Below, piece after piece: positions 1 through 64,000 of a DNA stretch of 64,000 nucleotides. The translations under genes and the position numbers were made by a program. Below the pieces are notes generated by a model. The model was not told the origin of the DNA and searched no databases. It saw only the letters and a list, made by a program, of their open reading frames with translations. The stretch is from Chloroflexota bacterium. Lineage in GTDB: Bacteria > Chloroflexota > Dehalococcoidia > Lucifugimonadales > UBA2985. The first letter of the stretch is position 1, and each line of letters opens with the position of its first letter. The stretch is taken from NCBI GenBank assembly GCA_043816345.1, contig JBDRIA010000064.1, positions 9,759 to 73,758 on the forward strand. Direction: 5' to 3'.

Positions 1-323
1 TCCCCTATAATTTCCTTCTCACCAATTCTATCTACCTTTGTAACAAGAGTCCCCACTGGCACGTTGATAATATAATCTTCCCCTGTGCGTCCCACCCTGT
101 TATTCCCCTGACCCCCCCTACCATCACCGGCACGGAAGCTTCTCCTATATCTAAAAGCTCTAAGCATATGTTGTCCTGACTGGGCTCTTATTATCACACA
201 TCCTCCATCGCCACCATCCCCACCATCGGGACCCCCGCGTGGAACAAATTTTTCTCTTCGGAAGCTGATGCAACCACCTCCGCCATTCCCAGCTCTCACT
301 ACTATTCTTGCTGTATCTATCAT
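1..323 (-). CDS. obg: GTPase Obg/CgtA, N-terminal part (gene continues past the window edge)
   Basis: Reverse translation from ATG (complement 321..323) reads MIDTARIVVRAGNGGGGCISFRREKFVPRGGPDGGDGGDGGCVIIRAQ..., the glycine-rich Obg-fold N-terminal domain. It is absent from the ORF track because the window edge truncates it. Confidence 0.85.
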   Translation of the reverse strand, partial: MIDTARIVVRAGNGGGGCISFRREKFVPRGGPDGGDGGDGGCVIIRAQSGQHMLRAFRYRRSFRAGDGRGGQGNNRVGRTGEDYIINVPVGTLVTKVDRIGEKEIIG

Positions 324-514
324 GTAATAAAAAGATACTCTCTATATATCTATACTGTAATAATAAGAATACATGGTTACAGGGATAATTGAAAATTCCT
401 ATCTGTTATGTCTGTGGGTAGTAGAAAAGTAGGAGTAAATAGCTGGACTACCGTTGCGGGAAATGCATGTTCACTTTGGGAACAATAGGGAAAGAAGATT
501 GTTTAATATGAATG

Positions 515-1900
515 TCAGCTTGAAATAATGTTTGTGATAGCGTCAAGCTGTGTCTTGAGTCCGAGATTGGAGTCTTTTTCCTTTAGAATTTTGGTGTGGG
601 CATATCGGATTGTTGTATGGTCGCGGTTTCCTAGTAACAGGCCGATATCCTTTAGCGATGTCTGCGTCAATTCGCGTAGCAAGTAGATTGCTACCTGGCG
701 CGCCTGTGTAACTACTCGATCTCTGCGCTTGCTTGTTAAGATCTGGACATTGAGATTATAGAAGGAGCAAACGTGTGAGATTATGATATCTGTTGTAGGG
801 GCTTGCCTCTGCTTCGTTGCTAGCAAGTCTTGCAAGCTACGATAGGCCAGATCCAAGTCTACTGGTTGGGCTGTTAGATCGGCATAGGCACATACCCGGT
901 TCAGAGCACCCTCTAACTCGCGGACGCTCGAACGGAAGTGGGAGGAGATCATATCCAAGACAGCATGAGGCACGCCTATGCTCATGTGATTGGCTTTAAC
1001 CTTAAGGATAGCCACGCATGTCTCTTGGTTTGGTATCTGGATGTCGGCGCTGAGACCCCATTGGAAGCGAGAGCGAAGGCGATCTTCGAGGGGGATCAGT
1101 GCCGAGGAAGGTCTATCGCAGGCAATAACGATCTGGCGGTTGGAGTTGTGAAGATCGTTGAAAGTGTGGAAAAACCCTTCTTGTACAGCCTCTTTACCAC
1201 GGATGAACTGAATGTCATCCATTAAAAGGACGTCCACCGAACGGTATTTCTCGCGAAACTCCCGGGTCCTCTTTGTCTGTATGGACGTGATGAACTCGTT
1301 AGTGAACTGCTCGGAGCTTGCATACAGGTAGCTGAGGCCTCTGCTGGCTGAGGCGTGGCCTATGCCGTGTAGAAGGTGGGTCTTGCCCAGACCAATGCCC
1401 CCGTATAGGAAGAGAGGGTTGTAGGCTGCGCCGGGTCTGGAGGAGACTGCTTGGGCCGCGGCATAGGCGAGTTGGTTCGATTCGCCTACGACGAAGGAAT
1501 CAAGGGTATATTTGGGGTTGAGCTTAAAGGAGCCGTTGCCGTTTGCGGCGGAGTGACCATTGGCCACCTGTGGGAAAGAGCCAGCCATGGTTTGGGGTTC
1601 TTCGCACCGAGGTGCATGGGGGGCTGGCTTCGACATGACCTGGAATTTTACCGACGTGGGCTGGCCCGCCACCTGGGAGAGGGTGGTCTCGATGAGGGAG
1701 GACATGCGCTGCTCAAGCCATTGGGCCACGAAGGGGGAAGGAGTGCCCACTACTATCTTGTTGTCGTCAAAGGATAGGCCTGTGGTATCTTTGAGCCAGG
1801 TAGCATAGCTGGGTCGGCTTACCTGCAATTCCAAACTGCCCAGGGCTGCTTCCCACATCTGGCGAGGGCTTAGGCGTTTCACGGGTGCTACTTTTGTCAT
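515..1900 (-). CDS. dnaA: Chromosomal replication initiator DnaA
   Basis: ORF 515..1990. AAA+ Walker A (GGIGLGKTHLLHGIG), Walker B (VDVLLMDDIQF) and C-terminal DnaA-box binding helix (NRDHTTIRYAHTKI). Start placed at the internal Met (MTKVAPVKRL, complement 1898..1900) because the 30 upstream codons show no DnaA-like sequence. Confidence 0.94.
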   Translation of the reverse strand: MTKVAPVKRLSPRQMWEAALGSLELQVSRPSYATWLKDTTGLSFDDNKIVVGTPSPFVAQWLEQRMSSLIETTLSQVAGQPTSVKFQVMSKPAPHAPRCEEPQTMAGSFPQVANGHSAANGNGSFKLNPKYTLDSFVVGESNQLAYAAAQAVSSRPGAAYNPLFLYGGIGLGKTHLLHGIGHASASRGLSYLYASSEQFTNEFITSIQTKRTREFREKYRSVDVLLMDDIQFIRGKEAVQEGFFHTFNDLHNSNRQIVIACDRPSSALIPLEDRLRSRFQWGLSADIQIPNQETCVAILKVKANHMSIGVPHAVLDMISSHFRSSVRELEGALNRVCAYADLTAQPVDLDLAYRSLQDLLATKQRQAPTTDIIISHVCSFYNLNVQILTSKRRDRVVTQARQVAIYLLRELTQTSLKDIGLLLGNRDHTTIRYAHTKILKEKDSNLGLKTQLDAITNIISS

Positions 1901-2311
1901 AAAAATACAAACAGAGAGCCCACAATGTGGGCAGGGCAAACCCCACCCGTGCAGGGAAAACAAGCGAGGATAAATAGCGTCCGAGGACACTGAACAGTCG
2001 CCTGATCATCAGGCGGATAAAGGATCCCCTCGGAACTGAGTCCGGGGTGTTATTGTTTGGATCACCGTCAATATAACAGGGGTGCCTTTTGGGGGTAGCA
2101 AGGGCCGCGGAACGAATTTTTGGCGAGTTTTCCCGGGGTTATGATTAGGAATAGACACGTATTGGACGCCAGCAGGAGAGATGAAGGGGGGTGGTACGCT
2201 GGTGTAACGATGAGTATTTAAGGGGCTATACTGTCGGGAGCAAGGCGCCTGGCAGGACTTCCGGCGAAGCCCTCTGCGGCAGAGGATGCGGCGGCCCAAA
2301 GAGATGATAGT

Positions 2312-2767
2312 GGACCGACCGGGAATCCCGGTGTAAATGGACACCTGCTTGGTGTCCAGGGGGCGAGGTTCTTGAAGCGGATGACAGCGAAATTCTCCTT
2401 CCCGGTCCAGGCGATACAGTCCGACAAAGAAGGTGAGTTTCATAAAGAGTGCGGCCCCTCCGTGGAGGAGTTGCAGTTGATACACTATTCCCACCGTCCA
2501 GACTATGCCCAGAGCCTGCCCCGAGCTTGCCGAAGGGGCAGTGGGTGTATCGAGCGCAGTTTCCGCACCGACGAGGAGGAGTCCTACCAGGTAGAGGGGC
2601 TACCCGCCGATCTGGACGAGCTGGAGGCTGCTCTCCTCCACTGGGATCCCGTCTACGAGACTGTCTGGCCTCACCAGGCTTTGGGCTACAAGACCCCCGA
2701 CCAGTTCTACCATGACTGGTTCACAACTCACCCTACCAGAGAGGAGGCGCTGTCCGATATGTCTTGA
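2312..2767 (+). pseudogene. Relic of an rve (DDE integrase core) transposase, IS481/IS3-like C-terminal part
   Basis: ORF 2372..2767 contains FPVQAIQSDKEGEF (the TDNGSEF-type third acidic motif) and ERSFRTDEEE.Y...RPHQALGYKTPDQFY (typical rve C-terminus). The upstream part is broken by stops. No N-terminal HTH and no terminal inverted repeats were found. Confidence 0.7.
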
Positions 2768-2844
2768 CCCAGTACAACCTATTGACACAATTCGTACAAT
2801 GCTATAGGATTGACACGGGAAATCCTCACTGAATCGGAGACAGT

Positions 2845-3285
2845 ATGGATGAATTAGACAGGAAAATTATTGGCATTCTTCAGTTGGATGGCAGAGCGTC
2901 CAACGCCAAGATAGCGCGGCAATTGGGGGTTAGCGAAGGAACCATACGCCGCCGACTGAAGCACCTGATAGAAGACGAGGCTATCCAGGTATTGGCTCTT
3001 CCTGAGCCCTCAAAGTTGGGGTATACTACCGAGGCTATCATCGCGCTTCAAGTGGATCCTGGTAAGATAGAGGACGTGGCTGCTGCACTAGCCAAAGCAC
3101 CCGAAGCCCTGAACGTCTCCGTAACCACGGGCGCATTCGACCTCTTCGCCTGGGTGGCGGTGCCCTCCACGGAGGAGCTCCACAGATTTATCCTGGGTGT
3201 TGTAGGCGTCATACCGGGCGTTAAGCGCAGCGAGACCTTCGTTACCATGTCCGTGAAAAAGCGTACCTTCGCACCGCTGTCCTGA
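2845..3285 (+). CDS. Lrp/AsnC family transcriptional regulator
   Basis: N-terminal HTH (LDRKIIGILQLDGRASNAKIARQLGVSEGTIRRRL) followed by a RAM/AsnC ligand-binding domain. Confidence 0.9.
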   Translation: MDELDRKIIGILQLDGRASNAKIARQLGVSEGTIRRRLKHLIEDEAIQVLALPEPSKLGYTTEAIIALQVDPGKIEDVAAALAKAPEALNVSVTTGAFDLFAWVAVPSTEELHRFILGVVGVIPGVKRSETFVTMSVKKRTFAPLS

Positions 3286-3539
3286 CCTAGGCTATTGGAT
3301 GGAGCATTTGGTGCGACTAGGTTTGTCGCCGTTGCCAGGGCCATCCGTCGTCAACAATCCCCCTGAGAGCACTACCGAATGGCTGAGTTTGTTGCTTTCA
3401 GAGAGCGCCCACACGATCCTACAAGGGTGTTAACATGCACAGCGAGCTGTCGCCAATCTTGACCCGTACTGGTGACTCGACGGCATTTGTGGCTGACCCG
3501 CGAAAGATGCCCCTTGGACTGGAGTGAGGCTGCCTCATC

Positions 3540-3968
3540 ATGCTAGGAGTAGCTTTCGCCCTGCTGGCGGCCACCTGCTGGGGTTTTGGCGTCATTTGGG
3601 TGCGTCTGGGCCTCCAGTCTCTTCGCCCCACCACCGGCACTTGGATGTCCTTGATTCCAGGGAGCCTCATGGTGATCATTCTGGCGGTGGTGTTCAATCT
3701 GGACGATATCACCACTCTGGCCGCCGTCGCCTTCTTCTGGTTCGCCTTGGCCGGGTTGTTAAACTTTGCCCTGGGGCGGTTCCTCCACAACGTTGGCATT
3801 CAGCTGGCTGGAGTAGCCCGGGCGACGCCGCTGTTCAGCACTGCCCCACTTTTCGCCACCATCCTGGCCATAATCTTCCTAGGGGAGACCATCACTCCCT
3901 GGCTACTGCTGGGTACCGCAACCATCGTCAGCGGCATCATTCTCATAACCAGTGAGCAGGTAAATTGA
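3540..3968 (+). CDS. Half-size EamA/DMT-family membrane protein (single EamA domain)
   Basis: Hydrophobic 142-aa product with an EamA-domain-like end (ILAIIFLGETITPWLLLGTATIVSGIILI). The start is uncertain. Confidence 0.7.
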   Translation: MLGVAFALLAATCWGFGVIWVRLGLQSLRPTTGTWMSLIPGSLMVIILAVVFNLDDITTLAAVAFFWFALAGLLNFALGRFLHNVGIQLAGVARATPLFSTAPLFATILAIIFLGETITPWLLLGTATIVSGIILITSEQVN

Positions 3969-4444
3969 AGTTCCTTCAAACCGAGGTTCGCCGGCGGGGC
4001 TATATTTGGCTGGGATATATGGCCTCAATAGGCGCGGCCATGGCCTATGGCGCTTCGCAGACTGTGGGCAAGCACGTGACCACCGAGTATGCCCCACCCC
4101 TGGTGGCGACCGCCTTCGCTTTGCTCTTTGGATTCGGGTACGTCTCGCTCATGTTCCACCGCCACATTCCCAACGACCTGCGCACTTCCTCTCGCCGTGG
4201 CTTCTTTTGGTTTGGCCTGTCCGGGATAGCTTCTTCCGCCGGCGTCACTTCACTGTACTTTGCCTTGAGCAATTCTCCTGTAGTGGTGGTCTCACCCGTT
4301 GCTGCCATCACTCCCCTGGTAACCCTAATCCTGGCCCACATCTTTCTACAGCGGTTGGAGAGGATCACTAAAAGGACGGTCCTGGGCACCTTGCTGGTGG
4401 TTTCAGGAGTCATCATCATCACCATCAGCAGAGCCATCTCCTGA
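3965..4444 (+). CDS. Half-size EamA/DMT-family membrane protein (single EamA domain)
   Basis: Overlaps the stop of the previous gene by 4 nt. Multi-TM product ending ILAHIFLQRLERITKRTVLGTLLVVSGVIII, an EamA-domain-like C-terminus. Confidence 0.7.
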   Translation: MKFLQTEVRRRGYIWLGYMASIGAAMAYGASQTVGKHVTTEYAPPLVATAFALLFGFGYVSLMFHRHIPNDLRTSSRRGFFWFGLSGIASSAGVTSLYFALSNSPVVVVSPVAAITPLVTLILAHIFLQRLERITKRTVLGTLLVVSGVIIITISRAIS

Positions 4445-4494
4445 TCTTGCCGGCTCTCAAGCGTCCCCGCATGTTGCCACTTTGAGATGGCCTG

Positions 4495-6234
4495 CTAGAA
4501 TTGCTTGTAGCGGTTGACGATGGGGAAACGCCGGTCACGTCCGAAGGCCCGTGGGGTGATCGTGACTCCGGGGGGAGCCTGGCGACGCTTGTACTCGTTG
4601 CGGATCACCATGGTGATGACCTTCTGGACTGTCTCTGTGTCGAAGCCCATGTCCACGATGTCGGCGAAGCTACGGTCTTCTTCCACGTAGGCATGGAGGA
4701 TGGGGTCCAGGACTTCGTAGGGGGGAAGAATGTCCTGGTCAGTCTGATTGGGTTTTAGCTCGGCGGTGGGGACCTTCTCGATCACACTGAGTGGGATGAC
4801 GTTCTTGGGCTTGCCCTTCCGTCCGAGGAAGGGCTTGCCGTGGGCGTTACGGTGCCTGGATAGTTGGTATACCAGGGTCTTGGGCACGTCCTTTATGACT
4901 GCAAAGCCTCCGGCCATATCGCCGTAGAGGGTGGCGTAGCCGGTGGCCATCTCGCTTTTGTTGCCGGTGGTGAGGACCATCCAGCCGAACTTGTTGGATA
5001 GGCCCATGAGGATATTACCCCTAATGCGGGTCTGGAGGTTCTCTTCGGCGACGTCGGGCTGGGTGCCTTTGAAGGGGTCGGAAAGCATGTGCAGCATGGC
5101 TTCAAAGGCCTCTTCTATGGGGACTGTTATCATCTCCATGCCGAGGTTGTGGGCCAGGGCCTGGGCATCCAGGAGGCTGCCTTCGGAGGAGTACCGCGAG
5201 GGCATGGCTACTCCCAGGACGTTATCCTTGCCCAGGGCGTCTACGGCGACTGCCGCGGTAAGGCTAGAGTCTACTCCCCCGGAGAGTCCGATGATGACTT
5301 TCTGGAAGCCGCACTTGCGTACGTAGTCCCTGGTGCCCACGACGAGAGCGGAGTATACCTCTTGGAGGGGAGCCAGGGAGTCGCAGATGTGGGAGGTTAT
5401 GGCTGTTTTGGGCTGTCCTGGGGTGTAGTCGGAGTGGTGCACTATCTGAGGGATGCCTATGGTCTCCAGGACGGGGCGCTCCTTGCGGGGCCGGGGGTCG
5501 CGAAGGCGATAGTTGAAGACGGCGTCCACGTCCAGGTCGACCACCACCAGGTCTTCTTCGAACTGCTTTCCCCGGGCCACCATTTCTCCCCTCTGGTCGA
5601 AGGCCATGCTGCCGCCGTCGAAGACCAGCTCGTCCTGCCCTCCTACCATGTTGGTGTAGGAGACGTATACCTCGTTGTCGGAAGCCCGGGTGGCGACCAT
5701 TCGCTCCGTGAAGCCTCGCTTGCCTGCGTAGTAAGGGGAGGCGTTGATGTTGACGATGACCTCGGCGCCGGCCTCTCGCTGCACCGCGGCGGGGCCGAGG
5801 GCATACCAGATGTCCTCGCAGATGTTGACACCTATGTGGATGCCGTTGATGACGAAGACGGGGCAGTGTTCGCCGGTCTTGAAGTAGCGGTCCTCGTCGA
5901 AGACGCCGTAGGTGGGCAGGTACATCTTGTGGTAGATGCCCAGGAGGTGGCCGTCGTGGGCGATGGCGGCGGCGTTGTGGATGTCGCCCTGGGAGTCCAC
6001 GAAGCCGACTACGACGGTGATGCCCTGGGAGTGGGCTACTACCTGGTGCATCTTCTGGATGTTGGCCTGGATGAAGGAGGGCTGGAAGAGCAGATCCTCC
6101 GGGGGGTAGCCGGTGATGGCCATCTCGGGGAAGGCCACGAGGTCGGCCTGCTGGGCTTTGGCCCTTTGGATGTAGTCCAGGACCTTGGCGGTGTTGCCAT
6201 CCAGGTCGCCGACGGTGGCGTTAATCTGGGCCAT
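4495..6234 (-). CDS. nadE: Glutamine-dependent NAD+ synthetase (nitrilase-like CN hydrolase domain plus NAD synthase domain)
   Basis: ORF 4495..6294. N-terminal CN-hydrolase domain (LVAFPEMAITGYPPEDL, CEDIW) and C-terminal PP-loop (GLSGGVDSS). Start moved to MAQINATVGD (complement 6232..6234). An extended -10-like TGCTATACT sits just upstream on the minus strand. Confidence 0.93.
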   Translation of the reverse strand: MAQINATVGDLDGNTAKVLDYIQRAKAQQADLVAFPEMAITGYPPEDLLFQPSFIQANIQKMHQVVAHSQGITVVVGFVDSQGDIHNAAAIAHDGHLLGIYHKMYLPTYGVFDEDRYFKTGEHCPVFVINGIHIGVNICEDIWYALGPAAVQREAGAEVIVNINASPYYAGKRGFTERMVATRASDNEVYVSYTNMVGGQDELVFDGGSMAFDQRGEMVARGKQFEEDLVVVDLDVDAVFNYRLRDPRPRKERPVLETIGIPQIVHHSDYTPGQPKTAITSHICDSLAPLQEVYSALVVGTRDYVRKCGFQKVIIGLSGGVDSSLTAAVAVDALGKDNVLGVAMPSRYSSEGSLLDAQALAHNLGMEMITVPIEEAFEAMLHMLSDPFKGTQPDVAEENLQTRIRGNILMGLSNKFGWMVLTTGNKSEMATGYATLYGDMAGGFAVIKDVPKTLVYQLSRHRNAHGKPFLGRKGKPKNVIPLSVIEKVPTAELKPNQTDQDILPPYEVLDPILHAYVEEDRSFADIVDMGFDTETVQKVITMVIRNEYKRRQAPPGVTITPRAFGRDRRFPIVNRYKQF

Positions 6235-6435
6235 GGCCAGGCGTAGTGTGCGCAAGCTGTCTGCTCCGTCGCCTTTTGGCCAAGAGTATAGCATACCTGG
6301 GCTTACGTTGAGCCAGGCGGGCTGTTGAGCAGGTCGGGAAGGGTGGGGTTTTGATTGTCTGGGGATTTTTCATTTTTATGGGTGCTCTGGAAGCTGGAAA
6401 GGGGTACGCGGTTTGATTGTATGGCAGGGCGTGCC

Positions 6436-6492
6436 CTGCACCCACATTTGACTGGTGCTGTACTGGTCTGATCATGTTCTGTAGTTTCAAGG
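6436..6492. repeat. 57-nt direct repeat, copy 1 (in the nadE 5' region)
   Basis: ctgcacccacatttgactg... matches copy 2 at 6816..6872 at about 43 of 57 positions by eye. The first 19 nt are identical. Confidence 0.8.
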
Positions 6493-6774
6493 TGTCGACC
6501 CAGGTGGCTTGTGCACGATGTCTGTGAGGCGGGACTGGATGTACTGAGAGGCGATGAGGCGGGCCAGGAGATCCAGGTAGAGGCGGCGCAGTCGCACACG
6601 GGAGGGCCTGGAGATGTGTTTCATGTGCTGGCGCAGGAGGAGGTTTCGAAAGACGGGATGGAGGGCGAGGTCGGCGTACAAGAGCTTTAGCTGCCGGGAG
6701 CGGCGGCCTGTTTTGAGGGCATTAAGATTGCCTGTGGGCGCGCCGGCGCCGGGTCGTTTTCCTCCGCGTGTCAT
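6487..6774 (-). CDS. Small basic hypothetical protein (MTRGGKRPGAGAPTGNLNALKTGRRS...)
   Basis: ORF 6487..6855. The N-terminal 27 codons are repeat-encoded, so the start was moved to the internal Met. I cannot assign a family. Arg/Lys-rich. Confidence 0.35.
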   Translation of the reverse strand: MTRGGKRPGAGAPTGNLNALKTGRRSRQLKLLYADLALHPVFRNLLLRQHMKHISRPSRVRLRRLYLDLLARLIASQYIQSRLTDIVHKPPGSTP

Positions 6775-6815
6775 GGGCAGCAGGGTTTCCTCCTTCGACA
6801 GGCTCAGGACAGGCT

Positions 6816-6872
6816 CTGCACCCACATTTGACTGTCGTTGCACTGGTTTATCCATGTTCTACGATTCCAGGG
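6816..6872. repeat. 57-nt direct repeat, copy 2 (in the 5' region of the small ORF 6487..6774)
   Basis: See copy 1. It is immediately preceded by a family-A GC-rich repeat (6792..6815). Confidence 0.8.
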
Positions 6873-6914
6873 CGTTGGTCTGAGCAGGTGAAGTGGGATG
6901 ATACGATTATGCGC

Positions 6915-6955
6915 GGGCGGGGGCGTGGTGGGGAAGGGGTGGGTGGCAGGGGGGG
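6915..6955 (+). other. G-quadruplex-prone tract (six G3-G7 runs within 41 nt)
   Basis: gggcgggggcgtggtggggaaggggtgggtggcaggggggg, read directly from the sequence. A second cluster of G-runs lies at 6987..7012, overlapping a TTGACG-N17-TAGGCT promoter-like pair. Confidence 0.6.
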
Positions 6956-7060
6956 CATGGTGCAAAAACAGCCCAGTTGACGCGTTGGAGGGGGTGGGGT
7001 AGGCTACGGGGGCGAGATAACGATGCCCGTTTGGAGCGACTTCGAGGGAGGTTGGTTAGG

Positions 7061-8290
7061 ATGCCGAAAGGGTTCATTTTCAAATGCACCAACAAATCTG
7101 AGAGCGAATGCTTTGACAGGTCTCTTTTCGGGACAGACAAGCTGGCTGGCGACGAAGTGTTATGCCTGGAGCCTGGTGATAGCTTGTTCTTACTGAATGT
7201 AGAGAGCAACAGGCTAGCGGGTGTTTTTCTGGCCGAAACAGCTGGGGGACACAGGCTCATTCCCGAAGCATGGAAGGGTCGATATCCCTATCAAGTGAAG
7301 ATAGAGTGTATTGACCAACCAAAGTGGATTGAGAACGCGAAGGAAACCCTGTCTGCACTACAGTTGGAGTCCCACCAGCCTCTTGATTATTATGAAGTGG
7401 ATGCACTGAGTACCCTGCTCGCTCCCAACGGAAAGCAAGACCAATGCTCAGACCGGGAGGAAAACGCTACAACCCTGGTGAAACAGATAGCAGAGGAGCT
7501 TGCGGTCTGGCGGAGAACCAATGGCACAGCTCATGTTAGAAAAGACAAACCCACGCTCGAATCCACTACTCTTTGGGACTATCCGACGCAAAGCTACGGC
7601 CAAACACCAAAAGGTAACAACAAGTATGCAGGGGTAACCCCAGCGTTCATTATTTGGAACCTTGTGAAGCGATATACAGAGCGAGATGATCTTGTCGTGG
7701 ACCCGATGTGCGGCAGTGGAACGACTATTGATGTATGCAATGAAGAGGGAAGAAGGGTCAAAGGCTATGACATTGTTCCTACTCGCCCAGATATCATAGA
7801 GAACGACGCGAGAAGCATCCCATTGGACGACAACACGGTGGACATGGTGTTTATAGATTCCCCATATGGAGACAACATAAAGTACAATGCCAGTCCACTG
7901 TCATTTGGCAACATCTCCGCTGAGAGCGAGGAGTTCTACAACGAGCTTGAGAAAGTGATGAGAGAGGCCCACCGAGTACTGAAAGAAGGGAAAGTGCTGG
8001 GGTGGTTGATAGGCGACCAGTGGGTAAAGAAACGATTTACTCCTGTTGGTTTCAAGATATACGAACGATTGACTAAATACTTTGAGCCTGTGGATGTCAT
8101 AAGTGTGGTGAGGAGAGGCCAAAGCTCCAATACGGGGCTGTGGCACAATCGAGCGCGGCGGTTCAATTTCTACCTACGCGGCTTTAAGTACCTGCACATC
8201 ATGCGGAAACCCTTGGAGAAAAGCGCCCAACCCGAGCGCAAAAGAGATGTCAAATGGGCTTACTATGAGAGAGGTTCAAACAAGGACTAG
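7061..8290 (+). CDS. DCD/PUA-like N-terminal domain fused to a SAM-dependent amino-methyltransferase (N6A/N4C-type)
   Basis: ORF 6977..8290. Start placed at the ATG at 7061 behind gagggagg. The N-terminal motifs GFIFKCTNKSESECFDRSLFG, LFLLNVESNRLAGVFLAETAGG and IPEAW..YPYQVKIE match the hallmark motifs of the DCD domain. The C-terminal half carries motif I (VVDPMCGSGTT), NDARSIPLDDNTVDMVFIDSPYG (motif IV, D-S-P-Y) and RVLKEGKVLGWLIGD. Confidence 0.75.
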   Translation: MPKGFIFKCTNKSESECFDRSLFGTDKLAGDEVLCLEPGDSLFLLNVESNRLAGVFLAETAGGHRLIPEAWKGRYPYQVKIECIDQPKWIENAKETLSALQLESHQPLDYYEVDALSTLLAPNGKQDQCSDREENATTLVKQIAEELAVWRRTNGTAHVRKDKPTLESTTLWDYPTQSYGQTPKGNNKYAGVTPAFIIWNLVKRYTERDDLVVDPMCGSGTTIDVCNEEGRRVKGYDIVPTRPDIIENDARSIPLDDNTVDMVFIDSPYGDNIKYNASPLSFGNISAESEEFYNELEKVMREAHRVLKEGKVLGWLIGDQWVKKRFTPVGFKIYERLTKYFEPVDVISVVRRGQSSNTGLWHNRARRFNFYLRGFKYLHIMRKPLEKSAQPERKRDVKWAYYERGSNKD

Positions 8291-8307
8291 CGGAAGGTCT
8301 GCTCATA

Positions 8308-9006
8308 ATGAACTATGCCGATTTGGTGGTCATCTTCGAGAAGTGGAGAACACAGCACGAACTTAATACTTACCGTTACACCTCAGCCATACTAGCAGAA
8401 GCCAAAGAGGTTCACCACGCCGACTGGTTAAAGCACCCCACTGCTAGTGGTGACCATGAACAGTCTTGGAGGGCATTTAAGGGGAAGAACCTTGAGAAGC
8501 TAATCACCCATATAATCCAGAGGGAGGTCAGGGAATTAGGGCTCGAAATCATACAAGGAAACACTTTAGAGCGTTCTCAGCCGAACAACTTATCTGATGT
8601 ATTGAACCAAGTTAGGCGTAATCTCCTGGTCAGGTTCGGTGCACAAGGAGAATTCGGCTTTCATCTGCCTGACATTGACATTGTTATCTACAATCCCAGT
8701 ACCAGTCAGGTAGTAGCAGTAGTCTCCAGTAAGGTAACGCTGCGAGAGCGGATAGCCCAGACGGGATACTGGAAGATCAAGTTGTCTCAAGACAAGACTA
8801 CAAAGGACATAAAAGTGTTCTTCATCAGCCCTGACGAGGATGGGACACTGACAAAACGATCCCCGATGAAAAAGGGAAGGGCGATTGTGGAGACAGATAT
8901 CGACGGTGCCTACGTGATGACAGAGGAGACCATTGAAGCGAGCGACAAGGTCAAAAGTCTTGACCAGTTCATTTCCGACCTTAGGAAGCTCATTAACACT
9001 GCATAG
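8308..9006 (+). CDS. Putative type II restriction endonuclease (PD-(D/E)XK-like core)
   Basis: Lies 18 nt downstream of the methyltransferase in the same low-GC block. The candidate catalytic core LPDIDIVIY...VVAVVSSKVTLRERIAQ has the pattern PD...(S/E)xK followed by T.RER, seen in several type II REase families. I cannot name the exact family. Confidence 0.5.
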   Translation: MNYADLVVIFEKWRTQHELNTYRYTSAILAEAKEVHHADWLKHPTASGDHEQSWRAFKGKNLEKLITHIIQREVRELGLEIIQGNTLERSQPNNLSDVLNQVRRNLLVRFGAQGEFGFHLPDIDIVIYNPSTSQVVAVVSSKVTLRERIAQTGYWKIKLSQDKTTKDIKVFFISPDEDGTLTKRSPMKKGRAIVETDIDGAYVMTEETIEASDKVKSLDQFISDLRKLINTA

Positions 9007-9046
9007 TCAGAATGTTCATGGCATCACAATTAACCTCTTATCCCCA

Positions 9047-9187
9047 TCATTCAAGTACTTTTATGACCAGCTCGCCGGGTTCAATCCTCGCTTGATATAC
9101 GAATTCGTTGGCCTTCACGAGTTTGGCTTTCTTCAAGAAGGTTTGAAGATCCTCTATTGATAGTCTTAGCTCCCTTTCATTATCCAT
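9047..9187 (-). CDS. Small hypothetical protein (46 aa, MDNERELRLSIEDLQTFLKKAKL...)
   Basis: Internal Met of ORF 9047..9283, preceded by ggagggtgag. A TTGACA/ATAATC-like promoter pair lies on the minus strand at 9284..9311. No recognisable family. Confidence 0.3.
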   Translation of the reverse strand: MDNERELRLSIEDLQTFLKKAKLVKANEFVYQARIEPGELVIKVLE

Positions 9188-9455
9188 TATCTCACCCTCC
9201 TGCTTGTTTATCTGAGGTGGATCCCAAAAACCGGACCGGTGGTTAAGATCGGGTGTTGCTCCTAGACCATCTGTTCGCACCAAGATTATCCGTTTCCGTG
9301 TAAAATGTCAAGAGTTTCTTAGGGAATTTTAGGGGCAGCTTCGTGGAGAGCACAAGTCGCACGCCGGTGGGTTTTCGCTGCAATTGACAGTGGGATGGGC
9401 TGACCATAGAATGGGCGTATTCGGGGGAGGAGGGATATTCCGCTTATGGTTCGAT

Positions 9456-9661
9456 CCTTCGGCTAGCTCAGGGTAAACTAGGCTCAGAGCTTGTGAAGAA
9501 ATCCCGGACTCGGCATACGGGGGGGCCCCACCCCAGATTGCCACGGGCGAGGACGCCCTCGCAATGACAATTTCATCACAGGCTCAGGGTGAGCGGAACT
9601 TAAAGCTGGTGGGGGCTGGAATTCGGCGGAGCAGCACCCTTCGGCAGACTCAGGGCAGGCT
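9456..9661. repeat. Cluster of short GC-rich dispersed repeats (families A and D)
   Basis: Family A core CCTTCGGCNNNCTCAGGG at 9456..9484 and 9638..9661. Family D hairpin ATTGC-cacGGGCGaggaCGCCCtc-GCAATGACAATT at 9537..9570. Confidence 0.8.
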
Positions 9662-9685
9662 GTGGGACGGTAAGGAGATTGCATC

Positions 9686-9925
9686 GTGGTGACTAAGGCT
9701 TATGTGCTAATAGAGACGGCGGTGGGCAAGACCAAGGATGTGCTCAGAACCCTCAGGCAGGTGAAGGGGGTCAGGGAGGCCGACGCGGTGACGGGGGAGT
9801 ACGACATTGTGGCTGTTGTGGAGGCGGATAATCTGAACAGCATTGGTGAACTGGTGACTGGGAATATCCACACCATCGGAGGGATACAGCGCACGGCGAC
9901 CTATCTCGCGGTGAGCGTGGACTAA
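9686..9925 (+). CDS. Stand-alone Lrp/AsnC ligand-binding (RAM) domain protein
   Basis: 79-aa product KAYVLIETAVGKTKDVLRTLRQVKGVREADAVTGEYDIVAVVEADNLNSIGELV, typical of AsnC_trans_reg-only proteins. GTG start. Confidence 0.8.
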   Translation: MVTKAYVLIETAVGKTKDVLRTLRQVKGVREADAVTGEYDIVAVVEADNLNSIGELVTGNIHTIGGIQRTATYLAVSVD

Positions 9926-9977
9926 GGGCTGCGACCCCCACCAGGTATGGTGAGGCGCGGGGTGAGATGGGCAAGGG

Positions 9978-10328
9978 GTGCGTATGGCTGAGGAGTGCAT
10001 CTTCTGCAGAATCGGACGGGGGGAGATCCCCAGCGATATTCTGTATCGTGACGATAGGGCATTTGTTATCCGGGACATAAACCCCAGGGCACCAACCCAT
10101 CTTCTGGTACTACCCGCTGAGCATGTGACGTACCTTGCCTCCTTTACCCAGGACCGAGAACCTCTCCTGGGACATCTTATGATGGTGGCAAGGGAGATGG
10201 CCCAGCGCGAGGGGCTGACGGAGGGGGGGTACCGGTTGGTGATTAACCAGGGGTTGGACGCGGGGCAGGAGGTGCCCCATCTGCACCTGCATATCCTGGG
10301 AGGTCGTCGTCTGGGGGCCATGGGGTGA
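9978..10328 (+). CDS. HIT (histidine triad) family nucleotide hydrolase
   Basis: CIFCRI...HLLVLP...QEVPHLHLHILGG histidine-triad motif. Confidence 0.9.
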   Translation: MRMAEECIFCRIGRGEIPSDILYRDDRAFVIRDINPRAPTHLLVLPAEHVTYLASFTQDREPLLGHLMMVAREMAQREGLTEGGYRLVINQGLDAGQEVPHLHLHILGGRRLGAMG

Positions 10329-10329
10329 T

Positions 10330-10530
10330 CCTTCGACAGGTCCGACTTCGTCGAGACTCTCGACCCCGATTCCATCGGGGTCGGAGCTCAGGACAGGGGA
10401 CCGAAGAGGCCGCCCCACCAGGTTGCCACGCTCGGGGACTCGCTCGCAACGACAATTGATACACAGGTTTTCAGGATGACCCTTCGACAGGCTCAGGATG
10501 GTGGTTCGACAAGCTCACCATGAGCGGGGG
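10330..10530. repeat. Cluster of short GC-rich dispersed repeats (families A, B, C and D)
   Basis: Family A CCTTCGACAGG at 10330, starting 2 nt after the HIT stop codon. Family C hairpin GACCCCGAttccaTCGGGGTC at about 10362..10382. Family D GTTGC...GCAACGACAATT at 10422..10457. A+B tandem ccttcgacaggctcaggatggtGGTTCGACAAGCTCACCATGAGCGG at 10483..10527. Confidence 0.8.
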
Positions 10531-10562
10531 AGTTACAGTCAAGGGGATGGGCCTTGGCAATT

Positions 10563-10874
10563 GATGAGGCAACGCTAGGGGACGATGGGATTCATATCCT
10601 GTGGGATGACGGACATGCTAGCTTTTATCCCCACAGGTAGCTGAGAGGCCATTGCTGCTGTGCCGCGTGCGTGGAGGAGTTGACGGGTCGGCGGAGGGTG
10701 GCGGAGGAGGATGTGAGGGAGGATGTCCGGGCGCTGGACTGGATTCAGGTAGGTCGGTACGCGGTGCGGTTCCTGTGGAGCGATAGCCACGATTCCGGCA
10801 TTTACCCCTTTGATTTGCTGCGGAAGCTGTGCCGCTGCCCCCGGTGTTTTGCCAGGGAAGCCGACACGGGATAG
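10563..10874 (+). pseudogene. DUF971-family protein interrupted by an in-frame TAG
   Basis: Reading from ATG 10563 gives MEATLGDDGIHILWDDGHASFYPHR*LRGHCCCAACVEELTGRR..., continuing into ORF 10671..10874 (VRFLWSDSHDSGIYPFDLLR). The TAG at 10638..10640 occupies the position where the family has an aromatic residue in the W/YLR..C.C..C motif. Confidence 0.7.
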
Positions 10875-11016
10875 GTTACCCCCACAGATAGTAATGGGTA
10901 GCCGTTGTCCTTGACACTGCTCCCTATCTGGCATTAACATAAAATGATGCCCCCAATGCCAGGGGCACGAGAATTTCCGGGCTGATTAGCCTGGACAGAA
11001 AGGGAGGTGAAGGACA

Positions 11017-12543
11017 GTGGATGCGTTGATAATTGTCCTCGCCGTCCTGGGCGGCCTAGGGGTAGGGGGAGCAACGGGGTTCTTTTTCAGAGCTAGCGTC
11101 TTTGGTAGAAGGGTGAAGCATGCCGAGGAGGAGGTTTCTCGCATGCTGGAGGAGGCGGAGGAACAGCGGAAGGCGACCCTCTTGGAGGCCAAGGAGGAGG
11201 CCCTAAATATCCGCACCTCGGCGGAGGCGGACCTGAGGGAACGGCGCTCAGAGCTGCAACGTCAGGAGAGGAGGTTGGCTAACCGAGAGGAGAATTTGGA
11301 GCGGCGCTCGGATAACCTGGATAAAAGGGAAAAGAGCCAGGCTACCCGGGAGAGGGAGTTGGAACAAGGGCACGCTCAACTGGAGGCGATGAAGCACCAG
11401 GAGACAGAGATCCTTGAGAATCTCTCGTCTCTATCTGTCAGCGATGCCAGAGAGCTTCTCCTGAGGAAGGCCGAGGAGGAGATCCAGTACGAGGTGGCCC
11501 GCCGCTATCGGGATATTGAGCAGCTTGCTAGAGTTGAGGCCGACCAGAAAGCCCGCAAGGTGCTGACTCTAGCCATTCATCGTCTGGCTTCCGATGTGGT
11601 CTCTGAGAACACCGTTAAAGCAATCCCCCTTCCCAATGACGACATGAAAGGTCGTCTTATAGGGCGCGAGGGACGGAATATTCGCGCTATAGAGAGTGCA
11701 ACAGGGGTAGATCTGATCATAGACGATACCCCTGAGGCCGTTACCATTTCCTGCTTTGATCCCGTCCGGCGGGAAGTGGCACGACAGGCCATAACCAAGC
11801 TCATTGCGGATGGCAGGATCCATCCGGCCCGGATAGAGGAGGTGGTGGAGAAGGCGCGCCAGGAGGTGGAGGAGGATATTCGTGAGGAGGGAGAGAAGGC
11901 CGTCTTCGATGCAAAGATACGGGGCCTGAACCCGGATCTGGTCAAGCTACTTGGCCGGCTGAAGTACCGCTACAGCTACGGAGAGAATATTCTTCAGCAC
12001 AGTGTGCAGGTCTCCGTATTGTCAGGCATGATCGCCGCGGAGATTGGCGCTAACGTAGAGGTGGCAAAAGTGGCAGGGCTCCTGCACGACATCGGGAAGG
12101 CCATGAGCCACGAAACAGAGGGTCCCCACGCGGAGATCGGTGCCGAGGTGGCCCATAAGTATGGAATACCAGCCGAGATAGAGCAGGCCATAAGTGAGCA
12201 TCACGACGAGGAACGGGGGTCCGTAGAGGCTTTCATAGTCGCTGCGGCGGATGCCATAAGCGCGGCCCGCCCCGGATCTCGCAGAGATACCCTGGAGCAT
12301 TACGCCAAGAGACTGGAGGCCCTGGAGGAGGTGGCACTCAGTTTCCCAGGGGTGGAGAAGTGCTACGCTATCCAAGCGGGCCGAGAGGTGCGTATTCTGG
12401 TCAAATCCGCTGAGGTCGATGACGTGACGGCCTCCAAGCTGGCCCGGGATGTGGTGAAAAAGATCGAGGATACCCTGGTATACCCGGGCCTGATAAAGGT
12501 CACGGTGATCCGTGAGACTCGTTCGGTGGAATACGCTCGCTAG
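11017..12543 (+). CDS. rny: Ribonuclease Y
   Basis: N-terminal TM helix, long coiled coil, KH domain ([15 protein letters not shown]) and HD domain (LLHDIGKA). Confidence 0.95.
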
Positions 12544-12647
12544 GAGATTGCTGAAAGCTGGTTTTTCCGTGATGGCTCCCATTCCCACGGTGGATGCGTC
12601 AGGGCTGATGGACCGGCGCTGGTACGTTTTGCGGCGGCCTACTCAGT

Positions 12648-13439
12648 GTGGGTCATGTGGGAGAGAGTGATTTGCGGGTCCTGATGATTGGTGATGTGAT
12701 TGGTAGACCTGGAAGAAGGGCCGTCCAGGCCCTTCTTCCAGGTCTACGTAGGGAGTACGGCATCGACCTGGTGGTGGTCAACGGAGAGAACGCCGCGGGG
12801 GGATTCGGCCTTACGATAGAGGCTGCTCAGGAGTTGTTTGGCTACGGGGTAGACGTTATCACTTCAGGGAACCATATATGGGACCAGAAGGAGATAGTTC
12901 CCTACCTGGATGGGGAGATGCCAATACTGCGGCCCCTGAACTATCCCCCCACAGTGCCCGGGAGGGGATGCGTCAGTGTAAATGGCGCCCTGGTGGTCAG
13001 CCTGATAGGCCGGGTGTTTGTGGGTAACTACGACTGCCCCTTTCGGGCCATGGATGCACTGATAGAGAAACTGGGGGAGAGCCACCGGGTGATTCTGGTG
13101 GACTTTCATGCCGAGGCCACTTCGGAGAAGGTGGCTATGGGTTGGTATCTGGACGGCAGGGTTAGCGCCGTGGTCGGGACCCATACTCACGTGGGAACGG
13201 TGGACACGGGTCTCCTCCTCCAGGGGACGGCCTATGTAACCGATGTGGGAATGGTGGGCCCATCGCACTCCGTGATTGGCAGTACCATTGAGGATGTTCT
13301 GGAGCGTTTCCTTAGCCAGACTCCCCGTAGACTCATGGTAGCCAGAGGGCCGGTGAAGTTCAATTCGGTAATGGTGGACATAGACGAGAATACGGGAAGG
13401 GCCACCCAGATTGCCCGGGTGGATAGGGAGGTGAGATAG
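12648..13439 (+). CDS. YmdB-like metallophosphoesterase (2',3'-cyclic-nucleotide phosphodiesterase family)
   Basis: Motifs GDVIGRPGR, NGENAAGG, GNHIWD, DFHAEATSEK and GTHTHV. Directly follows rny, as in Firmicutes. Confidence 0.9.
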   Translation: MGHVGESDLRVLMIGDVIGRPGRRAVQALLPGLRREYGIDLVVVNGENAAGGFGLTIEAAQELFGYGVDVITSGNHIWDQKEIVPYLDGEMPILRPLNYPPTVPGRGCVSVNGALVVSLIGRVFVGNYDCPFRAMDALIEKLGESHRVILVDFHAEATSEKVAMGWYLDGRVSAVVGTHTHVGTVDTGLLLQGTAYVTDVGMVGPSHSVIGSTIEDVLERFLSQTPRRLMVARGPVKFNSVMVDIDENTGRATQIARVDREVR

Positions 13440-13441
13440 CC

Positions 13442-14287
13442 ATGGTTCAGGTAGACCTTCACTTGCATACGACCTGCTCGGATGGTCGCTTGACCCCGAC
13501 GCAGCTGGTGGAGCTGGTGGCTGAAAGGGGACTCCGGGTGGTGGCCGTAACTGACCACGACTCCACGGAAGGACTTGAGGAGGCGCTGGAGGCGGCAAAG
13601 CGCTTTCCCCATCTGTCGGTCATTCCGGGCGTCGAGCTGAGCACCGATATACCCGGCAATGAGATCCACGTCCTGGGTTACTTCATTCGTTACTCCGACG
13701 CGGGCCTCCAGCAGGCCCTGGGGGAGTTCCGCGATGGCAGGGTGGACCGGGCACGAGAGATGGTGAGCAAACTGGCGGCCCTGGGTGTGCCCGTTGAGTG
13801 GGAGAGGGTGCTGGAGCTGGCCAATGAGGGCTCTGTGGGACGTCCTCACATAGCCCAGGCTATGGTAGAGAAGGGGTACATAAGCTACCCCCAGGAAGCT
13901 TTCGCACAGTACATAGGGCGCAACGGCCTCGCCTACGCGGAACGACGCAAGGTGACTCCCGTGGAGGCGGTTAGTCTGATTAGGGAGGTGGGGGGCCTGC
14001 CAGTCCTGGCTCACCCGCGGGAGGTGGATGACGTGGAGTCCCTGCTGCCGGAGCTCAAGACAGCAGGGCTGGTGGGGATGGAGGTGTACTACGGAACATA
14101 CACGCCATCTGAGGTGGAGGCTCTGGCGACATTGGCTGCCAGGGAGGGGCTGATCCCCTGCGGTGGCAGCGACTATCACGCCCTGGGCACGCCTGGAGAA
14201 GCAGAGCCAGGGACCGTGGGCCCGCCTCTGGAGATCGCCCAAAAGCTCTACGACTTGGCAGGAGAGAAGGCTAATCTGAGCCTGTGA
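13442..14287 (+). CDS. PHP-domain phosphoesterase
   Basis: VDLHLHTTCSDG, VTDHDS, LAHP and GGSDYH metal-ligand motifs of the PHP family. Confidence 0.85.
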   Translation: MVQVDLHLHTTCSDGRLTPTQLVELVAERGLRVVAVTDHDSTEGLEEALEAAKRFPHLSVIPGVELSTDIPGNEIHVLGYFIRYSDAGLQQALGEFRDGRVDRAREMVSKLAALGVPVEWERVLELANEGSVGRPHIAQAMVEKGYISYPQEAFAQYIGRNGLAYAERRKVTPVEAVSLIREVGGLPVLAHPREVDDVESLLPELKTAGLVGMEVYYGTYTPSEVEALATLAAREGLIPCGGSDYHALGTPGEAEPGTVGPPLEIAQKLYDLAGEKANLSL

Positions 14288-14391
14288 CGGCTGGGTGGAC
14301 GCCCCCCTTGTATATCGCTTGACACCAGGTACCCTTTAGCCATTGGCTCTTTGATGAACACTTGTTGCGCTCCAGTGGGGGAAGGCTGTCC

Positions 14392-15066
14392 ATGAAGGAA
14401 GCAGGGGTGGTTCTGCTGGCCTATCTCGTAGGCTCTATACCTTTGGCCTACGTTCTTGGACGGACCATCAAGAAGATAGACGTTCGTCGCTATGGCAGCG
14501 GCAATGTGGGGGCGTCCAATATATGGGTCCACGTGGGAAAGTGGATCGTTATCCCCCTGGGGGCCTTCGACGTGTTTGTTAAGGGAGCTTTCCCCGTGTA
14601 TTTGGCCCAGCAACTGGATGTAAACCCGTGGATAGCCGTGATCGCAGGGGTGGCCACGGTGGCAGGTCACAACTGGTCCCTGTACCTGAAGTTCACCGGG
14701 GGAAGGGGGATAACGGTAGTGCTGGGCGTCCTGCTGGTGCTGGCATGGAAGGAACTGGCGGCCGGTTTGTTGGTGACTCTGGTGGGGTGGATCATCTTTC
14801 GTAGCAGCGCTCTGTGGGTGGGAATCGCCATTGTGCTGATCCCGGCGTGGAGTTTAGCATTTGGAGATCCCCTTTCGGTCACAGCGTTGTGCACTGCCCT
14901 GGCTACCATAGTGGCGGCCAAGCGGGTGCTGTCCAACCACGGCATGACGGAGCAAGGGAGTCCGTGGCGCAAGGTATTCATGCACCGCCTTCTCTACGAT
15001 AGGGATATTGCCAGCAGGGACGAGTGGGTCTACCGGACTCCCCCTGAGACGCAAGAAGATGGCTGA
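14392..15066 (+). CDS. plsY: Glycerol-3-phosphate acyltransferase PlsY
   Basis: ORF 14362..15066. AYLVGSIP...GSGNVGASN signature and a multi-TM product. Start tentatively placed at MKEAGVV. Confidence 0.88.
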   Translation: MKEAGVVLLAYLVGSIPLAYVLGRTIKKIDVRRYGSGNVGASNIWVHVGKWIVIPLGAFDVFVKGAFPVYLAQQLDVNPWIAVIAGVATVAGHNWSLYLKFTGGRGITVVLGVLLVLAWKELAAGLLVTLVGWIIFRSSALWVGIAIVLIPAWSLAFGDPLSVTALCTALATIVAAKRVLSNHGMTEQGSPWRKVFMHRLLYDRDIASRDEWVYRTPPETQEDG

Positions 15067-15565
15067 GACGGAGCCCCGCTACTGCGCTCGCCACCCACGG
15101 GTAGAAAGTCGCCTCGCGTGCAGCAAGTGCGAGACTCTCATTTGCCCTCGATGCCTGGTGCAGACCCCTGTGGGTGCGCGATGCCCCGACTGCGCCCAGC
15201 TACGGAGAGTACCCACCTTCGAGCTTGACACCATGACCTTTGTAAAGGCTGTGGGTACAGGAGCAGTCCTGGCAGGGGTAACCGGGTTTCTGTGGGGACT
15301 ACTGTTCTTCGATCTGTTTCGCTTACCCTTCCTGCCCTGGATAGCCACCATTGGAATCGGCTACCTCGTTGGAGAGGGGATAAGCGTTTCGGTGAATCGT
15401 AAGCGAGGACGGTACCTGCAGTACATTGCCGGGGCCAGTATGGTGCTGAGCTATGCGGTGGCGGGTCTGGTGAGTCCGCTGGTCTTCGTGTTCACCTTTC
15501 CCGACATCTTCTTTCTGGTGATACTGGTGATAGGGGTGTTTGTGGCTGCCGGCCGTGTTGGTTGA
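15059..15565 (+). CDS. Zinc-ribbon (B-box-like) membrane protein, function unknown
   Basis: Internal Met of ORF 15008..15565, overlapping the plsY stop. YCARHP...CSKCETLICPRCLV...CPDC is followed by about 4 predicted TM helices. Confidence 0.6.
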   Translation: MAETEPRYCARHPRVESRLACSKCETLICPRCLVQTPVGARCPDCAQLRRVPTFELDTMTFVKAVGTGAVLAGVTGFLWGLLFFDLFRLPFLPWIATIGIGYLVGEGISVSVNRKRGRYLQYIAGASMVLSYAVAGLVSPLVFVFTFPDIFFLVILVIGVFVAAGRVG

Positions 15566-15643
15566 GGGGTGTGGGCATCTCCTTTTCACTGGAGTTGGCC
15601 CTGGTTGCGTTGCCCTGGGGCCTCTGGTATATTGGGTTTCTGT

Positions 15644-15719
15644 GGGGCTGTAGCTCAGCTGGGAGAGTGCCTCAATGGCATTGAGGAAGTCGAGGGTTCG
15701 AGTCCCTCCAGCTCCACCA
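15644..15719 (+). tRNA. tRNA-Ala (anticodon GGC), CCA encoded
   Basis: Folds by hand into a 76-nt cloverleaf. Acceptor GGGGCTG/CAGCTCC carries the G3:U70 Ala identity pair. Anticodon arm cctca-atGGCat-tgagg. T arm gaggg-ttcgagt-ccctc. 3' ACCA. Confidence 0.93.
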
Positions 15720-15912
15720 AGGCATCCTTGTCTACGCTCCAAATCACGGGAGTCTCTCGAAACTCAAGAATCAAACGTGTGAGAGTGTAACTTTGGGGCC
15801 ACTGTTGATTTGTCCTTGAGGAAGAGTTGGAAAAGGGGGATGGCAGGTCTTGCTAGCCCAGGGTATGTAACCCCACAACTACGCCCAGAGTTTTTGTCAT
15901 AGGAGGGAAAAT

Positions 15913-16257
15913 ATGGTCAAGGTAATAAAGACCGAGGAGCTGGAGGAGTACTCTCCTGCCAGGCACTACGATATATTCAACAGGCAGATGGTCGGCAGAC
16001 CGATGGGTGCGGAGAAGATGAGCGTGGCCTTGGGACGCATTGTGCCCGGGGGGTGGGCAGAAATACATACCCACGAGAACTCCGAGCACTGCCACTACAT
16101 GCTCAAGGGAGAGGTTGTCATCACTATGCCCAATGACAGCATCAGGGTGACTGCTGGGCAGGCTGTGTGGACTGCGGTTCGGGAACCACATGGTATGCGC
16201 AACGAGAGCAATGAGGAGGCCCTGTACTTGGTAATCAGCGCCCCACTTTCCATCTAG
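15913..16257 (+). CDS. Cupin-domain protein
   Basis: 114 aa with a cupin barrel metal motif (GGWAEIHTHENSEH...H). Confidence 0.8.
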   Translation: MVKVIKTEELEEYSPARHYDIFNRQMVGRPMGAEKMSVALGRIVPGGWAEIHTHENSEHCHYMLKGEVVITMPNDSIRVTAGQAVWTAVREPHGMRNESNEEALYLVISAPLSI

Positions 16258-16572
16258 CCTTCTCTTTGGACGGGACGGATTGCCGTCCGAGCTCGCTCCT
16301 GGGGTGCCTTCTAGTCGGGGAGCGGCGTGGTGCGGGAGCAAGCCTGGTCGCTCTGCGCCCTACAGGGAGTCCCGATCGATTCCGTGCGTCTTCGCCATGC
16401 CTCACGGGTCTTCCTGTGCCGTCCTTTGGTGGCCGACAGCGAGCTTGCGAAACCCGCGCATCTACCTTGGCTGGAATGGCTGGAATCTATTGTGTTTTCG
16501 GGGCAGGGGTGGTATTTTAGTGGGCAAGAGAAGCCGCTGCCAAGGAGCTGTTGCACGGCGCCGGATCTCACC

Positions 16573-16609
16573 GCCACAAGAGGTCTGGTCCCTCTTGTGG
16601 CAGCGTTTT
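16573..16609 (+). terminator. Terminator/attenuator-like hairpin inside the long leader of the nuoEF-fdhA operon
   Basis: Perfect 11-bp stem GCCACAAGAGG / CCTCTTGTGGC with a 7-nt loop, followed by agcgTTTTg. Lies about 150 nt upstream of the start at 16756. Confidence 0.4.
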
Positions 16610-16755
16610 GCACCGGGCACAGGTCCAGGGCGGGTACTTGGAGCCGGATACTCTTAGAAGGTTGGCAATCTGATTGAGAGCACGCGCGGCAGACCCGTGC
16701 TAGCGGGTGGTTTTCTGCTGTTTGGCATGGCCGAATAAAGGGGAGGAGCACCGCA

Positions 16756-18457
16756 ATGACCAGGGAAGTAGCTCTATCGCTCGTCGATCCCATCCTGGAG
16801 AGATACAAGGGTCAGCAGGACGCCCTGATGACCATGCTCCAAGAGATTCAGGAGGTCTATGCCTACCTTCCCGAAGAGGCCCTGGAGTATTTGAGTCGGG
16901 AAACCAAGGTCCCGCTGAGTCGAATTCATGCCGTGGGGACATTCTACCATTACTTTGACGTGGGCGAGCAGAGGTCCATTACCGGAGACGTCTGTCGAGG
17001 GCCGACGTGCTCTTTGCCGGGCATAGCCTCCGATGCTGGCCACGACGGACCCTCCATTTCCTGTCCGGGTCTCTGTGACCAGCCCGTGGCTGTACACGCC
17101 GGAGGGCGTTTTTCCTCCTCGGCAGATGGGGAGGGGTGTTTTTCTCTCCCGATGCCTGTGGATACGGAGGAGGCCCTATTCCGCCACATCCGACTCCCCA
17201 ACCAGGGGGGCCTGGAGGCCTACCGCAGCTCTGGTGGGTACCAGCAGTTGCTCAGGCTGGTGCAAGAGGATGTTGCCGCATCAGAGGCCCTGGAGGTCCT
17301 GGGAGCCAGCGGCCTTACCGGTCGTGGGGGTGCGGCCTTTCCCCTGGCCTTGAAGTGGAGGGCCGCTAGGGAGGCCCCTGGAACGCCCAAGTTCGTTATA
17401 TGTAACGCCGACGAAGGGGAGCCCGGGACATTCAAGGACAGGCCTATCCTTTACCTTCAGCCTCACCTTCTGCTGGAGGCCATGGCCATTGCCGGATACA
17501 TTGTGGGGGCCGACGCAGGCATCATTTACCTTCGCTTCGAGTACCCCCAGGCCCTTGAGGTGCTGTTCAGGGCTATCGAGGAAGCAGAGGAGGCTGGTCT
17601 GCTGGGTGCTCACATCGGCGGGTCTGGCTTCGATTTTCACGCCTACGTCAGGAGAGGGGCCGGCGCCTACATCTGTGGCGAGGAGACGGCCATTATGAAC
17701 TCCCTGGAAGGAAGAACTCCCTGGCCACGAGAACGTCCCCCCTACCCCACTACCCACGGCCTGTGGGGAAAGCCCACCGTCATCAACAATGTGGAAACCC
17801 TGAGCCAGGTTCCTCTGATCCTGGAGAAAGGGGCCGACTGGTTCCGCTCCTTGGGGAGAGGCGACAACTCAGGCACCAAGGTCTACTCCGTCAGTGGCAT
17901 GGTGCAGCGGCCGGGCAACTACGAACTTCCACTGGGTGTGACCGCGAGGGAGCTGATTTTCAACTACGCGGGCGGCGCCCCTGCCGGGCGGCAAGTTACT
18001 GCTTTTACCCTGGGCGGAATATCCGGAGGAGTGGTAGGTGCTGACCTTCTGGATCTCCCTTTAGACTACAGGTCGCCTCAGCAGCATGGCCTCTCGCTCG
18101 GCTCCGGCGGCATCGTCGTGCTGGACAATACCTGCTGCGTTGTGGACTTTGTCCGCTCCTGCATGCTCTTCTACGAAGCGGAGAGCTGTGGTAAGTGCTC
18201 TCCATGCCGCCTGGGAACCAAGAGGATGCGGGAGATATTGACCCGGATCACGGAAGGGAAAGGGGGGGGAGGGGGATGTAGAGATGCTCTCTGAATTGGC
18301 CGAGGGGGTTATCGATACTGCCCGGTGTGGAATGGGCCAAAGCTGTCCTATCGCGGTGCTGACCACTGTGAAATACTTCCGGGACGAGTACGAAGAGCAC
18401 GTGATGAATCACCGGTGTCCCGCTGGCGTATGCGAGGCACTTAGGAGAAGCCGATGA
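16756..18457 (+). CDS. Fused NuoE-like/NuoF-like NAD(P)H-binding flavoprotein (formate dehydrogenase diaphorase subunit), apparent +1 frameshift in a G8 run
   Basis: N-terminus is a NuoE-type [2Fe-2S] fold (VCRGPTC...SCPGLC). NuoF motifs are GRGGAAFP, ICNADEGEPGTFKD, YICGEETA and ESCGKCSPCR. ORF 16756..18294 stops after ITEGKGGGGGCRDAL. The next frame continues DVEMLSELAEGVIDTARCGMGQSCPIAVLTTVKYFRDEYEEHV...CPAGVC up to the TGA at 18455..18457, which overlaps the fdhA ATG. Confidence 0.85.
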
Positions 18458-21141
18458 ACACCATCAGTCTGCAAATAGACGGCATGAACGTAAGCGCTCC
18501 GGAGGGTGCGACCATCCTTGATGTCACCAAGAGAGTTGGAATTGAGATCCCCCACCTGTGCCACATGGAGGGGCTGCCTCCCAATGCGGCCTGCCGTCTC
18601 TGCATGGTCGAGGTGGATGGAGTCAGGAATCTGGTGACATCCTGTTCTTTTCCTGTGTCCAACAATATGGTGGTCAAGACCGACACGGAGAGGGTTGCCA
18701 AGGCCAGGAAGCAGGTGCTGGAGCTCATCCTCTCCGATCATCCCTTTGATTGCATGACCTGCGAGAAGAGCGGCGCATGCGAACTGGAGAGATACGCCTA
18801 CGAGTTGGGGGTCTCCACCAGCAGATTCCAGGGGGAGAAGCACACCTACCCTCTGGATGAGAGCAATCCCTTCATTGTGAGGGACTACAACAAGTGCATT
18901 CTCTGTGGGCGGTGCGTAACTGCCTGCAATGACATCCAGTTTGTCGGGGCCATCGACATTGCCCACCGCGGGTTCGACGCCAAGGTGGCTGCGCCCTTCG
19001 ACAGGTCCCTCCTCGATAGCACCTGCACCTTCTGTGGCAACTGCGTGGCTGTCTGCCCCGTGGGTGCACTGGTTGAGAAGACACGAAGGTTCCAGGGGCG
19101 CGAGTGGGAGTTCGAGAAGGTGCGTACGGTTTGCCCATACTGCGGTGTCGGCTGCAACATGGAGTTGAACGTCAAGGACAACCGTATTGTGAAGGTGGTG
19201 CCTGTAGACAACGTGGAGGTCAACCACGGCAGTCTCTGCATCAAGGGGAAGTTTGGCATGGACTTCGTCAGCAGCCCCGACCGTCTGACTACTCCTCTTA
19301 TCCGCCGCAACGGGCAGCTCTCAGAGGCTTCCTGGGATGAGGCCTACGACTTCATCGCCAGCAAATACAGCCAGATAAAGGACGAGTCGGGGCCGGATGC
19401 CTTCGCTTTCCTGAGCTCCTCTCGGTCTACCAACGAGAGCAACTACATGACCCAGAAGTTTGCGAGGGCGGTGATCGGCACCAACAGCGTGGACAACTGC
19501 GCACGTACTTGACACGCCCCCACGGTCGCCGGTCTGGCGGTCATGGTAGGAACGGGGGCAATGACCAACTCCATAGCTGAGTTGGAGAATGCGCCTTTCA
19601 TCCTGGCGGTGGGAACCAACACCACGGAGAGCCATCCCGTCATCTCCCTGCGGGTGAAGAAAGCGGTGTCCAAGGGGGCCAGGCTCATCGTTGTTGACCC
19701 CCGCAGGATAGAGATGACCGATGTTGCCCACCGCTGGCTCCGGCTGAAGGTGGGGACGGACATAGCGCTGTTCAATGCCATGTCCCGCGTGATTATAGAG
19801 GAGGGGCTGTACGACAAGGAGTACGTGGAGTCCCGTGTTGGAGGGTTCGAGGAGTTGCGAGGGTACTTGCAGGAGTATACGCCAGAGTACGCGGCGGAGA
19901 TCACTGGGGTGCCAGCGGAAGATATCATAGCTACGGCCCGGGAGTACGCCGCGGCCAGCCCGGCCTCCATCATCTACACCCTGGGCATCACCGAGCACTC
20001 CTGTGGCGTGCACAATGTCCAATCGCTGTCAAACCTGGCCCTGCTGTGCGGGAACTTTGGTGTTGAGAGCGGTGGGGTCAACCCTCTCCGTGGCCAGAAC
20101 AACGTCCAGGGGGCGGGCGATATGGGCGCTCTGCCGAACATCTTCCCCGGCTACCAGAGGGTGGGCGATGATGCGTTGCGTGGGAAGTGGGAGAAGGAGT
20201 GGGGCGTCGAACTCAATCCTCGCCCAGGCATCACCAAGATAACCGCCCTGGATGAGATCATGAAAGGGACGGTACGGGCACTGTACATCATGGGAGAGAA
20301 CACCGTGGTCTCCGATGCCAACGCGAACTTTGTGCGCCAGGCCCTGGAGGCAGTGGAGTTCCTGGTGGTGCAGGACCTCTTCTTGACGGAGACGGCTCAG
20401 TTGGCGGACGTGGTGCTGCCCGCGGCCTGCTTTGCGGAGGTGGATGGGACGTACACCAACACCGAGCGGCGCGTTCAGCGGTTGCACAAGGCGGTAGACG
20501 CACCAGGGCAGGCCAAGCCCGACTGGCTAATCCTGGCGGAGCTGGCGACGCGCATGGGGTATCCCCAGTCCTATGACCATCCTTCCCAGATATGGGACGA
20601 GATGGCGCGCAACTCACCCATCTTTGCCGGCATCAACTATGAGCGCATCGAGCACCAGGGGATTCAGTGGCCCTGCCCGACGCCCGACCACCCCGGCACT
20701 CCGTACCTGCACAAGGGCACCTTCGCTTCGGAGAAGGGTTACCTCCAGTCGGTGCCTCACATACCCCTGGCGGAGCCGCCCGACGAGGAGTATCCCCTGG
20801 TGTTGACCACAGGTAGGCGGAGACCCAACTATCACACCGGCACCCAGACGGGTAGAGCGAGGGGCTTTGAAGCTCTGGTTCCTCACGAGTGGGTGGAGGT
20901 CAGTCCCCAGGATGCTGAGGAGTTGGGAGTGTCTGATGGGGAGAACGTTAGCGTGGTCTCGCGGCGGGGAAGGGTGCAAGCCCCTGTCAAGATCACCGAC
21001 CGCTCGCCCGCGGGGGTGGTGTTCATGGGCTTCCATTTTCCCCAGACGACTCTCACCAATGTGCTGACCACGGACCTTCACGATCCCATCACGCAGACAC
21101 CGGAGTTCAAAGCGTGCGCTGTGCGCGTCGAGAAGATATAA
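18454..21141 (+). CDS. fdhA: Formate dehydrogenase catalytic subunit (Mo/W-bis-PGD), selenocysteine-containing; ORFs 18454..19512 and 19543..21141 joined through an in-frame UGA
   Basis: N-terminal [2Fe-2S] plus 4Fe-4S ferredoxin domains and a CPYCGVGC cluster. Both ORFs are in the same frame. Across the TGA at 19510..19512 the sequence reads NSVDNCART-U-HAPTVAGLAVMVGTGAMTNS, the conserved active-site Sec/Cys position of formate dehydrogenases. A SECIS-like hairpin follows. Confidence 0.92.
19524..19542 (+). promoter_or_regulatory. SECIS-like hairpin for the fdhA UGA
   Basis: GGUCGCC-GGUCU-GGCGGUC: a 7-bp stem including G-U pairs with apical loop GGUCU. The loop G and U fall at +23/+24 from the U of UGA, the geometry described for E. 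coli fdhF. Confidence 0.7.
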
Positions 21142-21225
21142 TTGAGGTCGTCCCCAAGTGTTCCCGGTCCCTCTTGGAAGAAAGATAGTGCCTGCGATCT
21201 GAATAAGTGTTAACAGGAGGTAAAG

Positions 21226-21537
21226 ATGCCCATCTACTCCTATTCATGCGAAGATTGTGGAAACCGATTCGACATACTGTCAAGAACCTTCGACGTGAAA
21301 GAGGTTTCTTGTCCGCAATGTAAGAGCCTGAACACCAAGAGGCAACTGACTATTCCAATCGTAAGAACTGGTAGGACTAGGGAGCCTGCCAGTGAGTCCG
21401 CGGCCGCAGATGCGCCCATTGAGCACTACGCCGACAGAGGCGACTTTGCCTCAGCGGCCAGGGAAGCCGAGAGAATGGGGAAGAGCGATGCGGACGTCAA
21501 GAGGATAGGGGGTGGCTGGGAGTGGAGAGATACGTAG
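21226..21537 (+). CDS. FmdB-family (CxxC_CxxC_SSSS) zinc-ribbon protein
   Basis: MPIYSYSCEDCGNRFDIL...VSCPQCKS N-terminal motif. Confidence 0.75.
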   Translation: MPIYSYSCEDCGNRFDILSRTFDVKEVSCPQCKSLNTKRQLTIPIVRTGRTREPASESAAADAPIEHYADRGDFASAAREAERMGKSDADVKRIGGGWEWRDT

Positions 21538-21570
21538 CAGGGCCTTTCAGGGGGCTGGAAGAAGTAGCAT

Positions 21571-21736
21571 CGGAGCTGGTCACGCGGATGGGGTAGTTCA
21601 TGGCTCACGACCATCCCTCTCAGATCTGGGGCGAAATGGCCAGAAACACTTCCATCTTCGCCGGCATCACTACGACTCGATAACGGAGACACCGGAGTTC
21701 AAGGTGTGCGCTGTGCGCGTCGAGAAGATTTCGTAA
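21571..21736 (+). pseudogene. Relic of a second fdhA copy (3' end only, with a stop, an internal deletion and a frame change)
   Basis: SELVTRMG*FMAHDHPSQIWGEMARNTSIFAGIT parallels fdhA AELATRMGYPQSYDHPSQIWDEMARNSPIFAGIN (20541..20640). It then jumps to DSITETPEFKVCAVRVEKIS*, parallel to the fdhA end DPITQTPEFKACAVRVEKI* (21082..21141). Confidence 0.8.
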
Positions 21737-22057
21737 CCCCCGGTGGGAGTGGAATCGCGGCATGTTCAAGCGAGGAGTGTCTGAGGAGGCCCTACCCTTT
21801 CCTGACTCCACCCCAAAGAGGTCTTCCCGCCCTTCCGTTCGCTGTGATCTCGGCGCTCCTTTGGTTGCTGGTGCTACCACAAGGCCCTCTGATTCTTTTG
21901 GCTGGTTCATATGTGACCCAGAGTTGCGGATTCGATTCCCAACGCTTGACTTCGCGATGATATAGCGTTACCCTATGCAGGACAGCGCTGATACTGGAGA
22001 CGGCCGAATCTATGTGACGAAGGCGCAGATACCGTTCCGGGCTGCGACGCTGAACAT

Positions 22058-22103
22058 GGGCTTCTGGTACGTGAAAATGCGCCTCCAGACAGCCCGTTTT
22101 TTT
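22058..22103 (+). terminator. Rho-independent terminator-like hairpin with a T7 run, upstream of cooS
   Basis: GGGCTTCTGG...CCAGA(C)AGCCC stem followed by gTTTTTTT (T-run 22097..22103). The loop is rather large at 17 nt. Confidence 0.5.
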
Positions 22104-22190
22104 GGATTTTGAGGGGGGCGGGCTCCAACGTTTGGTTTCCTCTGGTGGCGAGCCCTGCCCGTGAGTGATCGTAATAGGAGGTTGTAGCGA

Positions 22191-24152
22191 ATGGTTGACG
22201 AGAAAAATAACCCTTTGACCATTGACCCCGCCGCTGCGGAGATGCTGGAGTTGGCCCAAAAGGAGAACCGCTCTACCGCCTTCACTCGGGCCCAGTCTAT
22301 GGCGCCCTGCCCCATAGGGGTGGAAGGTCTGTGCTGCCGTGTGTGCTTCATGGGCCCGTGCCGGTTCGTAGCCAGGAGGGGCCAGCGCATTGAGGATGTG
22401 ACGGGCGTCTGTGGAGCTACCGCGGCCACGGTAGTGGCCAGGAACTTCGCCCGCATGGTGGCAGGAGGGGCTGCTGCCCACTCGGACCACGGCCGCGACA
22501 TGGCCCTGGTGCTGCTGGCAGCGGCCAAGGGAGAGGCGAAGGGTTACGGGATTCGGGATGAGGAGAAGCTTGACAAGGTAGCCCATCTCCTGGGAATCGA
22601 GGCCCACGGGCGCTCGGTTTCGGAGGTGGCCCAGGAAGTGGCTGAGAAGGCGCTGAGCATCTTCGGCCAGCAGGTGGGAGAGATTACCTACGCCTCCCGG
22701 GCTCCGGAGCGGCGCCAGGAGCTGTGGCGGCGCCTGGGACTGGTGCCCAGGGGCATTGACCGGGAGATAGTTGAGACCTTGCACCGTACGGGCATGGGGA
22801 CTGACCAGGACCCTGAGCACATATTGCATCAAACGCTGCGGGCGTCGCTGGGCGATGGGTGGGGTGGTTCAATGCTGGGCACGGACATAACCGATATCCT
22901 CTTTGGCACTCCCAAGCCCCGCACCTCCCAGGCCAACCTGGGAGTCCTCAAGGATGACCAGGTCAACCTGGTGATCCACGGCCACGATCCCACTTTGTCG
23001 GAGCAGATAACGCAGGCCGTTCGCGACCCCGAGCTCATTGAGTACGCCAAGTCCAAGGGAGCTAAGGGAATCAACCTGGTGGGGATCTGCTGCACCTCCA
23101 ATGAGGTGCTGATGCGCCAGGGCGTACCCTCGGCGGGTAACATGCTTCATCAGGAATTGGCCATCCTCACCGGTGCTGTGGAGGCCATGGTCGTGGATGT
23201 CCAGTGCATCATGGAGGCAGTGGTGGCGGCGGCGGAACAGTATCACACCAAGCTCATAACTACGTCGCCCAAGGCAAAGATTGAAGGGGCTACTCACATT
23301 GAGATGGAGCCGCATAATGCTCCCGAGGTAGCCCGGCTCATTGTCCGTACCGCCATCGACAACTACCCCAACCGCCAGGGGGAGCACGTCCACATTCCCA
23401 GCCAGTTCAGCGACCTGGTGGCGGGTTTCTCCCACGAGTACATCCGCTACATGCAGGGTGGTGCCTATCGCGGCTCTTTCCGGCCCCTGAACGACGCTAT
23501 TATGGCGGGAAGGATACGAGGAGCCGCTGGAGTGGTGGGCTGCAACAATGTGCGGGTCACCCAGGACCAGGGGATCATGCACGTCATCCGGGAGCTCATT
23601 AAGAACGACGTGCTGGTGGTGGTCACGGGATGTGGTGCTATAGCCGCAGGGAAGCATGGGTATCTGGTACCGGAGATGATGGAGGAGGCAGGGAAGGGGC
23701 TCAAGGAGGTGTGTGAAGCGGTGGGCATTCCCCCCGTTCTCCACGTGGGATCCTGCGTGGACAACTCCCGCATCCTGACGGTGTTGACCGAAATGGTCAA
23801 CGAGGGTGGCCTGGGCGAGGACATCAGCGACCTGCCAGCCGTGGGCATCTGCCCCGAGTGGATGCACGAGAAGGCCGTGGCCATCGGCACTTACTTTGTG
23901 GCCTCCGGGGCCTACGTCCTCTTCGGGGTGGGTTCTCCTGTGTCCGGCAGCCCGACGGTGGTAGACCTGATGACCCGGGGCTGGGATGAACTGGTGGGTG
24001 GTAAGCTGGAGTTCGAGCCGGACATCGACAAGATAATTCAGAAGTCTCTGGATCATATAGACGCCAAACGCCGGGCCTTGAGGCTGGAGGAGTACGATCC
24101 CAACCGGTACGGTCAGAGCGGTGACGTTCGATTCGCCGGTGTGGTGGCGTGA
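22191..24152 (+). CDS. cooS: Anaerobic Ni-Fe carbon monoxide dehydrogenase catalytic subunit
   Basis: N-terminal Cys cluster CPIGVEGLCCRVCFMGPCR and C-cluster region motifs (HGHDP, GICCTSNE, VGCNN, GSCVDNSR). Confidence 0.95.
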   Translation: MVDEKNNPLTIDPAAAEMLELAQKENRSTAFTRAQSMAPCPIGVEGLCCRVCFMGPCRFVARRGQRIEDVTGVCGATAATVVARNFARMVAGGAAAHSDHGRDMALVLLAAAKGEAKGYGIRDEEKLDKVAHLLGIEAHGRSVSEVAQEVAEKALSIFGQQVGEITYASRAPERRQELWRRLGLVPRGIDREIVETLHRTGMGTDQDPEHILHQTLRASLGDGWGGSMLGTDITDILFGTPKPRTSQANLGVLKDDQVNLVIHGHDPTLSEQITQAVRDPELIEYAKSKGAKGINLVGICCTSNEVLMRQGVPSAGNMLHQELAILTGAVEAMVVDVQCIMEAVVAAAEQYHTKLITTSPKAKIEGATHIEMEPHNAPEVARLIVRTAIDNYPNRQGEHVHIPSQFSDLVAGFSHEYIRYMQGGAYRGSFRPLNDAIMAGRIRGAAGVVGCNNVRVTQDQGIMHVIRELIKNDVLVVVTGCGAIAAGKHGYLVPEMMEEAGKGLKEVCEAVGIPPVLHVGSCVDNSRILTVLTEMVNEGGLGEDISDLPAVGICPEWMHEKAVAIGTYFVASGAYVLFGVGSPVSGSPTVVDLMTRGWDELVGGKLEFEPDIDKIIQKSLDHIDAKRRALRLEEYDPNRYGQSGDVRFAGVVA

Positions 24153-24202
24153 GCAAGGCTCAGTCACTTGAATAGAGGCAATTTCTAGATAAGGGGGCAG
24201 CA

Positions 24203-26464
24203 GTGTCGAGATACATCGCGACCCGAGCTATAAGGGGAGCACACGCTATTGTAGAGGAGGCGGAACAGACGCTGGACAGGGCCATTAAGGAGTTGGGTCC
24301 TGAGACACCCGTTGTCTTCACCAACACCGCCTATTTCCTGCCCACTATATATGGCTATACGGGCACAAGAGTTGAGACTCTGGGTGATTTGGTGCCCATT
24401 ATGGAGAAGGCGCGGTCGATGTTGACCTCGGTGCCTTCCGGAAAGCTTTGGCTGCCCTACCTGGGGGAGACCCTTGATGCTGGGGTGGCAACCCTCTTTG
24501 CCGAGGAGATCATCGAAGGGGTCCGCTTCGTGCGGAAGGAGCAGCCGGAACGGATGCCCCTGGACGGCATGAAAGTTACAGCCCCTGAGTCGAACGGGCA
24601 CTACGTCCTCAACGGCCCCATTGACGACATCCAGCTCCGCACCTGGGGAATTCAGCTAGTGGACGGTCGCATGCCCGGGTTTGCTGCCATTGTCGGCTGC
24701 GCCAAGTCCAATGAGGTCGCGGTGAAGATCGTGCGGGAGCTCCAGCGGCGGGGGATCCTTATTTTCCTCTCCGGCAACGTCAATGGACGCAGCATCATTC
24801 ATCAGCTTTTGGAAGAAGGGGTGCAGCTGGGATACGATACCTATACTGTCCCCTTTGGCACCGACACCATCTCCGCCATCTACGCCCTGGGGTTTGCCAC
24901 CCGCTCTGCCCTTACCTTTGGGGGCCTGACTGGTGGCCAGGCCGAGGAGATTCTCCTGTACAATAAGAACCGGGTCTTTGCCTTTGTTCTGGCCCTGGGT
25001 GAAGTGGACGACCTGAAGTACGCCACCGCCGCGGGGGCGATAACCTACGGCTTCCCCGTCATAGCCGATACCCTTATCCCTCAAATTCTGCCCACAGGGA
25101 TAACCACCTACGAGCACGTGGTCAGCATGCCCTTTGACGATATCGAGGGGAACGACGACCTTGAGCGGGCCGATAGGCTGGTAGAGAGATGTATCGAGGT
25201 ACGGGGGGTCAAGATCCAAACCACCGCCGTAGACATCCCCGTGGCCTATGGGCCTGCCTTCGAGGGGGAGATCGTCCGCAGAGACGCGATGCAGGCAGAG
25301 TTCGGCGGCCCCAGAGGTACCTGTTTCGAGATATTGCAGATGATGGACTCAGACGATGTGCAGGACGGCCGGGTGGTGGTGGAGGGACCAGACCTTGACA
25401 CCATCGAGGTAGGGGCCAACGTTCCCCTCGCCATAGTGGTGCAGGTGGCGGGCCGCAGAATGCAAGAGGACTTCGATCCCGTCCTGGAGCGTCAGATGCA
25501 CCATATGGTCAACGGGGCAGAGGGTTTGCAGCACATCGGACAGCGGGATAACACCTGGATCCGCGTCTCCAAGGAGAGTTTCGGGCGCGGCCTTCGACTC
25601 TACCATATAGGCAACATTCTTCATGCCAGGCTTCACTCAGACTTCTCCGCCATCGTGGACAAGGTTCAGGTGAACATTTACACCGAGCGAGAGAAGGTGG
25701 AGGAGCTTAGAGAGGCAGCTCGCAGAGTGTACCAAGAGCGCAACCTCAAGACGGCCAGTCTTACTGACGAGTCTGTGGACACCTTCTACAGTTGCACGCT
25801 GTGCCAGTCCTTTGCACCCAACCACGTCTGTATCATCAACCCCGAGCGGGTTGGGCTATGTGGAGCCTATAACTGGCTGGACTGCAAGGCCTCCTATGAG
25901 CTTAACCCCACCGGGCCCAACCAGCCCATTCTCAAGAGGGGGCTTATCAGTGCCGAGAATGGGGAGTGGGAGTCCTGCAACGAGTTCCTTTACCAGCACT
26001 CCAACTCCACTTTCAATCGCATGACCCTCTACTCGATCATGGATGCTCCCATGACCTCTTGCGGCTGTTTCGAGTGCATCATGATTCTCATTCCAGAGGC
26101 TAACGGGTTTATGATAGCCTCCCGGGATGATCCCTCCATGACCCCGGCGGGGATGGCCTTCTCCACCCTGGCCGGAATAGCCGGGGGCGGCCAACAGAAC
26201 CCCGGCATGATGGGGATGGGCAAGTACTACCTGCTCAGCAAGAAGTTCGTCCCCAAAGAGGGCGGCCTCAAGCGGGTGGTGTGGATGGCTGCCAACGTGA
26301 AGGCGGAGTTGGAGTCCGAGCTCCGGGAGGCGTTCGAGCGCATAGGCGAGCCCGACCTGCTGGACAAGATTGCGGACGGGAACTCTGCCACCACCGTGGA
26401 GGAGCTTGTGGCCTTTCTCGAGAAAGTGGGACACCCGGCGCTTGCTATGGAGTCCCTTATCTAG
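24203..26464 (+). CDS. acsB: Acetyl-CoA synthase (CO-methylating) alpha subunit
   Basis: 753 aa. A-cluster region CTLCQSFAPNHVCIINPERVGLCG and SCGCFEC. GTG start. Confidence 0.95.
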   Translation: MSRYIATRAIRGAHAIVEEAEQTLDRAIKELGPETPVVFTNTAYFLPTIYGYTGTRVETLGDLVPIMEKARSMLTSVPSGKLWLPYLGETLDAGVATLFAEEIIEGVRFVRKEQPERMPLDGMKVTAPESNGHYVLNGPIDDIQLRTWGIQLVDGRMPGFAAIVGCAKSNEVAVKIVRELQRRGILIFLSGNVNGRSIIHQLLEEGVQLGYDTYTVPFGTDTISAIYALGFATRSALTFGGLTGGQAEEILLYNKNRVFAFVLALGEVDDLKYATAAGAITYGFPVIADTLIPQILPTGITTYEHVVSMPFDDIEGNDDLERADRLVERCIEVRGVKIQTTAVDIPVAYGPAFEGEIVRRDAMQAEFGGPRGTCFEILQMMDSDDVQDGRVVVEGPDLDTIEVGANVPLAIVVQVAGRRMQEDFDPVLERQMHHMVNGAEGLQHIGQRDNTWIRVSKESFGRGLRLYHIGNILHARLHSDFSAIVDKVQVNIYTEREKVEELREAARRVYQERNLKTASLTDESVDTFYSCTLCQSFAPNHVCIINPERVGLCGAYNWLDCKASYELNPTGPNQPILKRGLISAENGEWESCNEFLYQHSNSTFNRMTLYSIMDAPMTSCGCFECIMILIPEANGFMIASRDDPSMTPAGMAFSTLAGIAGGGQQNPGMMGMGKYYLLSKKFVPKEGGLKRVVWMAANVKAELESELREAFERIGEPDLLDKIADGNSATTVEELVAFLEKVGHPALAMESLI

Positions 26465-26491
26465 CCTGGTACAGCTAAGGAGGAATATCAG

Positions 26492-27448
26492 ATGCCCACG
26501 ATTGGAGTGCCCACAGAGAAGTGGGCGGGAAAGGTAAGGGAGGTTACCCTGGGCGGTGGCTCCCGCAAGCAGGTGGTGGTGGGTGGCGAGACCACGTTGC
26601 CCTTCTTGCACTTTGAAGGCATTATACCTCATGCCCCGGTTATCGCCATTGATGTGGAGGACGTGACTCCCGATGGGTGGTCTCCTGTACTGGAGGCTGT
26701 CTGGGGCGATGTCATGCGAGAAGGGCTGGCGGCTTGGGCACGCAAGGCAGTTGACATTGGGGCCGATGTTGTGGCTCTCACTTTGCGCAGCGCGGATCCA
26801 AGCCTGGGGAATACAGGGCCCGCCGAGGCGGTGGAGGCGGTCAAGCAGGTTCTGGCGGCGGTGGATGTGCCCCTCATCGTTTACGGCCCCGGCGTAGCGG
26901 AGAAGGACAACGAGGTGCTGGTGGCGGTGGCCGACGCCACAGCGGGGGAGCGGCTGGCGCTGGGTCTGTGCGAGGAGAAGAACTACCGTACCATCGCAGC
27001 CACCTGTATGGCCAATGGCCACCTCGCCATTGCCCATACACCCATTGACATCAACCTGGCCAAGCAACTGAACATCCTAATCACTGACATGGAGTTGCCA
27101 TCTGACCGGATACTGATGGACCCGACCACAGGTTCTCTGGGCTACGGCTTGGAGTACGTGTACTCGGTGATGGAGCGCCTCCGGGTGGCGGCCCTCCAGG
27201 GGGATTCCATGACCGCCTTGCCCATGATTCTCAACCCGGGCCGGGAGGGCTGGCGCTTTAAGGAATCAAGGACTCAGGAGGGAGTCCCAGCCGAGTGGGG
27301 TGATGACCTGGAGGGGCGGGGGATCGCATGGGAGGCGACCACTGCCATAGCATTCTTAGAGGCTGGTGCTGACATTCTGGTGATGCGCCACCCCAAAACT
27401 GTGGAGCTGGTAAGGGGAGCCATCGCTAACTTGATGACTACAACCTAA
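26492..27448 (+). CDS. acsD: Corrinoid iron-sulfur protein small subunit (CdhD/AcsD-like)
   Basis: 318 aa, TIM-barrel-type CFeSP small subunit pattern. Position between acsB and acsC. Confidence 0.88.
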   Translation: MPTIGVPTEKWAGKVREVTLGGGSRKQVVVGGETTLPFLHFEGIIPHAPVIAIDVEDVTPDGWSPVLEAVWGDVMREGLAAWARKAVDIGADVVALTLRSADPSLGNTGPAEAVEAVKQVLAAVDVPLIVYGPGVAEKDNEVLVAVADATAGERLALGLCEEKNYRTIAATCMANGHLAIAHTPIDINLAKQLNILITDMELPSDRILMDPTTGSLGYGLEYVYSVMERLRVAALQGDSMTALPMILNPGREGWRFKESRTQEGVPAEWGDDLEGRGIAWEATTAIAFLEAGADILVMRHPKTVELVRGAIANLMTTT

Positions 27449-27466
27449 CACGGCGAGGTAAACATT

Positions 27467-28837
27467 ATGGCACTGTCCGGACTCGCAATCTATAAACTGC
27501 TGCCCAAGACCAACTGCAAGGAGTGTGGATTCCCAACCTGCCTGGCTTTTGCCATGAAACTGGCTCAGCAAGGAGTAGAGATCTCTGTCTGTCCCTATGT
27601 TTCGGAGGAGGCGAAACAGACCCTGGAGGCTTCCTCTCGTCCGCCCATCCAACTGGTCACTGTGGGCACTGGGGAGAGGGCCTTCTCCGTGGGCAATGAG
27701 GTGGTTCTCTTTCGCCACGAAAAAGCCTTCTACAACCCCACGGCGCTGGCGGTGCGGGTAAAGACATCGCAGCCGCGGGACGATATCACAGCCCTCGTCT
27801 CGGCGGTTGATGCCTACTGTGCGGAACGAGTTGGCATCGACATGAGGATGAATGCTATAGCTATCGATGGTGCTGATGGTGATGCCGCCGCCTTCGCCTC
27901 TTGCGTTGAGCAGGTCAAATCCATTACGGACATGCCCCTTATCCTGATGTCCAAAGACCCTGGGGTAATGGAGGCGGGTCTGGCCAAGGCTGGAGGTGGT
28001 CGTCCCCTCATCTACAGTGCCAACGCGGAGAATGTGGCCCAGATGGCCGCCCTGGCGGTGCAGTACAAGTCTCCGCTGGCGGTCTTCGGAAGTGATCTCT
28101 CTCAGGTAGCCGAGGTGGTGGAGCAGGCCAACAAGGCCGGGGTGGAGGAGTTGGTGCTGGACCCGGGGGGCCGAGGTTTTGGCGAGTCACTGACTCTCTT
28201 CACCCAGATTCGCCGACTGGCACTGAAGGCCAACGAGCGCTTGGTGGGCTACCCTGTCATAGCTTTCCCTGGAGAGGGTACCTGTTCTCCCGAAGAGGAG
28301 ATGGTTATGGCGATCCAGTCCGTCGTCAAGTACGCAGGTATTGTGGTGATGGACCATTTCGCACCCCACCATGCCTACCCGCTGATGACCCTGCGGCAGA
28401 ACATCTACACTGATCCGCAGAAACCCATTCAGGTGAAGCCAGGCGTCTATCCCATTCGCGATCCAGGCAAGGACAGCCCGGTGCTGGTCAGCACCAACTT
28501 CTCCCTCACCTATTTCTCGGTAGCGGGCGAGGTGGAGGGCAGTGGCATGCCGGCTTGGCTTGTCATCTGCGATACTGATGGGCTGTCGGTCCTCACATCC
28601 TGGGCCGCAGGAAAGTTCGACGGCGAGAAGATTGCCAAGGCCGTTACTAGCAATGAGGTAGGCGCTCGGGTGGATCACCGTTTGGTGGTGATCCCGGGTG
28701 CCGTGGCCGTGCTCTCCGGAGAGACTCAGGAGGAGTTGGCCGGTTGGACGGTTATGGTGGGACCACGGGAGAGCATAGACATTCCCAGCTATCTGAAAAA
28801 CATCTGGGTGCCCCGGTTGCAGGAGACCGTGAGGTAG
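27467..28837 (+). CDS. acsC: Corrinoid iron-sulfur protein large subunit (CdhE/AcsC-like)
   Basis: N-terminal 4Fe-4S motif LPKTNCKECGFPTCLAFAMKLA. 456 aa. Confidence 0.9.
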   Translation: MALSGLAIYKLLPKTNCKECGFPTCLAFAMKLAQQGVEISVCPYVSEEAKQTLEASSRPPIQLVTVGTGERAFSVGNEVVLFRHEKAFYNPTALAVRVKTSQPRDDITALVSAVDAYCAERVGIDMRMNAIAIDGADGDAAAFASCVEQVKSITDMPLILMSKDPGVMEAGLAKAGGGRPLIYSANAENVAQMAALAVQYKSPLAVFGSDLSQVAEVVEQANKAGVEELVLDPGGRGFGESLTLFTQIRRLALKANERLVGYPVIAFPGEGTCSPEEEMVMAIQSVVKYAGIVVMDHFAPHHAYPLMTLRQNIYTDPQKPIQVKPGVYPIRDPGKDSPVLVSTNFSLTYFSVAGEVEGSGMPAWLVICDTDGLSVLTSWAAGKFDGEKIAKAVTSNEVGARVDHRLVVIPGAVAVLSGETQEELAGWTVMVGPRESIDIPSYLKNIWVPRLQETVR

Positions 28838-28853
28838 CACTAGAGGGGTATGA

Positions 28854-29375
28854 GTGAAGAATTCGCGCAGTACTGTCACCTTCCTGCCCGACAACCGGCA
28901 ATCCATGGTAGCTGATGGCACCCTTCTTGATGACGCTATCCGGCTGGCGGGCCTGGAAGCGGATGTTCCCTGCGGTGGCCAGGGGAGGTGTGGGCGTTGC
29001 CTGGTGCGCAAGGACATCGAGTCGGTGCTCATTGGGGGCGCCTTCGGACAGCACATCAACGTAGAGAAGTCCATCCTCATTGGGCTGCTGCCCGACCTGC
29101 CGTGGGACAGGTTCCACTTCCTGGGCAACACCTCGGCCCTGGGCGCTTACCAGGTACTGGTCTCCAGACGGGCTCGACGGCAGGTGGAAGATATCGCTGG
29201 TAGAATGACGTACTTTGAGCTGGCAGAGGATAGCTCCTTCATGAACGAGTACACATCTACCCTTTTCTTGCCATATACCGATATGGAGGCGTTCCCTACA
29301 GTCAAAGAGGTGCTGGCGAAGGCTTCACGGAACGGCAGCCACGCCGTTCTCGCCGGAGAGAGGGGGGAGCGATGA
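28854..29375 (+). CDS. RACo-derived mini-protein: plant-type ferredoxin N-terminus fused directly to the extreme C-terminus of the ASKHA reductive activator (central ~450 aa missing)
   Basis: VTFLPDNRQSMVADGTLLDDAIRLAGLEADVPCGGQGRCGRCLV is the start of a 2Fe-2S domain with only 3 Cys. It is followed directly by VLIGGAFGQHINVEKSILIGLLPDLPWDRFHFLGNTSALGAYQVL...MTYFELAEDSSFMNEY, the C-terminal end of RACo/DUF4445 proteins. Confidence 0.7.
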   Translation: MKNSRSTVTFLPDNRQSMVADGTLLDDAIRLAGLEADVPCGGQGRCGRCLVRKDIESVLIGGAFGQHINVEKSILIGLLPDLPWDRFHFLGNTSALGAYQVLVSRRARRQVEDIAGRMTYFELAEDSSFMNEYTSTLFLPYTDMEAFPTVKEVLAKASRNGSHAVLAGERGER

Positions 29376-30196
29376 GCATGACGATTGCGATAGCCGGCAA
29401 AGGAGGCACGGGCAAGACCTTGATTGCCGCGTTGCTCGTGAAGCTGCTGGCCGGGAGGGGTACAGTGCTGGCCATAGACGCCGATCCCAGCGTGAACCTG
29501 CACATGGCCCTGGGCCTGGAGTTGCCGGAGACTGTAGGAGACATTCGCGAGGATCTCCTGGCCGCCGTCCAAAGTAACAGCCTGCCCCAGGGCATGAGCA
29601 AACACGATCACATGATCATGAGCATTCGCCAGGCCCTGGTGGAGTCCACCGGCCTTGATCTTCTGGCCATGGGCAGGCCCGAGGGGCCCGGCTGCTACTG
29701 CGCAGCGAACTATATTCTGCGCCTGGTCATTGACCAGTTGGCCGACAGCTACGACTATGTGGTCATCGACAACGAAGCGGGGATGGAGCACATCAGCCGG
29801 CAGACCACCAGGGATGTCCATATCCTGCTTCTGGTGTCCGACCCCACGGTCCGGGGTGTCACTGCGGCGGGTCGGATGCAGGAGTTGATCAAAGAACTGC
29901 GCACCACGGTTGACCAGGTATATCTGGTGGTCAACAGGGTCAATGGAGCGCTCCCACCGGAGGTCGAGAAGGTCATTGGGGAACAGGGGCTGTCGCTCCT
30001 GGCCACTATCCCTTTCGACGAGGAGGTGGGAGAACTGGATGCCATGGGGCGTCCCCTGGTGGAGCTACCGCCTGATTCGCCGGTTCAGAAGGCGGTCCGG
30101 TGGCTGGCACATGAGTTGGGGCTGGCAAAGCTGGAGGAGCCGGTGGTGGTGGCGTTGCCGGCCGATCCGTCCAAGACAGGCGTGAGAAAACCATAA
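29372..30196 (+). CDS. cooC: CooC/AcsF-type Ni-insertion ATPase for CODH/ACS
   Basis: Deviant Walker A IAIAGKGGTGKT and CxC-containing MinD/CooC-family layout (GPGCYCAAN). Confidence 0.9.
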   Translation: MSMTIAIAGKGGTGKTLIAALLVKLLAGRGTVLAIDADPSVNLHMALGLELPETVGDIREDLLAAVQSNSLPQGMSKHDHMIMSIRQALVESTGLDLLAMGRPEGPGCYCAANYILRLVIDQLADSYDYVVIDNEAGMEHISRQTTRDVHILLLVSDPTVRGVTAAGRMQELIKELRTTVDQVYLVVNRVNGALPPEVEKVIGEQGLSLLATIPFDEEVGELDAMGRPLVELPPDSPVQKAVRWLAHELGLAKLEEPVVVALPADPSKTGVRKP

Positions 30197-30208
30197 GGAG
30201 CAAACCCA

Positions 30209-31129
30209 ATGATAGTGATAGGCGAGTCCATCCACGTTATCTCAACCAGGGTCAGAACGGCCCTGGATGAAAGGGACAAGGCGCCGCTCCAGGACCTGGC
30301 GACCCGCCAGGTGCAGAACGGGGCACACATGCTGGACCTGAACATCGGGCCGCAGAGGCGAGAGGGCCACGAGATCATGCCCTGGCTGGTGGATGTCATC
30401 CAGGAGGTAGTGGATGTTCCCCTGTGCCTGGACACCACCAATGTGGCGGCCTTGGAGGCCGGCCTGCAGCGGTGCAGGCACAAAGCCCTGATCAACAGCA
30501 CCGATGCCACCGAGGCCCGCATGAGCAACATGATGCCGCTGGCGGCCAAGTACGACGCCAACCTCATTGCTCTGGCCCTGGGACAGTCGGGCCTCCCTTC
30601 TACTGCAGAGGCCAGGTTGGAGATAGTCATGGCCAGCATAATCCCGACCGCGGAGCAGTACGGACTGTCCACGGAGAACCTGTACCTGGACCCGCTGGCG
30701 TTGACGGTTAATGGGATGCAGGACCAGGCCATACCGGCAGTTTTGGCAGTGGACTACTTCAAGCAGGTGGCCGTGCCCTCTCCCAAGACAACCTGTGGAA
30801 TATCCAATGTCTCCAATACTACTCCCAGCGAGAATCGATCCCTCCTTAACCGGGTGTTTTTGGCTATGATGTATGGTGCGGGTATTGCCGCGCCCATTCT
30901 CAACGCGCTGGACGATGATCTGATGTGGGTTGTTAAGATTCTCGAGAGCAGGGATGCCTCCACCCCCAAGGGGCAGCTCTATCTGGCCCTGGCGGATGCC
31001 GTGACCGCGGGCGAGGAGTTTCAAGTGGAGCCCGCGATGCTGGAGGACCCGGAGACCAAGGACATAGCCAAGACCATAAACATCATGTACAACCGCCAGA
31101 TATATGCCCACTCTTACCTGGCGCTGTAG
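30209..31129 (+). CDS. acsE: Methyltetrahydrofolate:corrinoid/iron-sulfur protein methyltransferase
   Basis: Pterin-binding (DHPS-like) TIM barrel: IGESIHV, LDLNIGP, CLDTTN, INST, LDPL, GISNVS. Confidence 0.9.
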   Translation: MIVIGESIHVISTRVRTALDERDKAPLQDLATRQVQNGAHMLDLNIGPQRREGHEIMPWLVDVIQEVVDVPLCLDTTNVAALEAGLQRCRHKALINSTDATEARMSNMMPLAAKYDANLIALALGQSGLPSTAEARLEIVMASIIPTAEQYGLSTENLYLDPLALTVNGMQDQAIPAVLAVDYFKQVAVPSPKTTCGISNVSNTTPSENRSLLNRVFLAMMYGAGIAAPILNALDDDLMWVVKILESRDASTPKGQLYLALADAVTAGEEFQVEPAMLEDPETKDIAKTINIMYNRQIYAHSYLAL

Positions 31130-31149
31130 TAGGGCAGGAGAGACAGAGG

Positions 31150-32031
31150 ATGGTTTCACAGAGAAACGAGGCTAAGATAGTAGGGGCAGCCCTGGTAGTG
31201 GGTGGTGGCATCGCGGGAATGCAGGCCGCTCTGGACCTGGCCGAGTCGGATATACAGGTCTATCTGCTGGAGAAGTCCCCCTGGATTGGCGGGCGCATGG
31301 CCCAGCTGGACAAGACCTTTCCCACCAACGACTGCGCCATGTGCATCATGGCACCCCGGCTGGTGGAGTGCTCCCGTCATCACAACATCGAGATCATCAG
31401 CAATGCCGACCTGGTGAAGCTCACCGGCCAGGCCGGAGACTTCACCGCCACCATCCGCAGGCGCGCCCGACACGTGGACGAGGAGAAGTGCACCGGCTGT
31501 GAGGAGTGCACCCTGAACTGCCCAGTACAATACATACCCTACAGTTCGCCGGTGGAGGTGGCCGAGCCAGAGATCACGCCAGAGGACAGGGAAAAGGTCG
31601 ACCAGTTCCTAGACCAGTATAAATACAAGAGAGCACCCCTGATTCCGGTGCTCCAGGGCATCAACGCCTGGTACAACTACCTGCCTCCTGAGACGCTTTA
31701 CTACGTCAGCCGCCGCTTGGGAATCCCCTTGGCCCACATCCTCCGGGTGGCCACCTTCTACGCCCTGTTCAGCCTCAAACCCCGTGGTAAGCACGTTATC
31801 TCGGTATGTCACGGTACCGCCTGTTTCGTACGCGGCGCCGAAAGGCTTACGGACAGATTGCAGGAGGAGCTAGGCATCGGTATTGGCGAGGTAACCGAGG
31901 ACGGTGAGTTCAGCCTGGAGACGGTGCGCTGTATTGGCTGCTGCGCCCTGGCCCCGGTGATGAAGGTGGGTGAAGAAGTCCACGGGAAATTGCATCCTAA
32001 GGAAGTAACCACGGTCTTGAAGGGACATTGA
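31150..32031 (+). CDS. Chimeric protein: first ~125 aa of the HdrA FAD-binding domain fused to a NuoE-type [2Fe-2S] domain
   Basis: VVGGGIAGMQAALDLAE..YLLEKSPWIGGRMAQLDKTFPTNDCAMCIMAP...VDEEKCTGCEECTLNCPV (the start of HdrA), then PLIPVLQGINAWYNYLP...VATFYALFSLKPRGKHVISVCHGTACFVRGA...CIGCCALAPV (NuoE). Confidence 0.85.
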   Translation: MVSQRNEAKIVGAALVVGGGIAGMQAALDLAESDIQVYLLEKSPWIGGRMAQLDKTFPTNDCAMCIMAPRLVECSRHHNIEIISNADLVKLTGQAGDFTATIRRRARHVDEEKCTGCEECTLNCPVQYIPYSSPVEVAEPEITPEDREKVDQFLDQYKYKRAPLIPVLQGINAWYNYLPPETLYYVSRRLGIPLAHILRVATFYALFSLKPRGKHVISVCHGTACFVRGAERLTDRLQEELGIGIGEVTEDGEFSLETVRCIGCCALAPVMKVGEEVHGKLHPKEVTTVLKGH

Positions 32032-32032
32032 C

Positions 32033-33904
32033 ATGGTAACCAACGGTCGCTGCACTATCCTCGTCTGTCAAGGGACGGGGTGTGTCTCCGCCCGGTCGCC
32101 CGAGGTCCAAGAGGCTCTGGAGAGTGGCATAAAGGCTTCGGGCCTGGGAGACCAGGTAGAGGTAAAGCTCAGTGGCTGCCATGGCTTCTGCGAGCAGGGC
32201 CCTTTGCTGGCCCTAGAGCCTGAGGGATTCCTCTACACCCATGTCAAAAGGGATGATGTCCCCGAGATTGTTTCGGACCACTTGGAAAACGGGAAACCCG
32301 TAGAGCGCCTTTTCTACCGGGACCCACTGACCAAGGAGCCAATCCCCTACTACCGGGATATTGCCTTCTACAGCAGGCAGACGCGGTTCCTCCTGCGTAA
32401 CTGTGGTCACATCAACCCTGAGAAGATCGAGGACTACATCGCCCTCGGCGGCTACCAGGCTCTCAGGAAAGCCCTTGCCGAGATGACTTCCGACCAAGTG
32501 CTCGAAGAGGTGAGCCGCTCTGGGCTGAGAGGGAGGGGTGGTGCCGGGTTTCCCACGGGAAGGAAATGGGCGTTCTGCCGCCAGGCCCATGGGGAGCCCA
32601 AGTACGTCATCTGCAATGCCGACGAGGGAGACCCCGGTGCCTACATGGATCGGAGCATTCTGGAGACCGACCCGCATGGCGTTATTGAGGGGATGGTGAT
32701 AGGGGCCTATGCCATCGGCGCCAGTTCAGGGGTTATCTTCGTGCGGGCCGAGTATCCCCTGGCTGTGAATAGGGTGAGGACAGCCCTGAGCCAGGCCCAG
32801 GAGCACGGATTCCTCGGCGAGAACATCCTGGGCTCTGGTTTCGACTTCTCCATTGACATCGAATGCGGCTCGGGGGCCTTTGTCTCTGGGGAGGAGACGG
32901 CCCTCATAGCCTCCATCGAGGGCCTGAGCGGGGAGCCCCGCGAGCGTCCTCCTTTCCCTGCCCAGAGGGGCCTTTGGGGGAAACCCACAAACATCAACAA
33001 CGTGAAGACGTGGGCAAGTGTCCCCCTCATCGTTTCCAGGGGGGCAGACTGGTACTCCCAGATCGGCACCGAGCAAAGCAAGGGGACAATGGTCTTCTCC
33101 CTGGTGGGCAAGGTCCGGAACAGCGGGTTGGTGGAAGTGCCCATGGGGACATCCTTGCACTCCCTCGTTTTCGATATCGGCGGAGGCATCCCAGAGGACA
33201 GGGGGTTCAAGGCCGTCCAGACGGGAGGTCCCTCCGGCGGCTGCATCCCCGCTGACCTGGCAGACATGCCGGTGGACTATGAGAGGCTGACCGAGGCTGG
33301 CTCCATTATGGGATCGGGTGGCCTGGTGGTCCTGGACGAGGACACCTGCATGGTGGATGTGGCCAAATACTTCATCTCTTTCACCGTGGAGGAGTCCTGT
33401 GGAAAGTGCGTTCCCTGCCGGGAAGGGGTGCGGCGGATGCACGAGATCCTCACCGACATCACCGAAGGACGGGGCCGGGAAGAGGACATCGAGCTGCTGG
33501 AGGAGATGGGCAATACCATCATCGACTCCTCTCTCTGTGGCCTGGGAGGCTCTGCACCCAACCCAGTGCTCACCACCATACGCTACTTCGCGGACGAGTA
33601 CCGGGCCCACATCCTGGAGAAACGGTGCCCCGCCTTTGCCTGCAAGGCGCTCACCTCCTATTATATTGATCCCTCCAAATGTCAGGCCTGTCTCATTTGC
33701 TCCAGGGAGTGCCCGGCGGAGGCGGTCATCGGGGCCAGGGACCAGATCCACATCATCGACCAGGAGAAGTGCACCAAGTGCGGCACCTGCTACGACGTGT
33801 GTCCCAAGCGTTTCAGCGCGGTAATTCGCCTGTCCGGCGTGCCGGTGCCGGAACCAATTCCTGAGGATGAGAGGGTTGTGGTTAGGGCCAGAAGGGCCGG
33901 ATAG
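32033..33904 (+). CDS. HydB/NuoF-type NADH-binding FMN iron-sulfur subunit with N-terminal [2Fe-2S] and C-terminal 2x[4Fe-4S] domains
   Basis: CQGTGC...CHGFCEQGP (thioredoxin-like 2Fe-2S). GRGGAGFPTGRKW, ICNADEGDPGAYMDR, SGEETALIASIEG and ESCGKCVPCREG. C-terminal CQACLICSRECP and CTKCGTCYDVCP. Confidence 0.9.
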   Translation: MVTNGRCTILVCQGTGCVSARSPEVQEALESGIKASGLGDQVEVKLSGCHGFCEQGPLLALEPEGFLYTHVKRDDVPEIVSDHLENGKPVERLFYRDPLTKEPIPYYRDIAFYSRQTRFLLRNCGHINPEKIEDYIALGGYQALRKALAEMTSDQVLEEVSRSGLRGRGGAGFPTGRKWAFCRQAHGEPKYVICNADEGDPGAYMDRSILETDPHGVIEGMVIGAYAIGASSGVIFVRAEYPLAVNRVRTALSQAQEHGFLGENILGSGFDFSIDIECGSGAFVSGEETALIASIEGLSGEPRERPPFPAQRGLWGKPTNINNVKTWASVPLIVSRGADWYSQIGTEQSKGTMVFSLVGKVRNSGLVEVPMGTSLHSLVFDIGGGIPEDRGFKAVQTGGPSGGCIPADLADMPVDYERLTEAGSIMGSGGLVVLDEDTCMVDVAKYFISFTVEESCGKCVPCREGVRRMHEILTDITEGRGREEDIELLEEMGNTIIDSSLCGLGGSAPNPVLTTIRYFADEYRAHILEKRCPAFACKALTSYYIDPSKCQACLICSRECPAEAVIGARDQIHIIDQEKCTKCGTCYDVCPKRFSAVIRLSGVPVPEPIPEDERVVVRARRAG

Positions 33905-33915
33905 AGGGAGAGGCT

Positions 33916-36900
33916 ATGGTCAGGTTCACTATAGACGGGCGCGAGGTTGAGGCGGAGTCGGGTAGGACTATCCTTGAGGTCGCCAGCGCCCAGGGTATCA
34001 ACATACCAACACTGTGCTATCACAAGGGCCTCCTCCCGGAGGGAGCCTGCCGGTTGTGCGTGGTGGAGATCGCCGGGAGGTCCAGGCTAAGCGCCTCCTG
34101 TAGCTATCCTGTGGAGGAGGGAATAGAGGTAAAGACCGACTCCCCACGGGTGGTCAAGGCGCGCCGGCTGGTGGCTGAGATGCTCTGCCTGCGATGTCCC
34201 GAGGTGCCCCGCGTCCAGGAACTGGCGCGGGAGTTTGGCGCCGACGAGGCCAGGCTCAAGCGGTTCACTCCCGACAACGAAACTTGTATCCTATGTGGCC
34301 TGTGCATCCGCATATGCAAGGAGCGGATGGGGGTCAACGCCATTGACTTCGTCAACCGCGGCTCAACGCGCAAGGTGAGCCCTCCCTTCGACCGATTCTC
34401 TCCCATTTGCCTTACCTGCGGGGCCTGCGTCTCCGTCTGTCCCCTGTCCACCCACGAGCTTTCAGGGATCACCGATAGGGAGCTCAGGCCCATCCTTTCG
34501 GAGCACGACGCCGGGCTGGCCCAGCGTGGCTCCATCTACATCTCGTTTGCCCAGGCCATACCCAAGGTCCCGGTCATTGATAGGGACACCTGCCTCTATT
34601 TCCAGCGGGGCTCTTGCAAGACCTGCGAGGCCTTCTGCGGTCCCGGAGCCATCAACTACGACCAGAAGGACGAGATGATGGATGTAGGCGTTGGAGCGGT
34701 TATCCTTGCCCCTGGCAGCGACGTGTACGACGCCGGGCTCTCCGAGGAGTTCGGCTTCGGGCGGTACCCCAACGTGGTCACCAGCCTCCAGTTCGAGCGG
34801 CTCCTCAGCGCGGCCGGGCCTACCCAGGGCCACATTCTACGCACTTCGGACGCTGAGGAGCCCAGAAGGATTGCCTGGCTCCAGTGCATTGGCTCTCGGG
34901 ACCAGGAGCACTCGTACTGCTCGGCGGTGTGTTGCATGTACGCCACCAAGGAGGCGACACTGGCCAGGGAGCACCTGTCCCCCGATGCCGAACTTTCCGT
35001 CTTCCTCATGGACCTGCGGGCTTTCGGCAAGGGGTTTGACGCTTACTTCCGGCGCGCTCAGGAGCAGGGCATCCGGTACGTCCACTGCCGCGCCTCCGCT
35101 CTGAAAGAGTTGCCCAGTAGCAAGAACCTGGAGTTCCAGTACGAAGACGAAACGGGGGAGCTACTCACCGAGGAGTTCGACATGGTGGTACTCTCCGTTG
35201 GGCTTACTGCTCCCAAGGGCGTGGAGGAGCTTGCCTCCGTTGCGGGGGTGAATCTGGACGATTTTGGCTTCGGCGCCGCCTTGCCTGCGACGCCCCTGGA
35301 GACGGCTCGCCCGGGCGTCTACATGGGTGGGGCCTTCCGTGGGCCCAAGGATATCCCAGATTCGGTAATGGAAGCCAGCGGAGCCGCGGGCGAGGTGCAG
35401 AGACTCCTTGCCCCGGTTCGCGGAACCCTGGTCAGGCCAAGGGAGTTTCCACCGGAGCTACCCCTGGATGGCCAGGAGCCACGGGTGGGCGTCTTCGTGT
35501 GCCACTGCGGCTCCAATATTGCCGGGGTAATTGATGTGGCAGAGGTGGCACGCTTTGCCAGCGAGCTTCCCCACGTGGTCTACACCGACCACGTTATGTT
35601 TGCCTGCTCCACGGATTCCCTCAAGGCCATGTGCGATGCCATCGCCGAGCACCGCCTGAACCGCGTGGTAGTGGCGAGCTGCACTCCCCGCACCCACGAG
35701 CCTCTGTTTCAGGAGAACATCCGGGAGGCGGGGCTGAACCCCTATCTGTTCGAGATGGCTAACATACGCGATCAGTGTAGCTGGGTGCATGGCGATGTTC
35801 CCGAGGAGGCCACGGCAAAGGCCAAAATGCTGGTGGCCATGGCGGTATCCCGTGCCTGCCATCTTGAACCGCTATACCAGCTTTCCCAGGGGCTAAGCAA
35901 TCATGCCCTGGTGGTGGGCGGCGGCGTGTCCGGAGTAACGGCGGCCCTCTCCCTGGCCGAGCAGGGCTTTCCCGTTTCCCTGGTGGAGCGGGAACCCCAG
36001 CTTGGGGGCCTGCTGTTAGAGCACGACACCCTGACCTCTGGCTTGAACAGCCGTGAGCTGGTATCCCAGCTCCTGGAGCGGGTGCAAGCCAACGACAACA
36101 TCGAGGTCCTGACCGATTGCGAGGTGGTGAAGTTCATAGGTTTCGTGGGCAACTTCAAGACCACGGTGGCCAGCCGCGGCGATCCGACCCAGCGCCTCAT
36201 TGAGCATGGCGTTATCATCATCGCCACCGGCGGCCGGGAGTACCGTGGGGACGACTACCTGCTTGGCCAGCACCCCGCGGCAATGACCATGGGCGACCTG
36301 GAGAAGGCGTTTCAGGCCGACGACTCAAGGCTGAGGCAGGCGAAGCGCATCGTGATCATCCAGTGTGTTGGACCGTGGGAGGAGCAGCCCTTCTACTGTA
36401 GTCGTGTCTGCTGTACCGTTACCATGAAGAACGTCCTCAAGCTCAAGGAGTTGAATCCCTCCTGCCAGGTGTTCGTACTGTACAAGGACATTCGCACCTA
36501 CGGCACCCGAGAAGAGATGTACACCGAAGCCAGGCAATCAGGGGCCATCTTCGTGCGCTACTCCGATGAGGATCTGCCGATTGTGCAACCGGCGGGAGAG
36601 GTGATTGAGGTCTCTTTCACGGAGCCGAGCCTGAAGGAGCGGTTCACGCTTACTGCCGACCTTCTGGTCTCCTCCACGGCTATAGTGCCCTCGAAGGGGG
36701 CCGAGGAGCTGAGCAAGGTCTTCAAGGTACCTCAGACCCAGGAAGGGTTCTTCCAGGAGGCCCACAGCAAGCTGCGCCCGGTGGACTTCGCCTCGGACGG
36801 TGCTTTCCTGTGCGGCGTGACCCACTACCCCAAGTCCGTGGAGGAGGCCATGATCCAGGGGAAGGCGGCCGCCGCCCGGGCCAGCCGGATCATCGGCAAG

Positions 36901-37170
36901 GACGAGTTGATGGTGGGCGGGGTGGTGGCAAGCGTTGATGAGGAGAAGTGCACGGCCTGTCTCACCTGTGTGCGTATCTGTCCCTACAATGTGCCCATCA
37001 TCAGCGGCGACGTGGCCGTCATTGAGGCCGCCGCTTGCCAGGGATGCGGACTATGCGCTGGCGAATGTCCGGCCAAGGCCATCCAACTGCTCCACTATAG
37101 GGACGATCAGGTGCTGATAAAAATAGAGGGAATGGCAGAGCTAATAGCGACGGGAGGTGTGACGGTATGA
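33916..37170 (+). CDS. hdrA: Chimeric protein: NuoG/HydA-type N-terminus, then the remainder of an HdrA unit, then a second complete HdrA unit
   Basis: aa 1-200: [2Fe-2S] (TLCYHKG..GACRLC) plus two 4Fe-4S motifs. From about aa 205: IYISFAQAIPKVPVIDRDTC..., GPTQGHILR, WLQCIGSRD, YCSAVCCMYATKEA and DLRAFGKG. Then VFVCHCGSNIAG...ASCTPRTHE, LVVGGGVSGVTAAL and the C-terminal ferredoxin CTACLTCVRICP / CQGCGLCAGECP. Confidence 0.9.
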   Translation: MVRFTIDGREVEAESGRTILEVASAQGINIPTLCYHKGLLPEGACRLCVVEIAGRSRLSASCSYPVEEGIEVKTDSPRVVKARRLVAEMLCLRCPEVPRVQELAREFGADEARLKRFTPDNETCILCGLCIRICKERMGVNAIDFVNRGSTRKVSPPFDRFSPICLTCGACVSVCPLSTHELSGITDRELRPILSEHDAGLAQRGSIYISFAQAIPKVPVIDRDTCLYFQRGSCKTCEAFCGPGAINYDQKDEMMDVGVGAVILAPGSDVYDAGLSEEFGFGRYPNVVTSLQFERLLSAAGPTQGHILRTSDAEEPRRIAWLQCIGSRDQEHSYCSAVCCMYATKEATLAREHLSPDAELSVFLMDLRAFGKGFDAYFRRAQEQGIRYVHCRASALKELPSSKNLEFQYEDETGELLTEEFDMVVLSVGLTAPKGVEELASVAGVNLDDFGFGAALPATPLETARPGVYMGGAFRGPKDIPDSVMEASGAAGEVQRLLAPVRGTLVRPREFPPELPLDGQEPRVGVFVCHCGSNIAGVIDVAEVARFASELPHVVYTDHVMFACSTDSLKAMCDAIAEHRLNRVVVASCTPRTHEPLFQENIREAGLNPYLFEMANIRDQCSWVHGDVPEEATAKAKMLVAMAVSRACHLEPLYQLSQGLSNHALVVGGGVSGVTAALSLAEQGFPVSLVEREPQLGGLLLEHDTLTSGLNSRELVSQLLERVQANDNIEVLTDCEVVKFIGFVGNFKTTVASRGDPTQRLIEHGVIIIATGGREYRGDDYLLGQHPAAMTMGDLEKAFQADDSRLRQAKRIVIIQCVGPWEEQPFYCSRVCCTVTMKNVLKLKELNPSCQVFVLYKDIRTYGTREEMYTEARQSGAIFVRYSDEDLPIVQPAGEVIEVSFTEPSLKERFTLTADLLVSSTAIVPSKGAEELSKVFKVPQTQEGFFQEAHSKLRPVDFASDGAFLCGVTHYPKSVEEAMIQGKAAAARASRIIGKDELMVGGVVASVDEEKCTACLTCVRICPYNVPIISGDVAVIEAAACQGCGLCAGECPAKAIQLLHYRDDQVLIKIEGMAELIATGGVTV

Positions 37171-37604
37171 CGACCAACGGATTCGAGCCTCAGATTGTTG
37201 CCTTCTGCTGCCAGTATTGAGGCTTCGCCGCAGCGGACCTGGCAGGTTCGATGAGACTTCACTACCCTCCCAACATTCTGATTATCAAGCTGCCGTGTAC
37301 CGGCCGCGTGGACGTGATACACATTCTGCGCGCCTTTGAGCGAGGCTTAGACGGCGTGATGGTGGTTGGTTGCATGGAGGGCAACTGCCACTTCCTCACT
37401 GGGAACATACAGGCGAAGCGCCGGGTGCAGTACGCTAAGCAGCTGCTGGACGCCGTCGGGGTAGGCGGTGAGCGCCTGGAGATGTACAATCTCTCCTCAT
37501 CGGAAGGGCCGCGTTTTGCCCAGATAGCCACGGAAATGACAGAGCGAATCCGAGAGCGGGGGCCCTCTCCCATCTCCCGGCAGAAGAAGGAGGTGGCCCG
37601 ATGA
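37167..37604 (+). CDS. mvhD: MvhD-like [2Fe-2S] electron-transfer subunit with an in-frame UGA (selenocysteine) at codon 18
   Basis: The ATG at 37167 overlaps the hdrA stop. MTTNGFEPQIVAFCCQY-U-GFAAADLAGSMRLHYPPNILIIKLPCTGRVD... is in frame with ORF 37251..37604. The TGA at 37218..37220 occupies the Cys position of the canonical FCCNWCSYAGADLAG motif. Confidence 0.85.
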
Positions 37605-38272
37605 TTATAGCGGAGCAGAAACCTCTGGACGAGATCAGGGGCGAGGTTGCTCCCTTCAAGAAGGTGCTCGTCCTGGGCTGTGGCACCTGTGTCTCCATAT
37701 GTTTCGCCGGCGGGGAGAAGGAGGTGGGAATCCTGGCCTCCAGCTTGCGAATGGCCGACGCCGTGGATGGGAGAGAGGGGGAGTTTGTGGAAGCCACCGC
37801 GCAGCGCCAGTGCGAGTGGGAGTTCCTGGATGAGGTGGCGGAGGAGATCACCTCGGCGGATGCGGTGCTATCCCTGGCCTGTGGCATCGGCGTGCAGGCC
37901 ATTGCCGAGCGGTTTCCCAACGTTAGAGTCTATCCGGGGCTCAACACATCTTTCCTGGGTATCCCCTTGGAGCAGGGCGTGTGGAGCGCCCGGTGCGCGG
38001 CCTGCGGCGATTGTGTACTGGGTCGCTTTGCCGGCGTCTGCCCCGTGGTCCGATGCAGCAAGGGCCTCCTAAACGGGCCTTGCGGTGGCGTTACCCGGGA
38101 TGACAAGTGTGAGATCTCTCCCGACATCCCCTGCGGCTGGCAGATCATCTACCACCGGCTGGAGACGCTAGGTCTCCTGGACGTCTTGGAGGAGATCACG
38201 CCCCCCAAGGACTGGAGCAAGGGGTTGGGTGGGGGCAGCCGTTTCATCATCAGGGAGGACCTGAAGCTATGA
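37601..38272 (+). CDS. metV: MetV (methylene-THF reductase C-terminal-domain / zinc-ribbon Fe-S subunit)
   Basis: LVLGCGTC, CGIGVQA, CAACGDCVL, CPVVRCSKGLLNGPCGG. The 4-nt overlaps with mvhD and metF suggest translational coupling. Confidence 0.85.
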   Translation: MIIAEQKPLDEIRGEVAPFKKVLVLGCGTCVSICFAGGEKEVGILASSLRMADAVDGREGEFVEATAQRQCEWEFLDEVAEEITSADAVLSLACGIGVQAIAERFPNVRVYPGLNTSFLGIPLEQGVWSARCAACGDCVLGRFAGVCPVVRCSKGLLNGPCGGVTRDDKCEISPDIPCGWQIIYHRLETLGLLDVLEEITPPKDWSKGLGGGSRFIIREDLKL

Positions 38273-39222
38273 AAGCAGGAAGCAGCTTGGAGCAAGCCCT
38301 GGAAGAGGGGCGCTTTGTCGCAACGGGCGAAGTGGGTCCACCCAAGTCGGTGGACGGAGAGGTGGTGCGAAATAAGGCGAGGCTCCTCAAGGACCACGTG
38401 GTGGCGGCCAACATTACCGACAATCAGACCAGCGTTGTCCGTATGTCCAGCATCGCCTGCGGCCTCCTGCTCTTGCAGGAAGGGCTGGAGCCCATTGTTC
38501 AGATGACGTGTCGGGACCGCAACAGAATGGCTATCCAGTCGGACCTGCTGGGAGCGGCGACTCTGGGCATCAAGAATATGCTGTGCCTGACAGGCGACCA
38601 CACCACTCAGGGGAACCATCCCCAGAGCAAGCCCGTCTTCGATCTGGACTCCGTCCAGTTGACCCAGATGGTGCGAGATATGCGTGACGAGAAACGGTTC
38701 CAGTGTGGCGAGGAGTTGGACCCGGAGCCAAGGTTCTTCATAGGTGCTGTGGAGAACCCCTTTGCCAACCCCCTCCAGTTCAGGGCCGTGCGCCTGGCCA
38801 AGAAGGTGAAGGCGGGGGCCGATTTCATCCAGACGCAGCTTATCTACAACATTCCGCGCTTCAAAGAGTGGATGAAGGAGGTTAGGGACAGGGGCATCCA
38901 CGAGCAGGTGTATATCATGGCGGGAGTCGGGCCTCTCAGGTCGGTAAACGTCGCTCGGTACATGCGGGACAGGGTGCCCGGGATGGATGTGCCCGACGAG
39001 GTCGTCCAGAGGATGTCGGGGGTTGAGAGGGGCGAGGCAGCACGTAAGGAAGGCATCAAGATTGCCGTGGAGACAATCCAGCAGATGCGCGAGATTCCGG
39101 GAATTGCCGGGGTGCACATTATGGCCGTGGAGTGGGAAGAGGCGGTGGGCGAGATTGTGGAGTCGGCGGGCCTGAAGCCGCTACCCATGCGCCTGGCTGC
39201 TTCCGCCTCGTCGGGAAGCTAG
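38269..39222 (+). CDS. metF: 5,10-methylenetetrahydrofolate reductase
   Basis: MTHFR TIM barrel: EVGPPKS, NITDNQ, MTCRDRN, LCLTGDH, VENPFA, FIQTQLIY. Confidence 0.92.
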   Translation: MKAGSSLEQALEEGRFVATGEVGPPKSVDGEVVRNKARLLKDHVVAANITDNQTSVVRMSSIACGLLLLQEGLEPIVQMTCRDRNRMAIQSDLLGAATLGIKNMLCLTGDHTTQGNHPQSKPVFDLDSVQLTQMVRDMRDEKRFQCGEELDPEPRFFIGAVENPFANPLQFRAVRLAKKVKAGADFIQTQLIYNIPRFKEWMKEVRDRGIHEQVYIMAGVGPLRSVNVARYMRDRVPGMDVPDEVVQRMSGVERGEAARKEGIKIAVETIQQMREIPGIAGVHIMAVEWEEAVGEIVESAGLKPLPMRLAASASSGS

Positions 39223-39229
39223 GGAACAG

Positions 39230-39796
39230 ATGCTAGAAGTAGAAGCACAGCCACGGACGGCGGCGGCCGAAGAGATGGAGAACCGCTACGGTTCCCAGGT
39301 AGCCTTGTGCTACCAGTGCAAGAAGTGCACCTCGGGATGCCCTCTGGCGGATGCCATGGACTTCAGGCCACACCAGGTGGTGCGCTTGGTGCGGCTTGGT
39401 AATGCCGAGCGCCTGCTTGAGAGCAGGGCTATCTGGACCTGTGTGGGGTGCTATCTGTGTGCAGCGCGCTGCCCCCAGGGCGTGCCGGTGACCGACCTGA
39501 TGTACTCTCTGAAGGGGATCGCCATGAAACAGGGACTGACGTCCAAGAAGGCGACTGTACCCGCCTTTCTCAGGGCATTCTCCGGATCGGTGGAGCGTTA
39601 CGGCCGTATCCGTGAGCTGCCGATGCTGGCTGGTTTCTACCTCTCCACAGACCCCCGGGAGGCGTTGAAAAACAGGGCGATGGGCCTTCAGCTCCTCCGC
39701 CAGGGACGTCTGCCCATACTGGGGGAGAGGCACCGGAGCGGCAAAGCGGTGAAGGCCATGCTGCGTAAGGCCCGCAGCCTGAAGGGGTCAGCATGA
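39230..39796 (+). CDS. hdrC: HdrC-like 4Fe-4S subunit
   Basis: CYQCKKCTSGCP and CVGCYLCAARCP ferredoxin motifs. Confidence 0.85.
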   Translation: MLEVEAQPRTAAAEEMENRYGSQVALCYQCKKCTSGCPLADAMDFRPHQVVRLVRLGNAERLLESRAIWTCVGCYLCAARCPQGVPVTDLMYSLKGIAMKQGLTSKKATVPAFLRAFSGSVERYGRIRELPMLAGFYLSTDPREALKNRAMGLQLLRQGRLPILGERHRSGKAVKAMLRKARSLKGSA

Positions 39797-40677
39797 GGTA
39801 CGCTTTCTTCCCTGGATGTTCCCTATCCTCCAGCGGTCGACCCTATGGCATGTCCACCCAGGAGGTCACTCGTGTGCTGGGCATGGAGATGCTGGAGCTA
39901 GAGGACTGGAACTGCTGCGGAGCCACCTGCTTTCAGACCCTGGACGATGTATCCTACTTGAGCCTGAACGGGCGTAACCTGGCCCTGACGGAACGAGGCG
40001 GCAGCCAAGAGTTGGTCACCCCCTGCTCCGGCTGCTTTGAAGCCCTGGAGAAAGCAAACCAACTCCTGGCCCAGGACTCCCCTCTCCGCACGCAGGTGGA
40101 CGCGGCTCTGGGCGAGGTGGGCCTGAGCTATAGGGGCGGCGTGCGGGTGCGCCACCTGCTTGACGTGATGGTGAAAGACGTGGGGCTAGATGCCATCAAA
40201 GAGAAGGTGACCCAGCCCCTGACGGGCCTGAAGTTGGCCTGCTACTACGGGTGTTTGCTGGTTCGGCCCCCTGCCGTCGCGGGCGATGCCCACCCCGAGT
40301 ACCCCGTTGATATGGATAGGCTTGTGTCGGTCCTGGGCGCTGAGCCATTGGACTGGTCATACAAGACCGATTGCTGCGGAGCCTCCTTCGCCCTGGCCAG
40401 GCCGGACCTGGTGACCAGGCTCACCACCAGGATACTGGAGAATGCCCGAGAGGTGGGCGCCGATCTGGTGGTGGCGGCCTGTCCCCTCTGTCAGGCCAAC
40501 CTGGATGCCTACCAGGGCGGGCACGCAGTTAACGGTAGCCACCCGGAGCCTCTACCTATTGTCTACTTCACCGAGCTCATGGGCTTGGCCTTTGGACTCT
40601 CTCCCGCGGCGCTGGGTCTTAGCAAGCATTTCCAAGACCCGACACCCGTTCTCCGTCGCCACAGCCTTGTGAGTTGA
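39793..40677 (+). CDS. hdrB: HdrB-like subunit (two CCG domains)
   Basis: FFPGCSL...WNCCGA and CYYGCLL...TDCCGA cysteine-rich CCG motifs. Confidence 0.9.
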   Translation: MRYAFFPGCSLSSSGRPYGMSTQEVTRVLGMEMLELEDWNCCGATCFQTLDDVSYLSLNGRNLALTERGGSQELVTPCSGCFEALEKANQLLAQDSPLRTQVDAALGEVGLSYRGGVRVRHLLDVMVKDVGLDAIKEKVTQPLTGLKLACYYGCLLVRPPAVAGDAHPEYPVDMDRLVSVLGAEPLDWSYKTDCCGASFALARPDLVTRLTTRILENAREVGADLVVAACPLCQANLDAYQGGHAVNGSHPEPLPIVYFTELMGLAFGLSPAALGLSKHFQDPTPVLRRHSLVS

Positions 40678-40749
40678 ACATATATACAAGATTGACCAAG
40701 TCCGGCACGGCTTCGGGGGTTCCGGAGCCGGGGCAACTTGAGGGGGAAG

Positions 40750-41544
40750 ATGCGCATATTGGCGGTTGTCCAGAACAACTGGGGGCAGAGATTTGTGGAT
40801 AATATCCGAAAGCGAGGCCCCACGGACTGGACAATAGAGACCTACCAGCCACCAGTGGCACTGCCGATCATTCTGGATGACCCTGAGGAGTTCCTGCCTG
40901 AAACGCTGCCTCAGGTGGATATGGTCCTGGGCTGCACCGCAAGTCCCACGGCAGCGCAGCTTATTCCAGCCATAGCCCGCCTCTCGGGAGCCAAGGCTGT
41001 TCTGTGCCCCATTGATGACTCGGCCTGGATGCCTGAGGGCCTGAAGAACCAGATCCAGTGCGATCTGGAAAAGATGGGGATAGAGTCCGCTTTCCCCAAA
41101 CCTTTCTGTACCCTGACCGAGGAGACGGCAGGCTTCAGGCGGTCGGCGCAACCATACAGCAGCGAGACTATCTCGGAGTTTGCCCGGCACTTTGGCAAGC
41201 CCAAGCTTAACTTGACGGTGAATGACCAAACGGGTATTATCGAGAAGATTGAGGTGGTAAGAGGGTCTCCCTGCGGTGCCACTCACCATGCAGCCGAAAG
41301 GCTGGAGGGGACTGCGGTGGAGGATGCGGTGCCCAAGGCGGGGCTCGCAAGCCACCAGTATCCCTGCCTGGCCTCCATGGAACGGGAGTTCATTGACGAC
41401 CGCCTGCCGAGCGATACCCTGATGCACGTCTCCGGCTTCGTCATGAACGAAGAGATGGAGGAGAAGCTAAGGCCGCACAAGAAATCGCCTCAGTACTTTA
41501 CTCCTGGCGAACGCGTGGGAACCACCGAAGAGACGAGGGCCTGA
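40750..41544 (+). CDS. Conserved hypothetical Cys-containing protein (possibly DUF166-like)
   Basis: ORF 40738..41544. MRILAVVQNNWGQRFVDNI..., GSPCGATHHAAERL, YPCLASM. The family assignment is from memory of the overall pattern only. Confidence 0.45.
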   Translation: MRILAVVQNNWGQRFVDNIRKRGPTDWTIETYQPPVALPIILDDPEEFLPETLPQVDMVLGCTASPTAAQLIPAIARLSGAKAVLCPIDDSAWMPEGLKNQIQCDLEKMGIESAFPKPFCTLTEETAGFRRSAQPYSSETISEFARHFGKPKLNLTVNDQTGIIEKIEVVRGSPCGATHHAAERLEGTAVEDAVPKAGLASHQYPCLASMEREFIDDRLPSDTLMHVSGFVMNEEMEEKLRPHKKSPQYFTPGERVGTTEETRA

Positions 41545-41678
41545 GGGGAGACCGCTGAGCCTTGATGAGGAGTTGCAGTTATATGTCCAACATAGGGATG
41601 GCCAGGGGAAGGGTCTCAGAGCCTATTCCATATTGGCTAATCAAATGAAGGGTACAAGCTGAGACAAGTAGGTAAAAC

Positions 41679-41718
41679 GGAAAAGGAGGAGAGCACAAAG
41701 AGGCTCACCTCCTTTTCC
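41679..41718 (+). promoter_or_regulatory. Strong leader hairpin pairing a decoy Shine-Dalgarno with an anti-SD mimic, just upstream of fhs
   Basis: GGAAAAGGAGGAGAGC-acaaagag-GCTCACCTCCTTTTCC: 15 of 16 positions pair. The 3' arm CACCTCCTTT equals the 16S rRNA 3'-end motif. The real SD gaaggaggag lies at 41729..41738 and the ATG at 41743. Confidence 0.5.
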
Positions 41719-41742
41719 ATGAAAAAATGAAGGAGGAGAAGG

Positions 41743-43515
41743 ATGCCCTACGACGTGTCAAAAATGGCGGATTGGGAGATTGCTGATGCAGCCGAAGAGC
41801 ACATGCCGATGCCCGAGGAGTGGCGAGATAAGCTGGGGCTACAAAAGGATGAGTTACTTGCTTATGGGAAGGTATCCAAGCTCGACTTCCTGAAGATAAT
41901 GGACCGTCTGAAGGACAGGCCGGACGGCAAGTATATTGAGGTGACGGCGGTTACCCCCACGCCACTCGGAGAAGGAAAAACGACGACCACGATGGGTCTC
42001 ATAGAGGGTCTGGGCAAGCAAGGAGAGAATGTGGGTGGCTGCATTCGCCAGCCTTCCGGCGGTCCCACCATGAATGTCAAGGGCACCGCCGCTGGGGGAG
42101 GCAACTCCGTGCTTATACCCCATTCCGAGTTCTCCATGGGTCTCACCGGCGATATCAATGACATTATGAATGCCCACAACCTGGCCATGGTGGCTCTTAC
42201 TTCCAGAATGCAGCATGAGCGCAACTACGATGATGACCGGCTGGCCAGGCTGAGCCGAATGCGCCGCCTGGATGTTGACCCTAACCGGGTGGAGATGGCC
42301 TGGATTATGGACTACTGTGCCCAGGCTCTCCGCAACATCACCATCGGCCACGGCGGGCGGATGAATGGCTACCTCATGGAGTCCAAATTCGCCATCGCAG
42401 TAAGCTCTGAGCTGATGGCTATGCTATCCATTGCCAAAGACCTGGCTGACCTGCGGGAAAGAATGAACAATATCACGGTAGCCTATGATAGGCAGGGCAA
42501 TCCGGTTACTCCTGCAGACCTTGAGGTAGCTGGAGCGATGACTGCGTGGATGCGCAACACCATCAACCCCACCCTGTGCTGCACGGCTGAGTATCAGCCC
42601 TGCATGGTGCATGCTGGACCATTCGCCAACATTGCGGTGGGCCAGTCATCTATCATTGCTGACCGTCTAGGGCTGAAGATGTTTGACTATCATGTCACTG
42701 AGAGTGGCTTTGCTGCCGATATTGGCTTTGAGAAGTTCTGGAATGTGAAGTCCCGCTACAGCGGCCTCAAGCCCAACGTTTCGGTGCTTGTTGTCTCCAT
42801 CCGTTCACTGAAGATGCATGGTGGCGGGCCCAGAGTAGTAGCTGGTGTTGCCTTGCCTGCGGCCTACAAGGAATCCAGCCCGGAGTTGGTGGAGAAGGGG
42901 TGTGTCAACATGCTCCACCATATCAATACCATCAGAGCGTCGGGCATCAACCCCGTGGTGTGCATCAACAGTTTCCCCACCGATACCCAGGAAGAGGTTG
43001 CCATAGTCCGCAGGGCAGCTGAGGCGGCGGGAGCACGTTGTGCCGTGTCGACCCATTATGCAAATGGTGGCGACGGCGCTCAAGAGTTTTCTGATGCCGT
43101 AAAGGAAGCCTGCAATGAGGAGAATGATTTCCACTTCCTGTACCCCAATGAGATGAAGCTGCGAGACCGTGTGGCCAGGATTGCTGAGGTGGTCTACGGA
43201 GCCGATGGTGTTTCCTGGTCTGCCGAAGCTGAGGCCAAAGCCAAGAATTTCGAGAGTGACACCAAGTATGACGAGTATGCGACCATGATGGTCAAGACTC
43301 ACCTGAGCCTGAGCCACAATCCCACCCTCAAGGGCGTACCCAAGGGATGGACCCTGCCCATCCGTGATGTCCTGATCTACTCCGGCGCCAAATTCCTCTG
43401 CCCAGTTGCTGGAGACATCAGCCTGATGCCCGGGACCGGTTCCGACCCAGCTTTTAGGAAAGTTGATGTTGACGTAGTCACTGGAAAGGTCAGAGGGCTT
43501 CACGACGTAGACTAG
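41743..43515 (+). CDS. fhs: Formate-tetrahydrofolate ligase
   Basis: [21 protein letters not shown]-loop. 590 aa, full-length FTHFS pattern. Confidence 0.95.
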
Positions 43516-43660
43516 CGAGGGAGACAAGATAGATTTAGTGTAGGGATTGTCAAAGCCTTCAATGTGCCCACGATGGTGGTCATCTGTTGACGTGGACATT
43601 GACCCTGCAACAGAGAAAACAGTGGGGCTGTATTAGGCTGGGCTGAAATCTCCTGAGCAC

Positions 43661-43701
43661 TATGCCGCCCCCACCCGGAGGTGGGGGCGGCATGACATTT
43701 T
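43661..43701 (+). terminator. Rho-independent terminator of the C1 supercluster
   Basis: Perfect 14-bp stem ATGCCGCCCCCACC-cgga-GGTGGGGGCGGCAT followed by gacaTTTTT. Confidence 0.8.
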
Positions 43702-44402
43702 TGAATGGTCTGGCTTGAGTAGCCAAACAGGGCGTTCAGGTCCTTGGGATGGGTGGCGGTTGGCCTTGTCCAAGAGGATGCGCACCCAGGGGTCTCCATG
43801 GCGTCGAGGAAGGCCACAGGTGGAGTTGGTTCTCCTGCCAGCAGACGGGCTACCCTTGTCTAAGGTGCTGATCCTTGCTGACGAAACTCAGAGGGGTAGG
43901 GATCTGCGTTCAGGACTTGTCCAGAGCGGCTTCACGTGTCGGCTGGCTTCCGACCAGGAAAGCGCTGTGGAATCCATAGCGAAGCAAGTCCGGGACATGG
44001 ATGGCCTATCACCCAGTTTGGCAGAGAGCCATCTGGTTCACAGGACCCCTAGTCTGGTAACACAAACTTAACCTGGAGGTAACCTGTCTGTAACAATACT
44101 TCAAGAATATGTTTCCAGAAAACAAAACCGAGTCATGGGGAGACATTCTGTGAGATGATGGATTCCGCCGATACCACCTGGGTTTTCATTGCTTGGGCCT
44201 AGTGCTCTTGATGGTATCGGAGACCGCCTTCCCGGAACTGGCTTCGCGAGGATGTGGGCAAAACGACGAGCGCCATCCCCAGAAGCGCCAGGACGAGCGA
44301 GATAAGAGACGGGAAGATGTTCGTCATTCCAGTTGACAATGTGGGACGGTTCAGGACTGGCGATGAAGGCGAGAACGCTATCTGGGTGAAAGGAGATTTG
44401 CA

Positions 44403-45746
44403 GTGACGACCAAGACCAGGGAACAGAGCCGGGAATATGTGCTCAAGACGGCAAAGGAGCAGGACGTAAAGTTCATACAGCTGTGGTTCACCGACATCCT
44501 GGGTATGCTAAAGAGCTTTGCCATCACAGTGGAGGAGCTTGAGGGTGCCCTGGAGGAAGGGATGGGTTTTGACGGGTCTTCTATCCAGGGTTTTGCCAGG
44601 ATTGACGAGAGCGACATGATGGCCCTGCCGGACCCCGATACCTTCCGTCTCCTCCCCTGGAGGCCCGAGGAGCGCAATGCTGTGGCCAGGATGTTCTGCG
44701 ACATCTTGAAGCCGGGCGGTGAGCCCTTCGAAGGAGATCCCAGGTATGTCCTGAAGAGAAATCTGAAGCGGGCAGCAGACAAGGGCTATACGTTCTACGT
44801 GGGGCCTGAACTGGAGTACTTCTATTTCCGGGATTCGAAGGGAACCGAGCCCCTGGATGAGGGGGGCTATTTTGACTGCACTCCTCTGGACGCAGCTAAT
44901 GATCTCAGGAGAGAGACGGTTCTTATGCTGGAGGAGATGGGCATTGGCGTTGAGTATTCTCACCATGAAGTTGCCGCCAGCCAGCACGAGATAGATATGA
45001 GATACACCGATGCCCTGACCATGGCCGACAATGTGATGACCTACCGACTGATAGTCAAGCAAATAGCTCTAAAGAACGGGGTTTATGCTACCTTTATGCC
45101 CAAACCTGTTTTCGGCATCAATGGCAGTGGCATGCATGTGCACCAGTCACTGTTCAAAGACGGGAGAAACGCTTTCTTTGATGTCAATGACCCATATCAT
45201 CTCTCCAGCGTGGCCAAGCATTATTTGGCCGGACTACTGAAACATGCTCCTGAAATCACATCTGTCTGTAACCAATGGGTCAACTCCTACAAGCGGTTGG
45301 TACCCGGCTACGAAGCGCCGGTATACCTTTCCTGGGCGCGGCGGAATCGGTCAGACCTGGTCAGGGTTCCGGAGTATAAGCCTGGCAAAGAGAACTCTAC
45401 CAGGGTAGAGTTCAGGTCACCTGACCCAGCGTGTAACCCTTATCTCGTCTTCAGCGTAATGCTGGCTGCTGGGCTGGCAGGAATCGAGAAGGAATACGAA
45501 GTTCCAATCCCCGTAGAAGAGAACGTGTATGAGATGACGAAAGAGGAAAGGGAGGGAAAGGGGATAGAGACTCTGCCTGCTAGTCTATGGGAAGCCATCC
45601 TTCTGACCCGGCAAAGTGAACTGGTGCGCGAGGTCCTTGGCGATCACGTTTTTTATGCCTTCCTTAGAAACAAGGAGATAGAGTGGAATAGCAATCGTAC
45701 TCAGGTCACTGAGTATGAGATTAAGAACTACCTACCGATACTTTAG
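44403..45746 (+). CDS. glnA: Glutamine synthetase, type I
   Basis: GTG start behind aaaggaga. VKFIQLWFTDILG, GFDGSSI, GPELEYF, HHEVAASQHEID, NGSGMHVHQS, RVPE. Confidence 0.95.
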   Translation: MTTKTREQSREYVLKTAKEQDVKFIQLWFTDILGMLKSFAITVEELEGALEEGMGFDGSSIQGFARIDESDMMALPDPDTFRLLPWRPEERNAVARMFCDILKPGGEPFEGDPRYVLKRNLKRAADKGYTFYVGPELEYFYFRDSKGTEPLDEGGYFDCTPLDAANDLRRETVLMLEEMGIGVEYSHHEVAASQHEIDMRYTDALTMADNVMTYRLIVKQIALKNGVYATFMPKPVFGINGSGMHVHQSLFKDGRNAFFDVNDPYHLSSVAKHYLAGLLKHAPEITSVCNQWVNSYKRLVPGYEAPVYLSWARRNRSDLVRVPEYKPGKENSTRVEFRSPDPACNPYLVFSVMLAAGLAGIEKEYEVPIPVEENVYEMTKEEREGKGIETLPASLWEAILLTRQSELVREVLGDHVFYAFLRNKEIEWNSNRTQVTEYEIKNYLPIL

Positions 45747-45902
45747 CCAACGCATAGGAAATACAGGAGTTTGCACTGGCCCTAGACACTGCTCGCTTGA
45801 GTCTATGCCCGGGTGTCTGGGTCTACATGGCATGGTTTTGCCTTTCACGGAGAGGGTGATAGAATGGTCGTGATCCTTTGGGAAGGACAGTGAAAGGTTA
45901 GC

Positions 45903-46898
45903 ATGCTGCAGGATACGATTTCCGACGCAGAAAAGAAGATCATAACCATTCTCAGAGTTCTGAGCGAATCCCCTGGGCCGATGGGGTCCATTGCCATCGC
46001 GCGAGAACTGGAGCACCATGGCGTTTACCTGAGCGAGAGAGCCGTCAGATACCACCTGAAAACAACAGACGAGAGGGGTTTCACCATTCCTCTAGGACGA
46101 GACGGCAGGATGATCACTGCCGAGGGACTCGAAGAGCAGCAGCTGGCGCTGGCTCCCCAACAGTTAAGCTTCATGCGGCACAGGCTTGAGTTGCTGGCTT
46201 TTCTTACCACCTTTGACCCAGAGAAACGGACGGGCCAGGTTCCCATAAACACGTCCCTCATCGACAAGGAGCGATTTACCGAGGCCCTTACAGCCATGAG
46301 GGATACGTTCAAGGCGGGGTTGTGCGCCAGTGAGCTAGTGGCAACGGCGCAAGAAGGGGGGAAACTTGGCGATGTGGTCATCCCAAAGGGCAAAGTGGGT
46401 CTGGCCACAGTTTGCAGTGTAGTCATAAACGGGGTACTGCTCAAACGCGGTGTCCCTACGGAATCTAAGTTCGGAGGGGTACTCGAAATCAGGCACCAGA
46501 GGCCCCGACGCTTTGTAGCGATGATCGAGTATGGTGGCACTTCCCTGGACCCCTCTGAGCAGTACATTCGTGCCAAGATGACCAGTGTAAACCAGGCTGT
46601 CAGCACAGGCAGCGGCAGGATACTTGCCAATTTCAGGGAGATGCCTGGGCCTGCCAGGCCAGTCGTTGAGGAAGTCGTTCCAATGCTCAAAGCGGCTGGC
46701 TTTGGAGGGATCTACCTCCTGGGCAATACCAGTGAGTCGATCTGCCAGATTGCGGTGGGATTGAACCGAATCGGTATGGTGCTCGTCGGTGGACTCAACC
46801 CACTGGCTGCTGCAACGGAGGCGGGGATCGAGGTTGAAAACGTGGGTGAAAGCGGCACCGTCGATTTTGAGCAGATGGTCAGCTTCTTGGATCTCTGA
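45903..46898 (+). CDS. nrpR: NrpR-type nitrogen regulatory repressor (winged helix plus one NrpR/DUF128 domain)
   Basis: ILRVLSESPGPMGSIAIARELEHHGVYLSERAVRYHLKTTDERGFT...GRDGRMITAEGLEE matches the N-terminal pattern of methanogen NrpR proteins. The remainder looks like a single NRD domain. Sits next to glnA. Confidence 0.8.
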   Translation: MLQDTISDAEKKIITILRVLSESPGPMGSIAIARELEHHGVYLSERAVRYHLKTTDERGFTIPLGRDGRMITAEGLEEQQLALAPQQLSFMRHRLELLAFLTTFDPEKRTGQVPINTSLIDKERFTEALTAMRDTFKAGLCASELVATAQEGGKLGDVVIPKGKVGLATVCSVVINGVLLKRGVPTESKFGGVLEIRHQRPRRFVAMIEYGGTSLDPSEQYIRAKMTSVNQAVSTGSGRILANFREMPGPARPVVEEVVPMLKAAGFGGIYLLGNTSESICQIAVGLNRIGMVLVGGLNPLAAATEAGIEVENVGESGTVDFEQMVSFLDL

Positions 46899-46968
46899 TT
46901 TAATTCCTATTTCGTGATGGCCACTGGGCAATGCTATACTGTTGGTCACAACTGGTGAGGAGGCTCGC

Positions 46969-47172
46969 ATGGCAGAAGTGACAATCACCCTACTTCCGAA
47001 CGGTCCCTTCGTGGTCGCTGGGCCCATGAGGCTGGTTGACAGCGAAGGTGCCGAGTACCAGCTAAAGGGCGACAAAATCGCATTGTGTCGTTGCGGAGGG
47101 TCTTCCAACAAGCCATTCTGCGATGGCACCCACAGAAGCATCGACTTCCAAGCCCCTAGCAAGGCTTTCTAG
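46969..47172 (+). CDS. CDGSH-type iron-sulfur domain protein
   Basis: CRCGGSSNKPFCDGTH signature. Start placed at the internal Met of ORF 46942..47172. Confidence 0.85.
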   Translation: MAEVTITLLPNGPFVVAGPMRLVDSEGAEYQLKGDKIALCRCGGSSNKPFCDGTHRSIDFQAPSKAF

Positions 47173-47464
47173 GGACTTCCCTGGCTCAATTGCTGGGTCT
47201 TTTTCAAGCTGCATCGACTTCAATTCAAGCGGCGTTGCATTACGATACCTGTCTGCCTTGAGATCTGTGGCAGACGTTACCGAAGACGAGCTGTCCCAGG
47301 CTGGGGATGTCCAGATTGTTCTGAGTGCTATTGAGTGCTACTATGAACTATCAAGCAACTAGGTTGTGCACTACCACTAGCGATAACCAAAGGCAACGGG
47401 CTTGAATCGTCCCAGCGGTTTCATGTGTATAATGGTCTGATGTTCAAGGTTCAAAGGAGAACCT

Positions 47465-48205
47465 GTGCTGGACTCCCTCTTTGACGTGCCGGTGGCTTTC
47501 GCCTTCGGTGCAGGGATGGTGGCTGCCTTCAACCCCTGCGGTGCGGCCATGCTTCCGGCGTACATAGGGTATCAGTTGAGCGGCGGCGCTGAGACCACCG
47601 ACCCTCTGAGGGCCGTGCTGCGGGGTTTTTACCTGGGAGGGGTGGTCACCTCGGGATTTGTGGTCCTATCCCTGGCCGTGGGGCTTATCATCACCGTTGG
47701 TGGAGACGCCATTTTCAACATCGTCCCCTTCGCCGGGTTGGGCGTGGGCATTGGGATCGCTCTCCTGGGCCTGTGGCTGCTCATCAGTGGAAAGCACATG
47801 GGAATCTGGGCCGCTACCAGGGTGAGCACAAGCAACGAGCGCAGTGTAAAGGGGGTATTCCTCTTCGGCATGGCCTATGCAATCTGCTCGCTGGGGTGTG
47901 CCTTCCCCATATTCCTGGCCGCGGTGGGTATCCTCGCCGGGCAGAACCTGGGTGACCTGGACCTGCTCTCCTCTTTGCTACGATTTGCCAGCTATGGCCT
48001 GGGCATGGGAATGGTGCTCACGGGGGTAACCCTGGGGGTAGTCTTCTTCAGGGAGACGGTGTCACAGATGCTTCGTCGCGTGTTCCCCTACATGGGCGTT
48101 GCGGGGAATCTGGCCCTCATCGGCGCCGGAAGCTACCTCATCTGGTACTGGACCCTGGGTGCCGGCGGAGAGCTTCTGGCCTTTAGGCTGGAGAGGCTGT
48201 TCTGA
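47465..48205 (+). CDS. ccdA: CcdA/DsbD-type thiol:disulfide transmembrane electron transporter
   Basis: Multi-TM product with AAFNPCGAAMLPAY and a second Cys motif AYAICSLGCAFP. Confidence 0.85.
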   Translation: MLDSLFDVPVAFAFGAGMVAAFNPCGAAMLPAYIGYQLSGGAETTDPLRAVLRGFYLGGVVTSGFVVLSLAVGLIITVGGDAIFNIVPFAGLGVGIGIALLGLWLLISGKHMGIWAATRVSTSNERSVKGVFLFGMAYAICSLGCAFPIFLAAVGILAGQNLGDLDLLSSLLRFASYGLGMGMVLTGVTLGVVFFRETVSQMLRRVFPYMGVAGNLALIGAGSYLIWYWTLGAGGELLAFRLERLF

Positions 48206-48292
48206 GACGCTCTACGAGGAGCGCACGTAAACGGCATGAGGATGTTATGGGGCGGCATGATGGTGGGGCCATGTGATCGAGAGAAAGTGGAA

Positions 48293-48988
48293 TCAGCCCC
48301 CGCGTAGAAGGGGAATGGGGTTGAAGCTGGTGTCGTAGTCGTAGTGGTCCATCCCTTCCCGCCGCTTTAGCCATCCAATCACCAGATAGGTCAGAGGGGT
48401 GACCGCGGTCTCATAGATGACCTTGGCCGTCCACTGGGTCAGGATGAGCCGTGCGAGGGGGGAGTCCGTGCCCCCGAAGGCCAGGGTGATAAATACCAGA
48501 GAGTCGATCCCCTGCCCGACCACTGTTGAGCCGATGGTGCGGCTCCATAGCCAGTGGCCCCGGGTCCAGACTTTCATCCTGGCCAGGATAGCGGAGTTGG
48601 CCAGCTCTCCCACCAGATAGGCGGCGAAGGAGGCCCCAAGAAGGCGGGGCGTATAGCCCAGGATGGTGTCGTAGGCCTCCTGGTGGCCCCAGAACGAGGC
48701 CGAGGCCAGGAGACCCCCGCCCCAGATGGCCGCCACTGCTACCAGGTTACAGAGGAAGCCAAGCCATATGACCGCCCGGGCATAGCGATAGCCGTATACC
48801 TCGGTGAGAATGTCCCCGATTATGTAGCTCAGGGGGAAGATGATGATGGCAGCGGGGAGAACGTGCCCGAAGATGCTCACCAGCTTGACGGCTATGATGT
48901 TTGCGGTGATGAGGCAGGTGACGAAAAGGGCGGCCACCACCACGAAGGTTGGCGTTACTCTTGATGGGTAGGCTTTGGTCTCCACCAC
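48293..48988 (-). CDS. yhhQ: Queuosine-precursor transporter (YhhQ/VUT family)
   Basis: ITANIIAVKLV...IIFPLSYIIGDILTEVYGY...TVVGQGIDSLVF pattern. Confidence 0.85.
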   Translation of the reverse strand: MVETKAYPSRVTPTFVVVAALFVTCLITANIIAVKLVSIFGHVLPAAIIIFPLSYIIGDILTEVYGYRYARAVIWLGFLCNLVAVAAIWGGGLLASASFWGHQEAYDTILGYTPRLLGASFAAYLVGELANSAILARMKVWTRGHWLWSRTIGSTVVGQGIDSLVFITLAFGGTDSPLARLILTQWTAKVIYETAVTPLTYLVIGWLKRREGMDHYDYDTSFNPIPLLRGG

Positions 48989-48989
48989 G

Positions 48990-49418
48990 TTACATCTCTG
49001 GGGCCGGGTATGTTACGTCTACTGCGGTGTGGATGCCGCCCCGGGTCTTGTAGTCCAGGGTCAGGGCCAGGCGGCGGGGTTGGCACACCTCCACCAGGTC
49101 TCGGAGAATGCGGTTGGCGGCGTGCTCCTGGACTATTCCCACCTGCCTGTAGGATAGCAGGTAGTACTTGAATGACTTGAGTTCAAGGAGCTTCCCGTGG
49201 GGCACGTAACGGACGGTGAGGGTTCCGAAGTCGGGGAGGCCGGTCCAGGGACACACGGCGGTGAACTCATCGCTGTCAATTACTATCTCGCACTCCTGTT
49301 GGGGATACTCGTAGTCGAAGGCCAGAAGGCACGAGGCATCTATGGCCTCCTCTCCCCTAATCTCATAGGTGTGCTCCAGGCTGGAATACGCTTCCCTAAG
49401 GTCCTCCACTTTGGCCAT
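48990..49418 (-). CDS. queF: NADPH-dependent 7-cyano-7-deazaguanine reductase
   Basis: EFTAVCPWTGLPDFGTLTVRYVP...LELKSFKYYL...QEH motifs of unimodular QueF. Confidence 0.92.
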   Translation of the reverse strand: MAKVEDLREAYSSLEHTYEIRGEEAIDASCLLAFDYEYPQQECEIVIDSDEFTAVCPWTGLPDFGTLTVRYVPHGKLLELKSFKYYLLSYRQVGIVQEHAANRILRDLVEVCQPRRLALTLDYKTRGGIHTAVDVTYPAPEM

Positions 49419-49499
49419 GCCTCAGCCCCTTTCAAGAATGTGATGGAAGTATATTATATTCTAAAGGCTTCGTTGGAAAGGCTTTGAAGAGTGTAAGAC

Positions 49500-49943
49500 A
49501 TGGAAGCGATCATTGGAGTAATCGTAGGGGCTGCTTTAGGGTTAGTTGGGGCGTATTTTCAGAACCGCTGGTCTGATAAACGAAATGCCATAGAGAGGAA
49601 GGCCGAATACTATACCAATATCTTGGGACACTTATCGACTCTGCGATTCTGCAATTGGGCCTTTCTAAGGGAAGAAACGGAGGGACTCCCTTATAGCAAT
49701 GAATACCGTGAAGAGCTTATGAAGCTAAATCATGAGGCAAAGATTAGAGTGGAGCAGGCCGATGCTACTGGAGACGTCTATATGCCCAAAGAGGCAGCTG
49801 AATCCCTTCATGCAGTATTGCGAGTTTGGTCCAACTCCACACCTGAGTCCTATTATGACGACCTAGAAACGACAGCTAAGGTTGTCAATACAGCAATAAC
49901 TAACATCGTCCAGGCGGCAAAGAACGACCTAAAAGTGAAGTAA
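49500..49943 (+). CDS. Hypothetical protein with an N-terminal TM helix (lower-GC gene)
   Basis: ORF only. No recognisable family. Confidence 0.4.
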   Translation: MEAIIGVIVGAALGLVGAYFQNRWSDKRNAIERKAEYYTNILGHLSTLRFCNWAFLREETEGLPYSNEYREELMKLNHEAKIRVEQADATGDVYMPKEAAESLHAVLRVWSNSTPESYYDDLETTAKVVNTAITNIVQAAKNDLKVK

Positions 49944-50042
49944 CTCACTCGCTACTGTTCTTTGACCGCATGTGGTGAGCTAAATTGACCGGCACCAATG
50001 TTGGGAGCCGGCCTTGGCTTGTCTATCGGTGCGTTCGTTGAC

Positions 50043-50789
50043 CTACTTGCCCAGCTCTCCTAGCTGGTACATCACAGCCGCGGCCATGGCCAGTCCTGCC
50101 GTCTCACCTCGGAGGATGCGCCGGCCCAGGCTGACGGGCACGACGCCTGCAGCCCTGGCCTCTTCGACTTCCCTGGGCTCAAAGCCGCCTTCCGGCCCCA
50201 CGAAGAAGCTTTGACCTTCGCCTTTGATCCTCTCTATGTGCTCCACGAAGGTTTCCCTGAACCCCTTCTCCGTCTCTCCCTCCCAGGCCATGAGCCGTAC
50301 GCCCGAAGCCACGGCCAAGGCCTCACTCAAGGGAACCAGGGGGTTCCAGGAATGGGATACAGGCCCGCCCGGACTGCTCCGCCGCCTCGGTGATGATAGT
50401 GCGCCACCGGGGATACTTGCCATGGGCCAAGCCCTTTGACGCCCTGGGGACACTGCGGTGGCACAACATGGGGACAAAGGCAGATATACCCATCTCGGTG
50501 CCCTTCTGGAGCACCATCTCGAATTTGTCCCTTTTGAGTACTCCCTGGTAAAGGGTCAGGAGCACTCCCGGATTACCAAAGCCTCCTCGTTTTTCCACCA
50601 CCGCACCTTCGATACAAGAGGGAGATATACTCTGGAGCGCCACGACGTACTCATATCCGGAGTTGTCCATCAGCACAACGTGGTCTCCTGTGCGGAGGCG
50701 AAGCACCTGGGCCACCTGCCGGGCTACAGGGCCATCCACACGAGCCTGGGCTTCCTGGATGCCTCAGGGGCTACAAAGAACCGGTGCAT
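50043..50789 (-). pseudogene. rsmE: 16S rRNA (uracil1498-N3)-methyltransferase RsmE carrying two compensating frameshifts
   Basis: MHRFFVAPE (ATG complement 50787..50789) and the C-terminal ORF 50043..50477 (FFVGPEGGFEPREVE...LGRRILRGETAG) share one frame. The homologous middle part (ORF 50323..50739: VLRLRTGDHVVL...RWRTIITEAAEQSGRACIP) is in another frame. Confidence 0.8.
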
Positions 50790-50791
50790 TG

Positions 50792-51697
50792 CTATCCCCT
50801 GGTTTTTGACCCCACCAGGACTGCCCAATCGCCCTCGCGGTCCAATCGGAGGAGGGTGCAGCCCTCTGCTTCCAGGCACTTTTCCACCTCCGCCACTCGG
50901 TCCGCCATTATGCCGGAAACTATTAGATGACCCTGTGGGACAAGCTGCGCCATCAGAGTCGGAGCCATGTCCAGAATGACCTTGGTGTAGAGATTGGCTA
51001 CCACCAGGTCAAACCCGCTCTCGGTGCTATCCTGGGAAGATATGGTGCGGCGCTGTACCTTGACCACGCGCTGGAGGCCGTTGGCCCGAACGTTGGCCCG
51101 TGCGGCCCTTATGGCTATGGGGTCTATGTCCAAAGCCAGAACGTGGTCGGCACCCAGCTTGGCCGCGGCAATGGTCAGAATGCCTGAGCCTGTTCCCACG
51201 TCCATCACTTTCATACCAGGCGTTATCAGCTTCTCCATCTCCGTAAGGCACATATGGGTGGTGGGGTGGTGGCCTGTGCCGAAGGCCATTCCAGGGTCCA
51301 TCCCGATGACCACTTCTCCAGGCTTGGCCGTGTATTCCATCCAAGATGGGCAGATGACAATCCGTCCCATGTGCAGCACGGAGAAGTGGCTCTTCCACGA
51401 CTCCATCCATTCGCCCTCTTCCATGACCCGCTCCTCCAGAGGGGAAAGGGGACAAAGGCGGGAAATCAGGTCCACAGCTACCTTGATTTGCTCTTTACGA
51501 GACTCGGTGGTGCGGTTGATGGGCAGGTAGGAGCGGAGTATGGCCGTGGAGTCATCCGCTGCTGTTTCGCCTTCGTCGGGATTGTAGCCCCCCAGCGACT
51601 CCACGGCGACACCTCCATAGCCATAACGCTGAAAGACGACTGAGAGGGGTTCCACGTATTCTGCCGGCGCCCGAAGGCTTAACTCAAGCCATTTCAT
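50792..51697 (-). CDS. prmA: Ribosomal protein L11 methyltransferase
   Basis: MKWLELS..., FGTGHHPTT, VMDVGTGSGILTIAAAKLGA. Confidence 0.92.
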   Translation of the reverse strand: MKWLELSLRAPAEYVEPLSVVFQRYGYGGVAVESLGGYNPDEGETAADDSTAILRSYLPINRTTESRKEQIKVAVDLISRLCPLSPLEERVMEEGEWMESWKSHFSVLHMGRIVICPSWMEYTAKPGEVVIGMDPGMAFGTGHHPTTHMCLTEMEKLITPGMKVMDVGTGSGILTIAAAKLGADHVLALDIDPIAIRAARANVRANGLQRVVKVQRRTISSQDSTESGFDLVVANLYTKVILDMAPTLMAQLVPQGHLIVSGIMADRVAEVEKCLEAEGCTLLRLDREGDWAVLVGSKTRG

Positions 51698-51865
51698 ATT
51701 GCTTTTGCTGCCTTCCTTTGCCCTTATAGACTATCTCAGGAGTCCTGTAGGGGGAGTTACTTGACGTGAGTGGAAGCTGGCAAGGAATGGAGAGGGACGA
51801 TGGCCACCGGTGGTGCGAGGCTCCGGCAGGTTAAGATTCTGGCTCTACCAATAGAAAACAAGGCT

Positions 51866-52993
51866 CTAGCCGTCTTTCCCCATGGCGTCTTTAATCTTGC
51901 CCAACCAGCCCTTGTCATCCTTGGAGCCGTTGCTCATAGTCTCGGCCAGCGCGGCAAAAAGCTGGCGTTGGCGTTCGTCCAGGTTCTTGGGAGTGACCAC
52001 GTTTACAATTACCAGATGGTCACCCCGTTTGCCTTTGGCGGAATAAGGGACTCCCTTACCTTTGATACGGAACTCAGCACCTGACTGAGTGCCTCCTGGG
52101 ATACGTATGGTTTCCGGGCCGCTCAGCGTAGGAACCTGAAACTCGTCTCCCAAAGCTGCTTGGGCGAAGTTTACGGGAAGCTCAAGGAGAATATCGTGGT
52201 CTCTGCGTTGGAAGATCTCGTGGGGCTTTACTAGAAGCTCAATGTACAGGTTGCCCGGCATGCCGCCGTTGCTCCCTGCATCCCCTTCCCTGGTCAGGCG
52301 GACCTGCATGCCGTCCTCTACTCCAGGGGGGATGTCCACCCTGATTTTGCGGTTTCGCCGTTCTCGCGCGGACCCACGGCAGTGGGAGCAGGGGTTGGTT
52401 ATGATGCTTCCCTCTCCATTGCACTGGGTGCACGGACCAACCTGGGTGAACTGCCCAAAGATGCTACGCTGGATCCTTCTGACCTGCCCCGTACCATGGC
52501 AATGAGGGCACTGTGCCGGCGAGCTCCCCGATTCTGCGCCGGTACCTCTGCAGCTACTGCACGGCTCCACTCGCCCGACCTCTATCTCTTTGTCCACCCC
52601 AAATACGGCTTCCTCAAAGGATATGGTGGTGGTGGTGCGTATGTCGCGTCCATTTTGGGGTGCCCTGCGGGTGCGGGTGCCAAAGCCACCGAAGAAGGCA
52701 TCGAAGATATCCCCGAAGCCTCCAAAGGTCTCAGAGCCCTCAAACCCCCGGCCCGCTCCTCTTCCAGCTCCCATCCCCAGGTGGCCGAAGCGATCATACT
52801 GCGCTCTTTTCTGGGGATCACTGAGCACCTGGTAGGCAGAGTTGATCTCTTTGAACTTTTCCTGGGCACTGGGGTCCCTGTTCCTGTCGGGATGGTACTC
52901 CAGGGCCAAGCGACGGAACTTGGTCCTTATCTCCTCCTGGGAGGCATTGCGGGGAACCCCCAGGACTTGGTAGTAATCTCTCTCGTTGGTCAT
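51866..52993 (-). CDS. dnaJ: Chaperone DnaJ
   Basis: J domain (DYYQVLGV...HPDRN), G/F region and four CxxCxGxG zinc motifs. Confidence 0.95.
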
Positions 52994-53239
52994 GGTCTGG
53001 AATCTTCCGTGCGATATACCAACCTACATTATATTCCACGCCGTGGCCAGGGCACAACCACTATCATATCTCCTGAGAGATTAAGTCGGGTGTACTGGGT
53101 CAGGACATAACATATTGGACGGGACCTCTTCATACCACGGGACGAGCATTGAGCTGCAGACTAGATCATCGCCCCGCCTTGGCAAACCCTCTGCTGTAGG
53201 CTATTCTTCTCTTTAGCTATTAGAAAGAGGAGGCCCATC

Positions 53240-54499
53240 TTGTACCGTGCTCCCAGAGGCACGGCGGACATCCTGCCGGAAGAGCAGAGGCACTGGCACT
53301 ATATAGAGGCCAGGGCCAGGGCTGCGGGACACCGTTTTGGCTATGGCCAACTTGCAACTCCGGTGTTCGAGAACACCGGCTTGTTTGTGCGGAGCGTGGG
53401 CCAGGGCACTGACATTGTGGAGAAGGAGATGTACTCCTTTCAGGACAGGGGAGGCGATTACATGACCCTTCGCCCCGAAGGCACGGCCCCTGTCTGTCGC
53501 GCATACCTGGAGCACGGCATGCACAATCTGCCACAACCCGTGCGCCTGCACTACTTCGGCCCTGCCTTTCGATACGAGCGTCCCCAGGCAGGGCGATACC
53601 GGCAGCATCATCAGTTCGGCATTGAAGCCCTGGGAGATGGCGATCCCTCCGTGGACGCCGAGGTCGTGGAGATGGCCTGGCAGCTTATGAAGGACCTGGG
53701 CCTCAAGGACCTCACCCTGCTCATCAACAGCATAGGCGATCCCCAGTGCAGGCCAACCTACCTGGAGCGTCTCAAGGACTACTACGCATCTCGGGCTGAA
53801 CACCTTTGCCAGGATTGCAGGGAGAGGCTGGAACGCAGCCCTCTGCGTCTGCTGGACTGCAAGCATCAGACCTGTATGGCCATGGCGCAGGAGGCTCCAA
53901 GAACCATTGACCACCTCTGCTCCCAGTGCCAAGACCACTGGGAGCAGCTGCTGGGCTACCTGCAAAGGCTGGATGTCCCCTTTAGTGTGGAGCCCAGGCT
54001 AGTACGGGGCTTGGACTACTATACCCGCACTGTCTTTGAGATTCAGCCCCCGGAGGAAGGGAGCCAGAGCACTATTTGCGCCGGAGGCCGCTACGACGGG
54101 CTTATTCAGGAGCTGGACGGGCCTCCCACGCCGGGCATCGGCTTTGCCGCGGGGATGGAGCGCATGGTGCTAAACCTCAAACGCCAGGGTGTGACGGTGC
54201 CTGTGGAGGACTCCGTAAGAGCCATTGTTGCCTACCTGGGAGACGATGCCAAGGAGACGGCCATTTCCCTGGCATCTCAACTGCGGAGCAAGGGAATGGG
54301 GGCTATTCTGGCCCCGGCGGGCCGCAGCCTGCGGGCCCAGTTGCGCTACGCCAACTCCCTGGGCATACCCTACGCCCTCATCCTGGGCGAGGATGAGATG
54401 AAAAGAGGCTCTGTAATCCTCCGCGACATGGCGCAGGGTGAGCAGCGGGAGGTGCCGATTCAAGGAGTAGCGGAGGAACTGGATACGGGTGGCCAGTGA
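53240..54499 (+). CDS. hisS: Histidine-tRNA ligase
   Basis: TTG start. PRGTADILP, MYSFQDRGG, LRPEGT, FRYERPQAGRYRQHHQFG and GGRYDGL class II motifs. Confidence 0.95.
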   Translation: MYRAPRGTADILPEEQRHWHYIEARARAAGHRFGYGQLATPVFENTGLFVRSVGQGTDIVEKEMYSFQDRGGDYMTLRPEGTAPVCRAYLEHGMHNLPQPVRLHYFGPAFRYERPQAGRYRQHHQFGIEALGDGDPSVDAEVVEMAWQLMKDLGLKDLTLLINSIGDPQCRPTYLERLKDYYASRAEHLCQDCRERLERSPLRLLDCKHQTCMAMAQEAPRTIDHLCSQCQDHWEQLLGYLQRLDVPFSVEPRLVRGLDYYTRTVFEIQPPEEGSQSTICAGGRYDGLIQELDGPPTPGIGFAAGMERMVLNLKRQGVTVPVEDSVRAIVAYLGDDAKETAISLASQLRSKGMGAILAPAGRSLRAQLRYANSLGIPYALILGEDEMKRGSVILRDMAQGEQREVPIQGVAEELDTGGQ

Positions 54500-54751
54500 G
54501 TGTCTGAGGGACTTTTGATTGTTTGGAGAATTTTTCGCGTTCTGGAAGCCGGAACGGGGTGCGCTGTTTGGTTGAATGTAGTGGGCTAGCTTCTCCAGGG
54601 GCGCGCTTTTGCATGGCGCGGCGAGTATAGCAAGGAGGTGGAGATATGGGAAAGTCGGGGATGGCAGTAGCACTGAGACCGTTGCCAGGGTTGGCAGCAC
54701 GCAAAGAGTAGATGCCCAAGGACGAGAGCGGCTTGGCTTGTCCGCTCGTAT

Positions 54752-54825
54752 GGTTCGACAGGCTCACCACGAGCGGAGGGGAAGTCCCGCTCATCCTGAG
54801 CGCTGTCGAAGGACATGAGCGGGAC
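54752..54825. repeat. GC-rich dispersed repeat (family B) plus an adjacent hairpin unit
   Basis: GGTTCGACAGGCTCACCACGAGCGG is identical to 61168..61192. It is followed by the hairpin GTCCCGCTCAT...ATGAGCGGGAC (54784..54825). Confidence 0.85.
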
Positions 54826-54895
54826 TTAAAGTATGATAAGTTAATTCAAGTTTGCAAAAGGGACTTCTAAACCCTGACATATAAAGGTCAAGATA

Positions 54896-57505
54896 GTGAA
54901 CATGCACACGATAAAGGCTCGAATATTCCTGTGGTTGATACTGTCGCCAGCGCTCTTCCTCGTCCTCGCGGCCCCCTCCCGCCAGGACTACACTCCTCCT
55001 CATGACCAGCCTGGTCCGGCCACCGACACCATCAACTTCAGCGCCTTCGACGTTGACATTGCCTCCAAGGAGATGGAGGCCGGCGCCATGGATATGTACA
55101 TCTTCAGTCTAAAGACCTCCGCGGCGGAGAAACTGGAGAGCAATCCCGATGTCACCGTTTACCAGGCCCCTGCCTCCACAATCTCCATAGTGCTGAATCC
55201 GGCCCCCGCCCCCGAGGGGGAACTCAACCCCCTGTCAATAAAAGAGGTGCGGCAGGCCCTGCAGTACGTGGTCAACCGGCCCTACATATCCCAGGAGATA
55301 TACAAGGGCTTTGCTATGCCCATGCTCACCCACGTAAGCCCTGCCGACTTCGACTACCTGACCGTTTTCGATCTTCTGAAGGAGTCACGAATTGCCTACG
55401 ACCCTGACCTGGCTATGGAGCTGGTGAACCAGGCCATGACCCAGGCAGGGGCTGAGCTGAAAGACGGGTTCTGGCACTTCAACGACGAACGCATCAATCT
55501 GAAATTCATAGTCAGAACTGAAGACGAGCGTTGGGATATAGGGAACACCCTGCGGGTGGATCTGGTAAAACTGGGGTTCTCCGTGAATCTGATTCCTCAG
55601 CAGTTTGGGCCGGCCATCTTCACCGTGTATGGTACCGACCCTCAGCTCTTCCAGTGGCACCTCTACACCGAGGGATGGGGAAGAGGAGCGCCTGAAAGAT
55701 ACGATTTTGGCAACATCAACCAGATGTGCGCCCCCTGGCTGGGCAACATGCCCGGCTGGCAGGAGGTGGGCTTCTGGCAGTACGCTGCCCCACAGCTCGA
55801 CACGCTGGGGCAGCGCATCTTCACCGGAGACTTTGGTGACCTGGAAGAGAGAAACCAACTGTACGTAGAGGCCACCCAGGAATGCCTGGAAGAGTCCATC
55901 CGCTTGTGGGTTGTCACCGCGGTGAACAACATCCCCGCGACAACCGACATCCAGGGTATTACCGAAGACCTGGTCTCGGGACCCAAGAGCGTGTGGACCC
56001 TCAGGGAGGCCTACATTCCCGGCACTACCCAACAGCTCAACGTGGGAAATCTCTGGGTGTGGACCAACAGGACTACCTGGAACCCTGTGGGGGGCTTTGG
56101 CGATGTCTACAGCAACGACATCTGGAACAACGTCCACGATACCCCCCTGGCAACCCATCCCTTCACCGGCCTTCCCATCCCCTTCCGCGCCCAGTACCAG
56201 GTGGAGACCGCTGGCCCTGGCAGCAAGCTGACTCTCCCCAACGATGCCTTCCAATGGGATACTACCACCGGAAGCTGGAGCACCGTACCTACTGGAACCC
56301 ATGCCACCAGCAAGGTCACCTTCGATTACTCCAAATACTTTCAGTCAAAGTGGCATCATGGGCAGCCCATAACCATGGCCGACGTGCTTTACCCTATAGC
56401 ACAGCTCTTTGACATGGTGTACAACGAGGACAAGGCCAACATTGAGTTCTCCATCGGGACCACCAGCAAACCCTACACCGACACTTTCCGGGGATTCCGG
56501 GTCACCGCAGACAACAAGCTGGAGGTCTACGTAGACTTCTGGCACTTCGTGGACGACTACATAGCCCAGTACGCCAGCATCTCAGGGGTCAGCATGCCCT
56601 GGGAGGTACTGGCGGCCATGGACGACCTGGTGTTTCAACAGAGAAAGCTTGCCTACAGCGACACCTCGGCGGCCCGTTTCAACGTAAACTGGATCAGCCT
56701 GGTCCAGGATGGGGACGCCAGGCTGGTGAGGAACACCCTCAGGGAGTTTGACGAGAAGGGCTTCGTGCCGGAAAACGTGTTCACCATCAGGGGAGAGGCC
56801 CTGGTGAACGAAGGTGAGGCGGCCGCGAGGTACGGTGCGGCCATAGACTGGTTTGCCCAGAAGAAGCACATGGTCATCAGCAACGGGCCCTATCTGCTGG
56901 AGACCTTCGATAGCAGCGCACAGTTCGCTCAGATCAAGGCGTTCAGGGATCCCGGCTACCCCTTCCACCCTGGAGACCTCTACTACGGCAAGCCACCTGC
57001 CATCCAGATTGTCAGTGTGGAGGGAACCACTTTGAAAGAGGGAGCCGAACTGGTGACGGATGTGGAGATGGAGGGGCCAGGCAACATGGCGGTGCAGTAT
57101 GTGTTCCAGGACCCGGCCACCGGCGAGATAGTAAGCTCCGGCTCCGCAGCAGCCATATCTTCCAACGAGTTCGAGGTGCGGATACCCGCGGAGGTGACGT
57201 CAACCCTGACGGGAGACCTGTATTACCTCTTCCTGGCCGCCTACTCAGACGAGCTAGCCACCCTCCTGGAGCGACGGCTAGACATAGAGTTTGGCGCCGC
57301 TCCTGCGCAGCCAACACCCACCACGGTACCCGGAGCAACGGCTACCGCAGCAACGCAGCCCACGACACAGGCCACAAGCACACCCACAGCCAGCACGGGC
57401 GGCGGCTTATCCGTGGGACTGATAATAGCGGTACTTCTCGTCGCTGCGGCGGGGATCGCGGCCGGCCTGCTGGTTATGGTGTTGAGATCACGCCGGAGGT
57501 TCTGA
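54896..57505 (+). CDS. ABC transporter substrate-binding protein (peptide/nickel family 5) with a Thr/Pro-rich linker and C-terminal TM anchor
   Basis: 869 aa with an N-terminal signal/TM segment. The SBP_bac_5-like body is inferred from its size and its operon context with Opp/Dpp-type permeases. C-terminus is PAQPTPTTVPGATATAATQPTTQATSTPTAS followed by the hydrophobic GLIIAVLLVAAAGIAAGLLVMVL and RSRRRF. Confidence 0.8.
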   Translation: MNMHTIKARIFLWLILSPALFLVLAAPSRQDYTPPHDQPGPATDTINFSAFDVDIASKEMEAGAMDMYIFSLKTSAAEKLESNPDVTVYQAPASTISIVLNPAPAPEGELNPLSIKEVRQALQYVVNRPYISQEIYKGFAMPMLTHVSPADFDYLTVFDLLKESRIAYDPDLAMELVNQAMTQAGAELKDGFWHFNDERINLKFIVRTEDERWDIGNTLRVDLVKLGFSVNLIPQQFGPAIFTVYGTDPQLFQWHLYTEGWGRGAPERYDFGNINQMCAPWLGNMPGWQEVGFWQYAAPQLDTLGQRIFTGDFGDLEERNQLYVEATQECLEESIRLWVVTAVNNIPATTDIQGITEDLVSGPKSVWTLREAYIPGTTQQLNVGNLWVWTNRTTWNPVGGFGDVYSNDIWNNVHDTPLATHPFTGLPIPFRAQYQVETAGPGSKLTLPNDAFQWDTTTGSWSTVPTGTHATSKVTFDYSKYFQSKWHHGQPITMADVLYPIAQLFDMVYNEDKANIEFSIGTTSKPYTDTFRGFRVTADNKLEVYVDFWHFVDDYIAQYASISGVSMPWEVLAAMDDLVFQQRKLAYSDTSAARFNVNWISLVQDGDARLVRNTLREFDEKGFVPENVFTIRGEALVNEGEAAARYGAAIDWFAQKKHMVISNGPYLLETFDSSAQFAQIKAFRDPGYPFHPGDLYYGKPPAIQIVSVEGTTLKEGAELVTDVEMEGPGNMAVQYVFQDPATGEIVSSGSAAAISSNEFEVRIPAEVTSTLTGDLYYLFLAAYSDELATLLERRLDIEFGAAPAQPTPTTVPGATATAATQPTTQATSTPTASTGGGLSVGLIIAVLLVAAAGIAAGLLVMVLRSRRRF

Positions 57506-57544
57506 CAAGTGGAGAAGAGGGCGACTCCATTCTCCTCTCATATT

Positions 57545-57600
57545 GTTCGACAGGCTCACCGCGAGCTGAGAGTAGGGGGCGGTTTGAAACCGCCCCCTAC
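57545..57600. repeat. GC-rich dispersed repeat (family B variant) plus hairpin GTAGGGGGCGGTTTGAAACCGCCCCCTAC
   Basis: GTTCGACAGGCTCACCGCGAGC at 57545..57566. Perfect 12-bp-stem hairpin at 57572..57600, directly after the SBP gene. Confidence 0.8.
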
Positions 57601-57695
57601 AGAATCAACGAAACCTAAGGCGTGTATACTGTTCCACGAGACTAATCAACAGGCGGCACTACCGCCCCTGCCAACCCCTCATCAACGATGTAACA

Positions 57696-58760
57696 ATGTC
57701 CATCGCCAAGACCCTGGCAATAAGAGGCCTCACCCTCGTTGGCGTGCTCTTTGCCGTGCTGGTCATGGTGGCGGTGACTCTGGGCGCTACCGGCTTCTCC
57801 GACAGGATGCTGACGGCCATTGTCAATGAAGAGGTCAGAGGACTACGGCAGGGCCTGGCACAGACCATCCGCGACGTGGATGAGATAGAGCAGGTCATCC
57901 AGGAGCACCGCCTGGAACTGGAGGCGTCCTACGGCCTCAACCGGCCCTGGTACTACCGGCTCCCTCAGATGATAGGCAGGGTCGTCAGCCTGGACCTGGG
58001 GGAGGCCAGAACCCTCAAGACAGCCGAGGGGAGCAGCGGAATCACAGCGCTGATTGGGGAGCGACTCCCCAGGACCATGCTCCTGGTAACCACTGCTTCT
58101 GCCATAACGGCCATTCTCGGGCTGTTCTTTGGGGTCAAGTTGGCCACCCGGGTGGGCAGCAAGATGGACCGCATCGCGTCCCTCTTCGCGGCCACATCCA
58201 ACGCCCTCCCCGCATGGTGGGCGGGAATTTTGATGATACTGCTCACCTATGTAATACTCTCCGCCTTCAACGTGAGGGTTTTTCCCCCGGGAGGCATGTA
58301 CAGCGCTCCTCCTCCTGAGGGCGGCCTTGCCCGCCTCCTGGACCTCCTGTGGCACGCCACTCTCCCAGTAATCACCATGGTACTCATCTCCGCGGGCTCC
58401 TGGACATACGTGGTGCGCACCATGGTGATGAACACCGCCAGGGAGGACTTCGTCACCGTGGCCAGGGCCAAGGGCCTGCCTGAAGGAGCGGTCATGCGCA
58501 ATCACATCCTGCGGGTAGCCGCTCCTCCCATCCTCACTGGACTCATCCTTGGTCTGGCCTCGTCCGTGGCGGGGGCAATCCTCACGGAGACGGTGTTCAA
58601 TTGGCCGGGCATGGGCCGTCTCTACTACGAAGCCATCCTGTCGGTGGACGAGTCCGTGGTAGTGGCCCTCACCTTCATGTTCACCCTGATATACGTCACA
58701 GCCAGGTTCGTCCTGGAGGTGCTGTACATCGTCGTCGACCCCAGGGTACGGTATCAATGA
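57696..58760 (+). CDS. ABC transporter permease (OppB/DppB-like)
   Basis: Multi-TM product. The EAA-like loop region ARAKGLPEGAVMRNHILR is typical of binding-protein-dependent permeases. Confidence 0.9.
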   Translation: MSIAKTLAIRGLTLVGVLFAVLVMVAVTLGATGFSDRMLTAIVNEEVRGLRQGLAQTIRDVDEIEQVIQEHRLELEASYGLNRPWYYRLPQMIGRVVSLDLGEARTLKTAEGSSGITALIGERLPRTMLLVTTASAITAILGLFFGVKLATRVGSKMDRIASLFAATSNALPAWWAGILMILLTYVILSAFNVRVFPPGGMYSAPPPEGGLARLLDLLWHATLPVITMVLISAGSWTYVVRTMVMNTAREDFVTVARAKGLPEGAVMRNHILRVAAPPILTGLILGLASSVAGAILTETVFNWPGMGRLYYEAILSVDESVVVALTFMFTLIYVTARFVLEVLYIVVDPRVRYQ

Positions 58761-60199
58761 GAGGGGGAATGCAGAACGCCCTGAAGGAGCTGCTCTCCTC
58801 CACCACGGGGAAAGCAGGCGTAACCTTCTTTCTCGTCATGGTGGCAATATCCCTATATGCCCTGATAGCCAACCCCATGGACTTCGGCACCCGCCTTTGG
58901 AACAATCCTTCGGTGTGGGCGGACAATCCCAAAAACGTCCCGCCCTCCTGGACCGGCATCTTCCGCGGCTCCAAACGGGTAGACCACACAGTGTTCGAGG
59001 CGTTGGAGCCAACGAAGGTACGGAACACCTCAAGGGGAGAAGAGAGGGTGTACACGTTCAACCTTGACTACACCTTCGACGAGGCACCCTCCTTCACATC
59101 ATTCTCCCTGCAGGACGTCAACTATCACGTCACCTCCCCCACCATCTCCGTGTCGGTGGTGCGTCCCGACGGCAAGAGCCTGACCCTGTACAGGCATGTG
59201 GTATCCGCCCCTCGGCAAGGGGAGACATCCCCCATCCACCGGTATCAGCAAACCCCTTTCAGGGTGTTTCTGACAGGAGACTCCTCCGTCGCCAGCAAAG
59301 TGGCCCAGTTCCTCGAGGATGAGTTCAGCATACGAGCATCGCCTAACAGTCTGGTGGGTGACGTTGACGAGGCCATCTTCGGCACCCCCGATATCCAGGT
59401 CAGCGGTGGTTTCCAGCCCCTTAAAGGGGAGTATCAGATTGTGGTGGTGGCCCGCTTCCAGGACCCGCAAGACTCCATCGGAGCGGTGAAGTTCGTCGTG
59501 GGAGGCTCCCAGTTCGGGCTGATGGGCACGGATTCCATAGGGAGAGACCTGGCCAGGGGTCTCATCTTCGGGTTTCCCGTGGCCCTGGCCATAGGGCTGA
59601 TAACGTCAATCGTGGCCACGATTATCGGCACTACAATGGGCATAATCAGCGGCTACACCGGCGGCAAGACAGATATCTTCATCCAGCGCTTCTCCGATGT
59701 CCTCACCAACATACCCCTTCTACCCATTCTGCTATTCCTGGCCTTCATCCTGGGTCAGAAGTTGTGGCTAATCATGGCCGTCCTCATCGTCTTTGGCTGG
59801 CCCGGCATGACCATTGTGATACGCTCCATGGTGCTTCAGATCAGGTCGGGGCAGCTTGTGGAGGCCAGCAAGGCCCTGGGGGCTTCCCGATGGCGCATCA
59901 TGCTGCGTCACATCTTCCCCCAGATGGCCCCCTTCGTATTCGCCCAGATGATCTTCTTCACTCCCGCGGCCATACTGGCAGAGGCGGGACTCAGCTTCCT
60001 GGGCCTTGGCGACCCGTCGATACCGACGTGGGGCCAGATCCTGGACCAGGGGTTCAGGACCGGAGCGGTGTACGTCGGATATTGGTGGTGGGTGCTACCG
60101 CCGGGCATCCTCATAGTGCTCACCGCCCTCACCTTTGTGCTCATTGCTCTGGGCATGGAGCGAGTTGTAGACCCACGGCTAAGGACAGTACGACAATGA
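58757..60199 (+). CDS. ABC transporter permease (OppC/DppC-like) with a long periplasmic N-terminal insert
   Basis: Start at MRGGMQNALK (ATGA overlap with the previous stop). C-terminal permease core GTDSIGRDL...EASKALGASRWRIMLRHIFP. Confidence 0.88.
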   Translation: MRGGMQNALKELLSSTTGKAGVTFFLVMVAISLYALIANPMDFGTRLWNNPSVWADNPKNVPPSWTGIFRGSKRVDHTVFEALEPTKVRNTSRGEERVYTFNLDYTFDEAPSFTSFSLQDVNYHVTSPTISVSVVRPDGKSLTLYRHVVSAPRQGETSPIHRYQQTPFRVFLTGDSSVASKVAQFLEDEFSIRASPNSLVGDVDEAIFGTPDIQVSGGFQPLKGEYQIVVVARFQDPQDSIGAVKFVVGGSQFGLMGTDSIGRDLARGLIFGFPVALAIGLITSIVATIIGTTMGIISGYTGGKTDIFIQRFSDVLTNIPLLPILLFLAFILGQKLWLIMAVLIVFGWPGMTIVIRSMVLQIRSGQLVEASKALGASRWRIMLRHIFPQMAPFVFAQMIFFTPAAILAEAGLSFLGLGDPSIPTWGQILDQGFRTGAVYVGYWWWVLPPGILIVLTALTFVLIALGMERVVDPRLRTVRQ

Positions 60200-61209
60200 G
60201 CCTGCTGGATGTCCGCGACCTCCACATGAACTATGCCACCCAGGGAGACCCGGTGCGCGCCGTAGACGGCATATCCTTTGAGCTGGAGAAGGGGCAGGCC
60301 CTGGGCATCGTGGGCGAGTCCGGGTCGGGGAAAACCAGCCTCTCGTTGGCCCTCATGCGACTGCTCCCATCAAACGCCACCGGCTATCGAGGGCAGGTAC
60401 TCCTGGACGGGGACGACATCATGGAGCTACGGGACGAGGAGTTCCGGCGACTCATACGATGGCGGAAGATGTCCATGGTCTTCCAGGGAGCCATGAACTC
60501 CCTCAATCCGGTGCTGAAGGTGGGCCACCAGGTGGCCGAGCCTTTCTTATTGGAGAATAAGGGCCAGAAGAAGCTGGCCCAGGAGCGGGTGTTACAGCTT
60601 TTTGACCTGGTGCGGCTTCCCAGGGAGGTTGTAGACAGATACCCACACGAGCTGAGCGGTGGAATGAAGCAGAGGGTGATGATAGCCATGTCCCTGGTCC
60701 TCGACCCGAGCCTGGTTATCCTGGACGAGCCTACCTCCGCCCTGGACGTGAGCATCCAGGCCCAGATGATGAACCTGCTCAAGGACCTGAAGCGAGACCT
60801 GGGCATCTCCTTCATCTTCATCACCCACGACATAGCCCTGGCCAGCGACCTCTGCGATAGAATAGCGGTCATGTACGCGGGGGAGACAGTGGAGATTGGC
60901 AGTGCCGAGGACGTGCTCATCAGGCCCCAGCACCCCTACACCCAGAGGCTGCTCAACAGCATCCCCAGGCTGAGTTCCAGCGAGGCTCCGCAGTTCATCC
61001 CCGGCGCGCCCCCCGACCTGACCAGCCCACCGACCGGCTGCCGCTTTCATCCCCGATGCCCCTTCGCCTTTGGCCCCTGCGACAGGGAGAGTCCGCCTGC
61101 CTTCACCCCTTCGGCAAGCTCAGGGCAGGCTATCGAGGAAGGACACGAGGCCCGCTGCTGGCTTCTTGGTTCGACAGGCTCACCACGAGCGGAAGCTGGG
61201 GACCCATGA
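60196..61209 (+). CDS. ABC transporter ATP-binding protein (OppD/DppD-like); the 3' end contains embedded repeat copies
   Basis: ATGA overlap with the permease stop. Walker A GESGSGKTS, signature LSGGMKQR, Walker B LVILDEPTSALD, oligopeptide C-terminal domain GCRFHPRCPFAFGPC. Confidence 0.92.
   Translation: MSLLDVRDLHMNYATQGDPVRAVDGISFELEKGQALGIVGESGSGKTSLSLALMRLLPSNATGYRGQVLLDGDDIMELRDEEFRRLIRWRKMSMVFQGAMNSLNPVLKVGHQVAEPFLLENKGQKKLAQERVLQLFDLVRLPREVVDRYPHELSGGMKQRVMIAMSLVLDPSLVILDEPTSALDVSIQAQMMNLLKDLKRDLGISFIFITHDIALASDLCDRIAVMYAGETVEIGSAEDVLIRPQHPYTQRLLNSIPRLSSSEAPQFIPGAPPDLTSPPTGCRFHPRCPFAFGPCDRESPPAFTPSASSGQAIEEGHEARCWLLGSTGSPRAEAGDP
61108..61192. repeat. Family A plus family B GC-rich repeats lying inside the oppD-like coding sequence
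   Basis: CCTTCGGCAAGCTCAGGGCAGGCT (61108..61131) encodes PSASSGQA. GGTTCGACAGGCTCACCACGAGCGG (61168..61192) encodes the C-terminal tail GSTGSPRAE. Confidence 0.85.
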
Positions 61210-62183
61210 CAGAGATGCTCAGGATCGAAGACCTGCGGGTGCACTTTCAAGCCAGGAAGGGGCTTCTGGGGACCATCCCCGTCAAGGCCCTGGACGGCGT
61301 CTCCCTGGCCCTGGAGAAGGGCGAGACCCTGGCGTTGGTGGGCGAGTCCGGAAGCGGCAAGACAACCCTGGGTCGTGCTGCCCTCCGGCTCCTCAAACCC
61401 ACCAGTGGCCGCATCTTCTTCGATGGCGAGGATGTGACCCATCTCCCCGACTCCAGGCTCAAGGGGTTCAGGCGGAGGGCGCAGGGCGTCTTTCAAGACC
61501 CCTATTCCAGCCTGGATGCCTTCATGAGCGTGTCCCAGATTCTGGAGGAGCCACTGGCCATCCATGCACTAGGAAGCGCACAAGAGCGCATTGCTATGGT
61601 CTACGAAGCGCTACAGGATGTGAGGCTGTCGCCCGTGGAGGAGATGGCGGCCAAGTACCCCCACATGCTCTCAGGAGGAATCAGGCAGCGGGTGGGCATT
61701 GCACGGGCGCTGATCCTGAGGCCCGACTTCATCCTGGCCGACGAGCCTGTGTCCATGATAGACGCCTCCAGCCGGGCGGAGATCCTCTACCTCATGCGAG
61801 ACCTCCAGAAAAGGTACGGCATCGCCTTCCTCTACATCACCCACGACATCGCCACCGCCCGTCATTTTGCCGACAGGATCGCCGTGATGTACGCGGGGCG
61901 CATTGTGGAGATGGGCACTGCGGAGGAGATAATAGACGAGCCGTTGCACCCATACACCATAGCCCTGATAAGGGCCGTTCCAGAGCCCGACCCGGCCAAC
62001 CGGCTACGGCAGCGGCCCGTCATCCCGGGCGAGCCTCCCAGCCCCACCGAGCCGCCGACCGGCTGCCGTTTTCATCCCCGGTGCCCTTCGTTCATCGCAG
62101 GGACGTGCGAGGCCATAGACCCGCCGCTCATCGAGGTCAAGCCCGGCCACCACGCGGCCTGCCACCTGTGGCCGGAGGAGTAG
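61206..62183 (+). CDS. ABC transporter ATP-binding protein (OppF/DppF-like)
   Basis: Start at MTEMLRIEDL (ATGA overlap). Walker A GESGSGKTT, signature LSGGIRQR, Walker B ILADEPVSMID, GCRFHPRCP C-terminal domain. Confidence 0.92.
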   Translation: MTEMLRIEDLRVHFQARKGLLGTIPVKALDGVSLALEKGETLALVGESGSGKTTLGRAALRLLKPTSGRIFFDGEDVTHLPDSRLKGFRRRAQGVFQDPYSSLDAFMSVSQILEEPLAIHALGSAQERIAMVYEALQDVRLSPVEEMAAKYPHMLSGGIRQRVGIARALILRPDFILADEPVSMIDASSRAEILYLMRDLQKRYGIAFLYITHDIATARHFADRIAVMYAGRIVEMGTAEEIIDEPLHPYTIALIRAVPEPDPANRLRQRPVIPGEPPSPTEPPTGCRFHPRCPSFIAGTCEAIDPPLIEVKPGHHAACHLWPEE

Positions 62184-62203
62184 GGGGGTAGACTCGCCAG
62201 GGA

Positions 62204-62234
62204 TTGCATACCAACCACCAGCCCGTGGTAGAAT
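62204..62234 (+). promoter_or_regulatory. Candidate promoter (TTGCAT-N19-TGgTAGAAT) giving a near-leaderless transcript for ORF 62241
   Basis: -35-like hexamer at 62204..62209 and an extended -10-like element at 62226..62234. The ATG at 62241 lies only 7 nt after the -10, and no SD is visible. Confidence 0.35.
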
Positions 62235-62240
62235 CGGGGT

Positions 62241-62750
62241 ATGGGATGGATTCAGCGACAAGTCGACGGCATACTTCAGAACCTCATTGCCCAGGCGGTC
62301 ATCGGCGTGTTAGCAGGTGTTGGTTGTCTTGTTTGGGCCATTATCCGAGAGGCTCCTGATTACCTTGTTGCGCTTGTAGTAATCGGGGGAGTAGTAGGCG
62401 TTTTCGGCCTTCTGAGGCTTTTTATATGGATACGGGATAAAGTACGAAAGCCTGCTGTACCGGATTATTGGCGGTGTCCTGACGGGAAACTCCACGAGTG
62501 GACATATTGGCGTGGGGAAAATACTGGCGTATATATGTGCAAGAACTGTAGAAGCCAAGTAGATAAGGCCACATTAAAGGCACACACTGATCAAGGCCCT
62601 TCGACAATAGGAATTGATGCGGATGAAAGTCTCATTATAGCTCCCAGGGCGAAGATAATAAATCAGGATATTGGTATCAAAAGTAAGAAGTCCATTATCG
62701 ATATTCCTAATTCTGAAATTAGGGATGAGCGACAAAGGGAGGATAGATAA
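62241..62750 (+). CDS. Hypothetical membrane protein with a CPDG...CKNC zinc-ribbon-like motif (low-GC gene)
   Basis: Two predicted TM helices, then WRCPDGKLHEW...YMCKNCRS, then an Ile/Asp/Lys-rich tail. No recognisable family. Confidence 0.5.
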   Translation: MGWIQRQVDGILQNLIAQAVIGVLAGVGCLVWAIIREAPDYLVALVVIGGVVGVFGLLRLFIWIRDKVRKPAVPDYWRCPDGKLHEWTYWRGENTGVYMCKNCRSQVDKATLKAHTDQGPSTIGIDADESLIIAPRAKIINQDIGIKSKKSIIDIPNSEIRDERQREDR

Positions 62751-62755
62751 CATTC

Positions 62756-63103
62756 ATGCCTATTTACGAATATGAATGTGACCAATGTCACAATAAATTC
62801 GAGATGCGTAAATCTATGTCTGAGGCTTCAAACTACGTTAGTTGTCCTTCTTGCAAGTCTAATGAGACTCATCGCTATTGGTCAGCACCTAATATCACAG
62901 GAAAATCGACATCAGACCAGAAAGCTGTCCCACCTTACAGTGGTATAACAACAATGAACGATGTCACAATTACAAATTGTGGTACTGGCATACAGGTGGA
63001 AAATGCTGAGGTTCGTGGCAAGAATGTGAAGCTACGAGGAAATAAAAAGGCATTGGTAGCTAAACATGCTAAAGTGGAAATCGAGGGGCTGGAAATTGAC
63101 TAG
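62756..63103 (+). CDS. FmdB-family zinc-ribbon protein with a C-terminal repeat-like extension (low-GC gene)
   Basis: MPIYEYECDQCHNKFEMR...VSCPSCKS N-terminal motif. The C-terminal ITNCGTGIQVENAEVRGKNVKLRGNKKALVAKHAKVEIEGLEI looks beta-solenoid-like, judged by eye only. Confidence 0.6.
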   Translation: MPIYEYECDQCHNKFEMRKSMSEASNYVSCPSCKSNETHRYWSAPNITGKSTSDQKAVPPYSGITTMNDVTITNCGTGIQVENAEVRGKNVKLRGNKKALVAKHAKVEIEGLEID

Positions 63104-63210
63104 CGTCAACGGTGTATCCCTAAACTGCTACGGATTCTCCCGCTCGTCTCACCGCCCCTCCAGCTATCTAGCCGTGAGCATGGCCAAATTCATAGCAATG
63201 CTGCCCTACT

Positions 63211-63320
63211 GTCATTCTGAGTCCCGATTCCATCGGGACGAAGAATCTAAGGCCTTCGCTTAGGTTACCCCGCCCAAGATTCTTCAGTCGTCCCAACAAG
63301 TCGGACTCCTTCAGAATGAC
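63211..63320. repeat. Two inverted copies of a ~37-nt palindromic unit (family C core CCCGATTCCATCGGG)
   Basis: Left unit: GTCATTCTGA-GTCCCGAttccaTCGGGAC-GAAGAATC (63211..63248). Right unit: GATTCTTC...TCGGAC...TCAGAATGAC (63278..63320). The outer 10-nt and 8-nt arms are perfectly complementary. Confidence 0.8.
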
Positions 63321-63349
63321 ATGGTGTGAAGGGGGCACCAACAGCAGTC

Positions 63350-64000
63350 CTACCTCCCCCTCCTGCCCCCCATCCCCATCACTGGCACCAGCGCTGCAAG
63401 GCACAGAACCATCGCCACCCTGAAGAACTCCTGAAACAGCGTGATTGACGCCTGGTTAAGCTCGGACGCATACTCCGGCGAGAGGGCCGATGGCAGCCCG
63501 GCGGTGAGGACCAGGAAGCGGTCCATCCCCCACGCGCTCAGGGCCGCCAGCCCCAGGGCCATCCCTATCATGCGGGCCACCGTCACCAGCGATGCGGCCG
63601 TCGCCTGGTAGTCGTCGGGGCCGGCGTCCATCGCCGTCACGAACAGGGGCGCAATCACCAGCCCGAAGCCCAGTCCCGCCACCGCCAGGTGCATCGTGAG
63701 CTGCGGGTCGCTTATGTCCAGCTCCCATCCACTCATCAAGAACAGCCCGATTGCCGCCACCACCAGCCCCACCGAGGCAACAGCACGAGCACCCACGCGG
63801 TAGGTCAAATATCCACCAAGAAGCGCGCCTATTGGCATGGCCCCTGTAAGGCGCATGAGGCGCAGGCCACCCTCCAGGGGACTCTGCCCCAGGACGGTGT
63901 TGGCCATCAGGGGTACGGTGACCAGGGCTATGATGAGGGCAGCGCCCATGAGTAGCTTGGCACTGACGGCGGAGATGGCAGCCCTGGATCGGAAGAAGGC
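63350..64000 (-). CDS. MFS transporter, C-terminal part (gene continues past the window end)
   Basis: ORF 63350..63949 stays open upstream to position 64000 (AFFRSRAAISAVSAKLL-MGAALII...). Multi-TM product typical of DHA2-like MFS C-terminal halves. Confidence 0.8.
   Translation of the reverse strand, partial: AFFRSRAAISAVSAKLLMGAALIIALVTVPLMANTVLGQSPLEGGLRLMRLTGAMPIGALLGGYLTYRVGARAVASVGLVVAAIGLFLMSGWELDISDPQLTMHLAVAGLGFGLVIAPLFVTAMDAGPDDYQATAASLVTVARMIGMALGLAALSAWGMDRFLVLTAGLPSALSPEYASELNQASITLFQEFFRVAMVLCLAALVPVMGMGGRRGR

Follow-up and report, generated by a model that had tools for sequence, protein, structure and literature searches.

For the gene arrangement analyzed here, the closest precedent is the one reported by Bell, Wolf and Koonin (BMC Biol 2020; PMC7641849). 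Their article presents DCD as a PUA/EVE-like domain that is in many cases joined to a methyltransferase and, as a rule, followed by a PD-(D/E)XK nuclease gene, infers at the family level that DCD is a base reader, and describes prokaryotic DCD as rare, with most examples archaeal or hyperthermophilic. Our literature search for a characterized member, for biochemistry or for a methylome of the DCD-methylase family found none. On the nuclease side, the reference enzymes are BsaWI (W/CCGGW) and the other members of the CCGG family (NgoMIV, Cfr10I, Bse634I, SgrAI and AgeI); the residue roles in BsaWI and the reading of CCGG by the R-(D/E)-R motif of the family are documented (PMC4652773). On the methylase side, they are the beta-class enzymes TTHA0409, M.PvuII, M.RsrI, M.MboIIA and CcrM. 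The type IV PUA-like readers, in which EVE, YTH or ASCH domains are fused to McrB or to HNH or PD-(D/E)XK nucleases, have the same reader fold and defence context as the locus studied here. A type IV-like system has its reader fused to, or in an obligate complex with, a nuclease or GTPase, whereas here the reader sits on the writer and the nuclease paired with it comes from a family whose members cleave unmodified DNA.

We analyzed a 64-kb stretch of Chloroflexota DNA (64,000 nt, the window) and found the arrangement known from Bell et al.: a DCD domain N-terminal to a Rossmann-fold methyltransferase in one polypeptide (gene A), with a PD-(D/E)XK gene (gene B) directly downstream, and nothing structural that differs. 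Relative to the accessible text of that article, in which the nuclease family goes unnamed, the nuclease could here be assigned to the BsaWI/CCGG family and the methylase to permuted N6/N4 enzymes, and the pair proved abundant in metagenomes. The locus is typical of a known class, whose architecture and nuclease pairing were published in 2020, and it is very probably a restriction-modification cassette with a CCGG-family nuclease. The coordinates of its features are given in Table 1.

Table 1. Features of the cassette and its surroundings (positions in the window)
Feature	Position	Strand	Description and basis
Methyltransferase gene (gene A)	7061..8290	+	409 aa; predicted DCD, variable linker and permuted N6/N4 core; ORF, Pfam PF10539 and PF01555
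Predicted DCD (PUA-like, EVE/YTH-like) domain, aa 1-115	7061..7405	+	Pfam, Foldseek, conservation in 75 homologues
Variable linker, aa 116-165	7406..7555	+	Low identity, variable length, low pLDDT
Predicted methyltransferase core, aa 166-409	7556..8290	+	Pfam, 2zie alignment, profile against PDB, invariant columns
Predicted BsaWI/CCGG-family PD-(D/E)XK type II restriction endonuclease (gene B), 232 aa	8308..9006	+	PF18643, BsaWI 4zsf alignment
Low-GC segment holding the cassette and a small minus-strand ORF	7000..9500	.	Composition profile
G-rich tract directly 5' of the methylase gene	6900..7010	+	Sequence, GC skew

The plus-strand ORF that encloses gene A spans 6977-8290 in the ORF listing, and we placed the start at the ATG at 7061 (MPKGFIFKC...) because it agrees with the N-termini of homologues. 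The spacer between the two genes (8291-8307) measured 17 nt, one less than the 18 nt given in an earlier note on this DNA. Both products are already present in NCBI as exact proteins, the first as 'DNA methyltransferase [Chloroflexota bacterium]', the second as 'BsaWI family type II restriction enzyme'. The methylase had type II methylase matches in PADLOC, and neither PADLOC nor NCBIfam had a model for the gene B nuclease. The ORF listing contained no second methylase in the island; the DCD-methylase must therefore protect alone. No C gene or HTH gene was seen beside the cassette. We considered the small flanking minus-strand ORFs (9047-9283 and 6487-6774) as parts of the system and rejected them, since they had no Pfam match and were not conserved by the cassette elsewhere; the ORF at 9047-9283 (47-78 aa) had no counterpart beside the cassette in 80 other loci. 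A sigma-70-like promoter read by eye at 6977-7005 (TTGACG-17-TAGGCT) failed promoter-scan criteria.

The cassette lies in a region whose GC content was 0.456-0.512 in the composition windows spanning 7001-9500, as against 0.56-0.64 on either side, and a G-rich tract at about 6900-7010 precedes it, the composition windows covering 6251-7250 having GC skews between +0.29 and +0.34. These values bear out the low-GC island and the G-rich left boundary described in the earlier note. The repeat cluster that it placed on the right is real but does not mark the island: the 18-mer CCTTCGACAGGCTCAGGA or close variants occurred at 6792, 9638, 10481 and 61108 (4 matches, where 0.08 were expected), with a further copy (78%) at 9456, and CCTTCGACAGGCTCAGGA is a dispersed short repeat. 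The flanking copies are such dispersed repeats and were rejected as att sites. No att-like direct repeats or tRNA genes were found at the island edges, the sole tRNA being at 15644, and there was no Rfam match in 5800-11200. Horizontal acquisition, with which the earlier note had found the island consistent, is plausible because of the GC dip and because the same cassette occurs in scattered phyla of bacteria and archaea.

Residues 4-89 of gene A matched PF10539 Dev_Cell_Death in Pfam with 61.9 bits (cut-off 27.8; E 6.8e-17), and the motifs GFIFKCTNKSESECFDRSLFG, LFLLNVESNRLAGVFLAETAGG and IPEAWKGRYPYQVKIE were present in the translation; all the motifs quoted in the earlier note were recovered from the two translations. 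The AF2 model of the domain had a pLDDT of 91.6, and in this predicted, not solved, structure the strands and helices were ordered as the DCD family definition requires. Its best PDB matches by Foldseek were the PH1033 EVE protein, YTH domains and MJECL36 (TM 0.65-0.73, probability 1.00). The N-terminus of gene A is, as judged from the profile match and the model, a DCD domain of the PUA-like fold, as had been proposed. Among 75 homologues, C17, D40, F43, L44, N46, G54 and Q78 were invariant and W71 (W/F), Y75 and Y77 nearly so. The aromatic and polar residues W71, Y75, Y77, F43, N46, D40 and Q78 were kept in nuclease-linked and orphan copies alike. From conservation and fold we infer a putative aromatic cage; a function as base reader is suggested by the match to EVE and m6A-binding YTH folds and by the conserved aromatic and polar residues.

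The linker that follows was 15-21% identical and 23-57 aa long among 75 homologues. In the model it contained one predicted helix (132-153) between low-confidence segments, with pLDDT falling under 50 at aa 124-131 and again from aa 157 onward, the core loop at aa 157-191 included, and the full-length model reached a pTM of only 0.57. The core itself matched PF01555 N6_N4_Mtase in Pfam (78.4 bits, E 1e-21) as two stretches in swapped order. The alignment to TTHA0409 (2zie) was swapped as well: residues 189-254 aligned with 216-282 of the chain and 255-325 with 36-105. Motif I is DPMCGSGTT (aa 214-222) and motif IV is DSPY (aa 266-269, within FIDSPYG), so that gene A reads DCD, linker, X-I-II-III and then IV-VIII, whereas the linear order of the beta class is IV-VIII, TRD, X-I-III. 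Because motif I precedes motif IV, we regard the core as a permuted relative and not as a strict member of the beta class. The beta-class methylases are its best relatives by sequence and have the FxGxG motif I and a (D/S)PPY-type motif IV in common with it, but the core lacks an internal TRD and carries an added N-terminal DCD. The first proline of motif IV is replaced by serine in the core, while most DCD-less relatives have DPPY. When the core profile was searched against the PDB, TTHA0409 (1e-19) was followed by N4C methylases (1e-12) and then by MboIIA, RsrI, CcrM and DpnA (down to 1e-8). The C-terminal part of gene A is thus a predicted DNA-type amino-methyltransferase, as proposed earlier.

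The N-terminal loop of the core, TTLWDYPxQSYG..KGNNKY.GVTP, was invariant across homologues. The proteins most closely related to the core (40-49% identity, 240-370 aa) had no N-terminal domain and shared the loop as TTLWDYPSQxYG. Four of these DCD-less relatives were looked at and were orphans amid housekeeping genes; they are no proof that the core without DCD methylates DNA sequence-specifically. A 234-aa gene 3' of one DCD-less relative (L081) was considered as a nuclease partner and rejected, as it had no similarity to the nuclease profile.

Residues 98-204 of gene B matched PF18643 RE_BsaWI in Pfam with 102.4 bits (gathering score 26.2; E 1.7e-29), and Pfam found no extra domain in the protein. 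The Pfam matches of genes A and B lie far outside what chance would produce. Its translation contains LPDIDIV...SSKVTLRER, and we located the residues E63, P121-D122, S140-x-K142 and R146-E147-R148. A phmmer search of the PDB with the single sequence gave no match, and BsaWI was reached by profile alone: the profile of 35 homologues matched 4zsf (E 5e-5), with E92, D145, K165 and R169-D170-R171 of BsaWI aligned to E63, D122, K142 and R146-E147-R148 of gene B. Gene B therefore has the same E...PD...(S)xK active-site pattern as BsaWI and a contiguous R-(D/E)-R that likewise starts four residues past the lysine. Among the 35 homologues, D122 and K142 were invariant or nearly so, E63 was nearly invariant, and E147 and R148 were invariant. 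The two proteins differ in length (BsaWI has 272 aa), are similar at the profile level only, and differ at D175, the proposed second acidic residue of BsaWI (K+10; E201 in NgoMIV), to which T152 corresponds in gene B, next to an invariant Q151. Neither the alignment nor the homologue columns contained an acidic residue at K+9 to K+13 of gene B; the invariant D124 might be a candidate stand-in for D175. By its sequence, gene B is a putative PD-(D/E)XK type II restriction enzyme, in agreement with the earlier note, and the prediction that it cuts at sites with a CCGG core has a good chance of being correct.

The earlier note had called the fusion unusual. This did not hold, because the fusion had been reported in 2020 and occurs commonly in public genomes: 3590 protein clusters matched the DCD-methylase, all of the best 120 of these 3590 carried both the PF10539 DCD and the methylase, and relatives occurred in at least 407 species-level genomes. 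The two-gene cassette, at 55-66% identity, was dispersed among phyla of both bacteria and archaea. Of 80 loci in species-level genomes, 47 had a BsaWI-family gene adjoining the methylase, immediately downstream on the same strand at 6-290 nt in 45 and convergent in 2. The Nitrososphaera copies were mostly orphans that retained DCD.

We compared observed CCGG counts with those in synonymous-codon shuffles (O/E). Nuclease-linked methylase genes had 36 CCGG sites against 79 expected (O/E 0.45, z -6.3), a z-score of a kind that overstates the evidence because the sequences are phylogenetically related. Nuclease genes had 10 against 23 (O/E 0.43), and orphan methylase genes showed no depletion (156 against 140, O/E 1.11). 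The avoidance was not unique to CCGG, as GATC, GTAC, ACGT and GGCC were also low in nuclease-linked hosts. In pooled flank DNA the O/E of CCGG was 0.71 for 46 nuclease-positive loci and 1.17 for 33 orphan loci, a comparison confounded by taxon because many other palindromes differ too; no preference for the bases flanking the core (xCCGGx) was found in these pooled flanks. The 64-kb window gave no signal of NCCGGN hexamer or CCGG avoidance and was uninformative, as expected for a recent acquisition.

Our best explanation for the locus is a type II restriction-modification cassette that is self-contained and moves horizontally. The downstream endonuclease of the BsaWI/CCGG family would cut CCGG-core sites, and the upstream amino-methyltransferase would be the cognate methylase that protects the same sites, most likely by forming N4-methylcytosine within CCGG and possibly N6-methyladenine at a flanking position. 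The methylase core, a relative of the beta-class N6/N4 enzymes with motif I before motif IV, would be a complete enzyme on its own, and the loop TTLWDYPxQSYG..KGNNKY would be the likely element of DNA contact and target recognition. DCD would be an accessory module on a flexible linker of variable length. Since the nearest relatives of the core lack DCD, it is probably a tethered accessory reader, a reading that also leans on the low identity (15-21%), variable length (23-57 aa) and low pLDDT of the linker and on the pTM of 0.57; we somewhat favour such a role over that of the primary target-recognition domain. In eukaryotic maintenance methylation, UHRF1 (with its SRA domain) and DNMT1 couple a reader of a flipped methyl base to a DNA methyltransferase. 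By functional analogy, the same logic may apply to DCD, with the differences that UHRF1 and DNMT1 are separate, eukaryotic proteins and act on m5C. The most likely role of DCD would be to bind a methylated base flipped out of the parental strand, one that the enzyme itself has made, and thereby to keep the catalytic domain at hemimethylated or partly methylated DNA, so that maintenance methylation of self DNA would be favoured over de novo methylation of incoming DNA. Such a preference cannot be absolute, because a cassette that crosses phyla must methylate fully unmethylated DNA on arrival. The targeting of hemimethylated DNA and the exclusion of hypermodified DNA had been suggested in the earlier note as candidate functions. 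The explanation as a whole, a mobile CCGG-type cassette with DCD as reader of its own mark, falls just short of an even chance in our judgement. That DCD reads the enzyme's own methyl mark is a tentative suggestion, somewhat less likely than not, and a self-templating reader-writer, in which DCD binds the deposited m4C (or m6A) and builds a hemimethylated preference into a type II methylase, seems unlikely.

DCD could instead be the TRD of the methylase or a DNA clamp that helps to recognize the unmodified site without sensing modification. The circular permutation places DCD at the beta-class TRD site, between motif VIII and motif X; the order of DCD, linker, X-I-II-III and IV-VIII is what results when the beta order is opened where the TRD lies, the core of ~245 aa has no other insert big enough for a classical TRD, and DCD is kept in all 120 best homologues and in orphans. 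Yet homologous cores without the N-terminal domain keep the same N-terminal loop, and the linker of 23-57 aa is poorly conserved and predicted to be flexible, unlike that of a rigidly docked TRD. DCD has also diverged much faster than the core (44% against 73% identity) although the CCGG-reading motif of the nuclease is fixed, and the known members of the PUA-like (YTH/EVE) fold bind flipped single bases and do not read duplex sequence. We hold this role of DCD to be improbable. A regulatory function, in which DCD binds the promoter or mRNA of the cassette according to methylation state, delays the nuclease during establishment and so replaces a C protein, would fit the lack of a C or HTH gene with the cassette. 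N-terminal regulatory domains are found on the methylases M.SsoII and M.Ecl18kI, whose partner nucleases recognize the related CCNGG. Orphans without a nuclease nevertheless keep DCD with all its conserved residues, the 160 nt 5' of the methylase gene in the window contain no CCGG, and the PUA-like/DCD fold is not known to bind operators; we consider regulation very improbable.

Bell, Wolf and Koonin suggested, from this same gene arrangement, that DCD recognizes DNA that is otherwise modified and that the methylase adds an extra methyl, failing which the linked nuclease cuts; DCD/EVE relatives do occur in modification-dependent systems according to the same text (PMC7641849). The cassette, however, consists of two genes only, with flanking small ORFs that are not conserved and no second methylase in the island, and its occurrence in unrelated bacterial and archaeal phyla rules out a reliance on host-specific prior modification. 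The nuclease is moreover of the classical, type IIP-like CCGG family, whose characterized relatives cut unmodified DNA (PMC4652773), and not of a modification-dependent kind, and we give this scheme a low probability. If the methylase were an RNA (m2G-type) enzyme, the pair would not be a DNA restriction-modification system at all. The top Foldseek match of the full-length gene A model was indeed Trm11 of A. fulgidus, an m2G10 tRNA methylase (E 6e-9), there were weak matches to PF01170 and TIGR01177, and eukaryotic DCD and YTH domains bind RNA (PMC7641849). Trm11 leads in Foldseek because that program follows sequence order and Trm11 too has motif I before motif IV. In the profile search of the PDB with the core it reached only 1.5e-3, so that the DNA N6/N4 methylases lead it by 5 to 16 orders of magnitude; PF01170 covered just 15 residues around motif I (aa 207-221), TIGR01177 scored 28 bits against a cut-off of 316, and no THUMP domain was matched in gene A. 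The conserved adjacent BsaWI-family nuclease, with its catalytic residues intact, would also be lethal without a DNA methylase, and an RNA enzyme is extremely improbable. None of the three outcomes that the earlier note had named as counting against its reading, namely no PUA-like/DCD match, no nuclease fold or grouping with RNA m2G methylases, was observed.

As an observation the locus is of little importance, since the architecture is published and both proteins are already correctly named in NCBI. What is new here is the BsaWI alignment of the nuclease with its R-E-R, the CCGG avoidance in nuclease-linked cassettes, the linkage in 47 of 80 loci, the Nitrososphaera orphans that keep DCD and the DCD-less relatives of the core. 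The family is very large, and its members are highly conserved, with 55-80% identity among phyla of bacteria and archaea. If the self-templating reading is true, the DCD-methylase would be the prokaryotic counterpart, in a single polypeptide, of UHRF1-DNMT1 and would give less accidental protection to incoming phage DNA, and in Nitrososphaera, where the nuclease is lost and DCD kept, it could maintain a heritable epigenetic mark. The Nitrososphaera enzyme might be 'HG21', a persistent orphan m4C methylase without an assigned specificity in an archaeal survey (PMC10609329); this link is a lead, as the supplement of the survey gives cluster numbers only. A reader fused to a restriction-modification methylase offers a clean system in which to ask if prokaryotic methylases can be made maintenance-biased, and the predicted CCGG core, the conserved pocket residues, the natural orphans and the DCD-less relatives provide experimental handles. 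The family could also reveal what DCD domains bind, including those of the plant DCD proteins that are linked to programmed cell death.

All motifs quoted in the earlier note were found in the window, and the two genes that carry them form a cassette of a methylase (gene A) and a nuclease (gene B). The start of gene A was placed at 7061 because the ATG there matches the N-termini of its homologues. Pfam analysis of gene A confirmed the suspected DCD domain at aa 4-89 (PF10539, 61.9 bits against a cut-off of 27.8). An AlphaFold2 model of aa 1-125 (pLDDT 91.6, pTM 0.86) most closely resembled, among solved structures, two EVE proteins (PH1033, MJECL36) and numerous YTH domains that bind m6A (TM 0.65-0.73). 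Since the sequence profile and the predicted fold agree, a PUA-like fold is supported for this domain. The remainder of gene A matched N6_N4_Mtase (PF01555, 78.4 bits), in line with the proposed amino-methyltransferase, and was also matched by PADLOC type II methylase models. The PF01555 match consisted of two stretches in swapped order. In the alignment with TTHA0409 of T. thermophilus (2zie), query 189-254 corresponded to chain 216-282 (motif I) and query 255-325 to chain 36-105 (motif IV); motif I (DPMCGSGTT) lies ahead of motif IV (DSPY) in gene A. Because the stretches come swapped in both comparisons, the core is a circular permutant of the arrangement in beta-class N6/N4 methylases, with which it shares the family profile.

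The full-length model ranked A. fulgidus Trm11 (tRNA m2G10) first in Foldseek, a comparison that keeps sequence order. As the earlier note had raised a grouping with RNA m2G enzymes as a possible refutation, we checked the sequence profile. Built from the core together with related sequences, this profile found TTHA0409 at 1e-19, two N4-cytosine DNA methylases at 1e-12 and M.MboIIA, M.RsrI, CcrM and DpnA at 1e-5 to 1e-9, ahead of Trm11 at only 1.5e-3, while TIGR01177 scored 28 bits on gene A vs a cut-off of 316. The profile ranking, the TIGR01177 shortfall and the conserved nuclease partner indicate that the gene A product is a DNA methylase despite its structural match to Trm11.

Gene B proved to encode the expected PD-(D/E)XK-type restriction nuclease (PF18643, RE_BsaWI, 102.4 bits), and its profile, built from 35 homologues, matched BsaWI (4zsf) with an E of 5e-5. 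The BsaWI active-site residues E92, D145 and K165 aligned with E63, D122 and K142 of gene B, and R169-D170-R171, the R-(D/E)-R element that reads CCGG in CCGG-family enzymes and is contiguous in BsaWI (PMC4652773), aligned with R146-E147-R148, which is likewise contiguous. E147, R148, K142 and S140 were invariant in the gene B family, with D122 and E63 nearly so. Unlike BsaWI, which has D175, gene B has no acidic residue at that position but T152, adjoining the invariant Q151. We then compared CCGG counts with those obtained by shuffling synonymous codons inside each gene, with protein and codon usage held constant. CCGG occurred 36 times against 79 expected in 42 nuclease-linked methylase genes (O/E 0.45, z -6.3), 10 against 23 in 42 nuclease genes (O/E 0.43, z -3.7) and 156 against 140 in 28 orphan methylase genes, which lack a BsaWI-like gene (O/E 1.11, z +2.0), the genes being non-independent samples. 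A dinucleotide model agreed: among the 16 four-base palindromes, CCGG showed the strongest depletion in cassettes and the strongest enrichment in orphans; GATC, GTAC, ACGT and GGCC were likewise low in nuclease-positive hosts. The codon-shuffle depletion indirectly supports CCGG as the putative site core, falling short of proof; neither the window nor the pooled flanks were informative about the bases on either side of it. The interpretation of the gene pair as a restriction-modification (R-M) system was supported.

GC fell to 0.46-0.51 in windows covering 7001-9500 vs 0.56-0.64 on both sides, and a G-rich tract was present to the left (~6900-7010), both as described earlier. The repeats described on the right exist but are not island-specific, being copies of a short repeat, CCTTCGACAGGCTCAGGA with its variants, dispersed at 6792, 9456, 9638, 10481 and 61108. 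Its consensus, CCTTCG(A/G)C(A/T)(G/A)(G/A)CTCAGG(A/G), had four matches in the window at up to 3 mismatches vs 0.08 expected, plus a copy at 9456 matching at 78%. All but one of the five copies lie less than 4 kb from the island, and no Rfam match to the repeat was found. A search of the island borders for an att-like repeat, a tRNA or an Rfam element found none. Horizontal acquisition of the cassette was supported. Direct repeats of 71 nt (73% identical; 6425-6495 and 6805-6875) flank the 95-aa ORF, which had no Pfam match and is not kept beside the cassette in other loci.

At the window start, visual inspection suggests a DnaA-like ORF (Walker A GGIGLGKTHLL; RDHTTIRYA at the C-terminus), and GC over 1-1000 is 0.41-0.47; these two features would place the R-M island ~5 kb from a probable replication origin. 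The integrase-core ORF lies between dnaA and an AsnC/Lrp-like gene and probably represents part of a transposase. The sigma-70-like candidate lies ~270 nt upstream of a small AsnC/Lrp ligand-binding-domain gene. GC around the NrpR-type gene of this Chloroflexota MAG is lower (0.50-0.56); NrpR is known best from Euryarchaeota.

Features of the window and of related loci (L-handles, loci around methylase relatives in species-level genomes)
Feature	Position	Strand	Details
Methylase gene A	7061-8290	+	409 aa, within ORF 6977-8290; ATG at 7061 (MPKGFIFKC...)
Nuclease gene B	8308-9006	+	232 aa; start 17 nt past gene A stop codon
DnaA-like ORF	515-1990	-	491 aa
rve_3 integrase-core ORF	2372-2767	+	131 aa; E 3e-7
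ORF between nadE and G-rich tract	6487-6774	-	95 aa; starts MTRGGKRPGAGAPTGNLNALKTGRRS
Sigma-70-like candidate site	9384-9412	+	TTGACA, 17 nt, TAGAAT; 11/12 positions
AsnC/Lrp ligand-binding-domain gene	9686-9925		
Glutamine synthetase, then NrpR-type nitrogen repressor	44403-46898	+	PF01995 E 9e-78, HTH_12
Second-subfamily nucleases	L024:1558-2262, L046:7196-7918, L047:1502-2239, L048:4698-5405, L050:1751-2482, L073:1699-2409		
Convergent BsaWI-family genes	L004:7276-7959, L008:7295-7990	-	Two Dehalococcoidia loci; still more divergent
Orphan DCD-methylases	L012, L014, L015, L028, L042, L044, L051, L055-L066, L070, L079, L080		Nitrososphaera/related Thermoproteota

The search of a 90%-clustered protein collection identified 3590 methylase relatives at E <=1e-3 and 3775 nuclease relatives; PF10539 and PF01555 occurred together in all of the best 120 of the 3590 (57-100% identity). 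At least 407 methylase-encoding loci were found when one genome per species was scanned, among them loci of Dehalococcoidia, Bathyarchaeia, Nitrososphaerales, Thermodesulfovibrio, Archaeoglobales, Nanoarchaeota and others, and the exact proteins are already in NCBI from a 74.6-kb contig of a Chloroflexota MAG, named 'DNA methyltransferase' (gene A) and 'BsaWI family type II restriction enzyme' (gene B). Bell, Wolf and Koonin 2020 (PMC7641849) recognized DCD as an EVE-like domain of the PUA superfamily, propose supplementary methylation of DNA already modified and describe prokaryotic DCD as rare, a remark now outdated by metagenomic data. Since the DCD-methylase arrangement was already reported there, the cassette is an instance of a described architecture, and with so many relatives the fusion is not unusual, contrary to the earlier note. 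Our literature search found mention of that paper in later citing papers confined to reference lists, and did not turn up biochemical or methylome work on any family member. The window cassette typifies a widespread class, known computationally and not biochemically.

A homologous nuclease gene followed on the same strand, 6-290 nt downstream, in 45 of the 80 loci retained. In eight of these the nuclease belonged to a second subfamily, which has only 30-37% identity to gene B and shares its core PD...CK(T/A)S(L/V)RERxAQ. The methylases ahead of these nucleases showed no more than the usual divergence (55-57% identity). By sequence comparison, the nuclease evolves or gets exchanged faster than the methylase. 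No nuclease was present in 28 loci with sufficient downstream sequence, mostly of Nitrososphaera, and the genes downstream of orphan methylases were heterogeneous. One locus, L067, has kept a 41-aa nuclease remnant. Most DCD-methylase copies in Nitrososphaera and related Thermoproteota are orphans; they have retained the DCD, conserved residues included, and show no CCGG avoidance. A survey of archaeal R-M systems described a persistent orphan m4C methylase group without an assigned site, 'HG21', in 5/5 Nitrososphaera genomes (PMC10609329); HG21 may be the DCD-methylase family.

The closest core relatives outside the DCD clade (40-49% identical, 240-370 aa) lack the N-terminal domain, having only low-complexity tails, and share with the DCD-methylases an invariant N-terminal loop, TTLWDYPSQxYG...G(A/V)TP. 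This permuted N6/N4 methylase family (that of protein P0250; 230-290 aa) gave 4765 matches, and the four members examined in context (L081-L084) are surrounded by housekeeping genes, with no BsaWI-like gene nearby. DCD-less methylases of myxobacterial and other genomes adjoin PrkA or JmjC/ROXA-like genes. Another core relative, P0257 (627 aa), has a LAGLIDADG_3 domain (aa 327-383) ahead of the motif IV region; an intein or a homing endonuclease inserted into the methylase gene may account for it. Identity across 75 DCD-methylase homologues was 44% in the DCD vs 73% in the core and 15-21% in the linker (23-57 aa). In the full-length model (pTM 0.57), pLDDT was <50 at the linker edges and in the conserved loop at aa 157-191. 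Model and linker variability would fit two tethered domains with a DNA-contact loop ordered only on DNA.

Among the same 75 homologues, the DCD residues C17, D40, F43, L44, N46, G54 and Q78 were invariant in orphan and nuclease-linked copies alike, and W71, Y75 and Y77 nearly so. Because orphans retain the DCD with identical invariant residues, the domain would seem to serve methylation and not nuclease control. From sequence and model, we favour an accessory role as a putative flipped-base reader over primary target recognition. The latter would suit the topological position of the DCD, which is that of the target-recognition domain in a permuted enzyme, but the DCD-less relatives keep the conserved loop, and the linker is poorly conserved, variable in length and low in pLDDT. 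The proposal of Bell et al., in which the DCD detects prior modification and the methylase supplements it, is argued against by the cassette itself, which comprises two genes, is mobile between phyla and must protect unmodified DNA alone. Since it crosses phyla, a strict need for host-specific prior modification is disfavoured. The most economical role for an accessory reader would be to recognize, on hemimethylated DNA, the mark left by the enzyme itself, a suggestion we make tentatively and at somewhat less than even chances. Such a bias towards maintenance methylation would result in less accidental protection of invading DNA. The remaining value of the cassette lies in offering experimental access to the DCD ligand and to how prokaryotic methylases might couple a reader with a writer.
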